Virus record (IMG/VR): IMGVR_UViG_3300028107_000045
From: an uncultured virus (IMG/VR IMGVR_UViG_3300028107_000045)
Taxonomy: Duplodnaviria > Heunggongvirae > Uroviricota > Caudoviricetes
Length of the DNA: 64,000 nt
Strand: one strand, 5' to 3'
Both the position numbers and the translations under genes were made by a program. The notes under the pieces were generated by a model. The model was not told where the DNA came from. It did no database searches and saw only the letters and a program-made list of their open reading frames with translations. Shown in pieces: positions 1 to 64,000 of the stretch; position 1 is the stretch's first letter; every line of letters starts with the position of its first letter.

Positions 1-327
1 GTGTGTCAGGAGTATACTGACAACGCGATGACCTTTACCCAAGGTTATACCACGGATAACCCCCGGGTTACCATGGAAACCCGTATTGAACAAACCAAAT
101 ACGAATTCAAGTTCGCCAAGAACGACCTGCTCAAAGAAGGACTGGTGTTGGCAATCCCTGAAGGTGGGAACATCAGCGGTGTAGCAGGTACACAACACGA
201 GATGATGTTCAAGCGTGTTGATGGTAATGGTAAACCGTATTTCATTCTGTATTTCGCTGATCCCGATCCAAAGTCTGATGGCGAAATCAACCGTGCTGTT
301 TACGTGGCTAATTGCAAGAGGATCTAA
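1..327 (+). CDS. hypothetical protein, probably 5'-truncated by the window edge
   Basis: Open frame from position 1 with phage-like codon usage; ends 2 nt before the next gene's GTG. Confidence 0.7.
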   Translation: MCQEYTDNAMTFTQGYTTDNPRVTMETRIEQTKYEFKFAKNDLLKEGLVLAIPEGGNISGVAGTQHEMMFKRVDGNGKPYFILYFADPDPKSDGEINRAVYVANCKRI

Positions 328-329
328 CC

Positions 330-965
330 GTGGAACTCAAGCGACTGCCAGAAAACATCTTGGTAGAATCTGTTAACTACCCGGATGAAAACGTTAAACG
401 CCACTGGGTTAAACACTTGTTGGAGCAATTGCAACAAGAAACAGGTATCGTCCCACCTACCTACGACCAGGGTTGGATGTTTGCTAAGGACAAGGCCGAT
501 GATAACAAGATTATCGGTGCCTTGTGCGGCGCGTGGCATGACGGTGCTTTTGTAATCAATGTGTTGTATGTGGAGCCTAAATACCGCAGGCAAGGCATCG
601 GTAGTGCATTACTCCACGACTTAATGTGTAGGAGTATTGAATACGTTATCATCGAAATCGAACAAGAAGATCCTCCATTTGGTGCGTTCTTGAAAGCTCG
701 TAAGTTCGAGTTCGTACGCCGTGGTCGACGCGATGGATGGTGGCGCTTAAATGGTCCGGAATACCGAGGTGCAATCGCCCTGACTGCAAACAGGAAAGAC
801 ATCGGTAAGATGGGGCAGTATATCCACTGGGGGGCAGATGGTAAAGATGTTACCCTAGACGGCACATTCGGCATGGCCGAGCTTGCTCAATTGGTGTGGT
901 TCATGAAAAACGGTGGTCCTGGTAAGGGCAACTGCAAACACGAAGACTTGAAGGACGATTATTAA
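330..965 (+). CDS. GNAT family N-acetyltransferase with C-terminal extension
   Basis: Acetyl-CoA motif A VLYVEPKYRRQGIGSALL; GTG start at 330 after GAGGA is preferred to the TTG at 312. Confidence 0.85.
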   Translation: MELKRLPENILVESVNYPDENVKRHWVKHLLEQLQQETGIVPPTYDQGWMFAKDKADDNKIIGALCGAWHDGAFVINVLYVEPKYRRQGIGSALLHDLMCRSIEYVIIEIEQEDPPFGAFLKARKFEFVRRGRRDGWWRLNGPEYRGAIALTANRKDIGKMGQYIHWGADGKDVTLDGTFGMAELAQLVWFMKNGGPGKGNCKHEDLKDDY

Positions 966-1507
966 TGACTGTTAATAGAGCATTGTTTGATCGTAATGTG
1001 TTTGGGATCCCTAGACGTAAGGTTAAATACGCCGATGGGTTCCAAGCACGACTGGTCCACATTGGCGGTGACAAGCCAGAAGGTGCGCTACTAGCGTCAA
1101 TGTGGGAGTTGTTCAACCTGGGTGTTTACGAGCAGCTTCCGTGGTTCATTAATAACCCAGATGCTTGGAACGGCCTGGATTGGATGCTGAATCCAGCCAA
1201 GCGACGGGAAGTTTTCGAAGCCCGTGTTGCGGATGCATCAACGGTTATCCTCATGGAGAACCAGCACGGCATGGTCATGGGTTACCTACTCATGACTCCT
1301 CACCACTACATCCTGGACATGTACGTGATCCCTGCTTTCCGTCGGGATCGCATCGGCCTCAGCTTGTTGGAGCTGTACATCAACCGCTTTGACGTAAGGG
1401 AGATCACTTGTAGCTTACATTCTTACGATCTGGATCCGCGAGCTTTCCTCACCAGGTTGGGGTTCTGTATGTCTAATGCAACGTGCTGCGTCTGGAAACT
1501 GTCTTAA
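965..1507 (+). CDS. GNAT family N-acetyltransferase
   Basis: DMYVIPAFRRDRIGLSLL (motif A) and AFLTRLGF (motif B); TAATG coupling to upstream gene. Confidence 0.8.
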   Translation: MTVNRALFDRNVFGIPRRKVKYADGFQARLVHIGGDKPEGALLASMWELFNLGVYEQLPWFINNPDAWNGLDWMLNPAKRREVFEARVADASTVILMENQHGMVMGYLLMTPHHYILDMYVIPAFRRDRIGLSLLELYINRFDVREITCSLHSYDLDPRAFLTRLGFCMSNATCCVWKLS

Positions 1508-1513
1508 CCCTGT

Positions 1514-1543
1514 TAGGTAAGCTAGCCTAGGCTAGCTTACCTA
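1514..1543. terminator. perfect 30-bp palindrome, probable terminator or processing hairpin
   Basis: TAGGTAAGCTAGCCTAGGCTAGCTTACCTA is its own reverse complement; intergenic. Confidence 0.6.
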
Positions 1544-1564
1544 TTACCCACCTAAGGATTTTTT

Positions 1565-2176
1565 ATGGAATATACGTACGAGTTTTTTGTTGGTAAGTTG
1601 TCGGTTGACTCACTTTTCAAATTCCCGCGGGAGTTGTACGATAAGCATCTCGACAAGCTTGCTTATCTGTACGACACAGTTAAAGGCATTGAAGACCTCG
1701 ACGAAGCCAAACGACAGTTCAAAACGTGGTTGGACCACACTGACTACGTGGGTATTGTTCACGCTGGTGGCAATGGGGTGAGCGGTTACCTAATTGCTGG
1801 TGGTAACCAAGTAATAGACATGTACGTGTACCCTCCTTTCCAGAACCAGGGTGTCGGGACACAGTTGCTGCAAAACTACAAAACTTTTAACGAGGGTAAG
1901 TTCCCTTTCTTCAAAGCGGTCTGGACCAAGGAAACTGTTGCCAGTACTAAAGTCTTCGTTAAATGTGGTTTCGGTGTGACGGCTGAGTTCAGTCCCGAAC
2001 AAGGTTGTCATATTGAAGCACTTACCCCAACAGATCCGACGCATTACGATAAAGTCCTGGATAACATCGACCGGTCGTATATCGACTTCCGTGGCGACTA
2101 CGCAGTAGTGGATGGACACTACACCCTGGAAGAACTGGAAGCGCTTATCATCGTTGCGCGCAGGGAGCTACAATGA
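1565..2176 (+). CDS. GNAT family N-acetyltransferase with C-terminal extension
   Basis: DMYVYPPFQNQGVGTQLL (motif A) and VFVKCGF; AAGGA RBS. Confidence 0.85.
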   Translation: MEYTYEFFVGKLSVDSLFKFPRELYDKHLDKLAYLYDTVKGIEDLDEAKRQFKTWLDHTDYVGIVHAGGNGVSGYLIAGGNQVIDMYVYPPFQNQGVGTQLLQNYKTFNEGKFPFFKAVWTKETVASTKVFVKCGFGVTAEFSPEQGCHIEALTPTDPTHYDKVLDNIDRSYIDFRGDYAVVDGHYTLEELEALIIVARRELQ

Positions 2177-2673
2177 GAAACACTCGTTATTTGAACTCGC
2201 ACTGGCAGCTACGCATGTACCACCGTGACGCGGTCGATAGCAAGACCCTACCGCATATTCGGTACATGTGGGATGAACTAGCCAAAGAAGAGCTAGCTAT
2301 GGTCACCCAGGATAAGACTATTGCTGTCTTGTTCCAAGAACAGATTGCCAAAAGTAAGGTACCAGGGTTCCTCGATGAGAAATTCCAAGAATACCTCAAA
2401 CTGGTAGACTTCTTCTACGTTCTAGAATACAACTACCTACCACATGGTTTCATGGCCGTAACTGGTGAACAGTTGCTGTCGTTGTGGGTTAACTCTCCAC
2501 ATCGGGGTAGTGGCAAAGGCACTTACATGATAAACAATCATCGTGAGGTTTTCAACCGACCACTGGAACTCCAGTGTTACCGCGATAACCAACCGGCCCT
2601 TAAGTTCTACAAGGCTCGGGGTTTTGAACCAGTAGACGAAACCGGTATCTACACCAGGCTCCGTCTGGTTTAA
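2173..2673 (+). CDS. GNAT family N-acetyltransferase
   Basis: SLWVNSPHRGSGKGTYMI and NQPALKFYKARGF, canonical motifs A and B; ATGA overlap with upstream gene. Confidence 0.9.
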   Translation: MRNTRYLNSHWQLRMYHRDAVDSKTLPHIRYMWDELAKEELAMVTQDKTIAVLFQEQIAKSKVPGFLDEKFQEYLKLVDFFYVLEYNYLPHGFMAVTGEQLLSLWVNSPHRGSGKGTYMINNHREVFNRPLELQCYRDNQPALKFYKARGFEPVDETGIYTRLRLV

Positions 2674-2710
2674 TTCCTAGAGATGGTCAGGTCTATATCA
2701 CTAGGGTGTA
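2669..2710 (+). promoter_or_regulatory. phiKZ-type early (virion RNAP) promoter
   Basis: TTTAA-N20-TATATCAC-TAGGGTGTA; one mismatch to the phiKZ early consensus TATATTAC. Confidence 0.7.
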
Positions 2711-2746
2711 TGAAACAACAATGTTTATTCTCTAAGGAGTTTGATC

Positions 2747-2959
2747 ATGTATACCCTGATCCATTTAGTCCTGACCATTCTGGTCCTGGCAGCGGCAATG
2801 CACGGTAGCAAAGTTTTCATGTTGGCTTGGGCAACCAAAGCCAAAGCTGCCACCAAAGGCACCCGTGACTACTACCTCAAATGGGGTCTTGTAGTTGCAG
2901 CAGCGTTGTTGATGGTTTACATCTTCATCCTGTTTACTCGCATCGGCGACGTGCTGTAA
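2747..2959 (+). CDS. small two-TM membrane protein
   Basis: AAGGAG RBS; two hydrophobic segments. Confidence 0.75.
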   Translation: MYTLIHLVLTILVLAAAMHGSKVFMLAWATKAKAATKGTRDYYLKWGLVVAAALLMVYIFILFTRIGDVL

Positions 2960-3015
2960 GTATTTTCCCTTTATACGGGCTGTCCATAGAGACACCCAAA
3001 TAGGAGTTATTTGTC

Positions 3016-3564
3016 ATGGCTATTATCTTCTCTTCGCGTGAACTGGTTGACTCGTTTAAAACCCGTAATGTGGTTTTCGAATCCAGTGCTGTAATCGCCC
3101 GTAACGGCGACCTGATCCTGCGGTCGATCCTCGAGTTTGGTGCTGAGGGTTGCATCCGTCGCCAGACTTTCATCAAGACTGACAGTCTGCACACTTTCAG
3201 TATTTCCACGCACATGGGTGAGTACCAAGCACATATCCTCGAGATCATTGATGCTCTGGAACTGGCCCGCGAGTGGCTGCGTGGCAATAAGCAACAAACG
3301 TTCTCGCAGTTCGTGGACCAAGAGTCCCCGCTGTATTTCCACGGTCGCATGGATGGCAACGACATCGTGTTCAGCATGTTCGGCCCTACCCTTAATGGGC
3401 TGGCCCTGAAATGCAAGAACAACACCCGTTTGGAATCCCTGCCATTCTCCGATCGTCTGGAGACCCTGGCCGATCTGTACCGTAACCACCTCAAGGCGGT
3501 CGACGGTATTTCCATCAAAGACGTTATCAATGGCCAACTCTACAAGGATGTAGTAGCATGCTGA
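3016..3564 (+). CDS. hypothetical protein
   Basis: AGGAG RBS; 182-aa ORF. Confidence 0.8.
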   Translation: MAIIFSSRELVDSFKTRNVVFESSAVIARNGDLILRSILEFGAEGCIRRQTFIKTDSLHTFSISTHMGEYQAHILEIIDALELAREWLRGNKQQTFSQFVDQESPLYFHGRMDGNDIVFSMFGPTLNGLALKCKNNTRLESLPFSDRLETLADLYRNHLKAVDGISIKDVINGQLYKDVVAC

Positions 3565-4022
3565 AAATGATTGCTCTGTCGCTGGCTTTAGTAAGTGGTA
3601 CCGCAGTAGCTAACGACACTGTGTTGCGCTGCAATAAGCAAGGTTATACCGCTGATGCTGAATTGTTCCACAACATTCACGTTAGCGACAAACCCACGGT
3701 GTTCAACGTCTACCAGAATGAAGTACTGGTAGGTAATGAGCGGTACGTCCTGGGTGATGCTAGCCGTGTTGATCTGAGTGGTACAGCAGTAACGTACTAC
3801 TCACCTAATTTCCACAAAGTCCTCTATCTCTATGTAAATGAGAATGGGGACAGGGAGATAGGGATCAGTGCGATAGAGCCAGATTCCGATACCCTCTTCC
3901 AAGACAAGACGGTCTACCAAGACTGTGGTTTCGAGGGGGTTGGTGTTAATGGATCTACCGCACAGGTACTTAGAACTAACTCCAGAACAAACACGGGTGC
4001 TGGAGCGCTTTACGTCTTTTAA
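3558..4022 (+). CDS. exported/periplasmic protein
   Basis: Signal peptide MLKMIALSLALVSGTAVA; two Cys in the mature part. Confidence 0.75.
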   Translation: MLKMIALSLALVSGTAVANDTVLRCNKQGYTADAELFHNIHVSDKPTVFNVYQNEVLVGNERYVLGDASRVDLSGTAVTYYSPNFHKVLYLYVNENGDREIGISAIEPDSDTLFQDKTVYQDCGFEGVGVNGSTAQVLRTNSRTNTGAGALYVF

Positions 4023-4182
4023 GGTTAAAACCTTGAAGGGTTCCGGGGCTATTATAGCTCATGGGACCCTTTTATTTTTCATCAAGTCTGGTCAGTGTAA
4101 TCTGAAGGTAGGTGACTATCTACAGTTCCATAGAGGACTGCTAGTGCCTAAAGACCAGCCTTTATATATCTAGGAGCGCTTT

Positions 4183-4632
4183 ATGATTCGTACTTGTCCC
4201 AAACGTGCAGCAGCATGGCGTGAGCGTGAGCTGTGGAAAGCCGATCTGGAACTCCGTGCTTACAACAAACCGGGGTTCACTTATCAGGATGCAGTTGGCT
4301 TGCTACATGATACCTTGCAGCAGCTGTCTTACTTGCCTGTGCATGACGTAGCGCATGGCACGTTTGTTCGTCTGGTGGATCAATACCGCCATGTGTGCAA
4401 CGCGCTGTATATCAGCGGTGGTTATCAGCAGAAAGACCACCTGGAAGCGGTTGACGTTATCTGGTCCTACGATAACGGCAAAGTCACAGAAGAAAAGACG
4501 TTGTGGATCCCGTGTGGTATTAAGATGCAGCACCGCCGGGAGCTCGAGTTAAAAGCAGCAGGTACTACAGAACTCCTGCGCATGGGTATCCACCCGCAAA
4601 TGACCACGACCCTTGAAATCGTTTTGGTTTAA
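4183..4632 (+). CDS. hypothetical protein
   Basis: AGGAG RBS; 149 aa. Confidence 0.75.
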   Translation: MIRTCPKRAAAWRERELWKADLELRAYNKPGFTYQDAVGLLHDTLQQLSYLPVHDVAHGTFVRLVDQYRHVCNALYISGGYQQKDHLEAVDVIWSYDNGKVTEEKTLWIPCGIKMQHRRELELKAAGTTELLRMGIHPQMTTTLEIVLV

Positions 4633-4641
4633 GGACTCTAA

Positions 4642-4902
4642 ATGGAAATCTTTGTAGACCAGGAGTTGTCCACCCAACAGGAAATGGCCATCTTTGACCA
4701 GTTCAAAGAGGGTCGTGTGCCAGTGATGGTGTCTGACAATGAGGGCGAGGGTAAGGAAGTTGGTGTTGTTAAACACCTCTACCCTAAAGGGAAAGGCTAC
4801 CGTTTGAAGCTGGACCTTAGTGCGCGTATTAATACCAAGAAAACCACTGGGTTCATTTTTACTAACTTCTATGGGACGTGGTGGATAACACGCCCCGACT
4901 AG
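4642..4902 (+). CDS. hypothetical protein, possible paralog of 6989-7258
   Basis: AAGGA RBS; similar residue pattern. Confidence 0.7.
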   Translation: MEIFVDQELSTQQEMAIFDQFKEGRVPVMVSDNEGEGKEVGVVKHLYPKGKGYRLKLDLSARINTKKTTGFIFTNFYGTWWITRPD

Positions 4903-4911
4903 GGTGTAATA

Positions 4912-5121
4912 ATGATTGAGAATATTCTGCTGGGGCTGTATTTTGTATTTGTAGTGGTATGGTTTGTTTACTGGTTTGGTACCCATAGCGGATATCGGGT
5001 ATTGGATCGGTTCACTAACATACAACTGCACTGCTTTGCATTCCTGTGCGGGGCACTGCTGGTGGCATTGTCATTGGCGTTTGGGTATTTCGTGTTAACT
5101 AATTTCTTAAGGGTACCGTGA
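4912..5121 (+). CDS. small two-TM membrane protein
   Basis: Two hydrophobic helices; operon packing. Confidence 0.7.
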   Translation: MIENILLGLYFVFVVVWFVYWFGTHSGYRVLDRFTNIQLHCFAFLCGALLVALSLAFGYFVLTNFLRVP

Positions 5122-5888
5122 TGGCTCGTAAATATGACAAAGACATTGGCGCCGAGATCGAACTGATCCGCAAGAACCTTATGGCCAAGGACCTGTTCGA
5201 ACAGATCTCCAAGGTGGTAATTGCGTACAGTGGCGACACCATGATGATTGCTAGCGATCTGGTGTGCGGTAAACCATGTAACACTCGGCTGCAGTTTGCT
5301 TACAACTGTGCTGCGGAATTGATTACTATTTATGGTCGTTGTACTTTTGCTGGCTTCTTGCAAGTAATTGAAGCTTGGGGGCGCCACAAGCACGGGAGTG
5401 ATCCTAAAGAGGCGCTGTATTTCGGTGAGGAACTGCTTCAGTGGGCGATGCGTTGTCCACTGGAGTTTGGTAGCGACCCAGGGGATCTGACTCGTGAAGA
5501 CCCAATGGACCGTGGTGATTTCCTGGAGCATCTGGGTGATGATGTCTGGGCGGGTGTTCCGATGAATATCCTTTGGGACATCCCGGAGATCCCAGTCTGT
5601 GAGCAGTCGGCTGTTACCCAGCCATTTGCTGCGCAGTGGGTACCTACTTACGCGTCGCCTGTTCTGGAGCACAAATCCTCGTATGAAGGTGACTTCGACA
5701 AGGACCTGGGATGGCTCAAAGATCACCAGTACTACAAACATTTCAGGCTGGCTGCTGGCCGACAGGGATGCCGAGCGGATGATTACGGCTCCGGGTTGTA
5801 TATTGCAAAAATGAACATGCTTACTAAAGATTATGAGCGCGCTCTGGCAGTCACTCATGAAGCATACCAACGCCGCATTTTCAAATAA
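5118..5888 (+). CDS. hypothetical protein
   Basis: 256-aa ORF overlapping the upstream stop. Confidence 0.75.
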   Translation: MMARKYDKDIGAEIELIRKNLMAKDLFEQISKVVIAYSGDTMMIASDLVCGKPCNTRLQFAYNCAAELITIYGRCTFAGFLQVIEAWGRHKHGSDPKEALYFGEELLQWAMRCPLEFGSDPGDLTREDPMDRGDFLEHLGDDVWAGVPMNILWDIPEIPVCEQSAVTQPFAAQWVPTYASPVLEHKSSYEGDFDKDLGWLKDHQYYKHFRLAAGRQGCRADDYGSGLYIAKMNMLTKDYERALAVTHEAYQRRIFK

Positions 5889-5898
5889 GGAGTCCTAA

Positions 5899-6243
5899 GT
5901 GGACAAAACAAATAAATTCGTCGATTACCTGGCTTATGTGTTCGACGAAGCTAACAGGTACAAGCGCGAAAAGTACACCGGTGGCCGTACCCTGAACGGT
6001 TTTGCATTCGATCTGGAATGCAGTATCCGTGTGCAGTACTGTGTCGGTAGCTCCTACGCCGAGGGCTGGATCGGTAACCTGAAGTTCCGTATCTACATCT
6101 GCCCGCTCAAAGGCTACCGCGCCTACACCTGCAAGGGTGACGAGGTCATCGACGAGCAGGACGGTAAACACGACGAAGGTCAAACCCTGGGTGAGTTGTC
6201 GATGTTCATCCAGGCTCGCCTGCTCGATGCGTCGCGGGGTTAA
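5899..6243 (+). CDS. hypothetical protein
   Basis: AAGGAG RBS, GTG start. Confidence 0.75.
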   Translation: MDKTNKFVDYLAYVFDEANRYKREKYTGGRTLNGFAFDLECSIRVQYCVGSSYAEGWIGNLKFRIYICPLKGYRAYTCKGDEVIDEQDGKHDEGQTLGELSMFIQARLLDASRG

Positions 6244-6244
6244 C

Positions 6245-6367
6245 ATGCGCTTAGCAATTGGCATTGTTGGCGCATTGGTGTTAGCAGGACCGCGGTATCC
6301 TGATATCACGTTCGCACAATTCAGCTACCGTCGTCCTAAACACACCTATCACAACTGGGGTCTGTAA
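6245..6367 (+). CDS. small hypothetical protein (40 aa)
   Basis: Exactly fills the gap between neighbours; hydrophobic N-terminus. Confidence 0.45.
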   Translation: MRLAIGIVGALVLAGPRYPDITFAQFSYRRPKHTYHNWGL

Positions 6368-6582
6368 TGAACTACCTTTTATTGGTTGTGATCGGTTTGC
6401 TGTACATATACCTGCTGTTGGGTCGTATCCCGTTGACTCGTTACATCGGGTACAAATACGACCCTGCTACATTGCGTCGCTTTTTCAAGTGGGATGACTT
6501 CATTGTTAAAGCTACGTTTGGTTTCTTGGGCGTCCTGTGTATTGTCACTAACGTAGATAATTTCTACGACATCATTTATTAA
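6367..6582 (+). CDS. small membrane protein
   Basis: Two hydrophobic segments; TAATG coupling. Confidence 0.65.
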   Translation: MNYLLLVVIGLLYIYLLLGRIPLTRYIGYKYDPATLRRFFKWDDFIVKATFGFLGVLCIVTNVDNFYDIIY

Positions 6583-6586
6583 GGGG

Positions 6587-6979
6587 TTGGTAATGCAGAC
6601 TGAATCCAAAGATCCAGTTCCAACCAGTGCTGAACAAGATATCTTCCTGCGCTGGGTAGCAAACGCTAAAGACCGTGACCGTTATTACACCCTGGATTTC
6701 AACACCCAGGTGACTAGCACCGGTACGGTGTTCGGTAAACCAGCACATGCACGGGCGGTGCACTGCATGGGTAACTCGTTTATCGACCTGTGGGTTGATC
6801 TGAACGAGCACGAGTACCAAGGTGTGCGGGTAATCATCTACTACTCGTCCCTGCAATCGGTACAGGTGTACTGTGCCTACGGTAACCAGGGCGCTCCAGT
6901 AAACATGGATCGTTGTGTACCGTTCCAGGTTTACGCCCTGGAGAAACTCATTGCGTATATTGAAGAACTGGTAGCTTAA
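6587..6979 (+). CDS. hypothetical protein
   Basis: 130-aa ORF; true start may be ATG 6593. Confidence 0.7.
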   Translation: MVMQTESKDPVPTSAEQDIFLRWVANAKDRDRYYTLDFNTQVTSTGTVFGKPAHARAVHCMGNSFIDLWVDLNEHEYQGVRVIIYYSSLQSVQVYCAYGNQGAPVNMDRCVPFQVYALEKLIAYIEELVA

Positions 6980-6988
6980 GGAGCCAAA

Positions 6989-7258
6989 GTGGCTAACATC
7001 AAAGTACAACAGAAGCTGGCCAAGCCGGAATGGAACGACCTGTACCAACAGATCCGCTCTGGTGAAGTCCGGATTATCAAGAACACCCCGCAGGATGTAG
7101 ATCTGTCTACCGATGACGTGCTGGGTAAAGTGCACAACGCGTTTAACCTCGGTCGCAAGATCGAAGTAGTGGTGGCGATGGGTGTGTCGGATATCAAGCC
7201 CGAACAGTTGTCGTTTGTCAAGCGTGGTACTGTTTACTATCTCATGGCCAAGGTATGA
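6989..7258 (+). CDS. hypothetical protein
   Basis: AAGGAG RBS, GTG start. Confidence 0.75.
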   Translation: MANIKVQQKLAKPEWNDLYQQIRSGEVRIIKNTPQDVDLSTDDVLGKVHNAFNLGRKIEVVVAMGVSDIKPEQLSFVKRGTVYYLMAKV

Positions 7259-7638
7259 GTATGCCTATTGATCTGCTTAATCTCAAACCTTACACGGAAA
7301 AGACCAAAACTCCGCTGTTTGGTTTGCGTAACCGTTTGTTTGGCCTCACTCACAAGTTCTTTGTCCACCAAACGGTTATCGGTGGCGCAGAACACGGCCT
7401 CACTATTGTGGCCCCCTACGAGAAAGAAAACGGTCATCATTACGACATCTACTTCTACGATTTTGTAGAAAGTCGTAACCCGGTGGCGATTATCAGTAGT
7501 GGTGGTGACGAGGTCACGTTTTTCTACCACGAGAAAGACCGTGTGGTGAAAATCCATCACACTCAAGAAATGTTGTGCGAAGCTCTGGCTGCCTTGTACA
7601 ACTCTTTGCGTGAAGCCGCTTTGGGTAAGGAAAGTTAG
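7255..7638 (+). CDS. hypothetical protein
   Basis: ATGA overlap; 127 aa. Confidence 0.75.
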   Translation: MSMPIDLLNLKPYTEKTKTPLFGLRNRLFGLTHKFFVHQTVIGGAEHGLTIVAPYEKENGHHYDIYFYDFVESRNPVAIISSGGDEVTFFYHEKDRVVKIHHTQEMLCEALAALYNSLREAALGKES

Positions 7639-7653
7639 AGCTAGGTACGGTAA

Positions 7654-7683
7654 CTAACCCCTACCCTTACAGGTAGGGGTTAG
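7654..7683. terminator. CCTAC-family hairpin
   Basis: CTAACCCCTACC-cttaca-GGTAGGGGTTAG, intergenic. Confidence 0.7.
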
Positions 7684-7716
7684 CTTTAACTTATATTTAG
7701 TTTTTAGGAGTTAATC

Positions 7717-8355
7717 ATGAAAGGTTACGATAAAGGTACAGTGTGCTTTGACACTCTGACTGTGCTGGGACGTGAATTCGTCACTAACCCTAATCCGTTG
7801 TCCACCTGCTACTGGGACTACGTGTTTACTGCCAACTGCATGCTCGATGGTACCAAGCCCAAGAAGAAAGGTGGTATCGAGCACTACATGTACGGTTGGG
7901 CTGGTCACCTGAACATCGGTGTAGATGGTAAACGTGTCCACCTACACAACATGGACGACGATGTTGGTCTGATAAACCAGGAAGCTAAACTCCAGTTGCT
8001 CCATGACACACTCAAGGAGTTCATCAAGAACTATAAAGAGTGGGCCAAAGAAGAGAACCGGATGCCGCTTTCCATTAAGCACTGGCTGAATCCACCAGAC
8101 AGTCGTTTTACCGGCATGGTGTCCTACAGTCTGGCTGCTGACGGTACTGGAACAGTGTCCATTGGTGACTGCCATAACACTATTGTTATCTGGGTGTACA
8201 TCCCATACAAGAGTGTCAGTGCCAAAGATGGCTACAGTCAGAAAATCATCAAGCAAATCGAAGAGCTGGCTAAGGGCGCTAGCCGCGCAGTAGCGGCTAT
8301 TAAACAGCTCCGTAAGTTCTTCGAGCGCGAGGTCTTTGATTCACCTGAGAAATAA
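7717..8355 (+). CDS. hypothetical protein
   Basis: AGGAG RBS; 212 aa. Confidence 0.8.
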   Translation: MKGYDKGTVCFDTLTVLGREFVTNPNPLSTCYWDYVFTANCMLDGTKPKKKGGIEHYMYGWAGHLNIGVDGKRVHLHNMDDDVGLINQEAKLQLLHDTLKEFIKNYKEWAKEENRMPLSIKHWLNPPDSRFTGMVSYSLAADGTGTVSIGDCHNTIVIWVYIPYKSVSAKDGYSQKIIKQIEELAKGASRAVAAIKQLRKFFEREVFDSPEK

Positions 8356-8360
8356 CTGAG

Positions 8361-8380
8361 ACCTATATTACTACAGTGTG
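8361..8380 (+). promoter_or_regulatory. phiKZ-type early promoter upstream of the chaperonin
   Basis: TATATTAC at 8364-8371 in the intergenic gap. Confidence 0.7.
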
Positions 8381-8417
8381 TAACCACACTTAAGTATTCT
8401 TTTAATTGGAGTAACGT

Positions 8418-10094
8418 ATGCAAGGTTTTGATCGCAACACCGGTATTGTTGATTACTTGACCATCGAAAAGACTGGCGAGATCGTAGACAACGTAGTTGA
8501 CCGTGTATACAAAGCCGTGGTTGGTACCATGGGCCCTAACGGCAAGTACGGTGCGATCACTCTGGGTACTCGCGTTAAGGTTACCAAAGACGGTGTTACC
8601 GTGGCGCGGTCTATCAAATTCAACGACCCACGTTATGAGGTGGTAAACCGTATCGTCACCGAGGCCCCGCTCAAGACTGACGAAGAGTGCGGTGACGGCA
8701 CCACTACCACCATGCTGATGCTGGCAGAGTTCTACAAGCTGTATCGTGAATTCGACAGCTATCATGAGCAGGCATTCCTTGACCGTCTGGTGACTCTGTG
8801 GATCAACGAACTCCAGGAAGCCACCATTCACATCGACACGCTTGACCCGCGTCTGTACGACCTGGCCCTGACCTCGGCCAACCACGACACAGCGCTGGCG
8901 CACCTGATCACCGATCTGTACCGTGAAGACCCAACCAGTTTCCCGGTGATCGAACTGATCCAAGGTGTGGAAGCCGAAGACAAGGTGCTGCGTACCGACG
9001 GTCTGACCACCGGCGCTGTGTACAGCAACCACCAGTATGCTCCTGGCGGTCGTCAGCAGGGTGAGTACACCCACTACGTCCCGCTGGTACTGGACATGGC
9101 GTTCCGTGAACCAGACATGCAGAAGCTGGCTAACCTGTTGACTGAACTGACCAAACAGTTCGGTGGCGGAGCGGATGGTAAACCGGTACAAGTCATTCTG
9201 ATTGCACGCGCGTTTGAGTCCACTCTGGACAACATCATGCTGCAGTTCAACAGTGGCATGCGCCAGAAAGCACAACAGTCCAACACTGAGCCGATGTTGC
9301 AGTTCGTGGCTTGCCGTGTAAACGGTGCTGGCGGTTCTATTGGTAGTTACATGCTGCAAGACTTGGCGATCATGCTGGGTTGCCCTATGGTGGCTACTGT
9401 AGAGCAAGCACTGACTGCTGAGCTCAGTGTGCGTACCGACAAGTTCGTTATCAGTCAGGCTCGTTCTCTGCTGACTCCTAGCGACGAATCCAAGGTACGT
9501 ATCGCTGAACGTGTCAAAGAAGTCCAGGAAGTCCTGGGTACCTACGACGGCAAGAACCGCTACAATACCCGGGCTCGTTTTGACGAGCGTCGTATCCGTC
9601 AGATGACCGGTAAACTGGTCAGCATCTGGGTAGGTGGTGAAACCGAGTCGGATATCATCGAGCGTAAGGACCGCTTCGAAGACGTGGTGAAAGCTGTGCG
9701 TTCGGCACTGACCAACGGTATCGTTCCAGGGGTAGGTACTACTCTGATCGCTACCGCGGACAAACTGCCTCAACTCCTGACAGAAGAAGTCTCCGATCCA
9801 GAAGACGGCGGGTTCCCAAGCACCTGGAAAGAGATCCTCGGTGGTGTTATCGAGATCTCCCACAAGCAGAACGAGATCCTGATGGAAGGTGTTAACCGCG
9901 AGGACTTTGCTCCTGGCGTGGTGCTTAACCTGGCTAACGGTCGTATTGGCGATCCGGTCACCCTCGGTATCTACGACACGGCGTTTGCTTCTATCACTGC
10001 TCTGCGTGGTGGTGCTCGTGCAGCGAAGATGTTGGCTAACCTGCGTTCGATCATGGTGTCGAACAAACTCGATGCAGTAAGCCTGGGTAACTAA
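8418..10094 (+). CDS. groEL: phage-encoded GroEL-like chaperonin (EL gp146/OBP gp246 type)
   Basis: TMGPNG, TKDGVTVARSI, ECGDGTTT, VGGETE..ERKDRFED, GIVPGVG and GIYD motifs; 558 aa; no GGM tail. Confidence 0.97.
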   Translation: MQGFDRNTGIVDYLTIEKTGEIVDNVVDRVYKAVVGTMGPNGKYGAITLGTRVKVTKDGVTVARSIKFNDPRYEVVNRIVTEAPLKTDEECGDGTTTTMLMLAEFYKLYREFDSYHEQAFLDRLVTLWINELQEATIHIDTLDPRLYDLALTSANHDTALAHLITDLYREDPTSFPVIELIQGVEAEDKVLRTDGLTTGAVYSNHQYAPGGRQQGEYTHYVPLVLDMAFREPDMQKLANLLTELTKQFGGGADGKPVQVILIARAFESTLDNIMLQFNSGMRQKAQQSNTEPMLQFVACRVNGAGGSIGSYMLQDLAIMLGCPMVATVEQALTAELSVRTDKFVISQARSLLTPSDESKVRIAERVKEVQEVLGTYDGKNRYNTRARFDERRIRQMTGKLVSIWVGGETESDIIERKDRFEDVVKAVRSALTNGIVPGVGTTLIATADKLPQLLTEEVSDPEDGGFPSTWKEILGGVIEISHKQNEILMEGVNREDFAPGVVLNLANGRIGDPVTLGIYDTAFASITALRGGARAAKMLANLRSIMVSNKLDAVSLGN

Positions 10095-10105
10095 CAACAG
10101 TAACT

Positions 10106-10124
10106 GGGGGTGTTAGACACCCCC
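10106..10124 (+). terminator. hairpin downstream of groEL
   Basis: GGGGGTGT-tag-ACACCCCC. Confidence 0.55.
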
Positions 10125-10138
10125 TTCGAGGACCGGTA

Positions 10139-10342
10139 ATGACTTTAGGTATGCGTAGGCTGTGGGAAGAGAAATTCTGGTTTAGTCTGTGGGTAATGAT
10201 GGCCATTATCCTCCAGACCCCCTGGCTGTTGTTCTACGTAATAGTGTGGACTGCTATGACATTGTTCACTGGCTTACGCTCGGGATCCCGTGCGGCGGCT
10301 AGTACGTTAATATCCGTTGCTTTGCATTTTGTAGCCTATTAA
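10139..10342 (+). CDS. small membrane protein
   Basis: GAGGA RBS; very hydrophobic 67 aa. Confidence 0.6.
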   Translation: MTLGMRRLWEEKFWFSLWVMMAIILQTPWLLFYVIVWTAMTLFTGLRSGSRAAASTLISVALHFVAY

Positions 10343-10394
10343 AGATTTTATGTTCTCCGGCTTTCCGCTGGAGTGTAACTCTTTAGGTACCGAG

Positions 10395-10988
10395 ATGGCT
10401 AAAGCGCATTTGGAACTGTTCTTTGAACGCTTCCTGGAATACAACCTGGAGCGCTACAAAGACGATCCTAAGTTTCTGGCACTGTTCACTGGTCTGACGT
10501 TCTCTGATGTGGCTATCAGCCAGATCATCGAGATCGTGGATGGTACTCGTCGTAGTTCGATGGTGGTGTCCGCCAAACGACGTTTCAAAGGACTCAACCA
10601 GATCTGGACCCCTGCTCCGGCAGCGACTGACCTGGATCTGTACACCCTGCAAAACGACACCCCCTTGGCTAGCTTGGAAGAAGCCCAGGAGCAAACCGAA
10701 GTAGGCTTGTATTCCTACATCGATGGTGAAGAAATCAAAGTGGTAGTGGTTATTGCAGAAGCCACGGCCGATGCAGACATTGCTACCACGGTAGAGTCGG
10801 TGTTCCGTAGTGCTATCCAGTACGAGATCGTCGACGTAGAAGTTCCGGCTGAGGGTACTACTATTGTACTCAACGGTGATACCTATGCAGGTGAACTGCA
10901 ATGGGTAAAAGGACTGGCTGAAATCTTGGTCATTCCTGACACCGATTACGGCCAATTGAAGGGTAAAGCACCCGATCCATTGCCTTAA
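10395..10988 (+). CDS. putative virion protein, paralog of 35804-36370
   Basis: Alignable by eye over its length to the first gene of the tail module; start MAKAHL preferred. Confidence 0.75.
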   Translation: MAKAHLELFFERFLEYNLERYKDDPKFLALFTGLTFSDVAISQIIEIVDGTRRSSMVVSAKRRFKGLNQIWTPAPAATDLDLYTLQNDTPLASLEEAQEQTEVGLYSYIDGEEIKVVVVIAEATADADIATTVESVFRSAIQYEIVDVEVPAEGTTIVLNGDTYAGELQWVKGLAEILVIPDTDYGQLKGKAPDPLP

Positions 10989-10996
10989 CGGTTAGT

Positions 10997-11026
10997 CCCT
11001 ACCCCAGGCTAATACCTGGGGTAGGG
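10997..11026. terminator. CCTAC-family hairpin
   Basis: CCCTACCCCAGG-ctaata-CCTGGGGTAGGG. Confidence 0.7.
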
Positions 11027-11103
11027 GTTATGTTTGCAAACAGTAAATTATAACATACCAAGCTAATTTATTAGCCATTTACGGTTTTAAGGATTTTTAT
11101 ACC

Positions 11104-11664
11104 ATGGAAATGATGCATGATCGTCTGCAGCGACACTTGAGTTGTCTCAATAAAGAGATAAGCTCACTGTGGGACGTAGAACGCAAGCTTGCAATGGCTG
11201 ACCTTCCGGAATTCATGTACGCACTGGATCACCTGGACGAGATCACCTGTACTACCTACTTTAAGTCAAACCGTATCCTGGAAACCCACGATACCTATCG
11301 CCTGCGTAGTCAAGTTAATCGTGCTTTCAATGACTACCGGTTACACAGTAAGGACACTACCTGGAAGATCAAAACGGTAGGACCTGGTACTTGGGATGCG
11401 ATTGCGGAATTCCTGGAACGGGACTACGTGAATGTGCTGTTCCGTGTAATGCGGGCCACCACTAATAACAAGTTGGAAATTACGTTGGATGGACAGAAGT
11501 ATATTGTCCGTCTGGAAATCAAAACACCTCATGCTCTTTATGGAGTCTTGGAGTACACCAACGTAGGGGAAAAGAAGGTACTTAAGTTACCGTTCTTCTT
11601 GACTAGACTCAGTAAAAGTCTGCCGTCGTCTGCCCCCCGCATGGCTAACCTTGCGTTCGGTTAA
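11104..11664 (+). CDS. hypothetical protein, paralog of 11731-12285
   Basis: Shared VGP..(AI/LI)xEF, DGxxY and terminal xPF patterns. Confidence 0.75.
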   Translation: MEMMHDRLQRHLSCLNKEISSLWDVERKLAMADLPEFMYALDHLDEITCTTYFKSNRILETHDTYRLRSQVNRAFNDYRLHSKDTTWKIKTVGPGTWDAIAEFLERDYVNVLFRVMRATTNNKLEITLDGQKYIVRLEIKTPHALYGVLEYTNVGEKKVLKLPFFLTRLSKSLPSSAPRMANLAFG

Positions 11665-11700
11665 TTCCTAGCGCAGTACAAGACTACATTACTAGGAGGA
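11660..11700 (+). promoter_or_regulatory. phiKZ-type early promoter
   Basis: GTTAA-N20-TACATTAC-TAGG; shares TAATTCCTAG with the 2671 copy. Confidence 0.7.
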
Positions 11701-11730
11701 TAGGTAAAACTAAATTTAAGGTACTTGGCC

Positions 11731-12285
11731 ATGAGCAAGGTGCATAAAGTGCATAACCACGCCAACCGTGTTGTCAAATTGGGTAATCTCACCGAGAATT
11801 ACTACCATACAGTTTTTGGACCTGAATTCACCCAGGAATTGGTGGACACTTTTGGTAAAGATTCGAAGTATTTGATACGTGAGTTTTTGTTTGGGGTGGA
11901 CTGCATGATCGAACTGATCAATGATCCATCCATCCCATCGTTTAAGTTCTTGAACAACGAGGACGTAGACGAGCGTTTGGTAACGATGTGCCAGCTGCGC
12001 GCTAGAACAGATAACATCTCCGAGTACTACGGGTGTCAGGTCGGTCCCGTGCAATACGCACTGATCTCCGAGTTCTTCGAGTACGGTTACCTGCGGATTT
12101 TCCACTACCTTTGCAGTACCATACGCAAACGGTTGGTAATCCCGGTAGATGGTAAGACGTACAGTCTTTTCATCAACGAGGACTGGGCATCCAGTACCTC
12201 CACTGCTGTAATGTATTTCCGTGACGAGTCTGTAGCTGAGCGTCGCATTAGCATCCCGTTTAAGCGTAAACGGTTGTTGTCGTGA
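11731..12285 (+). CDS. hypothetical protein, paralog of 11104-11664
   Basis: See paralog; ATG at 11731. Confidence 0.75.
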   Translation: MSKVHKVHNHANRVVKLGNLTENYYHTVFGPEFTQELVDTFGKDSKYLIREFLFGVDCMIELINDPSIPSFKFLNNEDVDERLVTMCQLRARTDNISEYYGCQVGPVQYALISEFFEYGYLRIFHYLCSTIRKRLVIPVDGKTYSLFINEDWASSTSTAVMYFRDESVAERRISIPFKRKRLLS

Positions 12286-12288
12286 GTA

Positions 12289-12317
12289 ACCTACCTTACC
12301 CAATGGGTAAGGTAGGT
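12289..12317. terminator. CCTAC-family hairpin
   Basis: ACCTACCTTACCCA-a-TGGGTAAGGTAGGT. Confidence 0.7.
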
Positions 12318-12345
12318 AATAACTATTAATTCGGTAATGGAGTAA

Positions 12346-13896
12346 ATGATGGCAAAGGCTAACGAAAATAAAGCACCGTCGGTAAAAATCGCCGCGCCGT
12401 GCACGGTAGAATTCCAAGATCCGGCTGACCAGGCCAAGGTATCTGTCGGTGATATACTGTGTATCGGCGGTGTCTATTACAAACACCACAGTGACGGTTT
12501 GTGGTGGATCTGTCGCGACGCAATCGCGCAGGTGGATTGGGAAGCAAGCCAAGTCAAGGCCTTGGTTCACGATACTGCTCCGGCACATCCCAACACTTCA
12601 GTATTCAAGTTACCTTCTGATGCGGCAGTTGGTCAGATGGTTACTTTCCTCAAAGTGGGTGAGCAGTATGCTTACACTGTAGCCTTCGTGCTTACCAGCA
12701 AGGGTTGGGAAGAGTACGGGCGGAACGAGTTCCACACGATCAGTCTCTCTCCCATCTTTGCATCGGGGCATCCGAAAGCTATCGGTGAACAAGTATCCAT
12801 CCATTGTGATAAATTCACTTACCTGGGTTCGGACGAGTGGCAGTCGATTGGTTGGTCAAGTGCTGCATTGGGACTGCCTAATCTGGAGAATCACGTTCCG
12901 ATGCCTCCGGTTAAAGCTAACAAGCCGGAAGAAGGCCAGGTTACCTACAGCGCCGATGCGCCGGATAACACCATGGAGTTTCGTATGGGTGGTGCTACTA
13001 TCGCCCAGATCGAGAAAGTCCAACAAGCTTTCCCGAACATGGAACACCGTGGTGATGGGTACTTCGTACTGGACCTCCCGGCGGTTGGTAAACCAGATAT
13101 GGGTACCGCAGAGAAACGTGCGTGGGCTTCCATTATCTACCGGGGGGTATACGAAATCATGCAAACGTCTGCTCCAGGGCACAAGCCTGCTCAAGTAGAA
13201 CCGGTAACCGAAGAACGCCAACGTCGTAGTTTTACCAGCTTCTTGACTCAACGACTCTCGTACCCTGGAGAACCTGGTAGTCACGAGAACGATCGCCAGT
13301 TGGCGGTCTATGGTGCGTTGAACAAACACCAGGAAACCGGTGTGAACACTGTTATTCGTTCTTTGCGTGAAACCATCGAACAACGTGATCTCACGGCGAG
13401 CGAGGCGCTGCGTGATCCTGCGATCATGGCGTTGGCAAAACTGGAAAAGGTCCAGCGTGATAACGCCAAGCGTAAAGTCCGTAACTGGTCTTTGTTGCTG
13501 GCCGTCATCGCACTGCTGGTAGCGGTTGGTGTCGTAGGCTACAACTACGTCGTGACGCACACGGTAGTCAGCAACTACACTGCGGTGACCAACTGCAAGG
13601 CACCTTTCGGTGACGTTGAGCTGGAAGGCAAGCGGTTCCGTACCTACAAGTACAAATCGCTGTTAGGGTACCGTTTCGGTAGTGACAACGACATCACCAC
13701 CGAGCGTACTGAAGTCAAACTCCCAGGTAGCGATCTGACTATCCTGGGTCGTGATGACGAGAAGGCCAAGCCATGGCGTCTTACCTACGTAAAAGGTGAC
13801 TATGGTACCGCCATTCTCAAGCCATCCGATCAGTACTGGTTCGTAGGTAACAACGACCGTACCACGCTGGTAAACTACAACGAATTCTGTCACTAA
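12346..13896 (+). CDS. single-pass membrane protein, multi-domain hypothetical
   Basis: 516 aa; TM helix WSLLLAVIALLVAVGVVGY after a basic patch; C-terminal domain with two Cys. Confidence 0.8.
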   Translation: MMAKANENKAPSVKIAAPCTVEFQDPADQAKVSVGDILCIGGVYYKHHSDGLWWICRDAIAQVDWEASQVKALVHDTAPAHPNTSVFKLPSDAAVGQMVTFLKVGEQYAYTVAFVLTSKGWEEYGRNEFHTISLSPIFASGHPKAIGEQVSIHCDKFTYLGSDEWQSIGWSSAALGLPNLENHVPMPPVKANKPEEGQVTYSADAPDNTMEFRMGGATIAQIEKVQQAFPNMEHRGDGYFVLDLPAVGKPDMGTAEKRAWASIIYRGVYEIMQTSAPGHKPAQVEPVTEERQRRSFTSFLTQRLSYPGEPGSHENDRQLAVYGALNKHQETGVNTVIRSLRETIEQRDLTASEALRDPAIMALAKLEKVQRDNAKRKVRNWSLLLAVIALLVAVGVVGYNYVVTHTVVSNYTAVTNCKAPFGDVELEGKRFRTYKYKSLLGYRFGSDNDITTERTEVKLPGSDLTILGRDDEKAKPWRLTYVKGDYGTAILKPSDQYWFVGNNDRTTLVNYNEFCH

Positions 13897-13915
13897 TTGT
13901 AAACGAGGAAATATC

Positions 13916-14737
13916 ATGATTGTCAATCTGACCGTACACGCAACACGTTTCAATATTACCAACGTCGACCTGGTGGAATACAACGGTAACCCATTGACCG
14001 TGCCGCGTGGGTTCCTTCGTTCTGGCGGTGTAAACAACCTGGCCACCCTGATCAGTTCTCAGACGAAGGCTCACCCAGGCATCCGCGCGATGACACCTAT
14101 GGGTGGCAGTAACCTGTTCCAGACTGCCGACAACCCCGTAATGTGGCTCACTAACGACGGGAGCTTCGTACTCAGCAAGGACCACCCACGTGCAGCGGTA
14201 CGGACTCTGGCTGAACACCTGGACTCGCTCAAAGAAAGTTACCCGGCTGGTTTCGAGCTCAAGGTTAAATCCGCTGACCAGGTAGGTAGCAACTACCTCG
14301 CCCTCGACGAGAACGAAGTAGTGACCTTCGAAGAACTTCGCGGCGAACCAGTAAAGTTCAAGCGCGACGAAGCCGGCAAGTGGGTTGGGTTCAATCGTGT
14401 TACCGCTGAGTGGGAAGAAGTAGTGTTACACATCGGCGTCGATGGCCAGTTCCGTATCGAGACTGCTGATCTGATCCACGTAACAGTTACGGACCACAAC
14501 GGCGAAGAAGTTGTCCTGCACATGGACAGCGAAGGCTGGATCCACGAAGTGGAAGGTTTCGACCGCGACAACGAAGAACGTGTTCAACTCTCTTCGTTCG
14601 AACTGTCGGACGACAATCCGATCTTCCAGTACCTGGCCCCGCATAACTGGGAGCGTAAGGCACCGGTAGCGGCTCCAAAAGAGTTCAACGTAGTCGGCGC
14701 TGGTTCGTTGGCGCCTAATAGTGGCTTGGGCTACTAA
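13916..14737 (+). CDS. hypothetical protein
   Basis: GAGGA RBS; strong codon bias; internal EEVVLH repeat. Confidence 0.8.
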   Translation: MIVNLTVHATRFNITNVDLVEYNGNPLTVPRGFLRSGGVNNLATLISSQTKAHPGIRAMTPMGGSNLFQTADNPVMWLTNDGSFVLSKDHPRAAVRTLAEHLDSLKESYPAGFELKVKSADQVGSNYLALDENEVVTFEELRGEPVKFKRDEAGKWVGFNRVTAEWEEVVLHIGVDGQFRIETADLIHVTVTDHNGEEVVLHMDSEGWIHEVEGFDRDNEERVQLSSFELSDDNPIFQYLAPHNWERKAPVAAPKEFNVVGAGSLAPNSGLGY

Positions 14738-14746
14738 TTGCGCAAC

Positions 14747-14768
14747 GGGGGAGGTAATACTCCCCTTT
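14747..14768 (+). terminator. short Rho-independent terminator-like hairpin
   Basis: GGGGAG-gtaata-CTCCCC-TTT. Confidence 0.5.
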
Positions 14769-14794
14769 CAAAACTAATAAAGGAAAGGATCCTA

Positions 14795-15166
14795 ATGATT
14801 AACGTAGTAAACCCAAAGATCGCTAACGGTCGCACCATGTTCATTAACAAGGATAGCGGCACCCCAGTGATCTCGCGTAAGGGTGGTGTTGTTTCTGTAC
14901 GTCCTGGTTTGGGTAGCATCACCTTCTACGTAGCTCAGCGTATCAAAGACGTGGGTATGCTGATCATGATGTCCGATGGTAAAGCCAGCCGCTTCTACTT
15001 GTTCACTGGTATGTATCGCGGGACTGTAACGTCCGAGCACCATTGCGTCAGTGTTAGCGATGCTCGTGATGTGCTGATGGACGTCCTGGAAGAACCACGC
15101 ACGCAAGGTATTGGTGATTTCAAACGCCGTATCTGGAACTGGCTGGTTAGCGAAGTAAACAATTAA
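14795..15166 (+). CDS. hypothetical protein
   Basis: AAGGA RBS before ATG 14795. Confidence 0.7.
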   Translation: MINVVNPKIANGRTMFINKDSGTPVISRKGGVVSVRPGLGSITFYVAQRIKDVGMLIMMSDGKASRFYLFTGMYRGTVTSEHHCVSVSDARDVLMDVLEEPRTQGIGDFKRRIWNWLVSEVNN

Positions 15167-15205
15167 CTAATATCGTACTGCTGCACTCTAATTTGGAGTT
15201 TTCAC

Positions 15206-15778
15206 ATGTTGATCAAAGCCTTTGAACTCAAGAACGAATTCCCTTTCGATATGGAAGAGGGAACTGTGTACCTGGACCGCGATCGTCTTATTCCGACTAC
15301 CATGCACCGTACGGCTGCTATTAAAGCCGGGTGTCATGTAGTCAAACCTGGTATCGGTGATGACATCCGTCTGTTCGGTGTCACCCACGGGCGTCAAATG
15401 CAAATGGTAGTATTTAGTTCGGCAACGGCCACACGATACTACTGGTTTACGCGTAAACGTCGTTACAGCTACAAGGTACCGGCTGGCAGCAGTGATCTGG
15501 GCGAAGCCTGGAACCACCTGTTCAAGTCGTTTATGCTGGATGGGCGGGCTAGTACGTTGCTGATGTATGACGTACTGAAACAGTTCGTGCTGGAGTACCT
15601 GCGGACGCTTAAAGACGTTGAGTTTGAATACGACCTGAGTGGTAAGTGGTGCAACGACCTGGTGCACATTAAAGTGCGTAAAGAGGCGTGGTTTACCAAA
15701 CAGGTGTACGTAGTGGTAGATGGTAAGACTCGTCTGTGTGGTTTTGATAAACACCCATTGCTGGAAATGGGTTTGTAA
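15206..15778 (+). CDS. hypothetical protein
   Basis: GGAG RBS; 190 aa. Confidence 0.75.
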   Translation: MLIKAFELKNEFPFDMEEGTVYLDRDRLIPTTMHRTAAIKAGCHVVKPGIGDDIRLFGVTHGRQMQMVVFSSATATRYYWFTRKRRYSYKVPAGSSDLGEAWNHLFKSFMLDGRASTLLMYDVLKQFVLEYLRTLKDVEFEYDLSGKWCNDLVHIKVRKEAWFTKQVYVVVDGKTRLCGFDKHPLLEMGL

Positions 15779-15786
15779 CTAACGTC

Positions 15787-15806
15787 GGGGTAGGGTGACC
15801 TACCCC
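15787..15806. terminator. CCTAC-family hairpin (arms in swapped order)
   Basis: GGGGTAGG-gtga-CCTACCCC. Confidence 0.65.
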
Positions 15807-15828
15807 ATTTCACTCTAGGGTAATTGTT

Positions 15829-17145
15829 ATGTCCGATAAGAAGATTCCACCGATGCCTGTTTTCAGACCACATCCTAACGCGATTGATCTGATGGCGTAT
15901 TACAAGGAAGTGATGGCAGGCCGTGTTAAGGGGAATATTGCTTTGACTATCGACTCCATCCTCGGGTCCAAGTCCCCTAACCGCGGTTACATGTACGGCT
16001 TTGACTCCGCTGGTAAACCCATGTACCGAGATAATGACACCCAATCCCCTGTTACCGAAGAAGGTATCATGGGTGAGCACATGATGCGCACAGCCGGTAT
16101 TGAATTCGTTGCTGGTAAACCCATAGCGGAGGGTAAGCACATGTATGAAGATAATGACATTAATCTGTACTACCCGGAAGCAACACGTGCTTGGGAAGAA
16201 CGTAAAGCAGAAGCCAATGCCTACATGTTCGATCTCCAGCGTAAAGGTGTCTTTGTGGTAATAGATGAGGATGGTAACCCCGTGTGCTATCCTGCTGGTA
16301 GTTGCGGGCGTTGCATTAGCTGTATTGTTAAACGCGACTTGATATTGAGTGGTGTTCTTGGCTCGACCCAGGTTGAGCGTCGGGCGCCTACTATTCCAAT
16401 TGCATTGGGTAAACAAATGAGGGGTTTGGGTATGTCTGGTGGTCTGCGTCGTGGTGAGTATTTCAATCATGCTGCGTTTACTACACGCACGCCGTATGAC
16501 CGGCCACGTAGTAACGTTCTGGCTGATGCGCTGACTAACCTCAAGAACCACAGTCGCATTGGGTTGATCTCCCTGGAGACACCTAGCTTCTTTGACCAGA
16601 TCCGTGGCATGCGTTATCAACCGTCGTTCTCAGTGTATGACACTGAAGTAGACGTGGATGGTAACGTACACCATTTCGTTAAGGAGTTCAAGCATCCTGG
16701 TTGGGTAACTACTGGCCGCGCTATTGCTAAGCACAGCAGGGACGAGCCTTTATTGACCATCATTGGTGGTGACGGTTACGTAGGTGGCAAACCTGTTGTG
16801 GGTATCCACAACATCCGTTACAGCCATGAACTTAATAGGTATCTCGTCGGTAGTTACGGGGCGCGTGGAGAGATCTCCGATTACTACTACACCCCAATGT
16901 ATCTGAAGCCACTACCAAGCCAGGCGCTTGAACCGTGGGCTGAAGAAGCCATCGACAGTATGCTTTACCAGCGCATGTATGGCACCTTGCCTAAGGTCTG
17001 GAATGCTACCCGTAGGGAATGGGGTGTGTTACGCCCTAATGGTGTGCTACAAGGCACTATGGTACATTACGAGAAAATGCGGGCTCGTAAACGTTTGCAA
17101 GAAGCTAACCAAATGGATACTGGGAGAAAGAAACGTGGCCGGTAA
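15829..17145 (+). CDS. hypothetical mosaic protein with CxxCxxC and a DnaB-like GGLRRGE segment
   Basis: 438 aa; motifs read from the translation. Confidence 0.75.
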   Translation: MSDKKIPPMPVFRPHPNAIDLMAYYKEVMAGRVKGNIALTIDSILGSKSPNRGYMYGFDSAGKPMYRDNDTQSPVTEEGIMGEHMMRTAGIEFVAGKPIAEGKHMYEDNDINLYYPEATRAWEERKAEANAYMFDLQRKGVFVVIDEDGNPVCYPAGSCGRCISCIVKRDLILSGVLGSTQVERRAPTIPIALGKQMRGLGMSGGLRRGEYFNHAAFTTRTPYDRPRSNVLADALTNLKNHSRIGLISLETPSFFDQIRGMRYQPSFSVYDTEVDVDGNVHHFVKEFKHPGWVTTGRAIAKHSRDEPLLTIIGGDGYVGGKPVVGIHNIRYSHELNRYLVGSYGARGEISDYYYTPMYLKPLPSQALEPWAEEAIDSMLYQRMYGTLPKVWNATRREWGVLRPNGVLQGTMVHYEKMRARKRLQEANQMDTGRKKRGR

Positions 17146-17923
17146 ATGGATTTACGACAACTGGAACGAATACGTGGGGAAAATCCTGGTTGATGATAAC
17201 CCCTATGTAGACGTCTGGATGCATCCGCCCAAGATTACATTGATGGAGGACATCCCTGCCAAATACCGTGAACTGGGTTTGTGGGGTGGTTGGCGACACG
17301 CTAGCTTTGTTGTTAATCCGGGCCCTAACGCTAATAGTTACATCAGTCGTGTGCCGTTGCCTAAGTTTACCCCGCTGCTCAGCAATGATTTCATTGAAGC
17401 GCTACTGGCAGATCCTGTCATTGAGCAAATGCGTTTTGATGCACTTGCTGGCCTTATGGTAGATGAGGTCAACCGACTTTATAACTCCAAGAAAGAAATG
17501 CGTCGTTTGGAGAAAGAAGCCGAGAAGGATCCAAAGTGGCCTGTCCCCCATAACGACGAACGGGAAACCTGGGTAGAGCAATTGATGTACCAGATGGGGA
17601 TGAGTCGTAGCACTTACGATCCTTACCACGAGGTAGCGTTCCCTTATGCGAATGTGGGAACTGTCGGGCACGTGGACATTAGTCGACCAGGGTTTATCCA
17701 GTTCACCGGTCGTCTTAACTACAAAGACATGGCGGTGCATGACGCACTAACTAGTTTTAAACAGATGCTTGATCACGCGACTGTTGAACAGTATGTGCAT
17801 AGCGCTCGTGGACCCCAGAATATCGAGGAATACCAGGAGTGGGCGCGTGATTGGTTAGAAGCAAACGATCCAGCAAAACAACGCCCGACTATCGGTGGGT
17901 TGTTCCTTGGTAAATCTAAATAG
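17135..17923 (+). CDS. hypothetical protein with EF-Tu-like NVGTVGHVD peptide
   Basis: GGAG RBS before GTG 17135, which avoids a 218-nt overlap with the upstream gene. Confidence 0.75.
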   Translation: MAGKWIYDNWNEYVGKILVDDNPYVDVWMHPPKITLMEDIPAKYRELGLWGGWRHASFVVNPGPNANSYISRVPLPKFTPLLSNDFIEALLADPVIEQMRFDALAGLMVDEVNRLYNSKKEMRRLEKEAEKDPKWPVPHNDERETWVEQLMYQMGMSRSTYDPYHEVAFPYANVGTVGHVDISRPGFIQFTGRLNYKDMAVHDALTSFKQMLDHATVEQYVHSARGPQNIEEYQEWARDWLEANDPAKQRPTIGGLFLGKSK

Positions 17924-17932
17924 GTAATCGTT

Positions 17933-18127
17933 ATGAGTAATAATGATTCCGTAGTACTACGGACCATGCGTCACATGGCTTGGGAACGAGCTAAGGGTGA
18001 GCTGCGTTCTATGCTCACCACTTTCCAGAGCGATGGTAACCCTGGTTTGTCCGAAGAGTTTACTCATCTGGACGAGGCGGTAGAGGGATTTATCAAGCAC
18101 GTTGAAGACGAGGGTTTGCATGAATAA
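17933..18127 (+). CDS. small hypothetical protein
   Basis: 64 aa; operon packing. Confidence 0.7.
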   Translation: MSNNDSVVLRTMRHMAWERAKGELRSMLTTFQSDGNPGLSEEFTHLDEAVEGFIKHVEDEGLHE

Positions 18128-18677
18128 ACCTCCGACCTACAAAACAACCAAGGCCAAACCTGGTATCCAGGATCTGTTCCACATCTCCTTCAAGAATCAC
18201 ACGTACCAGGGGATGTGGCATCCAGATAACCCGGCTGGCTTTGAGGAGTCGCAAGAGTCGGCTCCAGGGGTGGTAGGGGATCAGTCGTTCCCTTACCCTG
18301 AACCTAACCTCCCACGCATCTCGGTAGGCCCTACGATCGACCAGTGCTTCCGTGGGGTGTTCCCTAATGTCTCCAAGTTGTTCGAGGAGAAAAACTATCC
18401 GTACATGGAGTACTCTGTATTCCAGCCTAAGTTTAAAGGCACTGAGCGCATGATACTCCCTAGTGAGTTGACGTCGCAACGGATAGTGTGGGATGCATGT
18501 GTAACAGAAGAACACTGTATCCTCGACTCAGTCTGGATGCAGTTTACTGGACGAGTGAGGATCTTCAATACCAATGCTTCTCCAACTATGTTTGTCCATC
18601 CATTCGGTGATCCAAAGAACCCGCTGGAAAGTGTCGGACCTGCTGTCATCCGGTACGAGTGGATCGCCCGCAAGTAA
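18120..18677 (+). CDS. conserved phage protein, possibly ADP-ribosyltransferase-like fold
   Basis: LFHIS, PRISVGPTIDQC and VWDACVTEEH motifs; fold assignment is tentative. Confidence 0.65.
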   Translation: MNKPPTYKTTKAKPGIQDLFHISFKNHTYQGMWHPDNPAGFEESQESAPGVVGDQSFPYPEPNLPRISVGPTIDQCFRGVFPNVSKLFEEKNYPYMEYSVFQPKFKGTERMILPSELTSQRIVWDACVTEEHCILDSVWMQFTGRVRIFNTNASPTMFVHPFGDPKNPLESVGPAVIRYEWIARK

Positions 18678-18777
18678 CAACAGTAGTGCCTTTGAATCCA
18701 TTATCCAACATCCACGAGATATGACCGTACCAGAATTCGTGGATCATCTCTCAGAACTTAGTAAAAGGAATAAAGAT

Positions 18778-19344
18778 ATGCCAATACGTGACGGTATCAA
18801 CGACGAACGTGGTGCACACAGCGAAGAACGCCGTGACCCAGAACAACGTGATCCGCTGGCCAAGCCACTCGGCGCTACCCGCAAGGTACAAAACCCACAG
18901 TGGTGTGAGCCCGAGACTGCATACATCATCGGTCTCGGTGAGCAGGTCGAACATAACACCGACCTGCGTGACTTCACTAACGCTGAGATCGCTGCAGAAC
19001 TCGCCAAGATTGCTTCCTACGGCGTAGGCGAAAGCTCGCGGGCAGCTGCTATGTTGCGTGTTGCGGCAATGCGTCTGACCAAGGCCAACGTGGAAGTCTC
19101 TAACTGGAAGGAATTCGTTCCAGCCGACAAACTCAACAAGTCGGAACTGATCGACTTCCAGGTACTCCACACTGGCGCAATCGTGACCTACTACGTGGAA
19201 GACCGTGAGGCTCGGCAGATCAATGTCTACACTGCTGATCAATCCGGTCGTTTGCTGGAACAACGTGTGATGTCACCAAGTTCTTCGGAAGAGTACGTCC
19301 ACAACATGCAAGCGTACGCTCACATCCACCGTGGTCGTCGTTAA
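18778..19344 (+). CDS. hypothetical protein
   Basis: AAAGGA RBS before ATG 18778; alternative ATG at 18721. Confidence 0.7.
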   Translation: MPIRDGINDERGAHSEERRDPEQRDPLAKPLGATRKVQNPQWCEPETAYIIGLGEQVEHNTDLRDFTNAEIAAELAKIASYGVGESSRAAAMLRVAAMRLTKANVEVSNWKEFVPADKLNKSELIDFQVLHTGAIVTYYVEDREARQINVYTADQSGRLLEQRVMSPSSSEEYVHNMQAYAHIHRGRR

Positions 19345-19381
19345 CTTGTAGATAAAGTTGGATCTACATTACTAAGGTGTA
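19340..19381 (+). promoter_or_regulatory. phiKZ-type early promoter
   Basis: GTTAA-N20-TACATTAC-TAAGGTGTA. Confidence 0.7.
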
Positions 19382-19498
19382 ACGCTAGTTAATTTTATCG
19401 TTACTGGGTTTTAATAAGTATGAGGAAGTCCACCAAAACACTTCCTCACTCTTACTTCCATAACAAACCGTATTCGGTTAACCAAGAAGGTAATTGTC

Positions 19499-20431
19499 AT
19501 GACTCAAGCATCGATCGTCGCCCGTGCAGTTTCGAAGAAGTCCCTGGTAGTTAAAGTTGACACCACCGCCAACGAAGCCCGTCTGGCTGAACTCGGTTTC
19601 GACCGCGAGTTCCAACGCGCCAAGCAAGAGCGCCTGGTCACCTTGGACATCCGCAACTACAAAGCGACGTCCAAAGACGAAGCTGGCTACGGCAACTGGA
19701 CCGATCTCCGCATCGAAGGCGAGATCGTTTCTTTCGGTGCGCTCGAATCCAAGGACAAGGAGTTCGCTCTGATTTTCCTGGCCACTCGTCGCTCCATTCA
19801 CTTCACCGTGGTCAACGGCAAGAAAGTCTGGTCCTTCGTTATCGACGGCACCGGTACCGACGCCTGTGACGTGATCCGCACCATGTTCAACAACGCTCTG
19901 GTGCGCGGCCCGCGCGTCTACGACAAGAACGCTACCATCGTTGCCGACTTCTGGCAGCACGTCCTGACCGCTGTATACCCGGAACCGACCATCATCGAGA
20001 TCGGCCTGTACAACAAGGACCAGCAGTACGTTTCTTCCCGCGTGTACTTCGACCCGACCCGTCCGCACGACCTGACCCTGTCGGCTGGTGGCCTGTGCTA
20101 CCACTACGATCTGAACGTGTTCCCACGCGAGTCGATCAACAAGGGCCTGGGTGCCTGGTCGGCTGAACAACGCAAGCGTCAGACCTCCAGCGGTGTGGTA
20201 TCCATCGGTAGCCTGTTGGTAAAGAAGGGCAACAAGGACAAGGAAAAACGTCCAGCGCGCGTTGACATCGCTTCGCTGGGTCTGAAACCCCTGTCCGAGC
20301 AACTGGTGATCCACGAACGTACCCCAGCCGAGAAAGCTGGTGACGCTAAACGTGCCGCCGCACAAGCTGCCAAGGCTGCACCGAAAGCTGCTGCTGCGCC
20401 GGCTGCACAGAAGGCCAAGAAAAAGGCCTAA
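19499..20431 (+). CDS. probably abundant protein with Ala/Lys-rich C-terminal tail
   Basis: Strong C-ending codon bias; ends AAAQAAKAAPKAAAAPAAQKAKKKA; own promoter and terminator. Confidence 0.85.
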   Translation: MTQASIVARAVSKKSLVVKVDTTANEARLAELGFDREFQRAKQERLVTLDIRNYKATSKDEAGYGNWTDLRIEGEIVSFGALESKDKEFALIFLATRRSIHFTVVNGKKVWSFVIDGTGTDACDVIRTMFNNALVRGPRVYDKNATIVADFWQHVLTAVYPEPTIIEIGLYNKDQQYVSSRVYFDPTRPHDLTLSAGGLCYHYDLNVFPRESINKGLGAWSAEQRKRQTSSGVVSIGSLLVKKGNKDKEKRPARVDIASLGLKPLSEQLVIHERTPAEKAGDAKRAAAQAAKAAPKAAAAPAAQKAKKKA

Positions 20432-20447
20432 GCTGTAATACTCGGTA

Positions 20448-20479
20448 AGTACCCTACCAGCCAGTGCTGGTAGGGTACT
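20448..20479. terminator. CCTAC-family hairpin
   Basis: AGTACCCTACCAGC-cagt-GCTGGTAGGGTACT, followed by T-rich sequence. Confidence 0.75.
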
Positions 20480-20508
20480 AATCTTTTACTCTATTTTGGA
20501 ATTTGATT

Positions 20509-21678
20509 ATGTCTCAAGATCGTATTGTTGTAGATTTGAAATGGCTGGCTCAAGGTGAGGAAGATCCGCATCCTCGTTATGTAGAAATTGGTCGTGACGA
20601 CCTGGCTGGCGCTCATCTGCTGAGCGACGACGAACTGGCCTACAGTCTGTCCATGATGTCGACTATCAGCGACGAGCAAGACGCCGCACGGATGGTAGAC
20701 TCGCATCGCAACGGCGGTGACTACATCCACAAGAGTTTGCTGGGTGAAATAGCCAAGGATCGTCTCCGTTGGCTGTCGCGCCGCATCGCGGTACTGGAAG
20801 GTCGTTACCCTGGGTCGGATAAACCCAAGGGTGCTACCATGGAACAACTCCAGGCTCTCTGCAAAGAGAAAGCCCTGCACCTGGATCTGTCCTACAGTCA
20901 CCAACATGCTGGCTGGATATCCCAGTGGGTAGATGGTGTGTACACGTTGCCTGCTCTGGTGGATGCTGTTATCGAAGCCATCCAGGCTGCGCATCCGGAT
21001 ACCATCATCCGTGCAGACGAACCGTTGTATGTCCCACGCGAACCAATCGACTCGCCGGAGATGCTCCAGGAGTACATCGCTGAGGCTCGTTTACAGCAAC
21101 AAATTCCATTGCTGGTAGGTTGGCTTGGCATCACCGAGAAAACCACCCACAAAAAGCTCGTAGAGGCTCTGGCACTGCATAACGTCAAGGTCGATGCAAT
21201 GAAGGTCGGTCTGGTAGTCGGTTTCTCCACCAAGGGCCAATTCGGCAAGCGCTGGCAGGTATATGTGTCACTGATGCGGGATCTGCTTAAACAGGGCATC
21301 TACATCCCGTTCTACGACGACGCCTACGTGGTGGATCCAAAAGGCTTGGTGCACATCAAGTCATCCAAGTACCACGGCGCTGGTCGACAGTACAAGGTCC
21401 GTATCCGCATCGAGCCTGGCCAGAAGGGTCCACAGAACATCGTGCTACCAGCTGCGGTGGTGGATGCCACACACCGGATCCAGGACCAGTTCTTCCATGA
21501 GCCGACCCCGGTACCTGCCGAAAACCTGGATCTCAAAAAGGAAGCCATCGAAGCCATGGCTGAAGACATCTACGACAGCTGGTCCAGCAAGGATGGCTGG
21601 ACTCCTTGGGTAGCTGGCGGTAACTCCGATATGCAGGTTGAAGCACGTCGCGAGGCCGCCAAACTGATCGGTGGTTAA
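20509..21678 (+). CDS. hypothetical multi-domain protein
   Basis: About 389-aa ORF with phage codon usage. Confidence 0.8.
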   Translation: MSQDRIVVDLKWLAQGEEDPHPRYVEIGRDDLAGAHLLSDDELAYSLSMMSTISDEQDAARMVDSHRNGGDYIHKSLLGEIAKDRLRWLSRRIAVLEGRYPGSDKPKGATMEQLQALCKEKALHLDLSYSHQHAGWISQWVDGVYTLPALVDAVIEAIQAAHPDTIIRADEPLYVPREPIDSPEMLQEYIAEARLQQQIPLLVGWLGITEKTTHKKLVEALALHNVKVDAMKVGLVVGFSTKGQFGKRWQVYVSLMRDLLKQGIYIPFYDDAYVVDPKGLVHIKSSKYHGAGRQYKVRIRIEPGQKGPQNIVLPAAVVDATHRIQDQFFHEPTPVPAENLDLKKEAIEAMAEDIYDSWSSKDGWTPWVAGGNSDMQVEARREAAKLIGG

Positions 21679-22077
21679 ATGCCAATCCCACGTATCAAGA
21701 TAACCAAGAACGAGGAGGTCCTGGCACTTACGCTGGGTATCCTCAGACTTGGGCCGTTGTATCTGAAATACGACTACCTGGATGCCCAAGTGTGTTTTGA
21801 CTGGGCTGAAGACCGGAAGTCGGTGACGTTGTCTTACTACCATAGTGGCGTGCTCTGCTACAAGGTGGAAGGACGTCCTTATAAGGAAGACGATCTTATC
21901 CAGATGCGCTTAACGTTGTTGGAGATCCCGGAGTTAACCGAAGATCAAAAATTACTATTGAGCCGCAAAACGATAATCACCGACTTCTATAACCTGCTGG
22001 GTGTCATTTGCCGTAAGGTCTACATGAATAACGGCGATCTGTCTGACACTCCTACCAGCGTAGTACGTACGTTCTAA
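21679..22077 (+). CDS. hypothetical protein
   Basis: Abuts upstream stop; 132 aa. Confidence 0.7.
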   Translation: MPIPRIKITKNEEVLALTLGILRLGPLYLKYDYLDAQVCFDWAEDRKSVTLSYYHSGVLCYKVEGRPYKEDDLIQMRLTLLEIPELTEDQKLLLSRKTIITDFYNLLGVICRKVYMNNGDLSDTPTSVVRTF

Positions 22078-22082
22078 AGGTA

Positions 22083-22111
22083 ACCTACTGCACCCATTGG
22101 GTGCAGTAGGT
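22083..22111. terminator. CCTAC-family hairpin
   Basis: ACCTACTGCACCCA-t-TGGGTGCAGTAGGT followed by a T-rich tract. Confidence 0.75.
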
Positions 22112-22170
22112 ACTTAACCTATTTTGTTTTTAAGTAATTTACCACAGTGTGTTATATAACTTACTTGCGT

Positions 22171-22212
22171 TTTAAATTTTGGGGGATCTCAGGCCTATAT
22201 TACTTGGGTGTA
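22171..22212 (+). promoter_or_regulatory. phiKZ-type early promoter
   Basis: TTTAA-N20-TATATTAC-TTGGGTGTA, full consensus. Confidence 0.8.
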
Positions 22213-22258
22213 TAGACAGTAAGTCATTTGGCTTACTAACTACATTAGGAGTAACACC

Positions 22259-22783
22259 ATGGAACTGCGCAATATTTCCAAGAAAGACTTCAAAGCCATT
22301 TTCGGTAAAGAAGGTTACGATCTGGTGAAAGGGTATGATGTTAATGTACTCGTCGTTGAAGCTGGGTTTATGCCGGAGCTGGATGCAACTGGTTATGCCG
22401 GTGGCGTTACTGGTTATGATTTCAAAGATGGTAAGGGTCTAGTACTGACTCTGATCATCAACCCTAGTGCGATTTACGCTACCATGAATGACTTGGAGCG
22501 TGCTTCGGACATGCGTTTCACTATTCTCCGTAGTTACTTGGTACACGAGCTGACTCACGTCAAGCAGTACCTTGACGGGCGACTGTCTGCTATTGGCGAC
22601 CAGGTCTATTGGGAAGGTGAACCTGTTGCACCACAAACCACCATAAGCGAAGCTTACGCGACTACCCCTTGGGAGATCGAAGCTTACGGTGCTCAGGCTG
22701 CTTACGTTAACGGTAGTACACAGGAAGAGGGTGTTGCTTTCTTCCTGGAAACTATCAAAGAGCGTTTCAAACAAGCAGCTTAA
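22259..22783 (+). CDS. zincin-like metallopeptidase
   Basis: LVHELTHVKQY (HExxH) and downstream PWEIEAY third-ligand motif. Confidence 0.8.
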   Translation: MELRNISKKDFKAIFGKEGYDLVKGYDVNVLVVEAGFMPELDATGYAGGVTGYDFKDGKGLVLTLIINPSAIYATMNDLERASDMRFTILRSYLVHELTHVKQYLDGRLSAIGDQVYWEGEPVAPQTTISEAYATTPWEIEAYGAQAAYVNGSTQEEGVAFFLETIKERFKQAA

Positions 22784-22818
22784 TGTATTAATTCTCATTG
22801 GGTAAAAGGAATAAGGCA

Positions 22819-23289
22819 ATGGCCAACGCAACTGGTTTCCGCGCTACTAAGACTTTCAACTGCCTGGCAGAGTCCGACTACTGCGAGCACTGCTCCGCTG
22901 AGGACCTGTCCAAGGCTGTAGGGTATTTTTACGAGAACGACAGTCACGGTCCCGTAGGTCGTTATATCGTGTGTGCTGAGTGTCGTCAGGAGGGTGAAGA
23001 GGCTGAGGGTAATCAGCCTACCTGCTGTCACGACTGCAAGCTTACGGTGTTGGTTAAAGACACTATTGCTTGGAAGTGGTATGACTTTTACGCTGCGCAA
23101 GGTGATGAACCAGTAATCATCTGCAAAGCGTGTGAAGTCTTGCCTACGCACATCAAACGTGTGGAAAGGGATAACGCCGATTACGCTGCCGAGTTCGGCC
23201 ATCAGGAGGATGAAGCCTATTACGGTGATCCTGCTGATGAGCACGACGAAGACGATATCGACCCATCCATGTTTGACGAAGAAGAATAA
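22819..23289 (+). CDS. Cys-rich putative zinc-binding protein with acidic tail
   Basis: CEHC, CAEC, CHDC and CKAC pairs; D/E-rich C-terminus. Confidence 0.75.
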   Translation: MANATGFRATKTFNCLAESDYCEHCSAEDLSKAVGYFYENDSHGPVGRYIVCAECRQEGEEAEGNQPTCCHDCKLTVLVKDTIAWKWYDFYAAQGDEPVIICKACEVLPTHIKRVERDNADYAAEFGHQEDEAYYGDPADEHDEDDIDPSMFDEEE

Positions 23290-23301
23290 GGACCTACGAC
23301 A

Positions 23302-23619
23302 ATGACTATCGAAATCCAAACCCCAAGCCGTCGTGTTAAAGCTGTGATGATGCGTGCCCAATCTAAAGATCCAGTCATGGTGCGCACTTACAGCTACATG
23401 GACACCGCAATGCCGCGTATGTTGCAGCTGGCTATGACCTACTGCAACGAAGGTGATTTCATCGAATTCAGCAGTATTGAATTCGGGTGGCAGTTGGGCA
23501 TCATGCGTATGCGCAAGGGTGGACAGATCTCTGTAGAGATCAGCGACATGGTTCGCAATAGCCCATCACTGCTCAAGCTGATGTCGGAAGACCCGCAGTT
23601 CTATTCCCGTTACGTGTAA
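23302..23619 (+). CDS. hypothetical protein
   Basis: AAGGA RBS; 105 aa. Confidence 0.75.
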   Translation: MTIEIQTPSRRVKAVMMRAQSKDPVMVRTYSYMDTAMPRMLQLAMTYCNEGDFIEFSSIEFGWQLGIMRMRKGGQISVEISDMVRNSPSLLKLMSEDPQFYSRYV

Positions 23620-23629
23620 GGAAAATAAC

Positions 23630-23920
23630 ATGAGTAAGTCTCAAGAGCAGTACGAAGCAGAATACACCGACCTCGAAGCTAAAGAGCGGTCGCTGGAAAT
23701 CCGTTTGGCTGATGAGGAAGAAGAACGTCACTCACTCTATCGTGCCAAGAAGGACACTGCCGATATCTGGAAACAGATCCGTCAGACCGAGTCGGAACTC
23801 CGCGCGGTACGCCGCGACATGGTAGTGGTCTCTGACGAAGCTGGTTGGGGTGGAGAAGAAGACGATGACGAGCTGTTCTATACAGAGCAGAGCGAGGGTA
23901 AGTGCAGTGACTCCAACTGA
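23630..23920 (+). CDS. acidic coiled-coil hypothetical protein
   Basis: AAGGA RBS; heptad-like, E-rich. Confidence 0.7.
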   Translation: MSKSQEQYEAEYTDLEAKERSLEIRLADEEEERHSLYRAKKDTADIWKQIRQTESELRAVRRDMVVVSDEAGWGGEEDDDELFYTEQSEGKCSDSN

Positions 23921-24236
23921 ACAATTCGTTAACTTCCTGATCAAAAGCAAACCATCGGTCGATGCAGCGGATAACGTAATCGCTGACTCAGTCGGTATGA
24001 TGGAAGCAGTCTTAGCGGGACTCCGGATCGAACGTCCAGAGACCACTGCTGAGGAAGTGGTGGGTTACCTACGTCGTGTTGACTTCCGCACAGCTATGGC
24101 GATGATTGCTGCTACGCATGCTGCTGAACTGCTAAAAGAGATAGTGAAGGAATACGTTGAGCTGAAAACCAAAGCTACCCGTAAACCTAAGTTCTATCAG
24201 CGCTGGTGGTGGGCTGTAAAACGTAAATTGCATTAA
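23907..24236 (+). CDS. hypothetical protein
   Basis: GAGG RBS before GTG 23907; ends before the terminator. Confidence 0.65.
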   Translation: MTPTEQFVNFLIKSKPSVDAADNVIADSVGMMEAVLAGLRIERPETTAEEVVGYLRRVDFRTAMAMIAATHAAELLKEIVKEYVELKTKATRKPKFYQRWWWAVKRKLH

Positions 24237-24242
24237 TAGGTC

Positions 24243-24275
24243 TAGTACCCTACTCCCAATGGGAGTAGGGTACTA
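24243..24275. terminator. bidirectional CCTAC-family terminator between convergent operons
   Basis: TAGTACCCTACTCCCA-a-TGGGAGTAGGGTACTA plus downstream T-run. Confidence 0.8.
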
Positions 24276-24295
24276 TTCCGTCTTTCTTTTTTGTT

Positions 24296-24484
24296 TCAAC
24301 CCGGGGGTGGGTTTTGCAACGCGGCTACTTGATCCGTCAGGTCCTGGATTTGCTGCAACGCAGCACCCAAGTCTGTCTGCAAAGTAGCGATGGTGCTTTG
24401 AGCCTCTTGCAACTGGGCTGTAAGTGCCTTGATGTCACCCCCAACCACCTCGGCCAACGCCAGTGCATTTGCGCTGGCGCTCAC
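24296..24484 (-). CDS. small coiled-coil tail-module protein
   Basis: N-terminus paralogous to 24489-25049 (MSASANALALAEVVGGDIKALTA vs MSISANLILLAQALGADVKALTA). Confidence 0.7.
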   Translation of the reverse strand: MSASANALALAEVVGGDIKALTAQLQEAQSTIATLQTDLGAALQQIQDLTDQVAALQNPPPG

Positions 24485-24488
24485 TTAC

Positions 24489-25049
24489 TTACTCCGCAGC
24501 TTTAGCGGCGTTGTAGGCGGCAACCAAGTCAGCGTCGGCGTCGCCGATGGCTTGGTCGATCGCATTGACCTGACCGGACAGGGCGGTCAATTCGACGTTG
24601 CTTGCAGCCCCGATGTTGCCAAGAGCGAAATCACGTTGCTCGGGGGTCAGGACCTGAGGCTGGTCGAAGCGCACGGCATTGCCGATCAGGGCAGTCAGAG
24701 CCGCAACGGCGTCATCTTGGCCAACCAGGAGGTCTTGCAGTTCCTTGAAGGTGTCGTATGCACCACCGGCACCGTCCAGGAGTTCGTTCTTGACAGCGGT
24801 CTTGGCAGCTTCGATGCTGTCGAACACCTTGTCAGCCGACCAGACGACGTCTACGTCACCGTTACCGGCAGCGTCGTCGATCTGAGCGCCACCAGCCTGG
24901 ACCAGGCCGTGGATTTCAGCCAGGGCGGCAGCCAGGCTGGTCTTGTTGGTGGTTGGGAGGGAAGCCAGGTCACCTTGGGCGGCGGTCAGGGCTTTGACGT
25001 CGGCACCGAGTGCCTGGGCGAGCAGAATCAGATTTGCAGAAATGGACAT
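24489..25049 (-). CDS. putative fibre-associated virion protein
   Basis: GAGGAYDTFKELQDLL and VRFDQPQVLTPEQ..A..NIG motifs typical of phage fibre/hinge segments. Confidence 0.75.
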   Translation of the reverse strand: MSISANLILLAQALGADVKALTAAQGDLASLPTTNKTSLAAALAEIHGLVQAGGAQIDDAAGNGDVDVVWSADKVFDSIEAAKTAVKNELLDGAGGAYDTFKELQDLLVGQDDAVAALTALIGNAVRFDQPQVLTPEQRDFALGNIGAASNVELTALSGQVNAIDQAIGDADADLVAAYNAAKAAE

Positions 25050-25054
25050 GGTAT

Positions 25055-25447
25055 TTACCCTTGTTTAGCTGTTTGATAGGCAGTTAGTAAATCAAGGTCA
25101 TTGAGTTCGTCGATGCCTTCTCCAGGTTTACCCTGGAGTGACTCCGATACGACCCATTCCGACAGATTCCATACAGCAATGGTAGGACCTACAAAGTAAG
25201 CACTACCATCCGGAAGAGCGGCGGTATCAATACCAGCTAAGGCTTCTTGGTCAGGCAATGTCCCAATAAAATGGATGCCCTTACCGCCTGATCCTAACTG
25301 TAGACGTTCCAACCATTCCTTCAGATACGCGGTGCGATCCGCAAGTACCTGAATGGGCTTGTTGGCCTTTGCACTGGACATGGGGAGACGTAGCACGACA
25401 TGAGGTACATCCTCAAATCGCGGTTCGTCTTTTAACAATCGCATCAT
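25055..25447 (-). CDS. short paralog of the N-terminal region of the collagen-like fibre
   Basis: LADRTAYLKEWLE vs LDARTRWLKEQLE; WNLSEWVVSESLQGKPG vs WNGTEWASSGSLRGERG. Confidence 0.75.
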   Translation of the reverse strand: MMRLLKDEPRFEDVPHVVLRLPMSSAKANKPIQVLADRTAYLKEWLERLQLGSGGKGIHFIGTLPDQEALAGIDTAALPDGSAYFVGPTIAVWNLSEWVVSESLQGKPGEGIDELNDLDLLTAYQTAKQG

Positions 25448-25477
25448 ACATTACCCTCCTTTGTTGCCTTGTTTAAA

Positions 25478-26353
25478 TCATAATAATACCAATTCAAGCA
25501 CTGGGCGCCAGTTGCCACCAGTCGTACGAGGAGACCCACTTGAAGGGGACGCTGGCTGAACGCCAGAAAGGTATGCGGGTCCCGTGGCATTGAACTCTGC
25601 AAACGGGTGGAACCCTGTGGTGAATGGGGTAGCGTTGACTTCGGCCAGATCCAATGCAGGGGCGGGGTTATAAGTGCCGAATGCAGACCCCATGGTCATA
25701 TACCACTCACTGTCAAACACCTGTCTAGTGACGTAAGAATAATCTGGGGTATTCTGACAACGAGGCAACCGCACTACAAAACTGTGCTCACCTTTGGTGA
25801 TAAGACGTCTTTGGTTAACGGGTGTGAGTCCATGTCCTGTAGCCGGTCCTGGACCGTCCACGCCATATACCACACCTGCGGTGTACAAAGTGTTCCAACT
25901 CAAACTAGAAACAATGTAGCGTTCCGGGTAATACAGAATTTTACCATTGAACACAAACTTGTGCCATTGATGAGCAATGTTGTACAAGTTACCTGAGCCT
26001 ACCCAAGTATGCAGTTCGGCGTTGGTGAAGAAATCAGCACTGCTGATTGCGCCGAAATATCCACGGTACCAATCACCAGCCATCAGTTCCTGAGGACCGG
26101 GGCCGGTATAGGGCATATTGATTGCCATGGTCGGGTAACCGTAAACGATTTCCGTACCTATTTTTACAGCAACCCAGTACCAGTAGTACTTGTTGAGTGC
26201 TGCTGTGTCGTCCGTCCACGTGGTAGCACCGTCGATGATAGTAGCTACTTTGTTGGTGGGGATTTCGTTGGCAGTGGGTTTAACTTCCGACCGATAGATC
26301 TGGACCTCGTCAAACGATATGTTTGGGTTGGTCCACTTTAAAGTGTTGCTCAT
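25478..26353 (-). CDS. tail fibre/baseplate-associated protein, phiKZ gp131-like family
   Basis: N-terminal FN3-like LKWTN..IYRS; GPGPQELMAG..GYFG; terminal WRPVLELV. Confidence 0.8.
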   Translation of the reverse strand: MSNTLKWTNPNISFDEVQIYRSEVKPTANEIPTNKVATIIDGATTWTDDTAALNKYYWYWVAVKIGTEIVYGYPTMAINMPYTGPGPQELMAGDWYRGYFGAISSADFFTNAELHTWVGSGNLYNIAHQWHKFVFNGKILYYPERYIVSSLSWNTLYTAGVVYGVDGPGPATGHGLTPVNQRRLITKGEHSFVVRLPRCQNTPDYSYVTRQVFDSEWYMTMGSAFGTYNPAPALDLAEVNATPFTTGFHPFAEFNATGPAYLSGVQPASPSSGSPRTTGGNWRPVLELVLL

Positions 26354-26356
26354 GTT

Positions 26357-27319
26357 TTAAATCTCCACTGTCAACTGTGGTACCATTTCCAAGATAGGGG
26401 TCCAAGACAAGGAAGTGGCCCAAGTGGTAATGCCACCAATAGCCTCCAATTCCACGCCAGTTGTTGCAGCGGTGCTTGGGGTACCTTGTAGTGTGCCTGT
26501 GGTGCCGAACATGGTGCAAGTGGCTGTTTGACGACCAGCGTTTTGCTGGCTAGCCACTACATAATACTCGGTGTTGGGCGCTCGTTGGGATGAAGGCACA
26601 AAACCACGTACGCCTGGATAGATGAGGTCTGAAACCTCACTGTACCGACGAACCGCTGGGGTTTGCCCTGATGATGAGATAGCGCGGCTGGGGTTGTTAC
26701 GATCATCAGAAGCGGTCGGGAGTCGGACAATGAATTTATCATAGCCGCGTTCGATGGTACGTAGCTGGTTAACGTTACCACCGGTACCCAAACCAGGGTT
26801 CCAAGGACCGTTGTTGTCCATGCCGTGCACCAAACCAGCCTGGTAAAGGTGTATCACAGTAACAGCATTGGCGAGTGGTTGGGCTGGCACGAAACAGATC
26901 TTACCGCGTCGTATCCATTTATGCCAGGTTGGGACAGGGTTGGAAGGAGGCGAGTTTAAGGTAGCCTGTGCCAGTACGGCTACTTCGGAAGCACTGAAAA
27001 AATCAGTAGACTCCACGATACCAAAGTAACCGTAATCACTGTTACCCCAGATTAACTCGCGCGGACCAGGGCCATTGTTGAAATCAGCAAAGATCTTCCG
27101 GGGCAAGGAATAACTACGCACGTTACCATCGGTGGTCTCAATGGTGTAGTAATACGTCTTTCGACGAACTGCTGTAGTATCAGTCCATCCAGTCGCTGTC
27201 CCAGCCAACGTCGCTATGGGATCACCCAACTGCTCATTGGGGACTTGGGTTTCGTTACGATAGATCTTGATGGTTACCGGAGTAGTGTTCCGGTTAACCC
27301 ACTTAAGTTTAATGTCCAT
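26357..27319 (-). CDS. tail fibre-associated protein, gp131-like family
   Basis: LKWVN..IYRN; GPGPRELIWG..GYFG; WTPILEMV. Confidence 0.8.
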   Translation of the reverse strand: MDIKLKWVNRNTTPVTIKIYRNETQVPNEQLGDPIATLAGTATGWTDTTAVRRKTYYYTIETTDGNVRSYSLPRKIFADFNNGPGPRELIWGNSDYGYFGIVESTDFFSASEVAVLAQATLNSPPSNPVPTWHKWIRRGKICFVPAQPLANAVTVIHLYQAGLVHGMDNNGPWNPGLGTGGNVNQLRTIERGYDKFIVRLPTASDDRNNPSRAISSSGQTPAVRRYSEVSDLIYPGVRGFVPSSQRAPNTEYYVVASQQNAGRQTATCTMFGTTGTLQGTPSTAATTGVELEAIGGITTWATSLSWTPILEMVPQLTVEI

Positions 27320-27328
27320 GAGGATTCC

Positions 27329-28234
27329 TTAACTGTACGTAACCGAGACTGAATGAACAGGCTCCGGTCCAACACTAACAGCACTTGGGTTACGAATAAC
27401 CTGTAGTCCAACGTTCTGGATTACCTCAGTTATTACCACAGGTTCCAGTATGAGCGCATTACGCGATTCGACGTCAGCCACCGGTTGAATGATCACTTCG
27501 GTGGAAGGCACCAATTCCAATACAGGAAGCCATGCATAGGAGTTATTGACTTTGGCATACGGACCAACACCCACTCCAACTACCGCCCCCAAGAAGTTGA
27601 GGTTATTACCACCCAAAGTTTGCTTGGCTACGCCGTTGACTCCGTTGAATAGAGAGTCGGCGGCGAGCACCGCCCATCTAGGGCCAGGGTAATTTATCGG
27701 AGCTCCAGATTTTAGGGAGTTCACCATGCACCCCAATTCAGACAAATTAACGTCAATTTGAGGTTGGGTGGTGGGGTTCCCCCAGTTGAAGCTTACCGAT
27801 AAGGCGGTAGGATCTGATTTATCTGATGCAAACACACGGACCCTGAAAGTACTGCCTTTAGCACTCACCAACCGCTGTTGATTAACGGGGCCATTAACTG
27901 ATTGGAACGCGCCGTTGTTATCAACACCATGGATTAAGCCGTTGTCATACAGCATGTTCCACCCGATACTGCTGGCAATATATTTCCGGGGGAAGAAGAT
28001 GACTTTCTTGTTGTAAATGGCTTTAACCCATTCGTTATTAATCGAGTTCTGCGTAGTACCTAAAAAGAACTTCAATTGTCGACGGAGCTCACTGTAATCC
28101 ATGAACTCGTCAACAGTAAGGGTACCGAAGTACCCCAGTTCCTCGTTACCATAAACGAGGGTCTTCTCTCCGGGACCGGAGTCGGGGAAGTAGGTTTTAC
28201 CTTTTGCCCCGCCTCCTGCTAATAGTTCAATCAC
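27329..28234 (-). CDS. tail fibre-associated protein, gp131-like family
   Basis: SGPGEKTLVYGNEELGYFG; WLPVLELV; MIELL N-terminus. Confidence 0.8.
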   Translation of the reverse strand: MIELLAGGGAKGKTYFPDSGPGEKTLVYGNEELGYFGTLTVDEFMDYSELRRQLKFFLGTTQNSINNEWVKAIYNKKVIFFPRKYIASSIGWNMLYDNGLIHGVDNNGAFQSVNGPVNQQRLVSAKGSTFRVRVFASDKSDPTALSVSFNWGNPTTQPQIDVNLSELGCMVNSLKSGAPINYPGPRWAVLAADSLFNGVNGVAKQTLGGNNLNFLGAVVGVGVGPYAKVNNSYAWLPVLELVPSTEVIIQPVADVESRNALILEPVVITEVIQNVGLQVIRNPSAVSVGPEPVHSVSVTYS

Positions 28235-28239
28235 GTTTG

Positions 28240-29166
28240 TTAACTCCTTTTGATATCGTAGGAGAAAAACTTACTAAGGATACCAGCAGCAGCCTGTCCT
28301 CCGTGCACCCAAATCTTGTCATCGTACACAACAGCACATGTCGCGCTAATACCAGATTCTAAATCCTTGAGGCGTTCCCAACCCATTGTGCCTAAGTCAA
28401 AAACATAAACTTCTTTGGACCGACCATTTACTGCATCAGTTCCACCGCCAACAATTATTCGATTACCTAGACTACCGCTGAACGTTTGTGCGCGACTCTG
28501 TCCACTTGGATGCATAGGTCCTTGTGACCAGACTTTGGTAATGAAGTCGTAAGTCCACATATACGGGGTCCCGGCCAATGTTCCGTTACCCCCATAAACC
28601 CAGAATTTATTACCAACAACACCGCCAGCTGCATACATCGAGGGGAAAGGTATATTTGGTAATATTGTCCATTTATCTGTGGCAGGATCCCATTCAACGA
28701 AAGTTTGTCTAGTCCTCGTGACACCGTTTACGGTTGTTCCATCTCCGCCAATCTGATAAAACTTACCATTGTACCAACCAGAAATATATCCGTAGCAAAC
28801 CCATTCAGGGGCTGTTCCTAAAGAGCGCCAAGCGTTTCCTGTTAACGCATATGCTTCTTTACGGTTACTCAACCCAACTGGTCGAATGTCACCATTAACC
28901 GCAATCAAAGCAGAATAACGCAACCCAGTAGTAGGTAACGGCGCCAGCACGGCCCATTGTTTGGTAAGGAAATTATATTTTTGGAAAGTGGTTGGATAGG
29001 CCCCGCTACCGTTTAGACCGCCCGCCATAAACATTTCATCCCCCACAGCTAATAAACTGTGGCCGTAGCGTTCTGGTTCCGTTGGGGCCGATGTCCAGAC
29101 CAACTGTTCGCCACTTTCTTGGGAACCACCCCCTACTTTGTTGCGGTGATTCAATAATTCAATCAT
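28240..29166 (-). CDS. Kelch-repeat beta-propeller protein
   Basis: About six repeats with GG...Y/W(D/N)....W spacing (MAGG, QIGG, VYGG, VGGG, VHGG). Confidence 0.9.
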   Translation of the reverse strand: MIELLNHRNKVGGGSQESGEQLVWTSAPTEPERYGHSLLAVGDEMFMAGGLNGSGAYPTTFQKYNFLTKQWAVLAPLPTTGLRYSALIAVNGDIRPVGLSNRKEAYALTGNAWRSLGTAPEWVCYGYISGWYNGKFYQIGGDGTTVNGVTRTRQTFVEWDPATDKWTILPNIPFPSMYAAGGVVGNKFWVYGGNGTLAGTPYMWTYDFITKVWSQGPMHPSGQSRAQTFSGSLGNRIIVGGGTDAVNGRSKEVYVFDLGTMGWERLKDLESGISATCAVVYDDKIWVHGGQAAAGILSKFFSYDIKRS

Positions 29167-29181
29167 GTCGTCACTCCAGCC

Positions 29182-29649
29182 TTATGCAGCCAAAGAGTAG
29201 ACTGGTTTTGGCTTAGTTGGTTTCTTGATCAGTCGGTTTAAGTTAACCCCGAACATAATAAACTTCTTCTTCCATGGAGTTACTTCCAACACGTCCATGG
29301 ACTCTTTCAGAATCTCATCGATCTCAGCACGGGTGACTGGTACCTGGTGTTCTACGCCATCACGCATTTCAATGATGTAGTACGTGGTGCACAGCTTGTC
29401 ATGCAAAGTAGTACACTGGGTATACTCTTCAATTGGTGGGAGTAACCACCAGAATATCCGTGGGATAGTTGCACCGTCAGTAATAAACCCGGTCTCCACG
29501 TCTACCCAGCGGTTAGAGTTCTCCGATCCAATGTAGTAGCGGTACCCAGGTAGAGCAGCATACAACGCTTTCCCTACTGCGTGGCTAAGACTCCGCTGGT
29601 AAACCAACTGTTCTTCTGCACTGAAACGCGTGAATGTGCTCATACTCAT
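29182..29649 (-). CDS. DUF1353 family protein
   Basis: VETGFITDGATIPRIFWW..LHDKL motif. Confidence 0.85.
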   Translation of the reverse strand: MSMSTFTRFSAEEQLVYQRSLSHAVGKALYAALPGYRYYIGSENSNRWVDVETGFITDGATIPRIFWWLLPPIEEYTQCTTLHDKLCTTYYIIEMRDGVEHQVPVTRAEIDEILKESMDVLEVTPWKKKFIMFGVNLNRLIKKPTKPKPVYSLAA

Positions 29650-29654
29650 TTATC

Positions 29655-31679
29655 CTAGAAAGGGGTTGGGGTGTAGTTGTCACTATAACGAGCAAACAGA
29701 CTGAACCGTGCTTTACCACGTTTAGCTGGCATGGTAATGGCGTTTGCACCGTAACCACCCAGTCTAATATACTTAACTGCAGTCAGGGAAGCGTTAGAAG
29801 CAAACGAGGCTGCAGTGTAGTTCGAACTTGTTCCGTTGGCTAACATCTCTTTCACGCCATCGACGTACAGAGAGATCTGCCCAGCAACCGAAACCAAGGC
29901 GTAGTTTTTCAGTACCCCGTTAACAGCTGATTTAGTAAACCGACTGTTCCAGACTACTGCTGCCGTAGCCATGTTGCCACCTAACTGGAAGCGTTCGCCA
30001 TACCCAGAGTTACCATAGCGTGCGCAAACAGCTTCTAAACCTGCCGTAGATAACAAGGCAGTATCCGCTACGTAGCCTGCCAGCACACTAGCCTCGTTAC
30101 GAGAAGACCATTCAAGAGTCCAGTCACGTGCCGACAAATCAAGCGGTTGATCAAACTCCCAAGTAATGTTGTCCAAGTTACCAAGCGGCAAGGACACCGT
30201 TACATCACCAATGGATGGCGGCTCTTCGCGAATGACACCGGAAGTAACGTTGGCTTTCCCGCTAAGAGAAACCCCGCTGCTACCTGGATCAAAAGTAAAG
30301 GAATCATTCCAATTACTTGAGATGGGCTCAACGTTAGGGTCCCCCTCGACGACTAGGGTCATCCGGAAATGTTGGTTGTAACCGCTAGCATCTGCCTTAG
30401 TAAGACTCAGTAAACTGGTGTAGTTAGTACCGCCAGTATAACCACGAATTGCCGCGAAGGTAGGAGCAGAGCCGCGAGTACCAGGGCCCATATGAACAAT
30501 GTTCATGTTAAGCTGTGCCGCGGTATACCGTCCCCACTGACCACTTCCCGGGAACGCAACGTTTACCATCAACCGACCCAGTAGATCAGAGTACTCGTTA
30601 TCCGAAGCAACCGGGTCACCGTTTTCAAACGGGTCAGCCGACATAGTCGTGGCGCGAGGGATCAACTTGAATACTTTGTTCTCGCTATTCCAGGTCAGTG
30701 GTTTGTACTGATTTACTGGAGTAGCTGCTGGGTACTTGCCATTGTCGTTGGTTCCGTAAATGCCACCAGCTGCATACAGGTTGTTCCAAGTCAGCCCAGA
30801 ACAGTAAGTGTTTTTCCCAATAAAGATAACCTTACCTTTATAGAAGAACTTTAACCACCCTTGGTCAGCACGAGTAGTACCTGCTGCATGACCCAAGTGA
30901 GTTTTCAATTGGGCGTTGGTTACCATCTCCGAAGCAGCTACTTCACCGAAGAAACCCAACTGCTCATTACCAAATGCCAACGTCTTGCTACCAGGTCCAG
31001 AACCAGGATAGTACTTGGTAGGACCTACCAGCTCTAACACCGGACGCCATCCGTAATGATCTTGTGCGGATGAGGCAGCTCCGTCAGACTTGAGCACGTA
31101 GTTAAATATGGATAAGCTGGTATTCCCACGAGCAACCGCGTTACCAGCGTTCTCGACAAGAGCTTCTTGGCACAGGGTCATGCGGCCGGTGGCGGACACT
31201 GCGATGCTCAAGTCTGACAAAGGGAATGCCACAAAGTTCGGTGCTAACCCAGGGTTACCTACAGCTACCCGGTGGATTAAACGGTTCCACTCAGAAGGTG
31301 CTGCTTCTGGAGGGTTGTTCTGTGACATGGACGTGTTCCACTCGGTGGGGTCTTTCTCGGCCCCGCGCAACAACCGTACTTTGTAGGTGTTACCCTGAAC
31401 GCTAATCAAACGTTCGCCGTACATGATCAGCGCTGCTTCTAACTGGTTCCATGACAAACGGTAGCGTAAAGTTTTCTTAGCAACGAGGAGGGTTTCGCCT
31501 TCTTGCTTTTTAAATTTCAACCAGCCTGCGTCACTGTTAGAGACCTGTCCGCTAGTTAACCCCAACATTGATGCCAAAGCGACACCATCAATGAAATTAA
31601 CACTGGTAACTTCGCCTAAATACTGATCACCCGGCCAAGGGTAGATATCACTTTTCCGTGGTAGTAATACTTCAATCAT
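29655..31679 (-). CDS. tail fibre-associated protein: two gp131-like domains plus C-terminal ConA/LamG-like domain
   Basis: Two GEV..GWLKF repeats and GWRPVLELV; C-terminal DWTLEW..ALV..ISLYVDGV..RFSLFARY. Confidence 0.8.
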   Translation of the reverse strand: MIEVLLPRKSDIYPWPGDQYLGEVTSVNFIDGVALASMLGLTSGQVSNSDAGWLKFKKQEGETLLVAKKTLRYRLSWNQLEAALIMYGERLISVQGNTYKVRLLRGAEKDPTEWNTSMSQNNPPEAAPSEWNRLIHRVAVGNPGLAPNFVAFPLSDLSIAVSATGRMTLCQEALVENAGNAVARGNTSLSIFNYVLKSDGAASSAQDHYGWRPVLELVGPTKYYPGSGPGSKTLAFGNEQLGFFGEVAASEMVTNAQLKTHLGHAAGTTRADQGWLKFFYKGKVIFIGKNTYCSGLTWNNLYAAGGIYGTNDNGKYPAATPVNQYKPLTWNSENKVFKLIPRATTMSADPFENGDPVASDNEYSDLLGRLMVNVAFPGSGQWGRYTAAQLNMNIVHMGPGTRGSAPTFAAIRGYTGGTNYTSLLSLTKADASGYNQHFRMTLVVEGDPNVEPISSNWNDSFTFDPGSSGVSLSGKANVTSGVIREEPPSIGDVTVSLPLGNLDNITWEFDQPLDLSARDWTLEWSSRNEASVLAGYVADTALLSTAGLEAVCARYGNSGYGERFQLGGNMATAAVVWNSRFTKSAVNGVLKNYALVSVAGQISLYVDGVKEMLANGTSSNYTAASFASNASLTAVKYIRLGGYGANAITMPAKRGKARFSLFARYSDNYTPTPF

Positions 31680-31691
31680 ACAAAAACCCTC

Positions 31692-31725
31692 TAAGGAGCT
31701 AGGTGGGCACCCACCTAGCTCCTTA
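31692..31725. terminator. intergenic hairpin
   Basis: TAAGGAGCTAGGTGGG-ca-CCCACCTAGCTCCTTA. Confidence 0.7.
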
Positions 31726-31745
31726 TTTTGGTACGGAGTGATGGG

Positions 31746-32402
31746 CTATTTCAGTTCAAACATCTCGGCAGGGATCTCCGGGAATGCTTCTTTACTGGTC
31801 GCTGCTTTAGTAGCGTCTTTCAGGTCCCAGTACTTGCGCATGCCTTCTTGAACATGGATGTTAGCCAAGTTCGACACACGCACTACTTCTTCCGCATCCA
31901 GGGTTACCCCTACGTCTTCGTATACACGGAAGTCCACACTGAACGGAGTAGCTTCTTCGAGTGCTTCCTTAGCCAGTACACGCAGCGCAGTGATGAAGGT
32001 CAGATCCTTATTACGAATCTGAACGTAGTAAAGATCAGTACCGCCGTTGAACAGACAAGGAAAACCTTTTTCGAAATTGGTAATCCGGAACTGTTCAATG
32101 TTGGACAGGTGTTGGGCGCGCTCGCTGGACAGCTGCGCACTTACTTCCATCTCGTCGAAGGCACGCACGATGTAAGTACGACGCCATTCGTCATCTACCA
32201 GTTCAGGGGCACCCTCGATAACAACGTCACCTGCTGGAACTGGAGTGTCAACCACCACATGGTAGCCAAACTCTTCCAACAGATCAGATTCGGTTTGTTC
32301 ACCGAACGAACCAACCAAACGGGAACCCATTTGACTGAGGAACACTGGGTATTCACCTGTCGCTACGCAGATCAAGCGGGTGTTTGCAGTTACAATGGTC
32401 AT
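31746..32402 (-). CDS. putative tail fibre assembly protein
   Basis: EYPV..L.EFGY..V.EGAPELVDDEWRRTY pattern typical of fibre chaperone-like genes; directly downstream of the fibre gene. Confidence 0.65.
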   Translation of the reverse strand: MTIVTANTRLICVATGEYPVFLSQMGSRLVGSFGEQTESDLLEEFGYHVVVDTPVPAGDVVIEGAPELVDDEWRRTYIVRAFDEMEVSAQLSSERAQHLSNIEQFRITNFEKGFPCLFNGGTDLYYVQIRNKDLTFITALRVLAKEALEEATPFSVDFRVYEDVGVTLDAEEVVRVSNLANIHVQEGMRKYWDLKDATKAATSKEAFPEIPAEMFELK

Positions 32403-32423
32403 AGAAACCTCTTGTGTTAAGGC

Positions 32424-32444
32424 GGGGGTAGGGTTACTACCCCC
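32424..32444. terminator. CTAC-family hairpin
   Basis: GGGGGTAG-ggtta-CTACCCCC. Confidence 0.55.
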
Positions 32445-32451
32445 AACCTAC

Positions 32452-35400
32452 TTAGTTGAGCAGACCAGGACCTTTGGAACCGATCCAGACTTCGCCATCC
32501 CAGGTGAACAGGATGAGGTTCTTAGTACCAGTCAAGCTAGGGATGGTGTTCTGATCCCACTTGATGTTGGTACCACCGTAGCTGATTGCACCAGCCACAC
32601 CCACTACTTCCAACACCACGCACATGCCACGAGTGGCACCGTGGTTGTTGATGCTAACGACTTTGGCCGTGGCACCGGAGTTATCCAGTTTCACGAACTG
32701 TTCCTTTGCAGGATCGATGGTCAGCGTAGCGTTGGCCGTTTTGATCAGCAAGTCGTAGCGGTCGAAGGACTTCCACTCACCAGCGATTTGCACAAACTGC
32801 AGACCAGCAGTGGCGGGAGGCAGCAGGAACTTGACCCAGGTTTTATCGCTTGGCTTACGCAAGTAAGTAGCGGTGGCTTCTGGATCGGCTGGATCGGCTA
32901 CCCCAGTAGGGAACACGATTTCACGCCATTCTGGTTTCTGCGAACCAACTGGGAAAATACGCACATACTGCTTGTCGTCTTTCAACGTCAGGTCAGCAAT
33001 CGACTCAGGGAAAACGATTTCCTTGTAGGTCGGTTCATCAGCACCGATCTCCCACACACGGACGTATTGCTTACCGTCAGCGGTTGGTACATCTGGGAAC
33101 TCAGGGAAGGCAATCAGTACCCACTCGGTTTCGTCTTCAGAACCTTCTTTCAATTGGCGAGCATACAGACCACCAGCCACAGGTCCTTCTACTTCTTCGA
33201 CGTCTGGGCGAACCCACTCAGAACCGTAACGCAACACCTTACCTTGCGACAACAGCGGCGAGTTAACGTCACCAGCCACCAAGGTGTTCCAGAACACCCA
33301 GCCAGAAGCAGCAGTTTTGTACCAGACCTTCAGGTTCTTGGTAACAGCCCAGTCACCCACACGACCATTGAAGGCGTTGGATGGTTCATCCTGGCCCTCT
33401 GGGAGAACCAGCCACTGGCTACCTTTCTCACCCTTGTCACCTTGCTTACCTGGAAGACCTTCACCGGTGTCACCTTTCTCACCACGCAGACCGGACGGGC
33501 CAGTGTTCTGCCAGGAGTTGGTGTCAACGTTCCAGATAACCAGGTCACGGCCTTCGGCAGTAACGATCAGGTAAGCGTCACCACGAACACCAGTTGGGTG
33601 CGCGGCAGTCAGTTCACCCATGGTGTTGTAGAGACCCAGGATAGGCATCAGGGCACCAGGGGTACCTTGTTTACCTTCCGGACCTTCTTCACCAATCATG
33701 TCGATCGGATCAGACCACTGGTCATCCACCTTGACGTAAGCCAGTTTGGTGTCAGCAGTAAACCACATGTCACCTTCTTCCACTTCTCCAAGTGGAGGCA
33801 GGTCTGCTACCGTAGCAACAGTACCGCGTGGTTTTAGGGCAGGGCCCATAGCACCCTTTTCACCAACGGACAGCGCACCAGCTTTCTTCCACTCGTCGTT
33901 GACGTTGATCCACATTTGACCGTCTTGGTCCACATAGGACTTGCCACGGTTGGATTCATCAGCTACCGGAGGGGTTGGGTTCTCTGGAGTGAGTACTTCG
34001 ATGATCTCAACGGACTTGCCGTCTTTACCATCGGTACCGTCGGTACCGTTCTCACCATCGGCACCTTTGAAGACACCCATGTTGGCCCATGCGCCCTTGA
34101 CGAAGGCATACACCGCGTTCTCGTCACGGACACCATAGACGTCCTGGTCTACAGGGTTACCAGGCAGGTCTTCGAAGGTAGCCACCACATCCTTGAGGAT
34201 AATGTTGGTACCATCTTTACCTACGATACCGTCTTCGCCCTTGAACTTACCGATCTTTTCCCACGCACCGTTGATACGGGTGTAGATGGCGTTCTCTTCG
34301 CGTACGGCGTAGGACTGTTGATCCTGTGGATCGGCAATCAGTGCCAGATCAGCCAGGGTTTCAACAGTACCTTTCAGGGTGACGTACTTGGCGTCTTCCC
34401 CTGGATCACCCTTGTCGCCCTTGATGGACTCACCTGGATCACCTTTCTCACCCTGGAACTTGCCCAGGAAAGACCAGACACCTTTGATGCGACCGTACAG
34501 ACTGTTGGTGGTGGTTACCGAGTAAACTTCCTGGTCGTCTGCCACTTCTGGCAGTTCTTCCATGGTAGCCACGGTACCGGTCAGAACGATGTTGATACCG
34601 TTAGTGCCGTTGGTACCATTAGTACCATTGGTGCCGTCGGTCCCTTTGAAGCTACCCAGTTCTTCCCACTTGTCTACGATGAAGCCGTAGATAGTGTTGG
34701 TGTCACGTACCGAGTAGATGTCTTGGTCTTCTGGATCACCTGGGAGATCAGCAAAGGTGTCAACCGCACCGGTAAGTATCAGGTTGCGACCGTCTTTACC
34801 AACGATGCCATCCTTACCGTTGAACTTACCAAGGTCAGTCCAGCCCGGGCCTGGTTGGATGAACATCCACAGGTGGTTGGTGTCTTGGGCAACGTAAGCG
34901 TCCTGGTCAACAGGATCTGCGATGCCGGCCAGTTCAGCTTCGGTAGCAACAGTGCCTTTAACAGCTACGCTGCGGCCGTCGTTACCTGGGTCGCCTTTGT
35001 CACCTTTGATGCTGTCGCCCTTAGGGCCCGGCTCGGTAGATTTCAGGGTGGCCAAGAAGTCCGACTCGGTACCTACGTTACCTTGTTGCAGCCAGATCTC
35101 GTAGTTGGACTTAGCACGAATGCTGGTCAACCATTCGGCCTCGGTACCAACAAAGCCGTTACGCACGGCTACTTGGTAGGCGTCTTTACCTTCCAGGGAC
35201 TTCAGGTATTGAGCCTGGGTCTTGCCCTCGTTACCGGGGACAGTCAACCAAACTTCGTATGCCGAAGCACCTTCTGGACCACGGATACCCAGACCTTCCC
35301 AACGGTTAGGTTGTGGGACCAGGATCCACAGGTCGTTGTTCCAGATGTAAGCGTCGCCTACGAAGTTATCTTCTACTTCTGGCAGCGGGACGCCATTAGG

Positions 35401-35787
35401 CCATACGCCCAAGAGGTTCAGGCCACGCTCACCGCGCAGGGAACCCGAGGAAGCCCACTCAGTACCGTTCCACGCACGCAGAGCGAAGTCTACGAAGTAG
35501 CAGGTACCAATCTGCAGATCTTCAGTAGGAATGGCCAGCAGGGTGTCTTCGTCAGGCAGGTAACCTTTCAGAACCAGGCCATTGAGCGACAGTGCTTCCA
35601 GTTGCTCTTTCAGCCAACGGGTACGAGCATCGAGTGCGCGAGCGTGGAAGTTGGAAGCGCCCTTACCGTCGTCGCCACCACGGACGATAACGTCGGTGAT
35701 AATGGCGGGTAAGTGCTCTTCCCATTTTGCTTCTTCGACGATAGCCGGCAGGTCGCCTGGGACTACGTTTTCGTCATTAAAGGCCAT
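32452..35787 (-). CDS. collagen-like tail fibre protein
   Basis: 1111 aa; many Gly-X-Y runs alternating with ~55-60 aa globular repeats; G.SAYEVW...G..GTE..WL motifs; C-terminal IKW....P......FTWDG domain. Confidence 0.9.
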   Translation of the reverse strand: MAFNDENVVPGDLPAIVEEAKWEEHLPAIITDVIVRGGDDGKGASNFHARALDARTRWLKEQLEALSLNGLVLKGYLPDEDTLLAIPTEDLQIGTCYFVDFALRAWNGTEWASSGSLRGERGLNLLGVWPNGVPLPEVEDNFVGDAYIWNNDLWILVPQPNRWEGLGIRGPEGASAYEVWLTVPGNEGKTQAQYLKSLEGKDAYQVAVRNGFVGTEAEWLTSIRAKSNYEIWLQQGNVGTESDFLATLKSTEPGPKGDSIKGDKGDPGNDGRSVAVKGTVATEAELAGIADPVDQDAYVAQDTNHLWMFIQPGPGWTDLGKFNGKDGIVGKDGRNLILTGAVDTFADLPGDPEDQDIYSVRDTNTIYGFIVDKWEELGSFKGTDGTNGTNGTNGTNGINIVLTGTVATMEELPEVADDQEVYSVTTTNSLYGRIKGVWSFLGKFQGEKGDPGESIKGDKGDPGEDAKYVTLKGTVETLADLALIADPQDQQSYAVREENAIYTRINGAWEKIGKFKGEDGIVGKDGTNIILKDVVATFEDLPGNPVDQDVYGVRDENAVYAFVKGAWANMGVFKGADGENGTDGTDGKDGKSVEIIEVLTPENPTPPVADESNRGKSYVDQDGQMWINVNDEWKKAGALSVGEKGAMGPALKPRGTVATVADLPPLGEVEEGDMWFTADTKLAYVKVDDQWSDPIDMIGEEGPEGKQGTPGALMPILGLYNTMGELTAAHPTGVRGDAYLIVTAEGRDLVIWNVDTNSWQNTGPSGLRGEKGDTGEGLPGKQGDKGEKGSQWLVLPEGQDEPSNAFNGRVGDWAVTKNLKVWYKTAASGWVFWNTLVAGDVNSPLLSQGKVLRYGSEWVRPDVEEVEGPVAGGLYARQLKEGSEDETEWVLIAFPEFPDVPTADGKQYVRVWEIGADEPTYKEIVFPESIADLTLKDDKQYVRIFPVGSQKPEWREIVFPTGVADPADPEATATYLRKPSDKTWVKFLLPPATAGLQFVQIAGEWKSFDRYDLLIKTANATLTIDPAKEQFVKLDNSGATAKVVSINNHGATRGMCVVLEVVGVAGAISYGGTNIKWDQNTIPSLTGTKNLILFTWDGEVWIGSKGPGLLN
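34060..34990 (-). repeat. five tandem ~57-codon repeats within the fibre gene (approximate bounds)
   Basis: Unit GxVxTxxxL...DQ(D/E/Q)xYxV.(D/E)xN.....W..(L/I/M)GxFxG plus collagen triplets; includes a GTNGTNGTNG 9-nt repeat near 34600-34640. Confidence 0.85.
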
Positions 35788-35803
35788 TTAAGGTCTCCTT
35801 GGA

Positions 35804-36370
35804 TTAGTAGCGGATGGTACCGTCGTAGCGGAACTGGCCGTTGTAACGAGGGATATCGTCATAGAGACTTTCAGTGGTCTCGATAGCACCAATGATATTA
35901 AGGCCGTCAACCGTTACAGCAAAGGTCTCAGGGCTTACTTCGGTGTCGTCATTACCAATTTCATAAAGAGCACCGGCCATGAATACGTCCAGGACGTGTT
36001 CTGCCTCTTTCTTACCCTTCATTACTACGATGTGTGCTTTACCTTCCGTGTCGAGGTATAAACCTTCCGTTTGTTTCGGGAGATCGTCTACCGCGACAGG
36101 GGTGTTTGCTGTCCATTGCATGACATCATGGATGGCGACATCAGCAGCGTAGAACATTTGGTTCTTACTGGTGAATACACCGGCCTTTTCGATGTCATAC
36201 GAAACAGCAACTTGCCCCTGTGGTCCTGTAACACGCTTACCGTTAGTGATAACAATATCACCGAGGGTGAGTGTCTGAAACATTTGCACGAGTGCTGGTT
36301 TATCGGCGTAGCGTTCGACGTTTACTTCGATAAATTTATCCAGCACCAATTGTTGGTTGGGGATGGCCAT
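35804..36370 (-). CDS. putative virion protein, first gene of the tail module
   Basis: AGGA RBS before ATG 36370; C-terminal YNGQFRYDGTIRY; paralog of 10395-10988. Confidence 0.75.
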   Translation of the reverse strand: MAIPNQQLVLDKFIEVNVERYADKPALVQMFQTLTLGDIVITNGKRVTGPQGQVAVSYDIEKAGVFTSKNQMFYAADVAIHDVMQWTANTPVAVDDLPKQTEGLYLDTEGKAHIVVMKGKKEAEHVLDVFMAGALYEIGNDDTEVSPETFAVTVDGLNIIGAIETTESLYDDIPRYNGQFRYDGTIRY

Positions 36371-36521
36371 AGTGGTTTTCCTGATTGCTGGTCGCCTTAA
36401 GGGTTTGGGCATAACATTGCTTAAAAATAGAATTGGTTATTAGGGTTAAAAAATAAAAGTAATATTTAAAAACCGTGTTATAATTCTTTAGACTAATTTT
36501 GTCGGGGTAGGGGGTTTTATA

Positions 36522-36782
36522 GTGAGCTCAGTTGTATCACTCAGGAACAAGTATACGTTAGAACACCGTACAGTGCTATTGAAGGATATTGCTGAGGCAC
36601 AGTTTGAATACCTTAGATTGGCTAAGGAAGCAGCTGATTGCCCTTGGTGGCGTCCAGGTAAACGCACTTTCTTAATACAGGAAGCTAGCAAGATAATGAG
36701 TAACATCAAAAAAGCTATAGCGTTGTATAACAGTCAATACAAGCAACCGTTAATCGTAATGGCCAGAATTACGACCGGTTAA
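36522..36782 (+). CDS. small protein, N-terminal motif family (MSSVVSL)
   Basis: GTG start after a G-rich RBS-like stretch. Confidence 0.65.
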   Translation: MSSVVSLRNKYTLEHRTVLLKDIAEAQFEYLRLAKEAADCPWWRPGKRTFLIQEASKIMSNIKKAIALYNSQYKQPLIVMARITTG

Positions 36783-36819
36783 TTTCTGGAAAGTCTTGGA
36801 TCTATATTACCTGGATGAA
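36778..36819 (+). promoter_or_regulatory. phiKZ-type early promoter
   Basis: GTTAA-N20-TATATTAC. Confidence 0.75.
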
Positions 36820-36865
36820 TGTAGCAGTAGATCATTTGATCTACTAATCACTTGAGGGTAAGGTA

Positions 36866-37126
36866 ATGACCAACGTAATCAATTTTGCTGATCGTATAAA
36901 TGCAATGGCTATGGCTAAAGAAGCCGCACGCGTAGCACGCCGTGATCGGGTTATCGCGGTGTATGAACTGAATTGCGATATCGAAAGGGTTGAACATCAG
37001 ATCCAGACTTTCATGGATCTCAGCAAAGAGTTTACCCGTGCGGACGATAAGTTCATTGCGCTGTCCATGGCTAATGACGAACGTCGTAAACTGGCTGAAC
37101 TCCGTCAACAACTGGCTGCTATGTAA
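36866..37126 (+). CDS. small helical protein, motif family (MTNVINF)
   Basis: GAGG/AAGG RBS; coiled-coil-like. Confidence 0.8.
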   Translation: MTNVINFADRINAMAMAKEAARVARRDRVIAVYELNCDIERVEHQIQTFMDLSKEFTRADDKFIALSMANDERRKLAELRQQLAAM

Positions 37127-37140
37127 TCGAGGTAATCGTA

Positions 37141-37464
37141 ATGGGTAAAGTAGTTAACATCGGTACTGATCTTTCGCTACACAGTGCCAAGAACGAAATG
37201 ATCACGGTAAGGGATGCACAACGAGCCTACCGTGAAAAGTCCACAAGGGTGCGTAACGAGATCCTTGAACGCCAAATCGAAGCTGCTAAGAAGTCTTGTG
37301 CGGCTTTGAAAGCATTTGGTGCTTTGTCCCCTCAGTACGCCGAAGCTCAAGAAGAAGCTCAAAAGGTGGTTGCTGAGGGTAGGGCTATTAATGATGCCTT
37401 GCGCGAGGAGTTCCGCGAGTTAATGGCTCATCACGATGATGTGAAAGCCAGGCGCGGTCTGTAG
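37141..37464 (+). CDS. small helical protein, motif family (MGKVVNI)
   Basis: GAGGT RBS; coiled-coil-like. Confidence 0.8.
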   Translation: MGKVVNIGTDLSLHSAKNEMITVRDAQRAYREKSTRVRNEILERQIEAAKKSCAALKAFGALSPQYAEAQEEAQKVVAEGRAINDALREEFRELMAHHDDVKARRGL

Positions 37465-37470
37465 TAAGCT

Positions 37471-37497
37471 TGGGGACCTTCGGGTCCTCAATTTTTT
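37471..37497 (+). terminator. Rho-independent terminator with cUUCGg loop
   Basis: TGGGGACC-TTCG-GGTCCTCA-ATTTTTT. Confidence 0.85.
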
Positions 37498-37520
37498 GTA
37501 TACAGCTAAGGAGTAGCAGT

Positions 37521-37775
37521 ATGTACCCGGTAATTGATATTAACGAGTCTCTTGAACGTGCCCGTATGGTTAGCCAAGTGATGGCGCTAACTATTTCTGG
37601 TAATTCGTATTACGTCCAGTCGACTATGATATCGGACCCTGAGCTCGCTGCTGAGTTGCATAAGCAAGGTACTGTTTGTGTAAACAAGGCTAATCAAATT
37701 CGTGATGCTTTCTGGACTAAGTTCCCTAAGGCATTTATCTCTCCTACTTGTCCGTGGATGAACCGTCATGGGTAA
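37521..37775 (+). CDS. small protein, motif family (MYPVIDI)
   Basis: AAGGAG RBS before ATG 37521. Confidence 0.75.
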   Translation: MYPVIDINESLERARMVSQVMALTISGNSYYVQSTMISDPELAAELHKQGTVCVNKANQIRDAFWTKFPKAFISPTCPWMNRHG

Positions 37776-38070
37776 TGTATTGAGTATTTACACGGCGAAG
37801 GCCAGGCGTGAAATAAACCGTATCTTGGCAGAGTACGGTGGGTTACCAGGATTCCTTTTACCGGATCTGGTAGAGACCCAGATAATTTCAGTCAAGTATG
37901 CTTTGGGTTGCTGGCGCTCGATGCAAGGGGGTGCGGTTATCTCAGATGAGTTCCAGTCTATTGTCAGTACTGCTGTAGAAGAAAACGAAGGGATGCTCCA
38001 AGCTTTCGAAGACTTGGGTGCAAAGTTCAAACGGGATTACGACAACGAGATCCCTTATACCAACATTTGA
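37768..38070 (+). CDS. small protein, motif family (MGNVLSI)
   Basis: 8-nt overlap with the upstream gene. Confidence 0.75.
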   Translation: MGNVLSIYTAKARREINRILAEYGGLPGFLLPDLVETQIISVKYALGCWRSMQGGAVISDEFQSIVSTAVEENEGMLQAFEDLGAKFKRDYDNEIPYTNI

Positions 38071-38077
38071 GGTGTGT

Positions 38078-38287
38078 ATGGGCCAAGTTGTCCAAATGGA
38101 TGCTTTTCGTAGGAAGCGCAATGTAGTAGCGCTTAGCCGTATTGAAGAACTTGAGCGTACGGTTGCTTACTGGGATCGTATCTTGCGTACATCGCCTGAT
38201 GTGCACACGCGTGAGCAGGCGGCTATTCGTGGCGGCCAAATCAAAATCGAGATCGGTGAAATCAAAAGTCAATTGGGGATTAAGTAA
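38078..38287 (+). CDS. small helical protein, motif family (MGQVVQMDAFRRK)
   Basis: GAGGTG RBS before ATG 38078. Confidence 0.75.
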   Translation: MGQVVQMDAFRRKRNVVALSRIEELERTVAYWDRILRTSPDVHTREQAAIRGGQIKIEIGEIKSQLGIK

Positions 38288-38625
38288 TGGGTCCTGAAAT
38301 CCGTAACCACATCAGCTATGTAGAGCGTTGGATTGAAGCGCATCAGAAAGTTTTGGAAGAGCTGAAAAAGCACGACCCGGAACTCAATGATCTGATAATC
38401 GAGTGCTTTAAGCACGGGGTTGGCGTACAGGTAGATCATCAAGTACGCCCTAACTGCCAGGTTATGGAATCCCATGGTGTTACCATTCGCGTGTTCAGCA
38501 AATGTGATGTTACTTGGCAATGCATGATGGGGCGCAAAAATGCTTTCCTTGGTGATCGGGTAATTACTCAACACAACAGTCTGGCTGAGGTTATTCAGCA
38601 CATCAAGGAAAAGGTTATTACCTGA
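38287..38625 (+). CDS. hypothetical protein
   Basis: TAATG coupling; 112 aa. Confidence 0.75.
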   Translation: MGPEIRNHISYVERWIEAHQKVLEELKKHDPELNDLIIECFKHGVGVQVDHQVRPNCQVMESHGVTIRVFSKCDVTWQCMMGRKNAFLGDRVITQHNSLAEVIQHIKEKVIT

Positions 38626-38819
38626 TGGGTAAGGTCCTGCAATTTACCGGCGACAATTTCCGTGCTGAAATGCGTAAGCTGGAGAACCAGCAGGCCGAGC
38701 TCTTGACTAAGTACCGCCAAGAGCAGGATCCGGTTGAGCGTCAGCGTTTGCATGATGAGTACGGTCGTCTTAGTAATGAACGTTTTGCTTTGGCTCTCGA
38801 AGCTATGGGGCGTAAATAA
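38625..38819 (+). CDS. small helical protein, motif family (MGKVLQF)
   Basis: TGATG coupling; helical-hairpin-like. Confidence 0.75.
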   Translation: MGKVLQFTGDNFRAEMRKLENQQAELLTKYRQEQDPVERQRLHDEYGRLSNERFALALEAMGRK

Positions 38820-39142
38820 TGCGTAAAAGTAAAGAACAGAAACAACAGGAAGCACTGGCGCGTAAGCGTGAGTTGTTTGACGAGAAGTCCTCGTGGTACC
38901 GCCGCTTCCAGGAAGGTGGTGACTTCTACAACGACAACTGCGCCAAGTACGGACTGGCTTATGCTCAGCAACGTAAGAACGAAGTTAGCACGTCGTTTGC
39001 CCGTTACTTGGTAGAAGCCCAGTTGGACTACCACGGTAACCCTGCGCAACCTGTTACCAAAAAGGTAGATTGGGATGGTATCAAAAAGACTCCCAATAAT
39101 GCCGCCATCCATTCCTACTTGGCTGAACTGGAGAACGAGTAA
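38819..39142 (+). CDS. hypothetical protein
   Basis: TAATG coupling; N-terminus MRKSKEQKQQEALAR. Confidence 0.75.
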   Translation: MRKSKEQKQQEALARKRELFDEKSSWYRRFQEGGDFYNDNCAKYGLAYAQQRKNEVSTSFARYLVEAQLDYHGNPAQPVTKKVDWDGIKKTPNNAAIHSYLAELENE

Positions 39143-39336
39143 TGGCTAAGAAATCCTTGGAAGATCGTTTTGCCGCAATCCAACAATACTCTCGTGAGAA
39201 CCACGTTTCCCTCGATATGGGTTACGATCCAATCCCTGACAAGTGGGTTGCCTGGGATGGCGAAGAGCAACTCACTGACCCGTGCGACGGTTTCGAAGAA
39301 CTGATCGAAGCGCTGGAAGCGCACTGGCAGTTGTAA
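39142..39336 (+). CDS. small acidic hypothetical protein
   Basis: TAATG coupling. Confidence 0.7.
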   Translation: MAKKSLEDRFAAIQQYSRENHVSLDMGYDPIPDKWVAWDGEEQLTDPCDGFEELIEALEAHWQL

Positions 39337-39659
39337 TGGGGATGGTAAAAGCGGTACTCAATGGTGTTGTGGTGGTTGGTGAAGAGGAAGACTTAAACCA
39401 TATCAAGTATGGGTATGAGGGTAGTGTAAACGGTAAATGGGGTCCTTATGAACCAGCTACCGAACACTACGCTGTGGTCTCTTTCCAAACCCATGACCAC
39501 CTGCAAGAACAGTTCCGTTCTATTTGGGCTGAACGCAAAGAGGACCTACCGGCAGTATATAAGGCCCTCCAAGCAACTGATTGTGATTTCATGATGGATC
39601 ATTCTTTTGAATTGGGTGTAACCATCTTGGAATACCTGGTAACACTACCTGAAGAGTGA
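39336..39659 (+). CDS. hypothetical protein
   Basis: TAATG coupling at 39336. Confidence 0.7.
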   Translation: MGMVKAVLNGVVVVGEEEDLNHIKYGYEGSVNGKWGPYEPATEHYAVVSFQTHDHLQEQFRSIWAERKEDLPAVYKALQATDCDFMMDHSFELGVTILEYLVTLPEE

Positions 39660-39678
39660 CCAGTGAAAGGAGAGCGCC

Positions 39679-39837
39679 ATGCGCGTTAAAATGACGAAGC
39701 AGGAAGCTCTCCAATTACTGGAGGGCGCTGTTAGACAGAAAGAGCAATTGCATCCGGAAGACGAGTTAGTGTACTTGGTAGATAACCAAATCATGATCCT
39801 CGAAAACTTGATACGTGCTTTTGATAAATACCCGTAA
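39679..39837 (+). CDS. small hypothetical protein (52 aa, absent from ORF track)
   Basis: AAGGAG RBS; MRVKMTKQEALQLLEG...RAFDKYP; ends at the palindrome. Confidence 0.7.
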   Translation: MRVKMTKQEALQLLEGAVRQKEQLHPEDELVYLVDNQIMILENLIRAFDKYP

Positions 39838-39839
39838 TA

Positions 39840-39871
39840 CTTACCCTCTAGCCCTAGGGCTAGAGGGTAAG
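39840..39871. terminator. perfect 32-bp palindrome, bidirectional terminator
   Basis: CTTACCCTCTAGCCCTAGGGCTAGAGGGTAAG between convergent genes, followed by TTTATTTTT. Confidence 0.8.
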
Positions 39872-39892
39872 CTACTAATGGTTTATTTTTGT

Positions 39893-40720
39893 TTAGCATT
39901 CGCCGTTATGCGTGACTAGGTAACTACCAATCACATAAAGCTTTTGATCGTCACCGATGCTAATGCACACAGTTTCTACCGGGTCGTCTCTGGTAATGCC
40001 TGTCAGTTTCAGTGACTTGGTGCGCTGGTGTATGGTATCGCTAACCAGGTTCTCTGGGTTACGGATATCTCGTTGCAGCACACGCAGGATATATGGGTCT
40101 TGTGCTTCCATATACACAATCCCACCTAATGACCAGATCAGGTCTCTCAGGGTGTATGCGGCTGTGTCTGACGTGGTGGAGATCAAGACGCCATTGTCAG
40201 TGTGGGTGGCGTCCTGGTATTCGATCATTGTTAGGGCGATCGTTAACCGGTCTTCGTAATGCAACTCTTCCACTTTGGGGAACGTGATTATGCCAGTTAA
40301 TAACTGGTGAGCTATATCTATTAGCTCTTGGTCACTCAAACAAGCTTGCTGTACACCAAGGCGACCTACCAGAGGAATACTGTACTCGAAGTCACTAAAG
40401 TGGTTCAAGATATCCAAGGTAGTAGTGACCATGGGGGTAAGCTGGTTGTCTTCGTAAACCGCCCACTGGTGTAATGGGTGGGATTCGGCTTCCCTGCCGT
40501 CTTCGAACAGGAACTTGTAGTTATCGGTGACCCCTTGGGGGTAAATACCGGTAACGGGTACGTAGTTGCCATCCGGAGTAACTACCAAGTCATTGAGTTT
40601 CAGTAAACCTAAAGTGGTCCAACCACCAGGTATTTTTACTCTGGTGTGAAGCGGCATTGCCAGACCTGGGCGTGCAGTGTATTTATTAATCGTAGACATA
40701 TTGTATAGTTTAGAGTCCAT
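39893..40720 (-). CDS. free-standing intein-like (HINT) protein with degenerate endonuclease region
   Basis: Block A AMPLHTRV; block B ESHPLHQW; block F VETVCISI; block G LVTHN; flanks of only ~20 aa and 3 aa. Confidence 0.88.
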   Translation of the reverse strand: MDSKLYNMSTINKYTARPGLAMPLHTRVKIPGGWTTLGLLKLNDLVVTPDGNYVPVTGIYPQGVTDNYKFLFEDGREAESHPLHQWAVYEDNQLTPMVTTTLDILNHFSDFEYSIPLVGRLGVQQACLSDQELIDIAHQLLTGIITFPKVEELHYEDRLTIALTMIEYQDATHTDNGVLISTTSDTAAYTLRDLIWSLGGIVYMEAQDPYILRVLQRDIRNPENLVSDTIHQRTKSLKLTGITRDDPVETVCISIGDDQKLYVIGSYLVTHNGEC

Positions 40721-40753
40721 AATAACCACAAGTCCTTTTTAGAGGTTGTATTG

Positions 40754-41125
40754 ATGGTATATCCTGATCAGTTGGAAATGGATAACTTCCGTATTCTGTT
40801 TGGGCATGCTTTATTTAGTCAAGGTATTGGTGCGACTAAAACCATGTCCGCCAAGATGGCGGTACATAGTGTGTTAGGGACACCACTCCGAGGCATGATG
40901 TTTACCGTACATACCGAGCACCGTGGTTTCTTTGAGTACTGGATTAGTCAAGAAGATATCGCCGCACTGAATGAATGGGATCCGGCTGAAATGGCTTTGG
41001 CTGTTATTGCCAACCGAGACGATAGCAAGAACATCGTTATTCGCCCGCTGCATAAAGAACCTGATGTAAAATATACTTTGTACCCAACCCCGTTTACCGT
41101 TGCTAAGGAAAAAGACGATGAGTGA
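40754..41125 (+). CDS. hypothetical protein
   Basis: GAGG RBS; about 123 aa. Confidence 0.7.
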   Translation: MVYPDQLEMDNFRILFGHALFSQGIGATKTMSAKMAVHSVLGTPLRGMMFTVHTEHRGFFEYWISQEDIAALNEWDPAEMALAVIANRDDSKNIVIRPLHKEPDVKYTLYPTPFTVAKEKDDE

Positions 41126-42791
41126 TACCACTGGCCGTAACGATGTCCTGTTGTCCAAGGACGATCCGTTTGTACAAGCCTTGGATGTGAACACCCGGCC
41201 GGTCATTAATGAAGGCTACGGCGGGATCCCTGCCTATGTCGGAACTACTGATCATTCTGGTGCTGTAGAACCGGGTGACACTTTACTGTTTACCGAACAA
41301 GGTCCAGGGCCAGTTCAGGAAGTGGGGATCACCAAGCTCGAGGAAGCACTGGCTGCTGATTTCGACGGTACTGTAGAAGGCAAGTCCATCAACTACCAGT
41401 GGACCGGTAACGTGCATGAATACGTTGACCCACATTTTGTGAGCAACATGGACTTTGGTAGTTTCAAACACTACTACCCGTTCACTCCCGATATTAGTTT
41501 TAAGGTTGATCTGACACGGGACAACGGCCCAGAAGACTTCCTCGAAGAACGGGACATCAACGGCGAAACCCTGCCCAACTACACCAAGGTTTGTGCCGCC
41601 CTGTATAACTTCTTCACCTCGGTCAATCCAGGTGTGCCGGCAATGGGTTGTGTCATGACCTACAACGGTTTCCAAGGTGACACCGAAGTTACCTACATCC
41701 GTTTCGAGCGTGATCACATCAGCCCGATGACTTACGTACTGCGCGCTGACAGTTTCGGGTTCTTCATTGACATGTGGTATGACGGTCTTACCAACCCAGT
41801 TCGTCAACGCACTGCTGGTGATTGGTGCCGTGAGGATAACAACTCGCCAGGCATGATTGCTCGCGGCAACAAGAAAATGATCACTCAGCTTTCTCGTGAG
41901 TGGCCTCTGAGCTGGCTTCGTCCAATCGAGCCAACCCACAAGTGGGATGACATGCTTAACGGTGACTTCAAACGCACTGACGACGTGATCGCTGCCTTCA
42001 ATGGTCGTTTCGATCGCTTCATCGCCATTGCTACCAAGCAAGCTGAACGTATCGCGCCGCATGTTACTGTGCGCGACCATGCTCTGATGCTGGTGTTCAA
42101 AGGTAACGACACACTCACCCGTTTGGTTATCGGTCTGGATCGTGTACCTGGTCGTCTGCCTGACAACGGTGAGTACAGCCTGGGTGACCGTCCAATCGAT
42201 CTGGCTGAGTGGTCGCACCTGGGTAACGATGTACTGGTTGCTGTCCGTAAGCTGACCAAGGTTAGTCAGTGGGTTGACCAACTGATCGAAGAGTCCCTCA
42301 AAGCGCTGCCAAAGTGTGTTTATGCTGAGGAAGCATTCGACAAGGTTGTTAAGACCCGTCTGTTGGCCTCTAGCCACTTCATGAAGGAGCTTTACCAGAT
42401 CAGCCCACGCGATGTACAGGGTTACGTTGAAAAGGTCGCTAACGACGTTATGACGGCCCTGCATGAGCATGGTGGTAATATTGGTCTCGACCTCAACAGC
42501 TGGCGTGTATACGAGTACCCGGAAGACGGTTCTCCAGCGATCCCACTGGTCAAGGATGAACTGAACTTCCGTAAGAAGGTATTCGACGTACACACCGACC
42601 GTATGGTAGAGATCATCTACGCTTACATGTTCGGTATCAAGTCTCCATACCTGCGCCCGTATGCCAACCGTGTGGTAGCCGACCTCAAAGACGGTATCCC
42701 AATCGGTAGCATCCGCCAAATCAAGGCAAGTGATATCCCTACTCCGGTAGTGGATGTTGAACCGGCTGGTAAGGACGAGTCAGACGTGTAA
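41118..42791 (+). CDS. large hypothetical protein
   Basis: AAGGA RBS before ATG 41118; 557 aa; strong phage codon usage. Confidence 0.85.
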   Translation: MSDTTGRNDVLLSKDDPFVQALDVNTRPVINEGYGGIPAYVGTTDHSGAVEPGDTLLFTEQGPGPVQEVGITKLEEALAADFDGTVEGKSINYQWTGNVHEYVDPHFVSNMDFGSFKHYYPFTPDISFKVDLTRDNGPEDFLEERDINGETLPNYTKVCAALYNFFTSVNPGVPAMGCVMTYNGFQGDTEVTYIRFERDHISPMTYVLRADSFGFFIDMWYDGLTNPVRQRTAGDWCREDNNSPGMIARGNKKMITQLSREWPLSWLRPIEPTHKWDDMLNGDFKRTDDVIAAFNGRFDRFIAIATKQAERIAPHVTVRDHALMLVFKGNDTLTRLVIGLDRVPGRLPDNGEYSLGDRPIDLAEWSHLGNDVLVAVRKLTKVSQWVDQLIEESLKALPKCVYAEEAFDKVVKTRLLASSHFMKELYQISPRDVQGYVEKVANDVMTALHEHGGNIGLDLNSWRVYEYPEDGSPAIPLVKDELNFRKKVFDVHTDRMVEIIYAYMFGIKSPYLRPYANRVVADLKDGIPIGSIRQIKASDIPTPVVDVEPAGKDESDV

Positions 42792-42797
42792 CCAGTT

Positions 42798-42840
42798 ATA
42801 ACCCCTACCCCAGCCTGGTAAGGGCTGGGGTAGGGGTTAT
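42798..42840. terminator. bidirectional CCTAC-family terminator
   Basis: 18-bp arms ATAACCCCTACCCCAGCC / GGCTGGGGTAGGGGTTAT between convergent genes. Confidence 0.8.
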
Positions 42841-42850
42841 GTTTGCGTTA

Positions 42851-44026
42851 TTACATGAACGGGCAGAAGTGCTCTTTCACGTTAGCGCTCAGACGTTCTA
42901 CCGATTGCACGGCTTTAGTCTGGTAGCCAGCAGTGGCGTTTATGATACCCAGCACCACTTTAGCCGAAGCCAGGCGTTCACGGACTTGGTCTTTGGTGTT
43001 GTATTTCTCACCATGGACTTCACCACTGTTAGAACCTTTGCCTTTCTTACGAATGGCTTCTTCCAGTTCCTTGATCTCCGACTCAACAGTAGCTTTCTGA
43101 TTGCTGATAGTCTCAGCTACACCACGGTGGCCGGAGAGCACTTGTTCCAGTTGACTAAATACATCCACGCCCTGACCAAGGTTCTTGATAGCATCGACCT
43201 TAACGATCTGGTTAATCGGGTGATCCAACAGTTTACCAAATACGCTAGACTTGAACGTTGCGTAGCATTTCTTCCAGCGATCGGAAGTAACTTCGCTGGA
43301 ACGGTCTTTCTCGACGTACTCTTTGTACTTACGGCGCAGGGACTCGGCTTCACCGACATTCTTGATGATGGTCTCGCGGGTGTCCTTGCTGATCTTGAAG
43401 TAGTTTTCCTTAATTACTTTAAGATCGTCTTCTTTCTGCTTGGTGGACTTGACATTACCTTCGTCAATCTTCTTGATCATCTGGTCGGCAATGGCTTTGT
43501 CACTGGAAGAAGCTTTCGGGTCTTTCTTAACCTTGTTAGCTTTATCCTTAGCTTTCTTACGTTGTTTCTCAACAACTTCGTCAGACTTACCAGGCTTAAC
43601 GTCTTCTTGTACGTCTTCCTTGTCCTTTTTAACTTTCTTCTCGGCTTTTTCGACCTTGCTTTCTACAGTGTCATCCCCACCGCCGAAGAACGCACGCCAC
43701 ACAGCGGTGAACATCTTCTTGATGAAGTCCCACGCGGCACCCAGGCCATCACCAATGGCGGAGAAGAACCCGCCTTCCATACCGGCACGTTGTTGCTTGT
43801 AGTCGATATGGTCTGCTGCGGACATGCAGGCGAACAGATAGGACTGAGCCTTGGTGTAGGTGGTGGACATGGACTCCATGCCCTTAACGGTGTCCAGGGC
43901 GCCTTCACAGATGGTGTCGAAGTGCTCTGGGTCTGGGATATCCGTATACTCTGGCGACAACGTCTCGAACAAGTGCGGGGCGTCTTCGTGGTCGGTATTG
44001 TTGAGCTCGTTGAAGTTTGGTTCCAT
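42851..44026 (-). CDS. internal head protein (phiKZ-type, proteolytically matured)
   Basis: Acidic propeptide, then an AGME site fitting the S/A/G-x-E prohead protease motif, then amphipathic AWDFIKKMFTAVWRAFFG. Confidence 0.75.
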   Translation of the reverse strand: MEPNFNELNNTDHEDAPHLFETLSPEYTDIPDPEHFDTICEGALDTVKGMESMSTTYTKAQSYLFACMSAADHIDYKQQRAGMEGGFFSAIGDGLGAAWDFIKKMFTAVWRAFFGGGDDTVESKVEKAEKKVKKDKEDVQEDVKPGKSDEVVEKQRKKAKDKANKVKKDPKASSSDKAIADQMIKKIDEGNVKSTKQKEDDLKVIKENYFKISKDTRETIIKNVGEAESLRRKYKEYVEKDRSSEVTSDRWKKCYATFKSSVFGKLLDHPINQIVKVDAIKNLGQGVDVFSQLEQVLSGHRGVAETISNQKATVESEIKELEEAIRKKGKGSNSGEVHGEKYNTKDQVRERLASAKVVLGIINATAGYQTKAVQSVERLSANVKEHFCPFM

Positions 44027-44041
44027 GGTAGTGTCCTGGGT

Positions 44042-44677
44042 TTAAGGGCGGGCAGCCAGAGCGGCTTCTAATTGTTGGATATACGCGTGGTCCCGGATAG
44101 CTTGTGCTTCGAGTTCGCGAATACGTGCTACATCATTACCACTGTCAGTGATCTTGCTCTTACGCACGTTCTCGTACGCATCGGCTTGTTCCTTACTGAC
44201 ATAACCAATAGTAGGGATCGTACCAATAGTAACAGTGGTAGTGATCCCTACGTTGGCTTCAATGTGGTCCTTGATATGGGCAATTTCTTTGGCCAAGATA
44301 TCGGCCATGCCTGGAGGCACAGGACCCATGTCAGCGATAATCACCATGTGCTCGTAACTAACACCATCTACCAGAGGCCAGCTCTTGAGGTAGTTGGTGA
44401 GCACGTAAGTAGCTACGTCGGCCCGGTCTAACAGACTGAGGACCTTAGCACCGTCTTTACGTGCACGTTCCAGAGCAGCAGGGAAGGTATCTGCAGTGAA
44501 TCCAGCCGGCTTAAACACGAGCTCGAACAGATCGAGTTTAAGTGCTTCCATTTCGTGGATATTGCGGATGGCTTCTACAGTGTAGTAAACCTCCGGCTTA
44601 ACCACCAGGTCGAAAGGCGCTTCTGCTTCAAAGCGCCCACGTGCGTCGATAGACGGGATAATAGTGTTAGATGCCAT
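44042..44677 (-). CDS. conserved phiKZ-like phage protein
   Basis: IPSIDARGRF..PF..YTVEAIR motif; position in the conserved block. Confidence 0.7.
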   Translation of the reverse strand: MASNTIIPSIDARGRFEAEAPFDLVVKPEVYYTVEAIRNIHEMEALKLDLFELVFKPAGFTADTFPAALERARKDGAKVLSLLDRADVATYVLTNYLKSWPLVDGVSYEHMVIIADMGPVPPGMADILAKEIAHIKDHIEANVGITTTVTIGTIPTIGYVSKEQADAYENVRKSKITDSGNDVARIRELEAQAIRDHAYIQQLEAALAARP

Positions 44678-44678
44678 A

Positions 44679-46025
44679 TCAGATACCTGTAACCTTATCC
44701 TGGATCATTTGCCACTTGGTAAGCACCAAGTAACGCGCACGACCAACACGTTTGGAAGCATACATCTTGCCGAAACGAGTAACCCGAGTAGTGCCAGGCA
44801 ACGGCAGGCTAACGTCGGTCATTACTTCAGCAGCAGCCAACAGGTTCTCCATCTGACGAATGAACTCCATGGTCTCCGGGTTCATCTGATCGAAATCAGA
44901 GTCAGTCGAAACACGCAGAGCGTAGTCAGGATAAAGCTGGAGAATCTTCTTGGTAGCATCGCTGTTGTTGACCTTAGCCACGAACGCACAAGCCAGGCTC
45001 TTGTACAGGAAAGGCACGTGCTGGGTGGATTTTATGACATGGGCCGACGTCATATTAGGCGTCAGATATTTATTAACGAGGAGCAGCCGGGTTTCTTCAT
45101 CGATGATTGGGCTGTACTCACGTGCACCGTTGGTTTTGTTTGTCAGGCCGTAACGGTTCCAGTTAGGGATAATGTAAAACTCGATCGGGTTGAACAGATC
45201 TGGGATTTTCTCTTCCCATTGCGCCAACGTGTACTTGGTGTTGGCCATGATCTCGTTACGCATCTGGTCGAACAGCAGGTCTTCGGCATCGACACCGTTA
45301 CCCCACCAGATATAGCGCCACCAGCCGGTTACCGACTTAGGTGTGTTGATCAGGTCCATGATCTGGAACGACATCGTAGTACCGTCAGTAACAGGCCATG
45401 CGGCGTTGTCAGTGAGGGCATGCAAACGCTTGTCGATTACGTCTGGGGTCTCAAGAGCCAGACGGGCAGCCATCTGCTCGTAGTTCATCGGCATCAGATC
45501 GTCCATGGAGGCCAGAGCTAATGGATGTACTACACCGAAGACCACGCGTGGGTACTGACGCTTGAAATATTCGTCAGCGAACCACAGATAAAACGTTTGT
45601 TTCTCTGAACCAACGATATGGTTACCCGTTACGAAACTGGGGAGGTAGTAACGGTTGTTGGTAACCATCTCACCGACATCGAGGATCTCGATACCGGAAC
45701 TGAATTGCGCCTTTAAGAGTGCAAGCGTGTTGGGGCGGGAGTCAGTGATATTACCAAGTTTGGTTTGATCGACTAACCAGTTGCTAATCTCAAGTTGCTT
45801 ATTAGCAATGGTAACTGGCATACTGATCTCAGTAGTACCATCCAGGCTAATGAAATTATGCAATACAGTGGCAGAAGCTTGACCAGTCAGGGTGAAAATA
45901 CCCTGATCTTTGGAGTAGGTCTTCGATTTGTTGGAGATCTCACCAATAGGTGATACAGCTTTGACCCCGTTGTTAGCGAATTCCGCTATCGCAGCGAAAG
46001 ACAAATAATTCTTAGCAGCCATCAC
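44679..46025 (-). CDS. virion structural protein (phiKZ gp157-like)
   Basis: VSPIGEIS..S.TYSKD, LWFADEYF..QY and W....PDLF..EF.IIP.W motifs; synteny. Confidence 0.7.
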   Translation of the reverse strand: MMAAKNYLSFAAIAEFANNGVKAVSPIGEISNKSKTYSKDQGIFTLTGQASATVLHNFISLDGTTEISMPVTIANKQLEISNWLVDQTKLGNITDSRPNTLALLKAQFSSGIEILDVGEMVTNNRYYLPSFVTGNHIVGSEKQTFYLWFADEYFKRQYPRVVFGVVHPLALASMDDLMPMNYEQMAARLALETPDVIDKRLHALTDNAAWPVTDGTTMSFQIMDLINTPKSVTGWWRYIWWGNGVDAEDLLFDQMRNEIMANTKYTLAQWEEKIPDLFNPIEFYIIPNWNRYGLTNKTNGAREYSPIIDEETRLLLVNKYLTPNMTSAHVIKSTQHVPFLYKSLACAFVAKVNNSDATKKILQLYPDYALRVSTDSDFDQMNPETMEFIRQMENLLAAAEVMTDVSLPLPGTTRVTRFGKMYASKRVGRARYLVLTKWQMIQDKVTGI

Positions 46026-46052
46026 TTACACCTCAGTAAATAAGGGTCATAT

Positions 46053-46523
46053 ATGTTGTTCACGCTCTTAAAAGAGCTAGTTGACAGATTCATAGAATTC
46101 CTCCTACGGATGTCTAAAGGTGAATCGTCTGAAGCGAAACTCACCTCTGTTTTGAAGTCTACGGTTTTCCTGATTAGCGTGTTGGTTTTTGCTGTGATTA
46201 GCCTACTGGCTGAGAACTTAAATATGCGTACGCAATTGGCAGATTACAAGTCCGTGTCTGCTAAATTGGGTGTGTTGCTTAAGCCTCAATCTATGGCTGG
46301 CGCAGCGGAGGAAATAAGCAAACTGTCCGCTAGCATCAACGACTCCAATAATAAGTTACGTAATGAGAACACCAAGCTGCTGGAATCCAACGTAGCACTT
46401 ACCCACGAGAACTACTGGATCCAGGTTACACTGAATCGTACGTTACAGGAATCTAAGTTGTTGCGGGAGAACAACCAGTTCTTTATGCGTATGTGTAGTG
46501 CCAGCTATCCAAATAAACTTTAA
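46053..46523 (+). CDS. membrane-anchored coiled-coil protein
   Basis: TM VFLISVLVFAVISLL followed by heptad repeats. Confidence 0.7.
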   Translation: MLFTLLKELVDRFIEFLLRMSKGESSEAKLTSVLKSTVFLISVLVFAVISLLAENLNMRTQLADYKSVSAKLGVLLKPQSMAGAAEEISKLSASINDSNNKLRNENTKLLESNVALTHENYWIQVTLNRTLQESKLLRENNQFFMRMCSASYPNKL

Positions 46524-46524
46524 C

Positions 46525-46549
46525 CCTACCCGTTATCTTAATGGGTAGG
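46525..46549. terminator. CCTAC-family hairpin
   Basis: CCTACCCGTTA-tct-TAATGGGTAGG. Confidence 0.5.
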
Positions 46550-46571
46550 TTACTTAAGAAGAGCACCGGCA

Positions 46572-48083
46572 ATGGCAGATAAGCCCGAAGACCTCAAAGG
46601 CAGTAAGAACCTAGTAGTCTACATGACTGCTCGGTCCTTGCAACGAGGCAGGAAACACCTGAATTATGCTGGGGCACATGGTTACAGTTATACCATCGCC
46701 AACGAAGGCAAGAAAAAGCTGGCTAAAGACGTCGCTACTACAAGTGGGTACTACACTGGTAACAACCAGCGCGCTAACACCGTAGTAGTGGTAGACGACA
46801 TCCTTAGTCTGACAGTAGCTAACACACACTCAGTGTTCACGGCGGTACTGCGTGCATTTGAGGCCGTGCTCGCACTGTACCTGGAACCAGAGTCCCCTTA
46901 TAAGAACCTTTGCATTATTACGCCCCACAAGGAGCTACAAGAGGTTTGGAAGCTAAAGGATGACAAAGTACAGGTTGGTTACCGAATCAACCGTATGGAG
47001 CTTACGCAGAAGGATGTAGACGTACTGCAAGAGCTTTTGGTTACGATTAGTAAGTTCAAAGAGACCGATAGCAGGATTATCTTTGACTTTAGCGGTAGTG
47101 CGGAAGGGGGTACTGGTAATAAACAAGCACACAAGTGTTTGGAGATCGCCGAGGTCATCAGTTTGTTTGGTGAACCTAATACCACTGACTTGCATGTAAT
47201 CCCGCGCAAGGTCTACGAGAACCCTGAATCGGACTTCAACAAGATCGTCTCGGCTAGCCGTTGGTATTTCGGAAGTGTGAGTGCTGAGGAGTTTTACGAT
47301 AAGCAACACGGGTACCGTAAGTACGGGTTTGGTAAGGTAGAGCCAGACAAGAACTATTATGGTAAGCAGACTCCCGACGTTACTTACTCGGCATTGTTTA
47401 CCAAGGAGCCGATTGCGCTGCTGGACAAGCTCTATGAGTTTACCAGACGCAAGATCGACAACCCTGATGGTTACTTGGTAGCTGGTGATCTCAACCACCT
47501 AACCAGTAAAGAAGTAGCGCGGATGGTTGACACGCATCCTGCTATCCGTGAGGGCAACAACTTGGTGTCGCCTGTTACTAAGGGCAACGGTAAACCGGTA
47601 TTGATTGAACTGATCAGCCCGGTGTTGATGTCTTACCGTATTCGTGACGCTTTGGCAGAGCTCGATGTGATCCTTAACTCGTACAAGGCTAAAGATGAGT
47701 CCAACGTCTTTGGTTACTTGAAGTTTTACGAGATCACGGATTTGATCTATACCAAGGAAGCCAACAAGAAGGGTGACGTTAAGGTCAAGTTGCATTCTGA
47801 CTTTAACCAGCTTAAGTCAGTGTTTAAAGTACCGGTAGAACACCCTAACGCGGTTAAGCCTGTACCGTTGACTATTAATGTTGGTTATGACATACCTGAG
47901 CGCAATGCTTTCAACTCAGTGGAAGACCCCGAGGTAAAGGTTTGGGTAGCAGTAGACACGCGTAACAGCAAAGGTCTGCGTTACTGCACGTTGGTAGAGA
48001 CTACTGATTGGATTTACATCCATACGTCAGCAGTAGCTAACCTGCGGGTATTGAACCTGGCTGAGTTGGGTCAAAAGAAATAA
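46572..48083 (+). CDS. RNase H-like protein (phiKZ gp155-like), catalytic motifs diverged
   Basis: GAHGYSY strand, GNKQAH in place of GNxxAD, GKVEPD..YYGKQTPD; synteny with the RecA-like gene. Confidence 0.6.
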   Translation: MADKPEDLKGSKNLVVYMTARSLQRGRKHLNYAGAHGYSYTIANEGKKKLAKDVATTSGYYTGNNQRANTVVVVDDILSLTVANTHSVFTAVLRAFEAVLALYLEPESPYKNLCIITPHKELQEVWKLKDDKVQVGYRINRMELTQKDVDVLQELLVTISKFKETDSRIIFDFSGSAEGGTGNKQAHKCLEIAEVISLFGEPNTTDLHVIPRKVYENPESDFNKIVSASRWYFGSVSAEEFYDKQHGYRKYGFGKVEPDKNYYGKQTPDVTYSALFTKEPIALLDKLYEFTRRKIDNPDGYLVAGDLNHLTSKEVARMVDTHPAIREGNNLVSPVTKGNGKPVLIELISPVLMSYRIRDALAELDVILNSYKAKDESNVFGYLKFYEITDLIYTKEANKKGDVKVKLHSDFNQLKSVFKVPVEHPNAVKPVPLTINVGYDIPERNAFNSVEDPEVKVWVAVDTRNSKGLRYCTLVETTDWIYIHTSAVANLRVLNLAELGQKK

Positions 48084-48134
48084 GCATAGCCCCCTACCCC
48101 AGTCCACTAAGGGCCGGGGTAGGGGGCTATGCTT
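48082..48134. terminator. bidirectional CCTAC-family terminator
   Basis: 19-bp arms AAGCATAGCCCCCTACCCC / GGGGTAGGGGGCTATGCTT between convergent genes. Confidence 0.8.
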
Positions 48135-48136
48135 GC

Positions 48137-49003
48137 TTAGTACTTAAGTCCTTGCAACGTTTTCAGCTGCGAGTTGAACACAGCAGTCAGTTCGTTGAGC
48201 AGGACCATCATCACGCCAGCTACGTTAGTAAGCTCAGCAAACTTGTTGACGATCGCTTCGATGTCGTCTACAGCCTTCTGATCAAACATGATGTCGTTGG
48301 CATGGATTTTCTGCACCAGGATACGACCCAGGTCGTAAACGTCGCTGAGGACCTTAGCGGTGATCTCAGCGTCACGGGCACCCATGGTACGCACAGACTG
48401 GTTGTACGTGTTCATGCAGCTCCAGATTTCGTCGTAGCTGACGTAGAGCTGGCCCATGTTGTAATTGAGGTTACGACCGGTCTCTGGCAGGTTCTTGATG
48501 AACTCTTCCGAGCGGTTTACAGCCATACCAAACTCACCAATCGTCCACCTGAAATCAGTGTCCATACGGCCTTTGGTGAGGATCTGTTTTAACCAATCAT
48601 ATAGTCTCGATGCTTCTGTTTTGAGGCTACTGATGATATACACACCATCGACAACAGCCTTGGTGTGAGCCATCATGTTGCCCAGGCCCGGGTGGTAGTT
48701 GATCGGGGCCAGGAGCTCGATGTGGGTGTTTTTAACGAAGAGGATTTCGTTACGTTCCAGGTGTTTCTGGGTTGGTACGAAATCAACCGTGTGGATGCTC
48801 TTGGCCAGCACCGCCATACGTTTGTCGATGGCAGTCGAGACCTCTTTAAAAAACAGACCGAAGCGTTCACCAATACCGAGGGCTTCAAAGCCAGCCAATG
48901 CTACTTGATTTGGATACTTTACTGCAACGATCAGTTCGGCTCGTTCGGCTGCGGTGAAGTCAGTAACGATGGGATTAGCCTTACCCATGGCGGATTGTTT
49001 CAT
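48137..49003 (-). CDS. putative head/virion protein (phiKZ gp153-like)
   Basis: AGFE candidate protease site near the N-terminus; lies between RNase H-like and RecA-like genes. Confidence 0.65.
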   Translation of the reverse strand: MKQSAMGKANPIVTDFTAAERAELIVAVKYPNQVALAGFEALGIGERFGLFFKEVSTAIDKRMAVLAKSIHTVDFVPTQKHLERNEILFVKNTHIELLAPINYHPGLGNMMAHTKAVVDGVYIISSLKTEASRLYDWLKQILTKGRMDTDFRWTIGEFGMAVNRSEEFIKNLPETGRNLNYNMGQLYVSYDEIWSCMNTYNQSVRTMGARDAEITAKVLSDVYDLGRILVQKIHANDIMFDQKAVDDIEAIVNKFAELTNVAGVMMVLLNELTAVFNSQLKTLQGLKY

Positions 49004-49084
49004 AACTACCTCTTAATAGGTATATGTCGGGTAGGGCAAATTGCCCTTCTGTGGAATTTTCATAAAATACAGGATGATCGTAGT

Positions 49085-50563
49085 ATGACCACCCCTTTTA
49101 GCTTTATTGAGGAAGTTGAGTCGTCGGATTCTATTATTCCGGCGTTTAACGTAAACCCTGTATCCGACATGATCAACGGGGAATACGTTGTTGGTAAAGA
49201 TGGGATTACCTTCCTCAACGGCGGGGCTGTACACAACAACGCAAAGACTGGTGGTAGCAACACGCAGAAAACCGGTAGCACCATTGAAGACATTGTAGCG
49301 GTACTGTGGCGTATCCCTACTTCGGTTGCATTCGTGGTGGATATCGAGGCTACTCTGCAGATGACTCGTATTGCGAAAGCTTACGACCGACACAGTGGGG
49401 TGCCTGGTGAGTTCATGGCAGAAGTGTTCAACAAACGCTTCTTCTATTTCAACAAGAATGACACCAACGCCAACCCGTTCAAGAACCCTGCACTGATGGG
49501 CACCATTGCTGGTGTTGACGGTACCTGGGTACACCATTTGTTCAAAGACCTGAATGCCATGGTTAAGGCAGATATCAAGGCTAAGAAGCCAGGTATCTAC
49601 ATGGACCTGCCTTACCTGGGTAACGACGGTAAACCACTGCAACACATCACACCGATCATGTCGTTCGTCGACTCGATCTCGGAAATGCCTTTCCACAAAG
49701 TGTCGGCTCACTTCCAAGAAGGTGACGTGGACGAAGGTGGCGAGAAGCGTACCCGTGACATGCAGATCGGTAACATGCGTCGGATCGTGTATGAAGACGC
49801 AGATAACCTCGGTGGCGAAATCGGTATGCTGCAATGGTGGACTGCTCAGATCACCGACGTGATCAACATGAGTGGTCGGCCACAAGAGAAAGAAACTGTA
49901 TTCATCTCGCCTGGCAAGAAACTGAAAGCACCGCGCTCGATGCTGCGTATTCCGCAAACCGGTATTCGTATCGTTAGCGGTAGTGCAATGAAAAACAACC
50001 AGGAGTGGATGTACCCTAATCCATTCGGACCTGACGTACAACTTGACCCAAATGCAAAAGAGAACCCCGATCTTCTTTATTACCCATTTAACGTATTCCG
50101 CAATAAGAGTGGCCTTTCTGGTGGCGACTTTTTCTTTATTGGCTCTCAAAGCCTCGGAGTACAAATTGGTCTGACCATGTACCACGCCTGCAAGACCTCG
50201 AAGATGTGGGGTTTTGAGGGTAGTGCAATCAGCCACTGGAACGTACTGTATCCTGAACTTAAAGTAGGTCGTACTACTATTTGGGATAAGACCCTGTCTG
50301 ACGCCAAGTTGTATCGTGCACTGACCATTTGCTACCAGATGGCCCACATGCAACAGATCTGGTTGGACCTGGATAAGAAATACCGGATCACGCCTAAAGA
50401 GCTCTACGAAAAAATCAAAGAGCAAGGCTACGACTGGAATGACATCCTGGAAAACACCGTAGATTACTGGCACACCAACCCACGTATTAAGAAGCACTCC
50501 TTGTCCACTATGGAGCTGCTGAAAATTGCAATCGGTGAGCGTAAGCCTTACTGGATCAAGTAA
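49085..50563 (+). CDS. RecA/UvsX/RadA-like recombinase (phiKZ gp152-like)
   Basis: Variant Walker A GGSNTQKT, VVDIEAT, Walker B FVDSIS, RNKSGLSG, SQSLGV; ATG 49085 after AGGA. Confidence 0.85.
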   Translation: MTTPFSFIEEVESSDSIIPAFNVNPVSDMINGEYVVGKDGITFLNGGAVHNNAKTGGSNTQKTGSTIEDIVAVLWRIPTSVAFVVDIEATLQMTRIAKAYDRHSGVPGEFMAEVFNKRFFYFNKNDTNANPFKNPALMGTIAGVDGTWVHHLFKDLNAMVKADIKAKKPGIYMDLPYLGNDGKPLQHITPIMSFVDSISEMPFHKVSAHFQEGDVDEGGEKRTRDMQIGNMRRIVYEDADNLGGEIGMLQWWTAQITDVINMSGRPQEKETVFISPGKKLKAPRSMLRIPQTGIRIVSGSAMKNNQEWMYPNPFGPDVQLDPNAKENPDLLYYPFNVFRNKSGLSGGDFFFIGSQSLGVQIGLTMYHACKTSKMWGFEGSAISHWNVLYPELKVGRTTIWDKTLSDAKLYRALTICYQMAHMQQIWLDLDKKYRITPKELYEKIKEQGYDWNDILENTVDYWHTNPRIKKHSLSTMELLKIAIGERKPYWIK

Positions 50564-50640
50564 GGCGGACCTTTTATAGGGGGATCCGTGTTTATTTACC
50601 GGGTCCCTACTATACTTTTATTTTTGTTTGGGGGTTTAGG

Positions 50641-51012
50641 ATGACACCTGTCCAAAGTAGTAACGTAATCCTGGTGGTTGCTGATAGCAACTTCTGTAGT
50701 CTGTGCGAAAACGTGGACGACTATATCGTTCGCCTGCACAAGGTGTTGTCCGATCGACAGTCCGCTTATACGTTGATGACTGTAAGCGGTAAGTACGGTA
50801 TCAGTGCGTTGGATGAAACCGTTAGTGCTCTGCCGGTAGATGACAAGAACAAAACTGTGTTCGGTCAAAACCTGGAAAACATTTCCGGTCTGTTCGACGA
50901 ACTCCTGGTACTGACCAACACCGTAAGTGACCCGTATATCAACGTTGCCAAAGAGGCAATGGGTAACGCACACAAAACCATCACTACCTACGGTTACCGG
51001 AGAAAGCAATAA
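50641..51012 (+). CDS. hypothetical protein, possibly degenerate SLOG/YspA-like fold
   Basis: Alternating beta/alpha pattern VILVVADSNF..LMTVSG..FDELLVL; fold tentative. Confidence 0.6.
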   Translation: MTPVQSSNVILVVADSNFCSLCENVDDYIVRLHKVLSDRQSAYTLMTVSGKYGISALDETVSALPVDDKNKTVFGQNLENISGLFDELLVLTNTVSDPYINVAKEAMGNAHKTITTYGYRRKQ

Positions 51013-51695
51013 TGGCCAGTAACCGCAAGGCCTTTGAAGCCTACGTGCTGGACTTCATGGGCGAAGTAACCAAGGGTGGCGGTAATAAGGTTATTTACGA
51101 GCGCTTGTTTAAAGCCCTCAACAACGAACAGTTAGAAGCCCTTGTAGTAAAGATGGAGCAGGGTATGCCTCTGAGCATCTGGGTTTCTAACTGGAACCGT
51201 AAAGAAATGATCGAATACGAACGTATCTTGCGGTTGTCCAAGAAATACGGTGTGGTTATCGAACAGCAGTTGATCGTTTACGACGCAGACACCGGCATCA
51301 AGTCGATGACTCCACACACGGCTATTACTGGTCTGGTACGTTTCCGTAAGCAACGTCAGATGCAGGTTACCAAGTTTGGTGCTGCCGCGAACGATTACAG
51401 TATCGACGACCTCACTGGTCAGGTAATGGGTGATTCCCGTTCTACTGGTATTAGTCAGCCAGAGATTACCGTACTCCGTAACTTGGGGTTGGATATCATG
51501 GCTAACGAATTGTACAACGTTAAGGGCGGTGACTTGGATGCGTTGAAGCATTACAAGAACGAACTGTTGACCACTGGTAAGACCAACACCAACGCTAGCT
51601 TACAGCGTGGCACAATCGCCAAGGTATTGTCTTCGGTCTACCATCTTTTCCGTGGGCGGCACTTGGACTCTAACTTTAACAAAAGGCTTGGGTAA
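51012..51695 (+). CDS. virion RNA polymerase beta subunit, C-terminal part (phiKZ gp149-like)
   Basis: RKQRQ..K, IDDLTGQV.G.S...IS.PE...L...G.....E...VKGGD matches the RpoB C-terminal region. Confidence 0.9.
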   Translation: MASNRKAFEAYVLDFMGEVTKGGGNKVIYERLFKALNNEQLEALVVKMEQGMPLSIWVSNWNRKEMIEYERILRLSKKYGVVIEQQLIVYDADTGIKSMTPHTAITGLVRFRKQRQMQVTKFGAAANDYSIDDLTGQVMGDSRSTGISQPEITVLRNLGLDIMANELYNVKGGDLDALKHYKNELLTTGKTNTNASLQRGTIAKVLSSVYHLFRGRHLDSNFNKRLG

Positions 51696-51698
51696 CTT

Positions 51699-52223
51699 AT
51701 GGCTGAGCAAGCTCCACCACCAGCTCCTGCACCGGTGATCTTAGAAGAGAACCTGACAGGACTGCCATTCCTGCGTAACCTGGTAACTGGTTTGTTTTTC
51801 GAGTGGTCCAAGGACCAGGGCGATCCTTCCGTAGTTAGTTTCATGGATTCACTGCGGCAGATATTCCTGGAACCACTCATCAGCTTTGATAAAGCTTATG
51901 ACGTGTTCTGTAAGCACTGTACCGAAGGCGCAGGATCCAACAAGGTGGGCGACCACTGGCGTGCTTTCCAAATGGTTGTGTGGACCGAGTTGAACACCGA
52001 AGTTGACTCTACCATGATTGCGTTTTGTGACATGACGTCGCAGATCATGGCTGGTTCTCCTGGCGGTGAAAACCTGATCCCAGCCAAGCTACGTAAAAGC
52101 GAGAACTGGGTCAGCAACAGTAACGCTAAAACCAGTAAGACGCCGTTTGATTACGCGTTGTTATTGGCTATCCGTGTTTACGGTGCTTCCATTCGTCCTG
52201 AGTCACAACCAGCCCAGCAATAG
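51699..52223 (+). CDS. hypothetical protein
   Basis: 174 aa, operonic with the RNAP subunit. Confidence 0.75.
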   Translation: MAEQAPPPAPAPVILEENLTGLPFLRNLVTGLFFEWSKDQGDPSVVSFMDSLRQIFLEPLISFDKAYDVFCKHCTEGAGSNKVGDHWRAFQMVVWTELNTEVDSTMIAFCDMTSQIMAGSPGGENLIPAKLRKSENWVSNSNAKTSKTPFDYALLLAIRVYGASIRPESQPAQQ

Positions 52224-52231
52224 GTGTTTAA

Positions 52232-52969
52232 ATGAATCGTGTATTAGACGTCTATGCTGACGCAGAAGCGTTCTTTGATTACCGTCGCGGGCTGTTACAG
52301 TGTTTGATGACCGACCACATCACCGATCCTGATCAGCGTAAAGCAGAAGGGGATCGGTTGTGGGCTCTGTACATCGAGCGTAACTACCGCGATCGTAAGT
52401 TCGATACTTACAACTATACGCACATCGGTATCGACGAAGAGCGCTTTAAGGCTATTTTCGCACAACGTAGCTTGGAGCATTGGGGTACTGGGATGTACTA
52501 CCCCACCAAGTTGATCAAGACCATGATTGCTCGGATCATTGACATCGAAGGTCTGACTGAAAAGCCGATGGACATCAAGGAAGTCCGTCTGTATGTAAAC
52601 ACTTTCCCGTACCAGTTCGATGCAGAGCAAACTGCCGAACTAGTCGAGTGTATTCGTTATGGTCTGAAGGGCCTGGTTAAGGTACAAGCGATCTATTCCG
52701 ATCCTAGTGCGCACGACGCCAAGTTCTATGGCCAGTACAACTACGTGTTCCGCTATAACCTTTTGTTGGATGAGTCGTTTACTGCTCTGTCTGAAACGTT
52801 CATGGGGAATCCAATCCCTGAAACCAACTTCGTTATTCCTGATGTATTGGTACGTCCTAACGAGACCTTTGCTGGTCCGCACAAGGACTGGATGATGGCT
52901 AGCCTGTTGATGATGGCTCCTGCTATCAAGTTACTGCCTATTGAACATAGTCTCTACGACTATGAGTAA
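52232..52969 (+). CDS. conserved phiKZ-like protein (gp147-like)
   Basis: DAEAFFDYRRG, YRDRKFD and VNTFPYQF motifs; synteny. Confidence 0.7.
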   Translation: MNRVLDVYADAEAFFDYRRGLLQCLMTDHITDPDQRKAEGDRLWALYIERNYRDRKFDTYNYTHIGIDEERFKAIFAQRSLEHWGTGMYYPTKLIKTMIARIIDIEGLTEKPMDIKEVRLYVNTFPYQFDAEQTAELVECIRYGLKGLVKVQAIYSDPSAHDAKFYGQYNYVFRYNLLLDESFTALSETFMGNPIPETNFVIPDVLVRPNETFAGPHKDWMMASLLMMAPAIKLLPIEHSLYDYE

Positions 52970-52988
52970 AGGCGGAATAATTCCTATA

Positions 52989-53016
52989 CCCTACTGCACC
53001 CTAGGGTGCAGTAGGG
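52989..53016. terminator. perfect 28-bp palindrome, bidirectional CCTAC-family terminator
   Basis: CCCTACTGCACCCTAGGGTGCAGTAGGG between convergent genes. Confidence 0.8.
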
Positions 53017-53029
53017 CTTATAGTCTATT

Positions 53030-53557
53030 TTAAACGGGTGTGCCGTCGATACTGATAATCTGGTTACCCTGTACCAGCTCGGCTTCATTGATGGGCTTGA
53101 CATCCAAGCCATCAGTCAGCGACACGCTAGGGTCCAGCATAAAGCTAGTTACGTCGAATATTGGAATCTGGATAGCCCCAGTCTTAATCATCGACATAGC
53201 TTCAAGCATCTGGTTGAACGACAGCTTGTTGTCTTGGTTCTCTTGTTTCTTCATCCGCTCCTTACGGTCGTCACGGATTGCTTTCTCCATATGAGCAAGC
53301 AACGACGTAACACCTTCCAGCAGACTAGCGCTACCTGGTTTTTCCATGTAGGCTTTCATGGCGTACTGGAGCAAAAACTGGCGGTTCTTTTGCAGGGCCG
53401 TAATGAAGCTGACTTGTTCTTGGTCTTCTTCGGTAGGGGTTAACGTTTGTTGTAATAGAGCCAAAACCTCGTTAAGGTTATCGTCATCTATTTTACGTTT
53501 CTTGTCGACGAATGGGGTCGCCGATTCATCGGACTCTAAGACAAATGGACTTTCCAT
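53030..53557 (-). CDS. hypothetical protein
   Basis: 175-aa helical ORF. Confidence 0.75.
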   Translation of the reverse strand: MESPFVLESDESATPFVDKKRKIDDDNLNEVLALLQQTLTPTEEDQEQVSFITALQKNRQFLLQYAMKAYMEKPGSASLLEGVTSLLAHMEKAIRDDRKERMKKQENQDNKLSFNQMLEAMSMIKTGAIQIPIFDVTSFMLDPSVSLTDGLDVKPINEAELVQGNQIISIDGTPV

Positions 53558-53567
53558 AATTTTTTAA

Positions 53568-53585
53568 ACCTATATTACCAGGCTA
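53568..53585 (+). promoter_or_regulatory. phiKZ-type early promoter core
   Basis: TATATTAC at 53571-53578 in the divergent gap; no TTAA at the usual spacing. Confidence 0.6.
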
Positions 53586-53606
53586 GTAAGGTACAAAGGA
53601 TTCGTT

Positions 53607-54221
53607 ATGAACTTAGCGCTGCTCAAATTCAAAATGCTTGGTAACCTGCCGTTTGTCGGCAAACGTGTGCAGATCGATTACTACAATTCGTTGATGGAGT
53701 ATCTAGCCAACTTTGAAAAGCGGGTTAACAAACCCACAGTTAAATTTGACCAGATGATCCATGGTCTATACGATTGCCTGGTAGGTGCGCCAATTGCGAT
53801 CTGTGAAGACTTCGACTGGTTTATGACCTTAGGTATTACTGCCCATACAAAGACCGCGAGAGACGCCCTGGCGTTCGTTTACGCACTAGAAGAAAAGCAT
53901 CACTTTAAGTTTGATCCGTTCTTTAAGGAATTCCATGTCTCCAGTAAAGAGACCGACTTCCTGGCTTGGTATAGTAACTCTGATTCCGCAATGCATTTCA
54001 TTTGGGGGTTCTTGCAGTTGTTGCAATTATACTGTTTAGAAAACCCGATAAACGAGCAGGAAGGCGACACGTTTAAAGAACACCGTACAGTGATCACTGG
54101 TCCAACGTTGGAGTTCTTTAACTCGAGTTACTTCCGTTTAGTACTTGATGACTTTATTACTATCGTGCAAGTAGCGATAGACTCCCAGTTGAGGAGGTTA
54201 AATGACAAAGCAGAAAGATGA
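53607..54221 (+). CDS. hypothetical protein
   Basis: AAGGA RBS; 204 aa. Confidence 0.75.
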   Translation: MNLALLKFKMLGNLPFVGKRVQIDYYNSLMEYLANFEKRVNKPTVKFDQMIHGLYDCLVGAPIAICEDFDWFMTLGITAHTKTARDALAFVYALEEKHHFKFDPFFKEFHVSSKETDFLAWYSNSDSAMHFIWGFLQLLQLYCLENPINEQEGDTFKEHRTVITGPTLEFFNSSYFRLVLDDFITIVQVAIDSQLRRLNDKAER

Positions 54222-54654
54222 CATTCCAGCTAACCGACTTGATCGCATATCAAAGAAGTTTGTTCCGGACGAAAAGCTAGAGGATCCACCGGCCAGGTTG
54301 TTTAGACGGATCCTTAACAAGCTTGAGATGAATCCATTTAAGTGGTCCAACTATTTGGGTCGTTACTTGGATTGGATCGTAACAAATCCAGATCCCGAAA
54401 AAGCCAAGGACGAGAGGCAGACTCGTACTGGCAACATTCGGGATACTTATTTCCACAAACCCAACTTGAGCTTTGGTAAGTTCTTGGAGGGTTTGTCGAT
54501 TCTGGAAATTGAAGAATGTGAGATCGAAGTTACCGCTAAGGATATACACGGAAACATCATAAGGGTTTCAGACAAGATCAGAATGGTTAGTCGTGATCGG
54601 AAAGAACAGATCAACGAGAAGCTAGCCAAAGACGCAGAGAAACAAAAGAAATGA
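54202..54654 (+). CDS. conserved phiKZ-like hypothetical protein
   Basis: GAGGAGG RBS; ARLFRRIL..GNIR....PNLSFGKFLEGL. Confidence 0.75.
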   Translation: MTKQKDDIPANRLDRISKKFVPDEKLEDPPARLFRRILNKLEMNPFKWSNYLGRYLDWIVTNPDPEKAKDERQTRTGNIRDTYFHKPNLSFGKFLEGLSILEIEECEIEVTAKDIHGNIIRVSDKIRMVSRDRKEQINEKLAKDAEKQKK

Positions 54655-54660
54655 TGGAGG

Positions 54661-54716
54661 GGAGGTTAGGGGACTGAGTCCCTTAATCTCCTTACCTTCT
54701 TTTATTTTTTGTTTTC
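54661..54716 (+). terminator. Rho-independent terminator
   Basis: GGAGGTTAGGGGAC-tga-GTCCCTTAATCTCC, then TTTATTTTTTGTTTT. Confidence 0.7.
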
Positions 54717-54728
54717 GGGAGTTTATTA

Positions 54729-55850
54729 ATGGATGCTTTTAGTGGTATTAACTTAGCACCGGACTTAACGGCGTTTAAGAAAAACACCAATACGTCGATG
54801 CAGCGGGTTAAGGGTGACAACTTAACCCCTTACAACGTTACACAAAATCGCATGCAGACTGGTATCGCTACCAAAACTGCACGTGACACCGGGCTTAAAG
54901 GGACCATCACCGAATACCGCGACAGTGTGGTGGACGTACTGGATGGTATTGTCGGTATGTTGTCTGGTGGTTTGCTCAACACCAAGGACTTAACCAAAGC
55001 AGTTAAGGTTGGTCGTGACGGTGTAGTGTTTGACGAGAATGGTATCCTGGCGGCTGCTAGTCGTCGTATGGGTTACCCAGTCAATAGCCCAGAAGGTGCG
55101 ATGCGCAAGATTGCTGGCGATATCAGTCAGGAGTTCAAACGCATCACTGGTCTGAATATTGGCGGTCTCATTACCAGTGACGGGGAAACCTTCCGGGTTA
55201 CCAAGAACTGGCGTGGCAAGATGGGCGCTGAGACCATGCGCATGCTTGGTAAGTTAACTGGTATTGACGAATTCGTAGACCGTAGCGTAACTGCTTCGGT
55301 TTATAATAGCCTGTACTACAACACTGCCATGTTTGGTATGTCGGGTAGTTACCGGTCTATCTGGAACAGTTACCCGAATGGTTTTGGCTTCGCTCGCCGG
55401 GATGCCACACTGGAAGCTTTCCAGTACATGATCATCAACGGGGATATCGAGTCGATGACCGAAGTCCTCAAGTTACTGGATGAAGACGACGGTGGTACGG
55501 GTGCTAATAGCAAGATCCTGATGTCTAAGTACCCTAACCTGGTATCTACGCTGTTCAGTAACTTCAAGTTCGACGACGATGTGTTCCCTGAAGATTACCC
55601 TGCATTGCTGGAAAAGATGTTAGCAGTGCTGGAGAAAATCATCGGGCAACAATGGTGGCTGACTTACACCGAGTTTGGCATGGCGCAGAACCTCGCTATC
55701 ATGACTCGGGTAAGTAAGGACATGGTTACCTTGCTTAGTGGTTACCAACCGATCATCCCTTTGCTGGCTACTGCTGGTAAGTTCCAGGAAGTAAGTTGTT
55801 TGGTGGAACTACGGACCCAGTTCCGTGGGGCTGCCGAGTTCCCTCGTTAA
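54729..55850 (+). CDS. putative virion structural protein
   Basis: 373 aa; GGAG RBS; in the structural block. Confidence 0.7.
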   Translation: MDAFSGINLAPDLTAFKKNTNTSMQRVKGDNLTPYNVTQNRMQTGIATKTARDTGLKGTITEYRDSVVDVLDGIVGMLSGGLLNTKDLTKAVKVGRDGVVFDENGILAAASRRMGYPVNSPEGAMRKIAGDISQEFKRITGLNIGGLITSDGETFRVTKNWRGKMGAETMRMLGKLTGIDEFVDRSVTASVYNSLYYNTAMFGMSGSYRSIWNSYPNGFGFARRDATLEAFQYMIINGDIESMTEVLKLLDEDDGGTGANSKILMSKYPNLVSTLFSNFKFDDDVFPEDYPALLEKMLAVLEKIIGQQWWLTYTEFGMAQNLAIMTRVSKDMVTLLSGYQPIIPLLATAGKFQEVSCLVELRTQFRGAAEFPR

Positions 55851-55861
55851 TAACCCTATAC

Positions 55862-55894
55862 CCCTACCCCTAGCCGTTAAGGCTAGGGGTAGGG
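55862..55894. terminator. bidirectional CCTAC-family terminator
   Basis: CCCTACCCCTAGCC-gttaa-GGCTAGGGGTAGGG between convergent genes. Confidence 0.8.
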
Positions 55895-55900
55895 TGTATG

Positions 55901-58063
55901 TCAACGCTGCATAGGGCGGGCAAAGAGTGTTGCGAAGCTACCGGCGATAGAGTCGGAGATCTTGCTAGCGATGTTGTCTGCACGGATGCTAGTTTCCACA
56001 TCCAATGCCATGCCAGTAAGACCACGGTTCATACGCGAGTATTTAAGGAAGGTGTCCAGGAACGTAACACCAGTAATACGACCAAGGAAGTTGTTATACC
56101 CGGTGTCGTCGTTGAACAGCTTGTTGGCAATACCGTTGAGGTTAGGTACTTCCAGCAGGCTAATCGAACGATCGATTGGAACCGAGATAATGTTGTCCAG
56201 GTCTACGATGCTGAAATCGATACGTAAGTTCAGTGGCTTACGATCACGAGTCCAACCACGTTCACCAGCACCCCAGGTAAAGGTAGCGTTCTCTACCATG
56301 CCGGTACGAATGATCGAACGACCTTGGCAGAAAGCTTTACACATGAACGGCGAGGTATACGAACCACCACCAGTAGTGAACGGAGCCACCAACGGCAGGA
56401 ACAGAGCAAACGGTACCCAAATTTTCATGATCTGTTCATACGGATGAGCGTAGTTACAGTTGAAGAAAATCGAGTACGACTCTTTGTGCAGGTTGGTGGT
56501 GGAACCGTCCCAGTGGTCGGCAATCTTGATATACGAGTTGTTGGTCAGTGCTAAAGGGATGTTACCAATCACACTACCGGACAGTGCACCGATAGCAGAC
56601 TCCTTAATCATGCTGACCACACCGTCGATGATATCAACGCCTGTGGCACCACCAGCAATGTCAAAGCGGAAGTCGTTCGCCGCTTTTACGACGGAGTTGA
56701 ACTTGCTTGCCAGTGGAGACTGAGCCTTAGAGTTGGAGAATGAATCGGTTGTAGGCCCAGCGCTACCATCGACTCGCCAAGTGATCCCGTCCATGCCGCC
56801 ATAGGCAGCAGTACGAGCCAAATCAAATATGTCGCCTGCCCATGATCTATCATCAGGGTTGTCTTCATAAAACACCTGTGGTTGGCCAGTAGCGCCTACG
56901 TTGGGTTGCGTAGCAGGTTTAGGACGCCCTGCTGGTTCGTTAGGGTTACCAGTGCCGAAACTACCACTAGTACTCGATGTAGCGAGTTCGCCCATGATGG
57001 TGTCTAACGACCGACCATCTTTGCTAGCCACACTACCGACACCAGTTACACCGTATTCGGGGTTATTGGTAGACTCATAGGCTTTCTGTTTGTACCATGC
57101 GGAGTCTTGCTCTACATAGTTCTCCTCACCTTCACGGTAACGACCTACCGTGCTCATTTCCTGTTGCACGTAATCCTGGCTGGGTGAACCGTCCCAGGTA
57201 GCCGCATCAAATTCAACTTCTTCCAGGACTTGTCGACTACGGGCAACCTTCTGATCCACAGTAAGGATGGTCTCGTTATCCAACTTGGCCAGCTCACGGA
57301 GCATGACACGGTGTTTACGAGTACCTTTCATTACCAGACGCATCAAGTCCACTGTCCCGTCATCGTTGACGGAGTCAGGAATCAGCAGCCGCAGGTCAGC
57401 AATAGCCTTGGTATTGTCGTAGTCAGGTTTCAGACCGTACAGCGGGTCATTCTGTTCCTGAACACGTTTAGGTAGCAGTGGGTCGATATAACCCAAGCGG
57501 TACATCAGGTCGTTAAGTACCCCTGTGGACGCCATGGTAAATGCACCAACCGCTGGCTTACAAGACCAGAAGCTGTTTACCGGGTTATCCATAAAGAAGT
57601 TGAGGAACTGTACCCCAGCAGAAATCAACTGCATGGGAATAAACACGATGGACGTAACTGCTTGGGCCATGTAAAACGCCAAACCTGGTGCACGACCTTT
57701 GTTAGCAATGATCGCAGCACTAGGGCGGAACATGTTCGCAATGAACTGGAGCAAACCAGCAAACTGAGGTACGCTAGGCACAATAGTTAAAAGGGTTACG
57801 TTGTCCTCAATGGACTCTTTATACACAGAACCCATACCGCCTTCACGGGTTTGCATGAAGCGGCCGTAGCGTGGGTCAGTATAGGGGCTAGATTGTGCTA
57901 CAGGGTTAACGTATCGATTGTCACCCGTAGCACTGCTGAATACGTTAAAGTACTTGTCCCAATCCATCCGGTCCAATACTTCGGTTGGTTGTACGCCGCG
58001 TGTTAAGAGACGAAAGGACTTACTAATGATGTCCCTGTCTCTGGTAGTAGTCGTCGTGGCCAT
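55901..58063 (-). CDS. virion structural/tail protein (phiKZ gp182-like)
   Basis: GMGSVYKESIEDN..GRAPG..SFSNS..YTSPF.C motifs; directly downstream of the gp181-like gene. Confidence 0.75.
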   Translation of the reverse strand: MATTTTTRDRDIISKSFRLLTRGVQPTEVLDRMDWDKYFNVFSSATGDNRYVNPVAQSSPYTDPRYGRFMQTREGGMGSVYKESIEDNVTLLTIVPSVPQFAGLLQFIANMFRPSAAIIANKGRAPGLAFYMAQAVTSIVFIPMQLISAGVQFLNFFMDNPVNSFWSCKPAVGAFTMASTGVLNDLMYRLGYIDPLLPKRVQEQNDPLYGLKPDYDNTKAIADLRLLIPDSVNDDGTVDLMRLVMKGTRKHRVMLRELAKLDNETILTVDQKVARSRQVLEEVEFDAATWDGSPSQDYVQQEMSTVGRYREGEENYVEQDSAWYKQKAYESTNNPEYGVTGVGSVASKDGRSLDTIMGELATSSTSGSFGTGNPNEPAGRPKPATQPNVGATGQPQVFYEDNPDDRSWAGDIFDLARTAAYGGMDGITWRVDGSAGPTTDSFSNSKAQSPLASKFNSVVKAANDFRFDIAGGATGVDIIDGVVSMIKESAIGALSGSVIGNIPLALTNNSYIKIADHWDGSTTNLHKESYSIFFNCNYAHPYEQIMKIWVPFALFLPLVAPFTTGGGSYTSPFMCKAFCQGRSIIRTGMVENATFTWGAGERGWTRDRKPLNLRIDFSIVDLDNIISVPIDRSISLLEVPNLNGIANKLFNDDTGYNNFLGRITGVTFLDTFLKYSRMNRGLTGMALDVETSIRADNIASKISDSIAGSFATLFARPMQR

Positions 58064-58129
58064 CAGTAAATACCTGTAAAAATAGGATGAGGACAGAGGC
58101 CGAAGCCCCTGCCCCCTCTCCTAAAATGG

Positions 58130-61100
58130 TCAAACCTTAACGCGTTGAGATGGATCTTTAGCTCCTTTGTTACCTTCAGCGATCAGTTTAGCGATCTGTG
58201 CCAACAGTTGGGACTGGGATCCGCCCTGTTGGTTAACCGCTGCAACCAATGCTCCTAACAACTGTTCTACGTTACCGTTGTCTACAGGGGCTGGTGCAGG
58301 AGCAGCCTGAGGCTGTCTTGTAGCAGGCGGTGCAGGCGGTTGGTAAGAACCGTTATTAGGCTGCTGGTAAGGAGCGCCAGGAGACGTCCCGAATGGACTA
58401 CCGCCACCTTGCGGTACAGTGTTACCACCGGATTGTGGAGGCTTAGGACCAGGGATGTTTGGTTTACCCGGTACCGCAGGGCCACTAGGGCTAGCAGCTG
58501 GGTCTTCCATACCACGAGGTGCCTGAGCCTCTACTCCTTGTTGCGGAGGCGAAGCAACTTCTTGTTCAACCGGCTGTACAGGTCCACCACCAGCGGTAGT
58601 GTCTTGTCCGTTAGTAGCGTTACCGCCACTTGCCTTCATGAACTTGTCCGCAGCAGCTACGGATTGGAAGCCAGCATGGACGTGGTTACCAGTTGCCCCA
58701 CGCGACATTCGCTTGTACTCGTTGAGTACCAGGAACTCGTTAGGAGTCAAACCAGCTTGTTGCAGTAAGCCTTTAACAACAGCCACCGCAGCATCACTAC
58801 CAGCTGCACCGTTAGTCAGGGTGAAGTCAATCGCCAGACCTTGGGTGTGCTTGGAGTTTGGCTTATTGTGCTTGTGCCATGCGTCGTTCAACGCAGTGAT
58901 TCTGTTGAAGTTTTGGACGTTGGTCATAATCAACTGACCCAACCGTTTGATAGCAGGATGATGCCCACCACCAGCAGTTGTTTCGGCGGATTTAACTTTA
59001 AGCCCATCTACGTCAACAGAAGGACCAGCACCGTAAGTCGAAGCAGTGTAACCCCCACCAAGTGCGCCAGAGCCAGTCTGCACACCAGGACCCATCGGTA
59101 CGTTAGGACCAGACTGAGACCAAGTACCAGGTTGCCCTGTGTTTGGATCAGTACCTGGCGTACCGTATGCAGCTCCTCCGCTTGGATCCAACTGACCACC
59201 GCTACCGCTAGCACCCAGTGGAGGAGTACCACCAGCACCACCAATCATTGCTCCACTGTCAGGAGGAGCAGTTGGTGCAGGTGCACTACCCACCACATCG
59301 GCAGATGCACTAGCTGCGGCTTCTTCGTCAGCTTTTAACTCGCCTTTACTCAACTGATCCAAGTAGCTCAGGTAGAGTTTGTGACGCTCAGGCATACCGG
59401 GCAATGCATTACCGCCATTGAGCCCCCGTGCAGCACGCCCGAAGTTACCGTCTTGGGTGATCGACTGCAAGAGCTTGGAGTTCTTGTAGAAGTCTACCGC
59501 AACGGCCGCCATGACGTTAGGGTCTTCAGACAGCAACTCTGGTTTCCCAACCAAGTCGATACCTAAAGCCTGTCCGGTCTTAGCGTAATTACTCTTACCT
59601 GTCAGTTGTACGAAGCCACGGCCACGGTATTTGTAGCCATCCCCTTGTTCAGTGTTACCAAGGGACTTGCCTTTACCACCGCCGTAAACCACGTTACCGA
59701 TTGCTACCTCACCCATCTGTACCAGTTGCTGTGCTTGGGCCAGGGAAGTAACTTCCTTGAACGTCCGCATCAGTCTGGATGGGTCGGAGTACTTAAGGTT
59801 CTCTACGGTCTTGTTATAGCCACCAGTCTCGTAGTTGGTAAGTGCCAGCATCTCTGCAATAGCTCGCGGGTCAGTGAAGCCCTGCTTAAGCATCTCGCGG
59901 ATTACTAACTGCTCTGCCAGCTTACGCGGTACCTTAACCCCAGAGTCCTTAGCACTGGTATCCTTCTGTACACCGGACATGTCCAGGTGGCTAGTGTCGG
60001 ATTCACCAGTTAGGGCTTTATACCCATACTTGTTTTCAGGGGTGCCGTAGTTACCATTGATGCTGTAGATGTTACCAGTACCAGCACCGCTAGACACGTT
60101 GGTGCCAAACTGGCCACCCATAACGACGTCACGCTTGTTCTTGTACTGATCAGGCTGCTGGACGTTGGCAGCATGTGGAGTAAACCCACCACCTACTTTG
60201 TGTGGACTGATTGCATTAGCCCAAGTCTGAGTATTGGTTTTACCAGCCTCTTTCTCGGGGTCCAGTACCTTAGCCTGTGTGCTAGCATCAGCCAACAGTT
60301 TAAGCATGCGGTCTACTTTGTCCGGACGGTCGTCGGAACGGCTATCCAAGAACGGCGAGGACCTTACACGCCAGATCGGTACTACCAATGCACTCGTGAT
60401 GTGCACCTGAGTGTCAACCAATGCCTTAGCGATTTCGTAACGTGCAGTAACCGACAGCGATTTCCAAACCACCCCAGGGTTGCCCTTGCGATAGTTGTTA
60501 ACCAGTTGCACGTAATTGCGCATTACCGGAGCAAAGCGGTCACGGAACCACTTAGCCCAGTTCTCACCTTCGTCGCGTTTCAGGCGGAACGACGTACGGA
60601 AGATATCAAACAGTTCCCCAATGTCCCCACGGAATACAACTTCTTTCCCGTCGGATACGAAGAGGGATTCACAGTAACGCTCTAACCGCAGTACAGCCTC
60701 AATACGCCAGTGGATGTCTTGATCATTACCATAGCACGCCAGACGAATTGCAGTAAGCAAATCCATTGCTTTAGCGTCTGGGAGCAGGTCTTTGATGTAC
60801 ACTGCCTGAACTTGTTTGCCCAGCTTGAAGCTACTGTTCAGATCAGACAGTTGCTTGTCGATATCCGCAATACGAGCTTTCGCCTTACTACGGATAGGAC
60901 CAGCGACACTACCACCGTCCTCGTTCAGTTGCTCCTCCAAATGTTTCTTCTCTGCTTCCAGAGCTTTCACACCGGCAGGCAACGCAACAGGCTGCAAGTC
61001 TTCCTTACTCGTCTTACGATCCAGGTACGTCTTGAGGGTCGTAAGGTAATTGGTAACTCGGATGGTAGTCTGTTTCTCACCGAGGATAGGAACAGACTTA

Positions 61101-64000
61101 TCGATTTTGGCAACTACAGTGTAAGGGAACGGCATCACACCACCGAGGGCTGTGTGTGCTTGTTTCGCTACCATGTAGACTTCTTGCTTAGTCGACTCGT
61201 CATACTCCTGGAGACCTTTGAACTTGGCAGCATCCAAGCAAGCCATGTAGGTCAAGAACACAGGTTTGAAACGACCATTGAACCAAGTGAACACTTCCGC
61301 CAGTTTAGCCTTGCCGCCTTTATCAGCTGCGTCAGGCACAAACATACGGAATACTTCTTCGATAGGTGCTTCCTTAGACAGCGATGCTCTACCGTTACCA
61401 ATTACAACGTATTTCTCCAACATCTGTTCTGCTTTAACAATAGTCTCGGCGAGATCAGACTCTACATCAGAAACACCATACTGGGTCAGGCGCAGTTTAA
61501 GCTGGGTACCCTTGCCCTTCTGGAAGAGCTTGTAAGCACCATAGCCAACCAAACCAATTGCAGCCGCACCAAGTACTACAGGACTGGTAATAATTGCACC
61601 AGCGGCCGTTAAGGCACCACCAGCAGCAACCATAAAGCCAGTACCGGCAGCGGTAGCAGCAGTACCCAACATAGTCGGCAGACTAAGGCCAGCCAAACCT
61701 GCCAGACCAGATGCCAATTGATAACCAGCGTAAACCTGTGCACCGGTTTCCAGTACATTGGCTACGTTAGCTACCAGACCGTCTTCTTCCACGATACCGT
61801 TGTCAATCATGCTGTCTACGGCCATGCCACCCGCAAGGGCTACACCACCAACCAGACCTGCTTTCTTGAGTTTGGTACTAGGTTTACTACGGTGCTCTTT
61901 GCGCATCTCCTTACGTTTCTTACGGACTTCAGGATGTTCACCCTTGTTGTCCATAATGGTGTCAAGCACACTGGTGCCCGCATCAGTCAAAGACTTAGTC
62001 TTGAGCAACGTGAACAACCCTTTAGCAATAGCCGTAACGCCAGTGGCCATCACAGGGAGTAACTTGATACCGAGTGTAGCGAACGTCCCCATCATCCTGA
62101 TTGGAGAGAACAACGTCTTGGTGATAAAGGTGGAGATCCCACCCAAGACACTTAACGCGCCACCAAACATGGTACCTAACAAACCAAACAAACCAGCACG
62201 TTTGGTGTCAGGTTTCTTCTCACCAAAACCGAAGGACTCACCGATGCGGATGATCGCATCCTGAACCATACCGGCCTTTTTCTTTTCCTTTTGCTCTTCT
62301 TGGTCTTTAAGGGAGTTGAGTCGTTCTTTAGGTTCGCCAGGTTTAGGTTCTGGAGCAGGATCACCTGCCGCTGCGCGATCACCATAAGCTGCTGCAATTT
62401 TCTCTTTGATAGCTTCAGCAAAGTTATGCTTACGCATCTCGGGTGGGTTTGCAGCACGCTCTTCCCGCTTAGCAACCTCTTCCTTGGATGGACCAGGGGT
62501 ATCAGGGTCAATACCTTTGTTGAAATCTGGCTCCGAGTCTTCCTTGGTTTTCGGTGCCTTTTTCTTTTTACCTTTCTTACCGGTAGCTGGTGCTGGTTGG
62601 GTCTCAGTATCACCCTCTGCCTCGAGAGGCTTCTCAACACCATCTGTGCCAGTCAGTGCGTTAACCATTGCAGCCGGGGCGTAACCCCAGTGTTGCAACA
62701 GCAAGTCGTAGATGCGGTCAATCGAGTTGATAATCGGAGTGTAGTCTGCTTTAAATACTTCTTTCGACTTATCTACAGCAGCCCCACCGTATTGCAACGC
62801 ACGGTCTTTAGCTCCTTTAAGGATCTCCAGACCCCAACTACCAAACTTCTTCGACAGCTTACCAAGCTTGTTAACCGACACACCCATCGACGTAACCAAA
62901 CCGCGGTCGTAGTCTTCCTGGGAGATCAGCATATTACCTTCACGGTCGTATACTGGCCCGTCGATCTCATTCCAGCCGGTGAGCATTACTGCTTTGCCGT
63001 CTGGACCAACCTTGTAATACGCACCACCATCAAACGACTTGCCCAACAGGGTAGGTGCTTTGGCTCCTTCCTTATATACGTCCATCTGGAAGAAGCGTTT
63101 GGCTACTGCGTTCTTGGCAGCTACCGCACGACCCCATGGATCTACCCAACGGAACGCTTTGCTAATCCATTCACGCACCTTGTTCAACCCGCTAAGGAAT
63201 ACTTCCTTGTTCTCAGCAGTAAACAGTTTACCGGCTAACTTACGAGCACCAATGATGGTCCCGTCTTTAATGTCCTTGATGCTCCCCGTGATATCCTTCC
63301 ACGACTGGATGATCACTTTCTTGGACAGGTCATAGTAGTCGCCGTCACGCAACTTCTTCGCACTGAGTAACGGCTCGTCAGAACCTTCCTCATAGAGGTC
63401 TTCATTGTCCTCTGGTGTTTTGGCTTTAGCCATCCCACGGATTTTGCCGTAAGCGGTAGCGGCTACAGCACCACCTGCAATCAACGCAGCAGCTTTAGGG
63501 TTATGCAAAGCATACCCAGCGAGACCACCCAACAAACCACCCAGGATCAGTGGCTCGTTCTTGAGTACCGTGTCAACTGCCTTGTTGTAGAAGTCTTGGA
63601 ACGAGAACTCTTTGATGCGATCCATGATACGTTGCGTACCAGACCGCATGTCATCCTCTTCCTGCTTGTCTTTGGCTTTCTTACGTACCGGTTGATTCTC
63701 ATAAATCTTGGTGAGAGTCTCGTTACGGGTCTGAGCCAATTGCAGCAGGTCACCAGTGTTCTTAACCAACAAATCCATTTTGGTGTTAAGTGGCTGGAAG
63801 TCAATCCCGCTAACTGCTTTCATGGCATCACCGAACCCACCCATGGTCTGAGCAAAGTTCTTGAGGCCATCCAGCGTTTTAACCAGTTCGTCGAACCCTT
63901 CTACCTTGACTGGAACAGTCGTAGCAGTAGGAGCAACACCAGCAGCCGCACCGAAGGTAAACTTAGGTACAGTGGCTTGCGCCAGCGGGTTGATAGGGTT
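58130..64000 (-). CDS. large tail-associated peptidoglycan hydrolase (phiKZ gp181-like); N-terminus lies beyond the window
   Basis: Frame stays open from 63844 to 64000; hydrophobic Gly/Ala tape-measure-like segment; GH19-like ETGG..YRGRGFVQLTGKSNY; M15-like SKHTQGLAIDF..NHVH. Confidence 0.9.
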   Translation of the reverse strand, partial: NPINPLAQATVPKFTFGAAAGVAPTATTVPVKVEGFDELVKTLDGLKNFAQTMGGFGDAMKAVSGIDFQPLNTKMDLLVKNTGDLLQLAQTRNETLTKIYENQPVRKKAKDKQEEDDMRSGTQRIMDRIKEFSFQDFYNKAVDTVLKNEPLILGGLLGGLAGYALHNPKAAALIAGGAVAATAYGKIRGMAKAKTPEDNEDLYEEGSDEPLLSAKKLRDGDYYDLSKKVIIQSWKDITGSIKDIKDGTIIGARKLAGKLFTAENKEVFLSGLNKVREWISKAFRWVDPWGRAVAAKNAVAKRFFQMDVYKEGAKAPTLLGKSFDGGAYYKVGPDGKAVMLTGWNEIDGPVYDREGNMLISQEDYDRGLVTSMGVSVNKLGKLSKKFGSWGLEILKGAKDRALQYGGAAVDKSKEVFKADYTPIINSIDRIYDLLLQHWGYAPAAMVNALTGTDGVEKPLEAEGDTETQPAPATGKKGKKKKAPKTKEDSEPDFNKGIDPDTPGPSKEEVAKREERAANPPEMRKHNFAEAIKEKIAAAYGDRAAAGDPAPEPKPGEPKERLNSLKDQEEQKEKKKAGMVQDAIIRIGESFGFGEKKPDTKRAGLFGLLGTMFGGALSVLGGISTFITKTLFSPIRMMGTFATLGIKLLPVMATGVTAIAKGLFTLLKTKSLTDAGTSVLDTIMDNKGEHPEVRKKRKEMRKEHRSKPSTKLKKAGLVGGVALAGGMAVDSMIDNGIVEEDGLVANVANVLETGAQVYAGYQLASGLAGLAGLSLPTMLGTAATAAGTGFMVAAGGALTAAGAIITSPVVLGAAAIGLVGYGAYKLFQKGKGTQLKLRLTQYGVSDVESDLAETIVKAEQMLEKYVVIGNGRASLSKEAPIEEVFRMFVPDAADKGGKAKLAEVFTWFNGRFKPVFLTYMACLDAAKFKGLQEYDESTKQEVYMVAKQAHTALGGVMPFPYTVVAKIDKSVPILGEKQTTIRVTNYLTTLKTYLDRKTSKEDLQPVALPAGVKALEAEKKHLEEQLNEDGGSVAGPIRSKAKARIADIDKQLSDLNSSFKLGKQVQAVYIKDLLPDAKAMDLLTAIRLACYGNDQDIHWRIEAVLRLERYCESLFVSDGKEVVFRGDIGELFDIFRTSFRLKRDEGENWAKWFRDRFAPVMRNYVQLVNNYRKGNPGVVWKSLSVTARYEIAKALVDTQVHITSALVVPIWRVRSSPFLDSRSDDRPDKVDRMLKLLADASTQAKVLDPEKEAGKTNTQTWANAISPHKVGGGFTPHAANVQQPDQYKNKRDVVMGGQFGTNVSSGAGTGNIYSINGNYGTPENKYGYKALTGESDTSHLDMSGVQKDTSAKDSGVKVPRKLAEQLVIREMLKQGFTDPRAIAEMLALTNYETGGYNKTVENLKYSDPSRLMRTFKEVTSLAQAQQLVQMGEVAIGNVVYGGGKGKSLGNTEQGDGYKYRGRGFVQLTGKSNYAKTGQALGIDLVGKPELLSEDPNVMAAVAVDFYKNSKLLQSITQDGNFGRAARGLNGGNALPGMPERHKLYLSYLDQLSKGELKADEEAAASASADVVGSAPAPTAPPDSGAMIGGAGGTPPLGASGSGGQLDPSGGAAYGTPGTDPNTGQPGTWSQSGPNVPMGPGVQTGSGALGGGYTASTYGAGPSVDVDGLKVKSAETTAGGGHHPAIKRLGQLIMTNVQNFNRITALNDAWHKHNKPNSKHTQGLAIDFTLTNGAAGSDAAVAVVKGLLQQAGLTPNEFLVLNEYKRMSRGATGNHVHAGFQSVAAADKFMKASGGNATNGQDTTAGGGPVQPVEQEVASPPQQGVEAQAPRGMEDPAASPSGPAVPGKPNIPGPKPPQSGGNTVPQGGGSPFGTSPGAPYQQPNNGSYQPPAPPATRQPQAAPAPAPVDNGNVEQLLGALVAAVNQQGGSQSQLLAQIAKLIAEGNKGAKDPSQRVKV

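What the first reader, a model, noticed from the sequence alone, without database searches (positions are those of the whole stretch)
36522..38819. Array of seven small early proteins sharing only an N-terminal M-x-x-V-[VIL]-x-[FILM] peptide: candidate ClpX adaptor/degron cassette
Seen: seven of eight consecutive genes begin MSSVVSL, MTNVINF, MGKVVNI, MYPVIDI, MGNVLSI, MGQVVQM and MGKVLQF. Their bodies (64-107 aa, mostly helical) look unrelated. I saw no full match at other N-termini in the window. Six lie downstream of a consensus early promoter (36803). The 38078 protein carries the motif twice (QVVQMDAFRRK, then NVVAL). Known: QVVQMDAFRRK resembles the ClpX N-domain-binding tail of alphaproteobacterial SspB (KIVSLDQFRKK), and lambda O has an N-terminal ClpX signal (TNTAKILNF). 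Inference: this is a modular system in which a common docking peptide engages one host hub, plausibly ClpXP, and variable helical domains pick different targets for destruction or inhibition. Alternatively the peptide is a shared degron that times early proteins.
Basis: partly seen in the sequence, partly recalled or inferred. Interest (0 to 1): 0.82.

Follow-up and report, generated by a model that had tools for sequence, protein, structure and literature searches.

The report
Shared N-terminal tag, jumbo-phage early proteins
Seven small, otherwise unrelated proteins in one gene array of an uncultured soil giant phage all begin with the same seven-residue peptide, which relatives including Pseudomonas phage EL also keep, so it looks like a common address label whose reader (perhaps the host ClpX protease machine) is still unproven.

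Summary
Seven of eight consecutive genes (36522-38819, + strand) start M-x-x-V-[VIL]-x-[FILM]. No other called gene start in the window does. Chance gives about 1e-17 to 1e-16. The window is an EL-like nucleus-forming jumbo phage.

The tag recurs in the syntenic array of six distant relatives and in phage EL (gp160; gp162 loosely), on non-homologous two-helix bodies. It is kept in six of seven ortholog families, but not in that of the 37521 gene. Codons vary at wobble positions, so selection acts on the protein.

The 38078 protein belongs to a conserved 70-residue family in which M1, G2 and V4 are invariant. Its second "NVVAL" copy is not conserved.

The ClpX reading is only weakly supported. 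The tag resembles the lambda O degron core (PMC12723719, methods). A co-fold with the ClpX N-domain scored 0.54 against 0.01 for the best control, which the tool rates "weak support".

This scan noted the same tag earlier in a related genome (e1-5367661). My two literature searches found no description.

The parts
36522..36782 (+). g1, 86 aa, GTG start, MSSVVSL tag
   Evidence: 6 nt / 1 aa differences to L007. No Pfam or PHROG hit.
36803..36810 (+). TATATTAC promoter-like motif (context gatcTATATTACct)
   Evidence: One of 4 copies, all intergenic and co-oriented. Resembles phage EL's annotated promoters (AAACCTACATTAT) and the AR9 early consensus (PMC5312081, passages).
36866..37126 (+). g2, 86 aa, MTNVINF tag
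37141..37464 (+). g3, 107 aa, MGKVVNI tag; two long helices
   Evidence: only relatives are 100% and 92% identical. AF2: H7-61 and H64-105, residues 1-6 coil, first block pLDDT 50.
37470..37491 (+). terminator-like hairpin followed by a T run, between g3 and g4
   Evidence: -14.8 kcal/mol, z = -3.4
37521..37775 (+). g4, 84 aa, MYPVIDI tag (tag not kept in orthologs)
37768..38070 (+). g5, 100 aa, MGNVLSI tag
   Evidence: 84% relative starts MGNVLSF. The 35% ortholog in L057 starts MTAKVLDF.
38078..38287 (+). g6, 69 aa, MGQVVQMDAFRRKR; member of a conserved ~70-aa family; helical hairpin
   Evidence: AF2 pLDDT 88, H2-38 and H42-66, first block 67.
38287..38625 (+). g7, 112 aa, MGPEIRN, no tag
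   Evidence: 6 nt / 0 aa differences
38625..38819 (+). g8, 64 aa, MGKVLQF tag
38819..39837 (+). g9-g12 (38819-39142, 39142-39336, 39336-39659, 39679-39837): untagged array members, several conserved in relatives
   Evidence: g9 matches phrog_38094; g10 ortholog in L002
39841..39872 (.). perfect palindrome with a 14-bp stem, between convergent genes; end of the array
   Evidence: -28.5 kcal/mol, z = -4.6

Best explanation
The heptapeptide M-[G/S/N/T]-polar-V-[V/I/L]-polar-[I/L/M/F] is a short linear motif at the free, flexible N-terminus of small two-helix proteins. These proteins are encoded in one fast-evolving, probably early-transcribed array of EL-like nucleus-forming jumbo phages.

Shown:
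- The tag is non-random.
- It is selected at the protein level.
- It is conserved across phages whose core proteins are only 28-40% identical.
- It sits on bodies with no detectable homology to each other.
- It is confined to this array.

Inferred: all tagged proteins use it as a common handle for one conserved partner. My committed guess for that partner is the host ClpX unfoldase. The tag would act as an N-terminal tether or degron, like the lambda O tag or, in reverse polarity, the SspB XB tail. The tagged proteins would then be held at ClpXP, where they are either short-lived themselves or bring whatever their variable helices bind. Which of these outcomes applies is open. The confidence given (0.35) is for the whole statement including ClpX; that the tag is a selected docking or targeting peptide of some kind I put at about 0.7.
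For: Non-random and array-specific:
- 7 of 8 consecutive genes carry it. No other called gene start in the window fits strictly. Chance is about 1e-17 to 1e-16.
- In phage EL, 2 of 201 annotated starts fit a relaxed pattern, and both lie in the syntenic gp159-gp164 array (against the tables).
- In the complete 238-kb relative G003, the only tagged starts are in the array.

Clade-wide on different bodies:
- Loci L009, L014, L015, L045, L053, L057 and EL each hold 1-2 strict members plus 0-3 relaxed or shifted ones, per the tables; three more starts that its caller missed come.
- hhalign of the bodies gives a probability of 3% or less.

Protein-level selection:
- V4 uses GTA, GTT and GTC, and G2 uses GGT, GGC and GGA, among 15 members.
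- There are 5 silent and 0 replacement changes in tag codons of near-identical strains.
- The tag is kept in ortholog pairs of 35-48% identity in five families.
- M1, G2 and V4 are three of only six invariant columns in 23 members of the g6 family.

Flexible end: the first ten residues have pLDDT 67 (g6) and 50 (g3), against 84-95 in the helices.

ClpX lead:
- The lambda O degron TNTAKILNFGR is a ClpX N-terminal signal bound in the open ClpX channel (PMC12723719, methods and section 2.2). Its core K-I-L-N-F-G parallels g3's K-V-V-N-I-G and g2's N-V-I-N-F-A.
- Co-fold of the g6 alignment with 2 x ClpX(1-62) of P. aeruginosa gave ipSAE 0.54 against 0.01 for the best of 3 controls. The tool's verdict is "weak support".
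- That mark was reached by 116 of 157 solved complexes and 2 of 215 mismatched pairs. At 0.60 or under it was reached by only 18 of those 157 solved complexes and by both mismatches that passed.
- The runs agree in at least 91% of contacts and the partner's pLDDT is at least 85. No contacts were given. The pass may reflect likeness to the solved ZBD-XB complex.
- Fusing the SspB XB peptide to a protein or to a bait peptide is enough to drive ClpXP-dependent degradation in E. coli (PMC12373786, passages).
- The complete relative G003 encodes no PF00004 or PF07724 AAA+ ATPase, so an unfoldase reader would have to be the host's.
Against: - No experiment, and no contact map, places the tag itself on ClpX. 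The tool states that a pass at 0.54 is more often wrong than right unless the guess was likely beforehand.
- The host is unknown. P. aeruginosa ClpX was a stand-in.
- The tag lacks the T-A-K part of the lambda O signal. As I recall it, the published N-motif-1 consensus is not met in register.
- The basic residue at position 3 is not conserved (K, Q, N, E, S, T, P).
- The SspB XB tail is C-terminal; this tag is N-terminal.
- The 37521 protein's orthologs lack the tag, so the tag is dispensable for at least one body.
- Other putative early operons lack it.
- A paper on phiKZ-host interaction proteomics does not mention ClpX or ClpP (PMC10449902, term search), though phiKZ may not have the tag at all.
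Confidence: 0.35

Rival explanations
1. The tag is a docking peptide for a different conserved partner. This could be a phage component typical of this clade: the chimallin shell or its import machinery, the GroEL-like chaperonin (whose host counterpart grips a G-G-I-V-L loop of GroES; recalled), or the HslV-family peptidase working with host HslU. It could also be another host hub.
For: - The tag is restricted to the EL-like clade. The syntenic place in Erwinia phage RisingSun has no such array.
- The clade carries a GroEL-like chaperonin behind the same TATATTAC motif.
- It also carries 1-3 HslV-family peptidase genes (phrog_1040, E = 1e-22 to 6e-39) without any phage AAA+ partner.
- All the evidence that the tag is a selected linear motif applies equally here.
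Against:
- The chimallin termini of EL show no likeness to the tag.
- A review states that cargo reaches the phage nucleus through surface residues of the folded protein, not a terminal signal (PMC12908238, passage in the import section).
Confidence: 0.3
2. The tag is what remains of common descent. The array grew by duplication of a g6-like gene, the bodies diverged beyond recognition, and the N-terminus stayed for a structural reason of its own, such as capping or oligomerising the helical hairpin. There would be no shared external partner.
For: - The two bodies that I folded, g6 and g3, are two-helix proteins, and all tagged proteins are small (64-107 aa in the window).
- The g6 family is the one deeply conserved member.
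- Full-length hhalign gives 14-25% probability for g3, g8 and three relatives' proteins. All of that signal comes from the N-terminus.
Against: - Once the first 10-14 residues are removed, nothing remains (probability 3% or less).
- The tag is low-confidence or coil in the models rather than packed.
- It tolerates a shift of one residue in either direction (MTAKVLDF, MKIVNLKKF). That fits a linear motif better than a fold element.
- Even under common descent, the selective retention of just these residues needs a function.
Confidence: 0.15
3. The tag is a capsid- or inner-body-targeting sequence, like that of the T4 internal proteins. Diverse anti-defence proteins would share only an N-terminal packaging signal and be injected with the DNA.
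For: [quoted passage not shown]
- The array is hypervariable. g3 and g5 have only relatives of 84% identity or more among 5.8 billion clusters.
- The array lies next to virion genes.
Against: - The array stands behind an early-type promoter motif and diverges from the structural genes.
- By eye, no consistent protease site follows the tag. The S/A/G-x-E rule for phiKZ-type head proteases is recalled.
- EL gp159-gp164 are not among the proteins that the EL record labels virion structural.
Confidence: 0.08
4. The similarity works at the level of mRNA or translation initiation, or is a recombination linker for swapping gene cassettes, and the peptide is a by-product.
For: - Three starts share ATGGGTAA-GT.
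- The genes are tightly packed, with overlapping stops and starts.
Against: - Wobble positions vary freely while the residues stay.
- The tag is kept between orthologs of 35-48% identity and in 23 g6-family members down to 24% identity.
- Nucleotide identity does not extend beyond what the shared residues impose.
Confidence: 0.05

Closest known systems
Lambda O N-terminal ClpX degron (N-motif 1; tag TNTAKILNFGR as used in PMC12723719)
   Same: A short unstructured peptide at the extreme N-terminus of a phage early protein. It has a hydrophobic pair, then a polar residue, then a hydrophobic residue (K-I-L-N-F against K-V-V-N-I and N-V-I-N-F). It is read by a host AAA+ machine.
   Different: The tag here starts three residues closer to the Met and lacks T-N-T-A. 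Its basic residue is not conserved. It sits on many unrelated proteins of one array. No degradation data exist.
SspB XB tail on the ClpX zinc-binding N-domain (PDB 2DS8 as cited in PMC12373786), and synthetic XB-bait degraders (CLIPPERs)
   Same: A constant short docking peptide joined to a variable binding part. The co-fold of the g6 family with the ClpX N-domain passed weakly (0.54 against 0.01 for the best control).
   Different: XB is C-terminal and follows a long disordered linker. Here the tag is N-terminal and runs straight into helix 1. There is no SspB-like substrate-binding domain. Whether the helices bind targets is unknown.
Capsid-targeting sequence of T4 internal proteins (PMC3012670)
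   Same: The only published phage case I know of in which highly diverse, fast-evolving proteins share nothing but an N-terminal address peptide.
   Different: The T4 signal is removed by the head protease and the proteins are packaged. Here the promoter motif suggests early expression, and no cleavage site or virion evidence was found.
Phage EL gp160 and gp162 (hypothetical proteins of the gp159-gp164 array)
   Same: gp160 (MSNVIDMFSWRDSK...) matches the g6-family profile at 88% hhalign probability and carries the tag. gp162 (MSNVMHV...) carries a relaxed tag. The array has the same position and promoter arrangement.
   Different: EL has two tagged genes of six; this phage has seven of twelve. 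No function is recorded for either EL protein.

Membership tests
g6 family (conserved ~70-aa two-helix protein of EL-like jumbo phages; unnamed) | Full-length profile match with N-terminal MGQV[VI]x[FLM]xx[FYW][KR] and the R-E-x-A-[AV]-I motif in helix 2 | tested here: met
   For the 38078 protein only. There are 10 orthologs of 62-70% identity and a further 9 representatives of 69-86 aa matched from residue 1. Invariant columns are M1 G2 V4 R45 E46 I50. The other six tagged proteins do not match once the tag is removed.
ClpX N-terminal degron, lambda O type (N-motif 1) | Unstructured peptide at the extreme N-terminus | tested here: met
   The tag occupies residues 2-7. The first block has pLDDT 50 (g3) and 67 (g6).
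ClpX N-terminal degron, lambda O type (N-motif 1) | Sequence fits the published consensus (polar-T/hydrophobic-hydrophobic-basic-hydrophobic; recalled from Flynn et al. 2003, not seen here) | tested here: inconclusive
   Only the K-I-L-N-F part of the lambda O tag (PMC12723719) is mirrored. The register differs by three residues and the basic residue varies.
ClpX N-terminal degron, lambda O type (N-motif 1) | ClpXP-dependent degradation conferred by the peptide | not testable with these tools
   Needs stability assays in wild-type and clpX/clpP hosts.
SspB-type adaptor (XB tether) | Docking peptide binds the ClpX zinc-binding N-domain | tested here: inconclusive
   Co-fold scored 0.54 against 0.01 for the best of 3 controls. 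The verdict was weak support and no contacts were given.
SspB-type adaptor (XB tether) | SspB substrate-binding domain (Pfam PF04386) with a C-terminal tail | tested here: not met
   None of the eight array proteins has a significant Pfam or PHROG hit; g2 has only two weak sub-threshold Pfam matches, neither to SspB. PF04386 is absent from G003. The tag is N-terminal.
T4-type capsid-targeting sequence | Shared N-terminal peptide on otherwise diverse proteins | tested here: met
T4-type capsid-targeting sequence | Head-protease cleavage site after the signal, and presence in virions | tested here: inconclusive
   By eye, no consistent site follows the tag (cleavage rule recalled). The EL record does not label gp159-gp164 as virion proteins. 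No proteome data were seen.
Ribbon-helix-helix or Phd/YefM-type small regulators (N-terminal strand) | Family profile match | tested here: not met
   No Pfam hit at E <= 0.01 other than two sub-threshold chance-level hits for g2. The models are helical hairpins without strands.

The most novel reading that the evidence does not exclude
The array is a natural library of phage "degraders". Each protein joins one constant N-terminal handle for a host AAA+ protease (ClpXP) to a different small helical bait. The phage could then send a changing set of host proteins, such as defence factors, to destruction early in infection. This would be a natural counterpart of the synthetic XB-bait peptides shown to work in E. 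coli (PMC12373786). The hypervariability of the baits would reflect an arms race with hosts.
Probability: 0.12. Interest if true: 0.9.

Novelty: new variant of a known kind. Interest (0 to 1): 0.66.

Why it matters
Early genes of nucleus-forming jumbo phages are mostly ORFans with no handle for study. A seven-residue tag that marks a whole set of them gives a direct experimental entry. It is conserved from uncultured soil phages to the cultured Pseudomonas phage EL.

That plan has so far been shown only with engineered peptides.

Tried and rejected
- Nucleotide searches of the array against 50,697 phage records found nothing, by megablast or blastn.
- Pfam and PHROGs gave no significant hit for any of the eight proteins; the only rows were two weak sub-threshold Pfam matches for g2. 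The ESM Atlas gave only unnamed clusters under 0.85 for g6. A PDB profile search gave coiled-coil noise only, best E = 0.19.
- No whole genome is held for the window. The only near record, G001 = G002, is identical in the array.
- An IMG/VR search with the g6 alignment returned only the window's own contig.
- A degenerate DNA pattern for the g6-type start found 18 stretches in IMG/VR.
  - 3 are real family members in 184-236-kb contigs.
  - 5 belong to a 65-aa frame. In the two loci that I opened (L041, L052) it lies inside a 585-aa gene in another frame, so I rejected it as spurious.
  - The remaining 10 are short, lack a ribosome site or sit inside long frames.
- I looked for a phage protein whose terminus mimics the tag. 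EL's chimallin termini show nothing. A few C-termini fit loosely, for example the ribonuclease-like protein at 46572-48083, which ends NLRVLNLAELGQKK. I did not follow these up.
- EL gp086 as an SspB-like adaptor: the match to phrog_8945 is weak (E = 1.8e-4). It has no Pfam hit, no PDB sequence hit, and no homologue in G003, G002 or the window. It therefore cannot explain the tag in this phage.
- RNA evidence. 20 soil metatranscriptome runs hold the stretch as contigs. In the four runs that I laid, contigs of up to 242,788 bases run through it. DNA carry-over is therefore likely and transcription is not shown.
- Literature. Searches for a description of the tag found none (listings and abstracts). 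A search for TATATTAC gave only unrelated papers. The phiKZ early-promoter consensus that I recall was not confirmed from any text.
- The papers that might give the Caulobacter SspB tail were not held.
Full report
WHAT THE WINDOW IS

The window belongs to an uncultured soil jumbo phage of the EL-like, nucleus-forming kind.
- It encodes a GroEL-like chaperonin (8418-10094, phrog_5725, E = 2e-101), a split RNA polymerase beta subunit (51012-51695) and phiKZ/EL-type virion proteins.
- Its best matches among 50,697 phage records are Pseudomonas phage EL and its kin, at about 34-42% protein identity. EL itself encodes a nuclear shell protein and PhuZ.
- DNA-level searches of the array against the phage records find nothing.
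- A 99-kb IMG/VR contig is identical in this region. Two 243-kb metagenome contigs are about 98% identical.

THE OBSERVATION

Seven of eight consecutive + strand genes start with M-x-x-V-[VIL]-x-[FILM]. They begin at 36522, 36866, 37141, 37521, 37768, 38078 and 38625. The gene at 38287 starts MGPEIRN. Two of the starts (37521, 38078) are internal ATGs of longer TTG/GTG frames, but they carry the better ribosome sites.

The frames are real genes. In the two 98% relatives, silent changes dominate: 57 nt but 10 aa differences over g1-g10 in L007, and 68 nt but 17 aa over g1-g12 in L008. The five changes that fall in tag codons of tagged genes are all silent.

Across the window, 36 start codons in six frames fit the pattern, but only these seven sit at plausible gene starts. 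None of the other starts among my 75 gene calls fits strictly. My simple caller itself missed g1, g4 and g6, so those counts are lower bounds for the array only.

The four-residue core occurs at 0.27-0.32% of positions in four phage proteomes. Seven of eight by chance is therefore about 5e-18 to 1e-16.

THE BODIES

- No pair of the twelve array proteins scores below E = 0.1 in BLASTP.
- None of the eight has a significant Pfam or PHROG hit; g2 has only two weak sub-threshold Pfam matches.
- A profile of the 38078 family matches none of the others once the first 10-14 residues are cut away (hhalign probability 3% or less). With the N-terminus left on, g3, g8 and three relatives' proteins reach 14-25%. 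What likeness there is lies in the tag.
- AlphaFold2 models of g6 (pLDDT 88) and g3 (pLDDT 80) are two-helix hairpins. Their first ten residues are the least confident part, at 67 and 50, and residues 1-6 of g3 are coil.

RELATIVES

I fetched the syntenic region next to the tail-fibre module from distant relatives, using the conserved 202-aa neighbour gene and a degenerate pattern for the g6-type start. Tagged genes found:
- L009 (= G003, 238 kb, complete): MGEVVQM, MGTVTSI, MRIVNLKEF
- L014: MGKVVPL, MGKVVNI, MNNVIQF, MSNVMHL
- L015: MGQVLQL, MGEVVQY
- L045: MNKVVAL, MGQVIYM, MKIVNLKKF, MGVAIQM
- L053: MGQVIDF, MNKILQF, MGKVVYI
- L057: MGQVVDF, MGVVIDF, MTAKVLDF, MEKVTAI, MCKVTGI
- Phage EL: gp160 MSNVIDM, gp162 MSNVMHV

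The neighbour protein of these phages is only 28-40% identical to the window's.

Genome-wide the tag stays in the array.
- In EL, 40 start codons with 40 or more codons downstream fit a relaxed pattern. Only two are annotated gene starts, and both lie in gp159-gp164.
- In the complete G003, the only tagged called starts are the array's.
- Erwinia phage RisingSun, a more distant relative, has no such array at the corresponding place.

CONSERVATION IN ORTHOLOGS

The 38078 protein has 10 orthologs of 62-70% identity, in which M1 G2 Q3 V4 V5 M7 F10 never change. A profile search of 1.8 billion cluster representatives gave 17 proteins at E <= 0.001.
- I fetched 11 of them. All 11 start MG[QDRN]V[VIT]x[FLMI]xx[FYW][KR].
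- I did not fetch the other five non-self hits. They are 343-4612 aa proteins with internal coiled-coil matches.
- In a 23-sequence alignment reaching down to 24% identity, the only invariant columns are M1, G2, V4, R45, E46 and I50.

Five further families keep the tag between orthologs of 35-48% identity. One does so with a shift of one residue to the right (g5 against L057). Another carries it one residue to the left in both members (MRIVNLKEF / MKIVNLKKF).

The family of the 37521 protein does not keep it: MYPVIDI against MDSVKVE at 41% identity and MEVPNVQ at 23%.

By contrast g3 and g5 have no relatives below 84% identity among 5.8 billion clusters. The array therefore mixes a conserved core (g6, g9, g10, g11, g12) with fast-turnover ORFans.

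Codon use shows that selection is on the residues. V4 is GTA, GTT or GTC, and G2 is GGT, GGC or GGA, among 15 members.

- The second "NVVAL" in the 38078 protein differs in all 10 orthologs.
- The promoter claim is only partly right. TATATTAC at 36803 is one of four copies in the window, all intergenic and co-oriented; one stands before the chaperonin gene.
  - It resembles EL's annotated promoters (AAACCTACATTAT).
  - EL also has TATATTAC before its chaperonin gene and inside its array.
  - It also resembles the AR9 early consensus AAATATATATTAT (PMC5312081, passages).
  - However, a terminator-like hairpin follows g3, and g1 lies upstream of the motif.
- Genes behind the other three motifs carry no tag. 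The tag is therefore a property of this array, not of early genes in general.

WHAT THE TAG DOES

Taken together, the facts above point to a short linear motif used as a common handle.

- The lambda O tag is confirmed as a ClpX N-terminal degron, with the sequence TNTAKILNFGR. It binds in the open ClpX channel (PMC12723719; abstract, methods and section 2.2 read). Its K-I-L-N-F-G core parallels K-V-V-N-I-G (g3) and N-V-I-N-F-A (g2). The register and the upstream residues differ.
- A co-fold of the g6 alignment with two copies of residues 1-62 of P. aeruginosa ClpX scored ipSAE 0.54 against 0.01 for the best of three controls.
  - The tool's verdict is "weak support". The mark was reached by 116 of 157 solved complexes and 2 of 215 mismatched pairs.
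  - At 0.60 or under, it was reached by only 18 of those 157 solved complexes and by both mismatches that passed.
  - The runs agree in at least 91% of contacts and the partner's pLDDT is at least 85.
  - No contacts were given, and the pass may reflect memory of the solved ZBD-XB complex.
- The SspB tail is known to tether cargo to the ClpX N-domain (bioRxiv 10.1101/2022.11.06.515074, introduction). Fusing that tail to a protein or a bait peptide suffices for ClpXP-dependent degradation (PMC12373786, passages). The "constant handle plus variable binder" plan is therefore mechanistically feasible.
- The complete relative G003 encodes no PF00004 or PF07724 AAA+ ATPase, so an unfoldase reader would be the host's.

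Against this: there is no direct evidence, the host is unknown, the polarity is opposite to XB, and the fit to the published degron class is imperfect. I put ClpX at about one in three.

RIVALS

- A phage-encoded reader is nearly as likely. The clade-specific chaperonin and the HslV-family peptidases are conserved in the clade (phrog_1040). A review says that nuclear import in these phages does not use terminal signals (PMC12908238), which lowers the import idea but does not exclude it.
- Common descent with a purely structural role is possible. It does not explain why only these residues survive, or why they tolerate a one-residue shift.
- The T4 internal-protein capsid-targeting sequence is the closest published analogue in design (PMC3012670). 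The early-type promoter and the lack of a cleavage site or virion annotation speak against it here.
- An mRNA-level explanation is contradicted by the wobble variation.

EARLIER NOTES OF THIS SCAN

A look-up by sequence showed that the same tag was reported on a related genome (e1-5367661), with the same leading candidate. That note gave me the CLIPPER paper. Another note (e1-3451693) prompted the check for a phage AAA+ ATPase, which was negative here. These are unchecked AI notes, and I do not count them as support.

NOVELTY AND INTEREST

Two literature searches (listings and abstracts) found no description of the tag or of EL gp160/gp162. The design (shared terminal address on diverse phage proteins) has precedents, so I class it as a new variant of a known kind. 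It is well supported as an observation, clade-wide, present in a cultured phage and directly testable. Its mechanism is open.

Noticed in passing
window 8364, 22196, 36803, 53571 (+): Four exact TATATTAC motifs, each preceded by C-C or T-C. All are intergenic and point at the next gene. One stands 54 bases before the GroEL-like chaperonin gene. Phage EL has the same motif before its chaperonin gene (149107) and twice inside its gp159-gp164 array.
   Followed up: partly
window 36514-39869: In one soil metatranscriptome run (X10), a separate 3,356-base contig spans exactly this stretch at depth 425, against 209 and 198 for the flanking contigs. Its left end at 36514 is joined to sequencing-adapter letters. 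The other three runs read straight through. This is a weak hint of a transcript unit that would include g1 and end at the palindrome. 36514 is only 8 bases before g1's GTG.
   Followed up: partly
window 36476-36484 (+): TGTTATAAT, an extended -10-like element, lies upstream of g1, in a phage group thought to be independent of host RNA polymerase. It was read from the sequence and not assessed further.
   Followed up: no
L019:47597-48064 (phage EL gp086): EL gp086 is annotated as a putative stringent starvation protein. It matches the PHROG family "SspB-like" weakly (E = 1.8e-4) and ends in a tail ...SPFKVIEGGKD after an acidic, proline-rich linker. It has no Pfam or PDB sequence hit, and no homologue in G003, G002 or the window.
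   Followed up: partly
L035:13681-14202 (-) (G002, outside the window); L028:9265-9792 and 8611-9090 (-) (G003); EL gp015: HslV-family peptidase genes (phrog_1040, E = 1e-22 to 6e-39) are conserved in the clade, in two adjacent copies in G003. The complete G003 genome has no PF00004 or PF07724 AAA+ ATPase.
   Followed up: partly
window 39340-39659 (g11): The 243-kb contig behind L007 aligns at 98% on both sides of this stretch but not across it. The contig behind L008 is collinear. g11 therefore seems replaced or strongly diverged in one near-identical strain.
   Followed up: no
window 39893-40729 (-): This 278-aa protein's first ~100 residues match short internal pieces of PHROG families for large terminase, primase and helicase loader (E = 2e-9 to 3e-5). 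That pattern is typical of an intein or Hint-type domain rather than of those enzymes.
   Followed up: no
L040, L041, L046, L052, L054 (low-GC viral contigs): A 65-aa frame starting MGQVISL..., with a perfect AGGAGG site, recurs in five contigs. In the two that I opened (L041, L052) it lies inside a 585-aa gene in another frame. It is either a conserved embedded frame or a chance product of that gene's conservation.
   Followed up: partly
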